Positions 1-13,294 of a stretch of 13,294 bases of DNA are shown here, in pieces (position 1 is the first letter of the stretch; every line of letters begins with the position of its first letter). Below the pieces are notes generated by a model that saw only the letters and a program-made list of their open reading frames with translations, was not told where the DNA came from and did not search any database. The position numbers were made by a program, and so were the translations under genes. This DNA comes from Chlamydiota bacterium (GTDB taxonomy: Bacteria > Auribacterota > Tritonobacteria > UBA1439): positions 1 to 13,294 of the forward strand of contig JBAXOY010000087.1 of NCBI GenBank assembly GCA_037133055.1, in the 5' to 3' direction.

Positions 1-1077
1 GGCGGGTTTGACGTCATCATCGGCAATCCGCCATGGAAAGAGATTTCAACCCTCAAGGGCGAGTACGGCATCAGGAACTACGAGGTGGAAAAGAGCGGAA
101 ACCTCTACGCAGTATGTAGCGAACGATCGTTCGAACTCCTGACCCCAGGTGGTAGCTTCAGCTTCATAGTGCAACTGCCGATCGTGGGGTCTTCGCGTAT
201 GCTGTCACTCCGCGAACACCTGATGGGCCACTCCGCTCACCTCACACTTATGCCGTGTGACGACAGACCGGGCAAGCTCTTTGACGGGCTGCAGCACTGT
301 CGGAATTGCATTTTCGTTGCCAGCAAGCCACATCGCCCCAACAGCAACATGCTATACACGACTCGATACAACCGATGGCCCACGGAGGCACGTGGTTATC
401 TCTTCCCAACGGTACAATACACACGCTTTGACGCGGAACTCATGCAGGGTGTTTTCCCCAAACTGGCCGGGGAGATTCACGCATCCGTCTGCCGTCGGTT
501 TCTCTCACAACCCAAAGGGACGTTGGAAAAGGCTATATCGACGACCCCGACTCATCACTTCATTTTCTATCAGGAAGCGACTCAATACTGGGTCAAAGCC
601 ACGGTAGGCCTGCCATACTACTCGAAGAACGACAAAGTCGCACCGCCTGCTCACGGCCGATTCCTGTACTTTCCAACAAGACCGACGGCACAGGCGGTCC
701 AGGCCATTCTCAACAGCAGTCTCTTCTACACCTATTTCATTGCCTATGGCGATTGCTTCCATTTGAGCGATATACTTGCACGGTCTTTCCCGGCTCCTCC
801 CGCAGCCTTCGATGACCGCGAGTTGCAGAGCCTCGCGAGTGCACTTGGCCGGGACCTTGAAAAGCACGCCAAGCGCACGAAGATCACGACCAAGGACGGC
901 GACACGATCGTTTACGCCGAGTTCAACGTGTCCGACTCCAAACCGATCATCGACGAGATTGACCGGGTCTTGGCGAAGCACTACGGTTTCACGGAAGAGG
1001 AGCTTGATTTTATCATCAACTACGATATCAAGTATCGCATGGGGCAAGAAGTCGATAAAGAGGTCACTGAGGAATGA
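1..1077 (+). CDS. Type IIG / Eco57I-like restriction-modification enzyme, C-terminal part (N6-adenine MTase motif IV plus target recognition domain); 5' truncated
   Basis: Frame 1 is open from base 1 and reads GGFDVIIGNPPWKEISTLKGEYGIRNYEVEKSGNLYAVCSERSFELLTPGG, so the track start at 85 is internal. NPPW is amino-MTase motif IV. It is followed by NLYA..ERSF.LL..GG.F.FIV, LNSSLFY and the C-terminal SKPIIDEIDRVLAKHYGFTEEELDFIINYDIKYRMG typical of fused RM MTases. The endonuclease part is outside the window, so the Type IIG call is inferred. Confidence 0.85.
   Translation, partial: GGFDVIIGNPPWKEISTLKGEYGIRNYEVEKSGNLYAVCSERSFELLTPGGSFSFIVQLPIVGSSRMLSLREHLMGHSAHLTLMPCDDRPGKLFDGLQHCRNCIFVASKPHRPNSNMLYTTRYNRWPTEARGYLFPTVQYTRFDAELMQGVFPKLAGEIHASVCRRFLSQPKGTLEKAISTTPTHHFIFYQEATQYWVKATVGLPYYSKNDKVAPPAHGRFLYFPTRPTAQAVQAILNSSLFYTYFIAYGDCFHLSDILARSFPAPPAAFDDRELQSLASALGRDLEKHAKRTKITTKDGDTIVYAEFNVSDSKPIIDEIDRVLAKHYGFTEEELDFIINYDIKYRMGQEVDKEVTEE
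976..1046 (+). repeat. Direct repeat copy 1: 3' end of the RM gene (KHYGFTEEELDFIINYDIKYRMGQ)
   Basis: Core 1006-1046 (gattttatcatcaactacgatatcaagtatcgcatggggca) matches 3448-3488 at 39/41 nt. The extended hand alignment of 976-1046 with 3420-3488 gives about 60/71 with a 2-nt gap. Confidence 0.95.
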
Positions 1078-3389
1078 ATATTCAGAACAAATCCCATCCT
1101 TTTTCAGCGGATCGCCCCATAAAGACTAGAGCAGAAGATGAGCTCGGCCGTTATGAGTTTGCGCATTCTCTTGCGGAAGCGATTAGGCTCTGGAAGGGAG
1201 AAGATAGTCTCGTCATCGGGCTCTTCGGTCAGTGGGGGCAGGGCAAGACATCCGTCAAAAATATGATCCTGGAGCATTTGCACGATCATAAAGAATTTGC
1301 CCCCTATATCATCGAATTCAATCCCTGGCAATGGAGTGGGCAATCTCAAATCGCGAGTGCATTTTTTGATGAGATTTCGACCACTCTCGGCAGAAATAAC
1401 AGCGAAAAGAATGCAGCCGAAAGGGCGGCTAAATGGCGGCAATGGGCGATACTGCTCAATATTTGCCAACAGACCACAGGTAGTTTAAAGCGCGTTATTC
1501 CGTATATCCTCTGGTTTCTCGCCATTACATGTGGGGTAACCGGATTTATAAACTATCCGATTGTCCGATATATTTCTCGGGGGCTTGCTTCTATCTTTGC
1601 GCTACTAGGAGGCATCCTGCAATGCAGCTCTGGATTGGCGGAGGCTGTAGCAAAATATCTTGAAGAGAAGTGTCGCTGGGGGGCAAAGAAACTGGAAGTG
1701 GTCCATGATGAGTTATGGACATTGATGAATGAACAATCCAAGCCTGTTCTTGTAGTGTTGGATGATATAGACCGTCTTTTGCCCGACGAGATTCGCCTTG
1801 TGTTCCAACTCGTAAAGTCGAATGCCGATTTCCCCAACATGATATATCTGCTCCTGTTTCAAAGGGATTATGTGGAAAATGTCATGGAGCAGGCAATGGG
1901 TGGAAAAGAAATAATCCGCGGGCGAGATTTTTTGGAGAAGATTATTAATGTCGGCTTCGATCTACCGTTGATTGAGCATGTCAAAATTATTCAATTCCTA
2001 AGCAGGCAAATCAACAAAGTATTCCAAAATATAGATATCACGGAAGAAGAAACGCACCGTATGGGGAATATATTTATAGGCGAACTAAGATGCTATTTTA
2101 TTAATTTGCGAGATGTTAAAAGGTTTCTTGGGAGTTTGGAATTCCATCTGAATCTATTGCGGCCCCAAGGAATTCTGGAAGTCAATTCCACTGATCTGAT
2201 CGCAATTGAAACCCTTCGTGTTTTTGAGCCCGGTGTGTATTCAGCCCTCCCTGGAATCAAGTCATATTTAACCGCATCGAGAGAGGGAATAAACGAGAGC
2301 GGAAAGAGCGAAGCGAAAGCAGCCATAGATAGTGTATTGGCAAAATCCTCGAAAGGGAAACAGGAACAGGTGCGATTAATTCTCAAAGCATTATTCCCAC
2401 GGATACAATCAATTTATGGGAATATTGTATTTGGAAACGATTGGGAGGATGATTGGTATCGCGATCGGAGGATATGTCATCAAGATATTTTCAACCGATA
2501 TTTCCTGTTCAGGGTTGCATCGGGAGATGTGTCTCAAGCGGATATAGAACGAATAATGAATAATTCCGGCAATCGTGATGTGCTGGTTGCCGAATTCCGT
2601 TCTTTCAAGAAGCAAGAAATATTTACCGTGCTTCTTGACAGGCTTGAAGCATACAAGCAGAAGATAAGTCTGAATTATGCTGTGCCCTTTATCACGGCCT
2701 TATACGATGTCGGCGATGAACTTCCTGACGAGATAGGGACATCCGTTTTGCTTTCTCCCGAATTGCATGCCATTCGAATAGTCTATTGGTGCCTGAAGCA
2801 GGAACCTGATGAGAAAAAGCGTGGCAAGCTGCTGGTGGAAGCGACGAAGCAAACGACCGGCATATTTCTTCCAACATTCGATGCGCATTCAGAAGATAGA
2901 AAGCGGGCGAAGCAGGATCGCGATGAGTTCCTTGTCGATGAAGAGAGCAGCGAGATTCTGAAGACATTGTGCGTAGAGAAGATTAGACAAGCTGCAGGTG
3001 ATGGATCCTTGGCCACTAACCGGCGGCTCCATTATCTCTTAAGTAAATGGGGCGAATGGGGGCGAGCCGATGAGCCTTGTGAATGGCTCGGGAAGAGGCT
3101 AGAAACACGCCAAGGCCTGTTAGCTGTACTTCTCGCCTTTGTGCATCGTTCAGCGTCACGCACTGAGGGTGCATATATCGACAAAATCCATTGCAAATTT
3201 GATCTTAAAAGTTTGGAAGAATTTGTTTCGGCAGATACAGTAACTGCGGCCATCGGGCATTTAAAAGGCCAAGATCTAACTGATGAACAACGTGAGGCGA
3301 TCGGATGCTTCAAAAAAGCCAAAGCTCGAAAACAGGCGGGTAAGCCGTATGCTTTGGATCAGATATGGCATGATGATAAGGAAGATTAG
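1074..3389 (+). CDS. KAP-family P-loop NTPase with two transmembrane helices (771 aa)
   Basis: N-terminal SADRPI...EDELGR..FA, Walker A GLFGQWGQGKTS, FNPWQWS and Walker B VLVVLDDIDRL, followed by FLEKIINVGFDLP and NLRDVKRF. A hydrophobic hairpin lies between the Walker motifs (VIPYILWFLAITCGVTGFINYPIV; GLASIFALLGGIL). The start overlaps the RM gene stop (ATGA). Confidence 0.93.
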   Translation: MNIQNKSHPFSADRPIKTRAEDELGRYEFAHSLAEAIRLWKGEDSLVIGLFGQWGQGKTSVKNMILEHLHDHKEFAPYIIEFNPWQWSGQSQIASAFFDEISTTLGRNNSEKNAAERAAKWRQWAILLNICQQTTGSLKRVIPYILWFLAITCGVTGFINYPIVRYISRGLASIFALLGGILQCSSGLAEAVAKYLEEKCRWGAKKLEVVHDELWTLMNEQSKPVLVVLDDIDRLLPDEIRLVFQLVKSNADFPNMIYLLLFQRDYVENVMEQAMGGKEIIRGRDFLEKIINVGFDLPLIEHVKIIQFLSRQINKVFQNIDITEEETHRMGNIFIGELRCYFINLRDVKRFLGSLEFHLNLLRPQGILEVNSTDLIAIETLRVFEPGVYSALPGIKSYLTASREGINESGKSEAKAAIDSVLAKSSKGKQEQVRLILKALFPRIQSIYGNIVFGNDWEDDWYRDRRICHQDIFNRYFLFRVASGDVSQADIERIMNNSGNRDVLVAEFRSFKKQEIFTVLLDRLEAYKQKISLNYAVPFITALYDVGDELPDEIGTSVLLSPELHAIRIVYWCLKQEPDEKKRGKLLVEATKQTTGIFLPTFDAHSEDRKRAKQDRDEFLVDEESSEILKTLCVEKIRQAAGDGSLATNRRLHYLLSKWGEWGRADEPCEWLGKRLETRQGLLAVLLAFVHRSASRTEGAYIDKIHCKFDLKSLEEFVSADTVTAAIGHLKGQDLTDEQREAIGCFKKAKARKQAGKPYALDQIWHDDKED

Positions 3390-3419
3390 ATGGTCCATAA
3401 CGAGAACCCAAATAATGTT

Positions 3420-3510
3420 AAGCATTTCGTCTTCAAGGATGAGGATCGATTTCATCATCAACTACGACATCAAGTATCGCATGGGGCAGAATTGAGAGGA
3501 GGAGGATTAG
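3420..3510 (+). pseudogene. Direct repeat copy 2: decayed remnant of an RM gene 3' end
   Basis: Reads KHFVFKDE[2-nt deletion]DFIINYDIKYRMGQN*EEED*, against KHYGFTEEELDFIINYDIKYRMGQEVDKEVTEE* in the intact gene. Both core mismatches are synonymous (TTT/TTC, GAT/GAC). Confidence 0.88.
3496..3505 (+). promoter_or_regulatory. Shine-Dalgarno sequence for the ATPase, formed by the Glu codons of the remnant
   Basis: GAGGAGGAGG ends 8 nt upstream of ATG 3514. Confidence 0.75.
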
Positions 3511-3513
3511 CGT

Positions 3514-4767
3514 ATGATTACTCTCGTTGAAGCACTGAATTATCGTTGTCTCAAATATACAAGCCAAAGGCTGAAGCCTTTTCAGATTCTCGTCGGACCC
3601 AACGCGACGGGGAAAACCACCTTTTTGGATGTCATAGCTTTCCTCGGGGACTTGGTTTCACGCGGTCTTGATTTTGCCGTGTCTCGCCGGGTAAATACGC
3701 CGGCAGACCTGACTTGGTGGAGAAAGGGAGAATCATTCGAGCTCGCGATTGAGGCACTGATTCCGGAAAAGCTTCGCGGGATGTTGGAGAATCCCTCTTT
3801 TGACCGAATCCGATATGAAGTTGCGGTGGGGATGGATGTGGATGGGCAGGGTATCGGTCTCACCAGTGAACGTGTTTTTCTGAAGATGAACGGCGATGAG
3901 ATGGAACCGCCGCGGGATTTATTTCCACATCTTCGGGCTATACCGCGAGCAATACTCTCTCAAAAGGGATTGTCGAAAAAGCGGCAATCAGTCATTGTCA
4001 GCAAGGAACAGGGGGGCAACGAGAATTTCTACCCGGAAACTCCCAAAGGGTATAAGCCCTCTTATCCTTCGAAACCGCGCCGCGTTGCATTTGCGAATAT
4101 TCCTCCGGACGAAAGTAGTTACCCCGTTTCATTATGGTTCAAAGAATATCTCGCTGCGGGCATTCAGCAATTCATTCTCGACAGCCTCGAGATACGCAAG
4201 GCAAGCCCGCCGGGACAGATTTCCGGCTTTAAGCCCGATGGATCGAATATACCGTGGGTAATCGAGCGGCTTAAGGAAACAGACCCGGACAGATTTACGG
4301 AATGGGTTGATCATCTTCAGACTGCCCTGCCTGATTTAGAAGGCCTGCGAACGATCGAACGGAAAGATGATAAGCATCGTTACATGATGCTTCAGTATCG
4401 GGGAGGACTCGAGGTGCCATCCTGGTTGGCATCAGATGGCACTCTCAGACTTCTGGCTTTGACGTTGCCGGCCTATTTAAGGGGCTTTCGAGGCTGCTAT
4501 ATAATTGAAGAACCGGAGAACGGCGTGCATCCTCGTGCCGTGGAGACAGTTGTTCAATCATTGTCGTCTGTTTATGAAGCACAGGTCCTCATGGCGACGC
4601 ATTCGCCAGTCGTGTTGAGCGACGTGAATGCATCGCAAGTTCTCTGTTTCGCGAAGACTCAAGAGGGCGCCACGGACATCGTGCGCGGAGATATGCATCC
4701 GAAATTAAAGGATTGGAAGGGGTCACCAAACCTTTCCGTTCTCTTTGCCGGAGGGGTGCTCGGATGA
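3514..4767 (+). CDS. ABC/AAA_21-type (RecF/SMC-like) ATPase, defence-associated; resembles MADS ATPase MAD3
   Basis: Walker A GPNATGKTT after NYRCL, signature-like SDGTLRLLAL, Walker B/D-loop IIEEPENGVHP and H-loop ATHSP; no TM segments. The MAD3 resemblance is from memory and gene context, not from a search. Confidence 0.88.
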   Translation: MITLVEALNYRCLKYTSQRLKPFQILVGPNATGKTTFLDVIAFLGDLVSRGLDFAVSRRVNTPADLTWWRKGESFELAIEALIPEKLRGMLENPSFDRIRYEVAVGMDVDGQGIGLTSERVFLKMNGDEMEPPRDLFPHLRAIPRAILSQKGLSKKRQSVIVSKEQGGNENFYPETPKGYKPSYPSKPRRVAFANIPPDESSYPVSLWFKEYLAAGIQQFILDSLEIRKASPPGQISGFKPDGSNIPWVIERLKETDPDRFTEWVDHLQTALPDLEGLRTIERKDDKHRYMMLQYRGGLEVPSWLASDGTLRLLALTLPAYLRGFRGCYIIEEPENGVHPRAVETVVQSLSSVYEAQVLMATHSPVVLSDVNASQVLCFAKTQEGATDIVRGDMHPKLKDWKGSPNLSVLFAGGVLG

Positions 4768-5384
4768 TGGACCTCATAGTCCTTGTTCCAGACAGGAATC
4801 TGGAATACGCCGTAAAGGGAATTCTTGCACGACATCAGTCTCTGGGCATTCGTCCCATAACGGTGGAGGTCCTTTCTCATCCGGGGCATGACCCCGGCTG
4901 TTTCGGTGAGTCGCCGGAATTTTTGCAATTTGCCGTGAGACAGGCATCTCATGCATTGGTAGTGTTTGATTATGAAGGCTCCGGTCAGGAGTATCGAATG
5001 AACCGTGTCCAGATGGAGACCGATCTGGAACAACGTCTGTCCGAAGCCGGTTGGAGTGGGCGTTCCGCAGCGGTGATCATTGCCCCTGAACTGGAGAGTT
5101 GGGTATGGAGCGATTCGCCGCATGTTGATATTGTTTTAGGTTGGGAGGGGCGCAGGTCCTCTCTGAGAGAATGGTTGCTCGGACAACACCATATGGGGAG
5201 GACCGCCCCAAAGCCTCCGCATCCGAAAGATGCAATGCTGGCGGCGCTTCGGGAAGCGGGTAAGTCGCGTACGTCGAGACTCTATTCCGCTCTTGCCGAA
5301 AAGGTTAGTCTCGATCGTTGTACTGACGACGCGTTCCTGAAGTTCAAGCGCGTATTGAAGGAATGGTTCGCTGAAGCACCGTGA
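4764..5384 (+). CDS. ATPase partner protein, Toprim/DUF4276/RloB-like; resembles MADS protein MAD4 (206 aa)
   Basis: The likely start is ATG 4764 (or 4767), overlapping the ATPase stop, with GGAGG at 4750-4754; the track start at 4713 is probably too early. Motifs DLIVLVPD, HPGHDPGC, VVFDYEG, IIAPELESWVW and PPHPKDAM fit the acidic Toprim-like partners of ABC ATPases. Confidence 0.7.
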   Translation: MMDLIVLVPDRNLEYAVKGILARHQSLGIRPITVEVLSHPGHDPGCFGESPEFLQFAVRQASHALVVFDYEGSGQEYRMNRVQMETDLEQRLSEAGWSGRSAAVIIAPELESWVWSDSPHVDIVLGWEGRRSSLREWLLGQHHMGRTAPKPPHPKDAMLAALREAGKSRTSRLYSALAEKVSLDRCTDDAFLKFKRVLKEWFAEAP

Positions 5385-5653
5385 TCAGGGATGGGGAAGG
5401 AGTACGGAGAGGAACACGCTACCGGAGGGGAGCACGTCTGGGGGGGGAATAAGCCGTATGTTGGATATGAATTTGAATATGAAGAACATATCATTCCTCT
5501 ATCAATTTATTAGTCTGTAACCTCCTTACCCACGGGGAGATACCCTATCAGCGGAGCTGAACGGAGTAACCGCAATATCGCGCGATTCCGGTCTTTTGCG
5601 CGTGTCGCATTTATAGGGATGAATCTGGGGACATCAGTACCAGGAATCATGTC

Positions 5654-6280
5654 ATGACGGAAATCGTGACCATCCGAAAATCCGATGAGGGGTATCCACA
5701 CGCGCTGCATCGCTATCTTGGGGACCGCGCGCCGGAACAACTCTTCGCCCTCGGCGATATTGCTATTCTCCGGCAGAAGACCCTCGCGCTGTTCTGCTCA
5801 GTCAAGTGCCCCGGCAACATCATCCTCAAAACATACGATCTCGTCAGGGAGTTGCGCGACGCCGGGATCAGCGTCATAAGCGGCTTTCATTCGCCGATGG
5901 AGAAGGAATGCTTCGATCTTCTCCTACGGGGGCAACAGCCGGTTCTCTGGTGTCCGGCTTTCCGCGTGCCCGCGAAACGCCCGCGCAAGAAGTATACCGA
6001 GGCGCTATCGGATAGTCGGCTTCTTATTGTGTCGTGCTTCGGTGATACAATCCAACGGGCCAGCGCCGAAACAACCCGTATCCGCAATGATATTGTTGCC
6101 GCGTTATCCGACAAGATTTTTGTCGCGTACGCCGACCCGGACGGAAAAATCATAGGGTTTTGCCGGCGGATGATTGATATGGAGAAACCGCTCCTTACTT
6201 TTGATATGCCCGCCAACGCGGTCCTTCTTTCCATAGGTGCGCGGCCATGGAACGGGATCGCTTCTCTCGGTGGCGATTGA
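5654..6280 (+). CDS. Short DprA/Smf-like protein (DNA_processg_A, SLOG superfamily), Rossmann domain only
   Basis: YP..L...APEQLFALGDIAIL, LALFCSVKCP, VISGFHSPMEKE and RNDIVAALSDKIFVAYA...G mirror the DprA core. At 208 aa it lacks the N-terminal SAM and C-terminal winged-helix domains. Confidence 0.78.
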   Translation: MTEIVTIRKSDEGYPHALHRYLGDRAPEQLFALGDIAILRQKTLALFCSVKCPGNIILKTYDLVRELRDAGISVISGFHSPMEKECFDLLLRGQQPVLWCPAFRVPAKRPRKKYTEALSDSRLLIVSCFGDTIQRASAETTRIRNDIVAALSDKIFVAYADPDGKIIGFCRRMIDMEKPLLTFDMPANAVLLSIGARPWNGIASLGGD

Positions 6281-6317
6281 TTTCTATACGGCTGTCGGGG
6301 GCCTATCGGGGTTGGAC

Positions 6318-6911
6318 ATGTCCATATTTCGCCGACTGAAGAGAGAGATGCCGGAGGGTAATTCCGGGGTAGATCCCGTTCAATCGCTCGCCGATCTAAT
6401 CGGCCGCGAGGGGCGCGGGCTCCGCGAATTTGAGCTACGGGTTCATTTCGCGGGCGAGGGGAAACTCGCTCATCCCGACCGGAATGATATCCATCTTGAG
6501 GTGGCGGGGAGGGAAGTCATCTGGCGCGTGGAAACGCTTCGGGAGCTTTTTCGCGGCGACAAGCATCCGCCGTCCGAGAGCGGGATGGAGCATTATCCGG
6601 AGGAATACGTTCCATTTTTCGCGGTCGTGGAATACAACCTCGTGTCCGCCTGCGAATATTTCCACGATCCGACCGATGCGGCAATATTGGATGTGTACAC
6701 CCTGATGCGGAGACGACCGGACGCTAAAAGCGTCGGCGCAGCGCACCATGTCGTCTGGCAGGCCGCCGCTCTTGCCCTTGGAGTCGCGCCTTTCAGCGAG
6801 GCGGAGTATCAGGCCGTATTCTCCCAGCTTGCCCGTTCCGCGAGACACTGGGAAATGGGCCCTTCATCCCGGAACTATATCGATTACCTTCGGACTTCTT
6901 TTGCCGAATGA
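6318..6911 (+). CDS. Hypothetical protein (~197 aa)
   Basis: Co-oriented ORF with globular-looking composition. ATG 6318 (MSIFRRLKRE) avoids the overlap with the upstream gene that the track start at 6237 would create. No family recognised. Confidence 0.65.
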   Translation: MSIFRRLKREMPEGNSGVDPVQSLADLIGREGRGLREFELRVHFAGEGKLAHPDRNDIHLEVAGREVIWRVETLRELFRGDKHPPSESGMEHYPEEYVPFFAVVEYNLVSACEYFHDPTDAAILDVYTLMRRRPDAKSVGAAHHVVWQAAALALGVAPFSEAEYQAVFSQLARSARHWEMGPSSRNYIDYLRTSFAE

Positions 6912-7082
6912 GCCCCCCATCTCCCTCAGTACGTGCACCTTCGGTGGAAATGCCTTGTTATATGGGGATATTTTCACCCCCCCCTGTACCTCCCCCTCAA
7001 GGAGGAGTGGAATACGCTGTATTGGAGACCGTAACGGGGGCATCGCTCTTTATCAACAAAGCGAACAAAGCGACAAAGCCAA

Positions 7083-7111
7083 TTGAAGCGGGCGGGGCGA
7101 TGTCGTAGAAT
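7083..7111 (+). promoter_or_regulatory. Putative sigma70 promoter for the decarboxylase-speY genes
   Basis: TTGAAG (7083-7088), 17-nt spacer, TAGAAT (7106-7111). Confidence 0.55.
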
Positions 7112-7123
7112 AGGCGCGCGTGC

Positions 7124-8311
7124 ATGGGACGGGGAAAGGGGGAGCGGGTGCCGAAGGGTTCGAGGCGCAGCGGGATAGACCGCAGAATACAGTGCCCGGG
7201 CAGACTCCCCGCGCAGCCGATGAAGAAACTGGTCGCGCGGCACGGCTCGCCGCTCCTCGCGGTCAGCCGATCCGCCCTCCGCGCCCAGGTCGCCCGCTTC
7301 CGCCGCGCCCTCCCGCGGGTCGAGCCGTTCTACGCCATCAAGGCGAACCCGCACCCCGAAGTATTAAAAACCGTGGTCGCGGCGGGCACGGGGTTCGACG
7401 TCGCCTCAAGGGCGGAGCTCGAAGCGGTGCTCGCCGCGGGGGCGGACCCCGAGCGCGTCATCTTCGCCAACACCATAAAACCCGCCGCCTCAATCGCCGC
7501 GGCCGCCCGCAGGGGCGTCACCCTCACCACCTTCGACAGCGAGTACGAGCTCGACAAGATCGCCGCACGCGCCCCGGGGGCGCGGGTGATCGTCCGCATC
7601 AAGGTCCCGAACGTGGGCTCGATCGTCGAGCTCAGCCTCAAGTTCGGGGCGGACCCCTCGGACGCCGTGCCGCTCCTCATCAAGGCGCATCGGCTGGGAC
7701 TCAAGCCCGCGGGGGTGAGCTTCCACGTCGGGAGCCAGTGCACCCATTCCGGGAACTACGTGGACGCGCTCGAGATGGCGTCCATCATCATCCGCGACGC
7801 GAAGCTGAAGCAGCTCCCGCTCGATATTCTCGACATCGGCGGCGGCTTCCCGATCCGGCATTACGACTCCGACGAGGACACGTTCGAGAAGACGGCCGGG
7901 GTGATCCGGCGGGAGATCGACCGCCTCTTCGACCGGAACCTCCGCATCATCGCCGAGCCGGGGCGATTCATCGCGGGCCCCGCGGCCGTGCTCGTGATGC
8001 GGGTGGTCGGAAAGGCGATCCGCGAGAGCAAGCACTGGTACTACCTCGACGACGGCGTGTACGGGGCCCTCAGCGGACTCATCTTCGACCACGCGAAGTA
8101 CCAGTTCAAGGTCCTGAGGGCGGGGCGCCGGCAGCTCTCGACGCTCGCGGGCCCGACCTGCGACAGCCTGGACATCATCGCGCGGGGGGAGGACCTTCCC
8201 GAGCTCGAGATCGGAGACATCGTCTACGCCGAGAACACCGGCGCCTACAGCGTCGCGAGCGCCACGAACTTCAACGGCATTCCGCCCGCGCGGGTCGTGA
8301 TGGTGAAGTAA
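7124..8311 (+). CDS. PLP-dependent ornithine/lysine decarboxylase (fold type III, group IV)
   Basis: PFYAIKANP (PLP lysine), GFDVAS, SLKFGA, SFHVGSQ, LDIGGGFP, IAEPGRF, YYLDDGVYG, GPTCDSLD and GAYS...TNFNG. Cys-Asp rather than Cys-Glu favours ODC or L/ODC over DAP decarboxylase. The start is uncertain: 7124, 7148 (GTG) or 7220. Confidence 0.92.
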   Translation: MGRGKGERVPKGSRRSGIDRRIQCPGRLPAQPMKKLVARHGSPLLAVSRSALRAQVARFRRALPRVEPFYAIKANPHPEVLKTVVAAGTGFDVASRAELEAVLAAGADPERVIFANTIKPAASIAAAARRGVTLTTFDSEYELDKIAARAPGARVIVRIKVPNVGSIVELSLKFGADPSDAVPLLIKAHRLGLKPAGVSFHVGSQCTHSGNYVDALEMASIIIRDAKLKQLPLDILDIGGGFPIRHYDSDEDTFEKTAGVIRREIDRLFDRNLRIIAEPGRFIAGPAAVLVMRVVGKAIRESKHWYYLDDGVYGALSGLIFDHAKYQFKVLRAGRRQLSTLAGPTCDSLDIIARGEDLPELEIGDIVYAENTGAYSVASATNFNGIPPARVVMVK

Positions 8312-8341
8312 CGTCCACCGCGCCAAAGAAATATACGTTCG

Positions 8342-8359
8342 ACACAGATGAACACAGAT
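8342..8359 (+). repeat. Short tandem repeat ACACAGAT x2 (10-nt period)
   Basis: acacagat-ga-acacagat in the AT-richer spacer between the decarboxylase and speY. Confidence 0.6.
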
Positions 8360-8385
8360 AAAGAAAATGGAAAGGACCTTCTGAC

Positions 8386-9549
8386 ATGAAACGCACGCAC
8401 CGGCCGCGCGAAAACAACTCCGAGCTCCCCGACTGGATGCGGGGCAAGAAATGCCCCCACAAGTCGCGCTACCTCTCGGGCAAGAGGATCATGCCGAAGG
8501 GGATCACCGGGAAGGAGAAGCTCGAAGACCTGATGCGGGAGACGTTCCTCGCCTACAACTCCGCGCGCCTGATGGAGGGCTGTCGGCTCTACGCGCAGAA
8601 GATGCTCGAGCCCGACGTGACGGTGGGGATGAGCCTCGCGGGGGCCCTCACCCCGGCGGGGCTGGGCTGCTCCTGCGTCGTGCCGCTCATCAAGGCCGGC
8701 TTCGTGGACTGGATCGTCGCCACCGGCGCGAACCTCTACCACGACCTGCACTTCGCCTTCAACCTGCGGCTCCACGCCGGGAGCCACCTGGTCGACGACG
8801 CCGACCTTCGCAAGAACGATGTGGTCCGCATCTACGACGTCCTCCTCGGCTACACCGACTGCCTGATGGCGACCGATGAGATCCTCCGGGGCATCCTCGT
8901 GCAGCCGGAGTTCCAGCGCGAGATGGGCACGGCCGAGCTGCATTGCCTGATCGGGGCGTACGCGGCCGAGTGGGAGAGGAAGGCGGGTCTAAAAGATGTC
9001 TCCGTCCTCGCCGCCGCCTACCGCGCGGGCGTCCCCGTCTACACCTCCTCCCCCGGGGATTCCACCATCGGGATGAACGTCGCGGGGGTCGAGCTCCGCG
9101 GGAACAAGCTCCGCCTCAACCCCTCCGTCGACGTGAACGAGACGACGTCATTCGTGCTGGCCGCGAAGCGCTCCGGGGGGAAGAGCGCCGTGGTCCTCAT
9201 GGGCGGCGGGAGCCCCAAGAACTTCATGCTCCAGACCGAGCCGCAGATCCAGGAGGTGCTCCGCATCAAGGAGGTGGGACAGGACTATTTCTTCCAGGTG
9301 ACCGATGCCCGGCCGGACACCGGCGGCCTCTCGGGCGCGACGCCCCACGAGGCGGTGAGCTGGGGCAAGGTGGACCCGAGCCGTCTCCCGGACGCCGTCG
9401 TCTGCTACACGGACACGACGATCGCCCTCCCCATCCTGACGCACTATGTCCTCGCAAGCCGCCCGAAGCGGAAGCTCCGCCGGCTCTACGACAAGAGGGC
9501 CGCCCTGATGGAAGCGCTGGTGAGGGAGTATTTTGCGCACAACAAATAG
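8386..9549 (+). CDS. speY: Deoxyhypusine synthase-like protein, probable homospermidine synthase
   Basis: [53 protein letters not shown] and [24 protein letters not shown] (catalytic Lys), closely matching the cyanobacterial SpeY subfamily as I recall it. AAGGA RBS at 8372-8376; adjacent to a diamine-producing decarboxylase. Confidence 0.9.
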
Positions 9550-9595
9550 AGATGTGTCCACCCCCGCCTCGGGGGGGGTAGATAAAAATATTCTG

Positions 9596-9623
9596 TTGAC
9601 ACCCTGCGGGGATGAGATATACT
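9596..9623 (+). promoter_or_regulatory. Sigma70 promoter of the cold-shock gene
   Basis: TTGACA (9596-9601), 16-nt spacer, TATACT (9618-9623), preceded by an AT-rich UP-like tract (ataaaaatatt). Confidence 0.75.
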
Positions 9624-9658
9624 ACCCCCGTACAGTGCAGGCAGGCTTAGAAGTCTTG

Positions 9659-9695
9659 AACCGCAAGGTGAAGATGTCTAAACCTTGCGGTTTTT
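9659..9695 (+). terminator. Intrinsic terminator-like hairpin within the csp 5' leader (attenuator candidate)
   Basis: Perfect 11-bp inverted repeat AACCGCAAGGT (9659-9669) / ACCTTGCGGTT (9682-9692) with a 12-nt loop; T run at 9691-9695. Confidence 0.65.
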
Positions 9696-9743
9696 CAGCA
9701 TACGGCCTTGTCGCCGGTACAGCAAAAAGGAGGCGTGAACGCC

Positions 9744-9944
9744 ATGCCGAAGGGCAAAGTAAAGTGGTTCAGCAATCAGAAGGGATACGGCTTCATCACT
9801 TCCGAGACGGGCGGTGACGTGTTCGTGCACCACACCTCGATCCAGGGCGAAGGGTACAAGAGCCTGGAAGAGGGTCAGGAAGTCGAGTTCGAGATCGAGA
9901 AAGGCCCCAAGGGAGACAAAGCCACCCGCGTAGTCCCCCTGTAA
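9744..9944 (+). CDS. cspA: Cold-shock protein, CspA family (66 aa)
   Basis: [18 protein letters not shown] (RNP1), DVFVHH (RNP2), [15 protein letters not shown] and KGPKG. AGGAGG RBS at 9728-9733 gives ATG 9744 as the start. The symbol denotes the family, not a specific orthologue. Confidence 0.96.
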
Positions 9945-9959
9945 TTCTTCCCCGTGGAT

Positions 9960-9994
9960 GGGCCCGACCGGCAACGGCGGGCCCTTCCCCTTTC
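9960..9994 (+). terminator. GC-rich hairpin after csp (GCAA tetraloop), possible terminator or stabiliser
   Basis: GGGCCCG-A-CCG-GCAA-CGG-CGGGCCC (9960-9984), followed by pyrimidine-rich TTCCCCTTTC, a weak U tract. Confidence 0.5.
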
Positions 9995-10009
9995 GAGGCG
10001 CTTTCGCAC

Positions 10010-10052
10010 GCCGGTCCCGCGGGAGTTTGACGCGCACCGGCTTCTTTTCTTT
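10010..10052 (+). terminator. Second terminator-like hairpin upstream of typA
   Basis: GCCGGT (10010-10015) / ACCGGC (10036-10041) with an inner CGCG/CGCG pairing, followed by TTCTTTTCTTT. Confidence 0.45.
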
Positions 10053-10093
10053 ATCCGTAACGCCGCGCCGACGCTCGCGCGGGGAACGCACCC

Positions 10094-12001
10094 ATGACAC
10101 CCGCAGACAAGATACGCAACCTGGCGATCATCGCCCACATCGACCACGGAAAAACCACGCTGATCGACTCCATCTTCCGCGCCGCGCACGTGTTCCGCAA
10201 GAATGCCCGGGTCGAGGAGCGGGTGATGGACAATAACGAGCTCGAGAAGGAGCGCGGCATCACCATCCGCGCCAAGCACTGCACGGTGGAGTGGAACGGG
10301 TACCTGATCAACATCGTGGACACCCCCGGCCACGCCGACTTCTCCGGCGAGGTGGAGCGCGTCCTCTCCATGGTCGACGGGGTGCTGCTCCTCGTCGACG
10401 CCATCGAGGGCCCCATGCCCCAGACGCGCTACGTGCTCATGCGGGCGCTCAGGCTCGGCCTGCGGGTCGTGGTGATCATCAACAAGGTGGACCGCCCCCA
10501 GGCGGACACGCTCCGCGCGCTCAACAAGACCTTTGACCTGTTCGTCGAGCTCGGGGCCAACGACGCGCAGGCGGACTTCCCGGTGCTCTACGGCTCGGGG
10601 CTCGAGGGCTGGTTCGTGAACGATCCGGACCTCGAGGGCCCGCGCGGCATGGACTCCCTCTTCGAGAGCATCGCCGCGCACGTGCCGCCCCCGCCGGTCG
10701 AGCGCGACACCCCGTTCCGCATGCAGGTGAGCACCCTCGCATGGAGCGACTACTTCGGGCGGATCGGGTGCGGGCGCGTCCTTCAGGGCGTCCACCGCCT
10801 GGGCCAGCCCCTCGTTCGGACGATGACGAAGTGGACGCACGACGCGTCGGCCGAGCCGGCCGCGGGACACGGCTCGCGCGAAGGATCATGGGAGGTGGTC
10901 GGCAGCGAGCAGGCGGTCTCCGCGCACCTCTGGGTGACGCGGGGGCTCGATCGCAGGGAGGTGCCGGAGGTCTGCGCCGGGGACATCGTCTGGATTGCCG
11001 GCCCCGAGGAGATCGCGATCGGCGACACCTTTTCCGCGCCGGAGTTCGAGTCGCCCGCCCTGCCGCCGCTCGAGATCGGCGAGCCGACGGTCTCCATGTT
11101 CTTCCTCGTCAACAGCGGCCTTCTCTCGGGGCGCGAGGGGTGCGCCGTGACCATGCGCCAGATCCGGGAGCGGCTCGACCGCGAGGAGCGCGTCAACGTC
11201 TCGCTCCGGGTCGAGGAGACGGGGCGCGCGGACCGGATGAAGGTGTCCGGCCGCGGCGAGCTCCACCTCGCCATCCTCATCGAGGAGATGCGGCGGGAGG
11301 GGATGGAGCTCTGCGTGACGCGCCCGGAGGTCATCACCTCGCGGGACAGGGCCGGGAACGTCCTCGAGCCGATGGAACACCTGGTCATCGACGTGCCCGA
11401 GGAGTTCCAGGGGGTCGTGCTCGAGAAGGTCTCCCGGCGGAAGGGCGAGATGACCGCCATGCACGACAACGGGCGGGGCATCATCAGGCTCGATTTCCGG
11501 ATCCCGACGCGCGGCATCATCGGCTACCGGAACGAGTTCCTGACGGACACCCGCGGCCTCGGCATTATGTCGTCGCGCTTCACCGGATACGGCCCCTGGT
11601 GCGGGGACATCGCCTCCCGCAACCGCGGCTCCATGATCAGCATGGACACCGGGCCGGCGACCTCCTACGCGCTGAAGAACCTCCAGGTCCGCGGCACGCT
11701 CTTCGTCGCCCCGATGGATCCGGTCTACGCGGGGATGGTCGTAGGCGAGTACTCCCGGCCCGAGGACATGCCCTGCAACCCGACGAAGAAGAAGCACCTC
11801 TCGAACTGCCGCTCGTCCACGAAGGAGCTGTTCGAGGGACTGAAGGTCCCCCGCAACCTCACGCTCGAGAGCGCGATCGAATGGATCGCCGTCGACGAGC
11901 TCGTCGAGGTCACCCCGAAGTCCGTCCGCGTGCGGAAGGCCATCCTCGACGCCGAGCAGCGGAAGAAGTCGGGGCGGAAGATGGTCGCAACGGGAAGCTG
12001 A
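10094..12001 (+). CDS. typA: Translational GTPase TypA/BipA
   Basis: G1 [18 protein letters not shown]2 EKERGITI, G3 [14 protein letters not shown] and G4 NKVD; also [20 protein letters not shown] and the C-terminal [15 protein letters not shown]. Confidence 0.96.
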
Positions 12002-12036
12002 GCGGGGGTTGCGCCGCCGGTGGAACCGGGGTCATT

Positions 12037-13293
12037 TCATGCGCTCCGCGCGAGCGAGCCGGACGCGAGGAGCGCGATCGCGTACGCCCCCGCCGCCATC
12101 AGGTACACCGCGCTGAACCCGAGCGACATCGCGAGGAGCACGCTCAGCACGCTCCCGATCACGGTTGCGTAGGAGTTCATCGCCCACCCCCAGGGTATCA
12201 GCCGCTGCCGGTGCCGCCCCATGATCCTCACCCCGGTCGGGAACGGCATCCCCAGAAAGAAGCCGTGGAGGCCCGTGACTGCGACGGCGAGCGACACACG
12301 GCCGAGCGTGGAGAGCGACAGCCCCCGGGTGACGATCAGGGGGAGGAGCCACACCGCCGCGACGATGAAAACGATGTTCACCGCCAGGACGGCCCTCAGG
12401 CCCCCGGGGGTCGCCGCCCCCAGCTTTCTGCTGCAGAGCGAGCCGAGCCCCGCGGAGACGAGGAGAGAGGAGAGCACCACGGCGAGCGAGAGGGACGGGT
12501 GGCCGAGGAGCAGGGTGAGGCGCTGCATGAGGCAGATCTCGACGAAGATGAAGCCGAGCCCGAGGCAGGCGAAGTAGGCAATGGGGAGCAGCGCCGCGCG
12601 CGTCAGCTCGCGCTTCCGGGAGCACCAGAGCGGGAGGATAAGGAAGGCGAAGCTCAGGATCGCGGCCTCGGCGAGGATGCTGAGCAGCACGAAATCCCCG
12701 TGCGGGATGACCTTGAAAAATTTCATGTTGTTATACCATGAGATGGTTTTCGGAAGGTTCGGATCCTTCGTGCGCCCCCAGGAGACGTAGTGGTTGATGA
12801 ACGGCCAGTCGTCCGTCGAGGGGGCGAGGACGGCCACGTCCCTGTGGTACCATTCCCGCGGGTTATCGGAGCGGAGGAACCCCTCGTACCACGACCCCTT
12901 GTGGACGACGCGGTCGGGCACGAAGCGGGGCGCGAGCTTGAGGGGCTTTGCGAGGGCGAGGATCCGGTCGAGCTCCTGCGTGGTCCACGGCGACTTCTTC
13001 ACGTACGTGTCGTCGTTGAGGATCACGATGTGCCGCCACGGCTCCTTTACGCCGTCCCGGCGGAGGGCCTCCATGGCGACGGAGGCGACCCGGATGTCCC
13101 CGTGGCGCCGCAGGTTCACGATCCCCTCCGGGGAGAGGCGCTTCAGGTACAGGCGGAACGCCTCCACGGTGACGAGGTAGGTCTCCGAGACGTTCAGCGC
13201 GCCCGAGGCCATCGCCACGGGGGTGAAGTTGTTCACCTGCTGGATGATGTCGAATGTTTCCGGGCACCGCTCGAGGTAGCTTCGCCCCTCGGC
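12037..13293 (-). CDS. Spermidine-synthase-like (class I SAM-binding) integral membrane protein, C-terminal part; 5' end outside the window
   Basis: The frame stays open to the window edge: AEGRSYLERCPETFDIIQQVNNF...SETYLVTVEAFRLYLKRLSPEG. Then PSTDDWPF and about 7 hydrophobic helices with YFACLGLGFIFVEI, GFFLGMPFPTG and WGWAMNSYATVIGS, typical of membrane-fused spermidine-synthase-like proteins. Confidence 0.82.
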   Translation of the reverse strand, partial: AEGRSYLERCPETFDIIQQVNNFTPVAMASGALNVSETYLVTVEAFRLYLKRLSPEGIVNLRRHGDIRVASVAMEALRRDGVKEPWRHIVILNDDTYVKKSPWTTQELDRILALAKPLKLAPRFVPDRVVHKGSWYEGFLRSDNPREWYHRDVAVLAPSTDDWPFINHYVSWGRTKDPNLPKTISWYNNMKFFKVIPHGDFVLLSILAEAAILSFAFLILPLWCSRKRELTRAALLPIAYFACLGLGFIFVEICLMQRLTLLLGHPSLSLAVVLSSLLVSAGLGSLCSRKLGAATPGGLRAVLAVNIVFIVAAVWLLPLIVTRGLSLSTLGRVSLAVAVTGLHGFFLGMPFPTGVRIMGRHRQRLIPWGWAMNSYATVIGSVLSVLLAMSLGFSAVYLMAAGAYAIALLASGSLARSA

Positions 13294-13294
13294 G

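Follow-up and report, generated by a model that had tools for sequence, protein, structure and literature searches.

The end of a Type IIG-like adenine methylase gene is likely to serve as an integrase-free joint where recombination brings in defence genes and shuffles them. In the window, which is the whole 13,294-nt stretch of DNA that was analysed, a KAP-family gene was probably added as cargo behind this methylase gene, by recombination that homology in the conserved last ~45 bp of the gene would have driven, and the old gene end was stranded downstream as a relic (Table 1). Directly supported are the observation of the empty site in the genome of a sister species, the recurrence of the arrangement in many phyla, and the reassortment of the DNA to the left and right of the repeated core.

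Table 1. Features around the duplicated methylase gene end in the window.
Feature	Position	Strand	Basis
Type IIG-like adenine methylase gene, 3' third	1..1077	+	PADLOC PDLC03628 E 1.8e-64; Pfam Eco57I
Left arm of core copy 1, coding KHYGFTEEEL	976..1005	+	copy comparison
Core copy 1 (DFIINYDIKYRMG), putative crossover zone	1006..1046	+	copy comparison and locus comparisons
New tail of methylase	1047..1077	+	differs from G002 tail; overlaps KAP start
KAP-family P-loop NTPase, PifA-like, 771 aa, cargo	1074..3389	+	PF07693 E 1.7e-38; PADLOC PifA E 1.4e-82
Spacer, 30 nt, without likeness to methylase end	3390..3419	+
Left arm of copy 2, decayed (7 substitutions, one 2-nt gap)	3420..3447	+
Core copy 2, relic	3448..3488	+	copy comparison
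Resident old tail: TGA at 3493, old stop TAG at 3508-3510, then 3-nt spacer	3489..3513	+
MAD3 AAA ATPase, older cargo	3514..4767	+	NCBIfam NF047739, 494 bits (cut-off 420)
MAD4 protein, older cargo	4767..5384	+	NCBIfam NF047734, 203 bits (cut-off 160)
DprA-fold gene, short; usually bounds the variable slot on the right	5654..6280	+	PF02481

An earlier note on this DNA had described a duplicated methylase 3' end whose second copy has decayed flanks, and this description holds. The two cores are identical at 39 of 41 nt (95%) with a spacing of 2442, and both mismatches, in a Phe and an Asp codon, are synonymous. Similarity extends leftward to positions 976 and 3420, the 2-nt gap falling after 3445, and the TGA at 3493-3495 is a premature stop. 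The left arm differs at 8 of 30 positions and the core at 2 of 41 (p 0.014, with a boundary picked post hoc). The note's observations of an ATGA overlap between the methylase stop and the KAP start (1074-1077) and of an AT-rich KAP gene were reproduced as well. The GC content of KAP is 0.452, compared to 0.542 for the methylase part, 0.511 for MAD3 and 0.644 for the genome, where only 4 of 1201 segments of 2.3 kb are as low. Excision performed in silico produced the predicted methylase gene ending in YRMGQN followed by the stop. No excised junction or circle was found in the contigs of eight low-depth runs, a weak test because such contigs omit rare variants. A scan for internal promoters found 8 promoter-like sites, compared to 4.8 +/- 2.2 in shuffled sequences, with one 9/12 site over copy 1 (988-1016) and none over copy 2.

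The methylase is about 1110 aa at full length and comprises an NPPW motif, a specificity region and a conserved C-terminus. By tblastn with G002 proteins, its 5' part and an upstream PLD-SNF2 helicase gene were traced to two other contigs of this assembly, C167 and C165. The methylase in the window matches the PDLC03628 profile, to which a full-length relative scores 1105 bits, and possesses amino-methylase motifs. From this match and these motifs it is predicted to be a Type IIG-like R-M enzyme with nuclease and methylase in one chain, although the nuclease role may instead belong to the upstream PLD-SNF2 protein. The KAP protein has a P-loop domain with Walker A and B motifs and two hydrophobic membrane segments near residues 141-190, and its profile match points to a predicted anti-phage role in phage exclusion.

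The empty site is found in G002, a sister species of the same genus. Its island consists of genes for the helicase, the methylase, MAD3, MAD4 and the DprA-fold protein, with a single core copy and MAD3 directly after the methylase. A Type-2 BREX-related system was considered and rejected for this island, as the core locus in the accessible text of PMC12839542 includes a DUF499 ATPase and a stand-alone DUF3780, while G002 has only the five genes named. Up to the core, the G002 methylase gene is 87% identical to that of the window at the nucleotide level, and both have one and the same allele of the specificity region. The G002 tail resembles that of copy 2, whose layout at 3489..3513 it shares and which contains a purine-rich stretch that is likely a ribosome-binding site; the copy 1 tail differs. 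Because G002 represents an empty site with a tail like that of copy 2, KAP appears to have entered behind the methylase and shifted the old end downstream, ahead of the MAD3 and MAD4 cargo common to both. The new tail likely came with KAP, since it is unlike the G002 tail and overlaps the KAP start. Divergence of ~13% from G002 means that the crossover cannot be placed exactly. Thus, the earlier proposal that KAP was inserted and the old 3' end displaced stands, but the methylase segment thought to have entered with it need comprise only the last ~10 codons, given that both genomes share the specificity allele.

The recurrence of extra copies was assessed in 79 long GTDB loci picked by the core pattern; copy counts omit 43 short loci (L094-L136, <=632 nt) and count the duplicate row L035 once. 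Picking loci in this way inflates core conservation and favours multi-copy loci. Two or more copies were present in 13 of the 79 loci by HMM and additionally in L029 by blastn, giving 14 of 79 from many phyla. Among loci with an upstream methylase and at least 9 kb downstream, 7 of 35 were multi-copy (8 including L029). All 11 extra copies adjoining an intact end lie downstream on the same strand. A short relic was present in 25 of 79 loci by rule, or 23 after removal of L068 (a split end) and L074 (a longer decayed gene). Internal breaks in L016, L041 and L068 were rejected as relics because their ORF layout resembles IS insertions. The genes among the extra copies are toxin-antitoxin, defence or unknown genes, including ApeA, GmrSD-HEPN, HicAB, MNT-HEPN, PIN and Schlafen as well as proteins without a Pfam or PADLOC match. 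The core search across genomes that the note had proposed supports the methylase terminus as a joint used repeatedly for defence cargo of various kinds. Based on a tool estimate, ~1300 stored GTDB stretches carry the motif.

Duplication appears to be specific to the gene end. None was found for 13 other conserved windows of the methylase (43-52 loci matched each), and the reversed-locus control gave a best E of 0.047. Seven loci on viral contigs had one copy each. When the search was extended to another methylase family with a 29-aa query of low sensitivity, 9 of 121 genomes had one match each and arrays were absent, so the generality draws on L053, L021 and L027 only. A general repeat census, dominated by REP-like and protein-repeat families, contained 228 other and 19 core pairs among the matches listed, and its use was limited to core extents and to L029 and L053.

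The tail is also associated with KAP in other genomes. Within the KAP clade of the window, a tail copy precedes six of seven relatives, three of these weakly, and lies behind four of seven, compared to 0 of 16 relatives outside the clade. Taken singly, the tail matches before KAP are weak in L178-L180 (E 0.17-0.82), and L179 does not differ from L180. L183 has the same layout as the window, with DarTG behind the relic.

Comparison of the copies provides further evidence about where recombination occurs. In Poribacteria, a shared family of the next gene goes with more similar tails (0.67 versus 0.45), and a shared family of the preceding gene with more similar left arms (0.59 versus 0.45), although these loci are kin selected for several copies and the figures are not independent tests. 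The same arms and tails recur there in new combinations. Because DNA on either side of the core reassorts in this way, crossovers inside the core seem likely. The ELDFIINYDIKYRMG stretch is the gene's most alike 45 nt between distant alleles (0.82), a ranking that is partly circular. The synonymous excess of the core ranks third of 29 windows, after two from the catalytic region, so that any DNA-level constraint on the core is weak and not unique. The codons of extra copies have undergone 38 non-synonymous and 24 synonymous changes.

These observations are consistent with a mechanism in two steps. In the first, donor DNA with a different gene after its methylase would be anchored through homology to the 3' region of the methylase gene, with an illegitimate join forming just within the resident gene end; only joins giving a whole gene would survive, and a relic would be made. 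In the second, every relic would be a ~45-bp homology handle for later exchange, by which a unit of tail, cargo and left arm could be inserted, deleted, duplicated or swapped. This could proceed by RecA-type or annealing recombination, either core to core or from the methylase to the DprA-fold gene downstream; for RecA, 45 bp is short. The tail would provide start signals for the cargo, and new genes would therefore be expressed with the operon. The second step fits the window slightly better than the first, because the left arm of the relic is more decayed than its core.

A one-off duplication or an assembly artefact, both raised by the earlier note, now has practically no probability and is regarded as refuted. 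While the assembly is broken into 191 contigs and the core also occurs in other organisms of these lake runs, a single contig of run X1, possibly the source, covers 108-6304 with zero differences, contigs of four further runs (X2, X3, X4 and X6) bridge copy 2, and two of these runs, X3 and X6, also have contigs across copy 1. In L177, 1604-5997 recurs at 99.98% identity, copy 2 is itself the only other significant match in the 3-Mb genome (E 2e-15), and extra copies recur in 14 of 79 loci. It is unlikely that the repeat arose by an insertion that duplicates a long target, in which foreign DNA is used to repair a break close to the end of the methylase gene, a copy of the resident end is left on either side, and selection retains only events that keep the methylase whole. 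Such events are described in the accessible text of PMC2853133, and a duplication of more than 30 bp, the empty site, the lack of a mobile gene and the variable repeat edges would all agree with one, as would the extension of the duplication 73-97 nt past the core into downstream DNA in 5 of 30 extra copies (L020, L025, L139, L148 and L149) and likewise in L058; tandem copying would suit the five cases equally well. However, the two tails of the window differ, that of copy 1 overlaps the KAP start, a tail also stands before KAP relatives elsewhere, and tails move together with cargo. Moreover, the helicase gene shows no duplicated end where other genes have been inserted after it: the helicase-methylase gap exceeds 500 nt in 13 of 33 helicase genes, but the helicase 3' end, matched in 41 loci, gave only one weak second match (E 0.04).

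It is quite improbable that proteins of the operon drive the exchange, with the DprA-fold protein annealing strands or loading RecA at the core and the helicase-nuclease supplying ends. The variable slot is usually flanked by the methylase on one side and a DprA-like gene on the other; the latter is present in 53 of 79 loci and downstream on the same strand in 51. The structure model (pLDDT 95.7) has the DprA Rossmann fold and matches DprA and ShosA with TM 0.76-0.81, and ShosA binds ssDNA and RecA according to the available part of PMC12961424. A single-sequence PDB search with the DprA-like protein gave no match. Identity to DprA, however, is only 16-20%, and the score is far under the dprA cut-off TIGR00732. 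The gene is not associated with extra copies (4/8 versus 20/30, p 0.43), and a defence role alone could explain its place. That the core is the att site of a site-specific recombinase encoded elsewhere is very unlikely. The duplication does restore the methylase 3' end, as in tRNA-end islands, one Ile codon is preferred at three core sites (84/105 versus 401/806 in the same context), and a resolvase fragment lies ~1 kb upstream of one two-copy locus in G063. Nevertheless, the left edges of 30 extra copies range from -75 to +14 nt (about 90 nt), and their right extents from 2 to 97 nt; later erosion could have blurred a fixed edge in such copies. PF00589 tyrosine recombinases were absent within 50 kb of arrays, or on shorter contigs, in 11 genomes, and PF00239 was absent from G000 (92% complete) and from four of five array genomes. 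The earlier note had seen no recombinase in the window, and indeed no site-specific recombinase was found on its contig (C87), on the upstream contigs C165 and C167, or in the G002 island. Given the variable left edges, the decayed copies and the lack of a linked tyrosine recombinase, the att-like site suggested by the note is not upheld, and homology-driven capture and shuffling at the methylase end, resembling sequential (C-terminal) displacement arrays, remains the preferred reading.

In integrons and 3'-end islands, cassettes gather behind a fixed point and the target end is restored. The methylase end is similar in both respects, and upstream expression signals are likely used. Unlike integrons, it has no linked integrase, no fixed crossover point and no clear ageing from near to far, distant copies often being less decayed (L061, L157 and L169). 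For T6SS effector-immunity arrays of Vibrio cholerae, homology-facilitated illegitimate recombination has been proposed, and the accessible text also cites Rhs and CDI orphans as displacement arrays and likens arrays to integrase-free integrons (PMC5361080). As described there, entry is by homology to a conserved upstream gene and displaces the former 3' end together with the genes behind it; in the window, the old 3' end and MAD3 are likewise kept behind the new module, and both the copy 2 tail and MAD3 match G002. In the T6SS arrays of that text, the incoming DNA consists of the anchor's variable tip and the cognate immunity gene. In contrast, the methylase can keep its allele, as in the window, where the module did not replace the variable domain; the relic is the gene's most conserved part; and the cargo consists of unrelated defence or toxin-antitoxin genes. 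The incoming module does replace the variable domain in L053, L088 and L090.

The insertions of Furuta, Abe and Kobayashi (2010; PMC2853133), as far as the accessible text describes them, share a direct repeat of more than 30 bp of variable length, a single copy at the empty site, and a short insert (<20 kb) without a mobility gene; the corresponding values here are 41-71 nt, 2442 bp and a single copy in G002. However, R and M genes form the insert in that text and the targets are unique sequences, whereas here the insert is KAP only and the R-M gene is the recurrent target, its end being reused across phyla and repeatedly per locus. In the lpl cluster of Staphylococcus aureus, recombination at a conserved coding core also sets the exchange unit, which runs core to core rather than over a whole ORF (Tsuru and Kobayashi, 2008; PMC2568036). 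The lpl units in the available text are all paralogous genes, while in the present arrays a live gene contains the first core alone and the genes carried by the units are unrelated. No prior description of methylase-end relics was found in the literature searched.

Overall, the one-at-a-time gain of defence island genes without an integrase has so far been poorly explained. There is a slim chance that the operon is itself an integrase-free collector of defence genes in many phyla, its own DprA-fold protein and helicase-nuclease actively capturing and reshuffling cassettes at the 45-bp joint; if true, integron-like arrays would be built at a joint hidden in the last codons of a methylase. As the joints are marked by a 45-bp coding motif, genome sequences can be used to work out in what order insertions occurred, which donors they came from and which sites are empty, and a simple reporter offers a way to test the mechanism. 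The motif also provides a search handle, and the unmatched cargo proteins are candidate new defence genes.

The direct repeat described in the earlier note was confirmed. The core, the conserved last ~45 bp of the methylase gene, recurs at a spacing of 2442 with 39/41 nt identical, and both mismatches are synonymous as claimed there. Copy 2 is the sole other significant match to the methylase end within the 3-Mb assembly. The reported decay of its flanks was also found, with 7 substitutions and a 2-nt gap in the 30 nt of the left arm (the DNA left of the core) and a TGA at 3493, as was the AT-richness of the KAP-family NTPase gene (KAP, PifA-like): its GC is 0.452, whereas the neighbouring genes have 0.542 and 0.511 and the genome as a whole 0.644.

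Downstream of the methylase lie, in order, KAP, the relic (the leftover extra copy of the gene end), MAD3, MAD4, a short DprA-like gene and an unknown ORF. The order of contigs C165, C167 and C87 (the window) was set by homology to G002, a genome of the same genus, with contig overlaps of 0 and 10 nt. MAD3 and MAD4 exceed the NCBIfam cut-offs; no remainder of a MADS operon is present, and their neighbour is a different methylase system. The unknown ORF, which separates the DprA-like and decarboxylase genes, is not present in G002 and has no match in Pfam, PADLOC or NCBIfam; contigs of three lake metagenome runs end inside it, at 6476 and 6676.

Coordinates of the features in the window and at related loci
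Feature	Position (strand)	Contig or locus	Remarks
Type IIG-like methylase		C87	window begins inside gene
Methylase 5' part and PLD-SNF2 helicase		C167 and C165	
Core copy 1	1006-1046	C87	
Core copy 2	3448-3488	C87	
MAD3 and MAD4	3514-5384 (+)	C87	
Unknown ORF	6237-6911 (+)	C87	224 aa
Housekeeping block	7124-12001	C87	PLP decarboxylase, deoxyhypusine-synthase-like gene, cold-shock-like ORF (by eye), TypA/BipA
Transporter-like ORF (by eye)	2-1423 (reverse)	C165	between phoU-like flank and helicase; no counterpart at same place in G002
KAP behind whole methylase		L181, L183	
KAP behind relic		L197	E 0.01
KAP behind decayed relic		L178-L180	E 0.17-0.82; L179 and L180 identical
Array of relics (Treponema)	about 8260-17950	L053	three different methylase ends

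The methylase end was matched in 2/60 relatives searched. G002 carries the helicase, methylase, MAD3, MAD4 and DprA-like genes with a single core copy and without KAP. Its methylase DNA is 87% identical to that of the window up to the core, specificity region included, and the match picks up again at 3436. The tail (the DNA right of the core) in G002 is like that of copy 2 and unlike that of copy 1. This empty site therefore indicates that KAP and a new tail of ~10 codons were added, and that the tail of copy 2 is the old methylase end. Loss of KAP in G002 instead of gain is formally possible; the two core copies must have come from an addition at some point. In three genomes of the window's family, the whole island is missing between the same flanking genes.

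A metagenome scan for KAP relatives gave 24 loci, counting the window itself (L177). Seven relatives (42-45% identity) group with the window; a tail copy precedes KAP in six of these and a relic follows it in four, while L182 has neither. Outside this clade, no adjoining relic was found (0/16 loci). L183 is arranged like the window, its relic being followed by DarTG and a DprA-like gene, and the stop-start overlap of methylase end and KAP also occurs in L183 and L197. KAP is a resident of this slot.

An exact degenerate scan for the core, covering 6/64 parts of the GTDB genomes, gave at least 123 stretches, which extrapolates to about 1300. Among 79 distinct loci with long flanks, 13 had at least two copies by an HMM of the gene's last 93 nt, and L029 was added by blastn. 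Where the methylase lies upstream with at least 9 kb downstream, 7/35 loci have an extra copy (8 counting L029), and every extra copy next to an intact end is downstream on the same strand (11/11). Short relics, with or without a methylase gene nearby, occur in 23/79 loci (two rows dropped). Host groups include Chloroflexota, Desulfobacterota, Cyanobacteria, Nitrospirota, Spirochaetota, Ignavibacteria and Poribacteria. None of 13 other conserved methylase windows is duplicated (43-52 loci per window), nor is the helicase end across 41 loci, where the single second match had an E of 0.04, even though the helicase-methylase gap exceeds 500 nt for 13/33 helicase genes. Duplicated methylase ends are real and general. 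The varied defence cargo anticipated at such sites was found between or directly behind copies, among sets of 67 and 16 selected ORFs: MNT-HEPN, HicAB, PIN, Schlafen, RecG-like, GmrSD-HEPN, ApeA, DarTG and OLD, besides several proteins with no match.

In the L053 array, the end of the locus's own methylase gene is duplicated at a distance of 3.2 kb downstream. A single IINYDIKYRMG relic is also present, as are several copies of an end from another family, with GmrSD-HEPN, ApeA, DUF2971, PIN and DUF3368 as cargo. L021 and L027 carry relics of a further methylase family's end. A ~23-nt REP-like palindrome occupies the same insertion point in the relic core in unrelated genomes (the second copies of L017 and L058, and L197 near 3290). 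In runs X2, X3, X5, X7 and X10, another lake organism has the core joined to a left flank that is unrelated, which represents a further relic (loose ends at 3453).

In Poribacteria, the phylum of G061, the methylase end was matched in 68/121 genomes, and a count by eye gave 17 of the 68, G061 included, with at least two copies on the same strand within 11 kb. In 38 stretches, mostly chosen for several copies, and 6 earlier loci, arrays contain the same cargo families in differing orders. Tail identity is 0.67 (74 pairs) when the next gene is of the same family versus 0.45, and left-arm identity is 0.59 (63 pairs) when the previous gene is versus 0.45; the genomes are kin, making these figures descriptive. 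Left arms are not associated with the next gene (0.45, 6 pairs). Moreover, two tails (L157 copy 3, L169 copy 2) share a single left arm, and each of them is also found with another arm (L061 copy 3, L161 copy 2). Arms and tails reassort on either side of the core, which points to exchange inside it.

Four Poribacteria genomes (G164, G171, G098, G082) hold 4-7 dispersed methylase gene copies each; the specificity regions differ, and no integrase was found beside those checked. A split in the methylase frame, always at the same place just ahead of the NPPY motif, is seen in all 7 copies in G171 (L141-L147) and the 3 whole copies in G098 (L150-L152), and also in L043 and L044; it may reflect a natural split gene or a programmed frameshift. 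Recurrent cargo with partial or no annotation in L061, L157, L159, L160 and L162-L169 comprises a block of three genes (274, 151 and 181 aa) that match nothing in Pfam or PADLOC, one protein of ~142 aa that is also without a match, another of ~545 aa, and a TPR-Schlafen protein of 515 aa. These are candidate defence genes.

The att-like site proposed in the earlier note was not upheld. In 30 extra copies from 24 loci, left edges range from -75 to +14 nt and right extents from 2 to 97 nt, and 38 codon changes are non-synonymous versus 24 synonymous. In the 11 genomes searched, the arrays have no tyrosine recombinase nearby, the nearest being 56 kb away where contigs are long and otherwise on other contigs. 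Serine recombinases were not found in G000 (the window's assembly) or in 4/5 array genomes; G063 has 18, among them a fragment some 1 kb away from a locus with two copies. Codon use for Ile in the core is unusually uniform, a hint in favour of site-specific recombination, but the core's synonymous excess is only third among 29 windows, and this explanation is improbable. Of all 45-nt stretches, the core is also the one in which distant alleles agree best (0.82, next 0.81; in part a result of how loci were picked), and as the last such stretch of the gene it is where homology-led exchange would end.

Duplication of the target in place is unlikely. It is slightly more doubtful that the helicase-methylase-DprA operon itself captures and reshuffles cassettes as an integrase-free collector, and operon-driven exchange is a shade less likely again. 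The DprA-like protein has a DprA fold, and its gene, present in 53/79 loci, gives the slot a conserved anchor on its right; the gene's presence is no predictor of extra copies (4/8 versus 20/30). An artefact is scarcely credible: copy 2 is bridged in four runs (X2, X3, X4 and X6) and copy 1 in two of them (X3 and X6), and a contig of X1, possibly the source run, covers 108-6304 without change. No joint skipping KAP was seen in the lake-run contigs, all of low depth.

The observed addition, recurrence, specificity to the methylase end and reassortment at the core probably reflect a one-sided, homology-anchored insertion. Such an insertion would leave a relic of the old methylase end, and relics may then serve ordinary recombination as short handles; for this mechanism we infer the enzymes, the DNA route and cargo expression from the operon. 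Differences number 8/30 in the window's left arm versus 2/41 in the core (p 0.014, boundary post hoc), as expected if KAP arrived with an old arm. The closest published cases are displacement arrays (PMC5361080), long target duplication (PMC2853133) and lpl clusters (PMC2568036); the system of PMC12839542 does not fit the helicase-methylase operon. Repeated methylase ends bounding cargo were not found described in full-text literature lying mostly outside subscription journals and supplements. This locus contributes the empty site, the cargo clade followed across taxa, the helicase-end control and the reassortment at the core. The phenomenon is related to already known kinds of system, in a new form.
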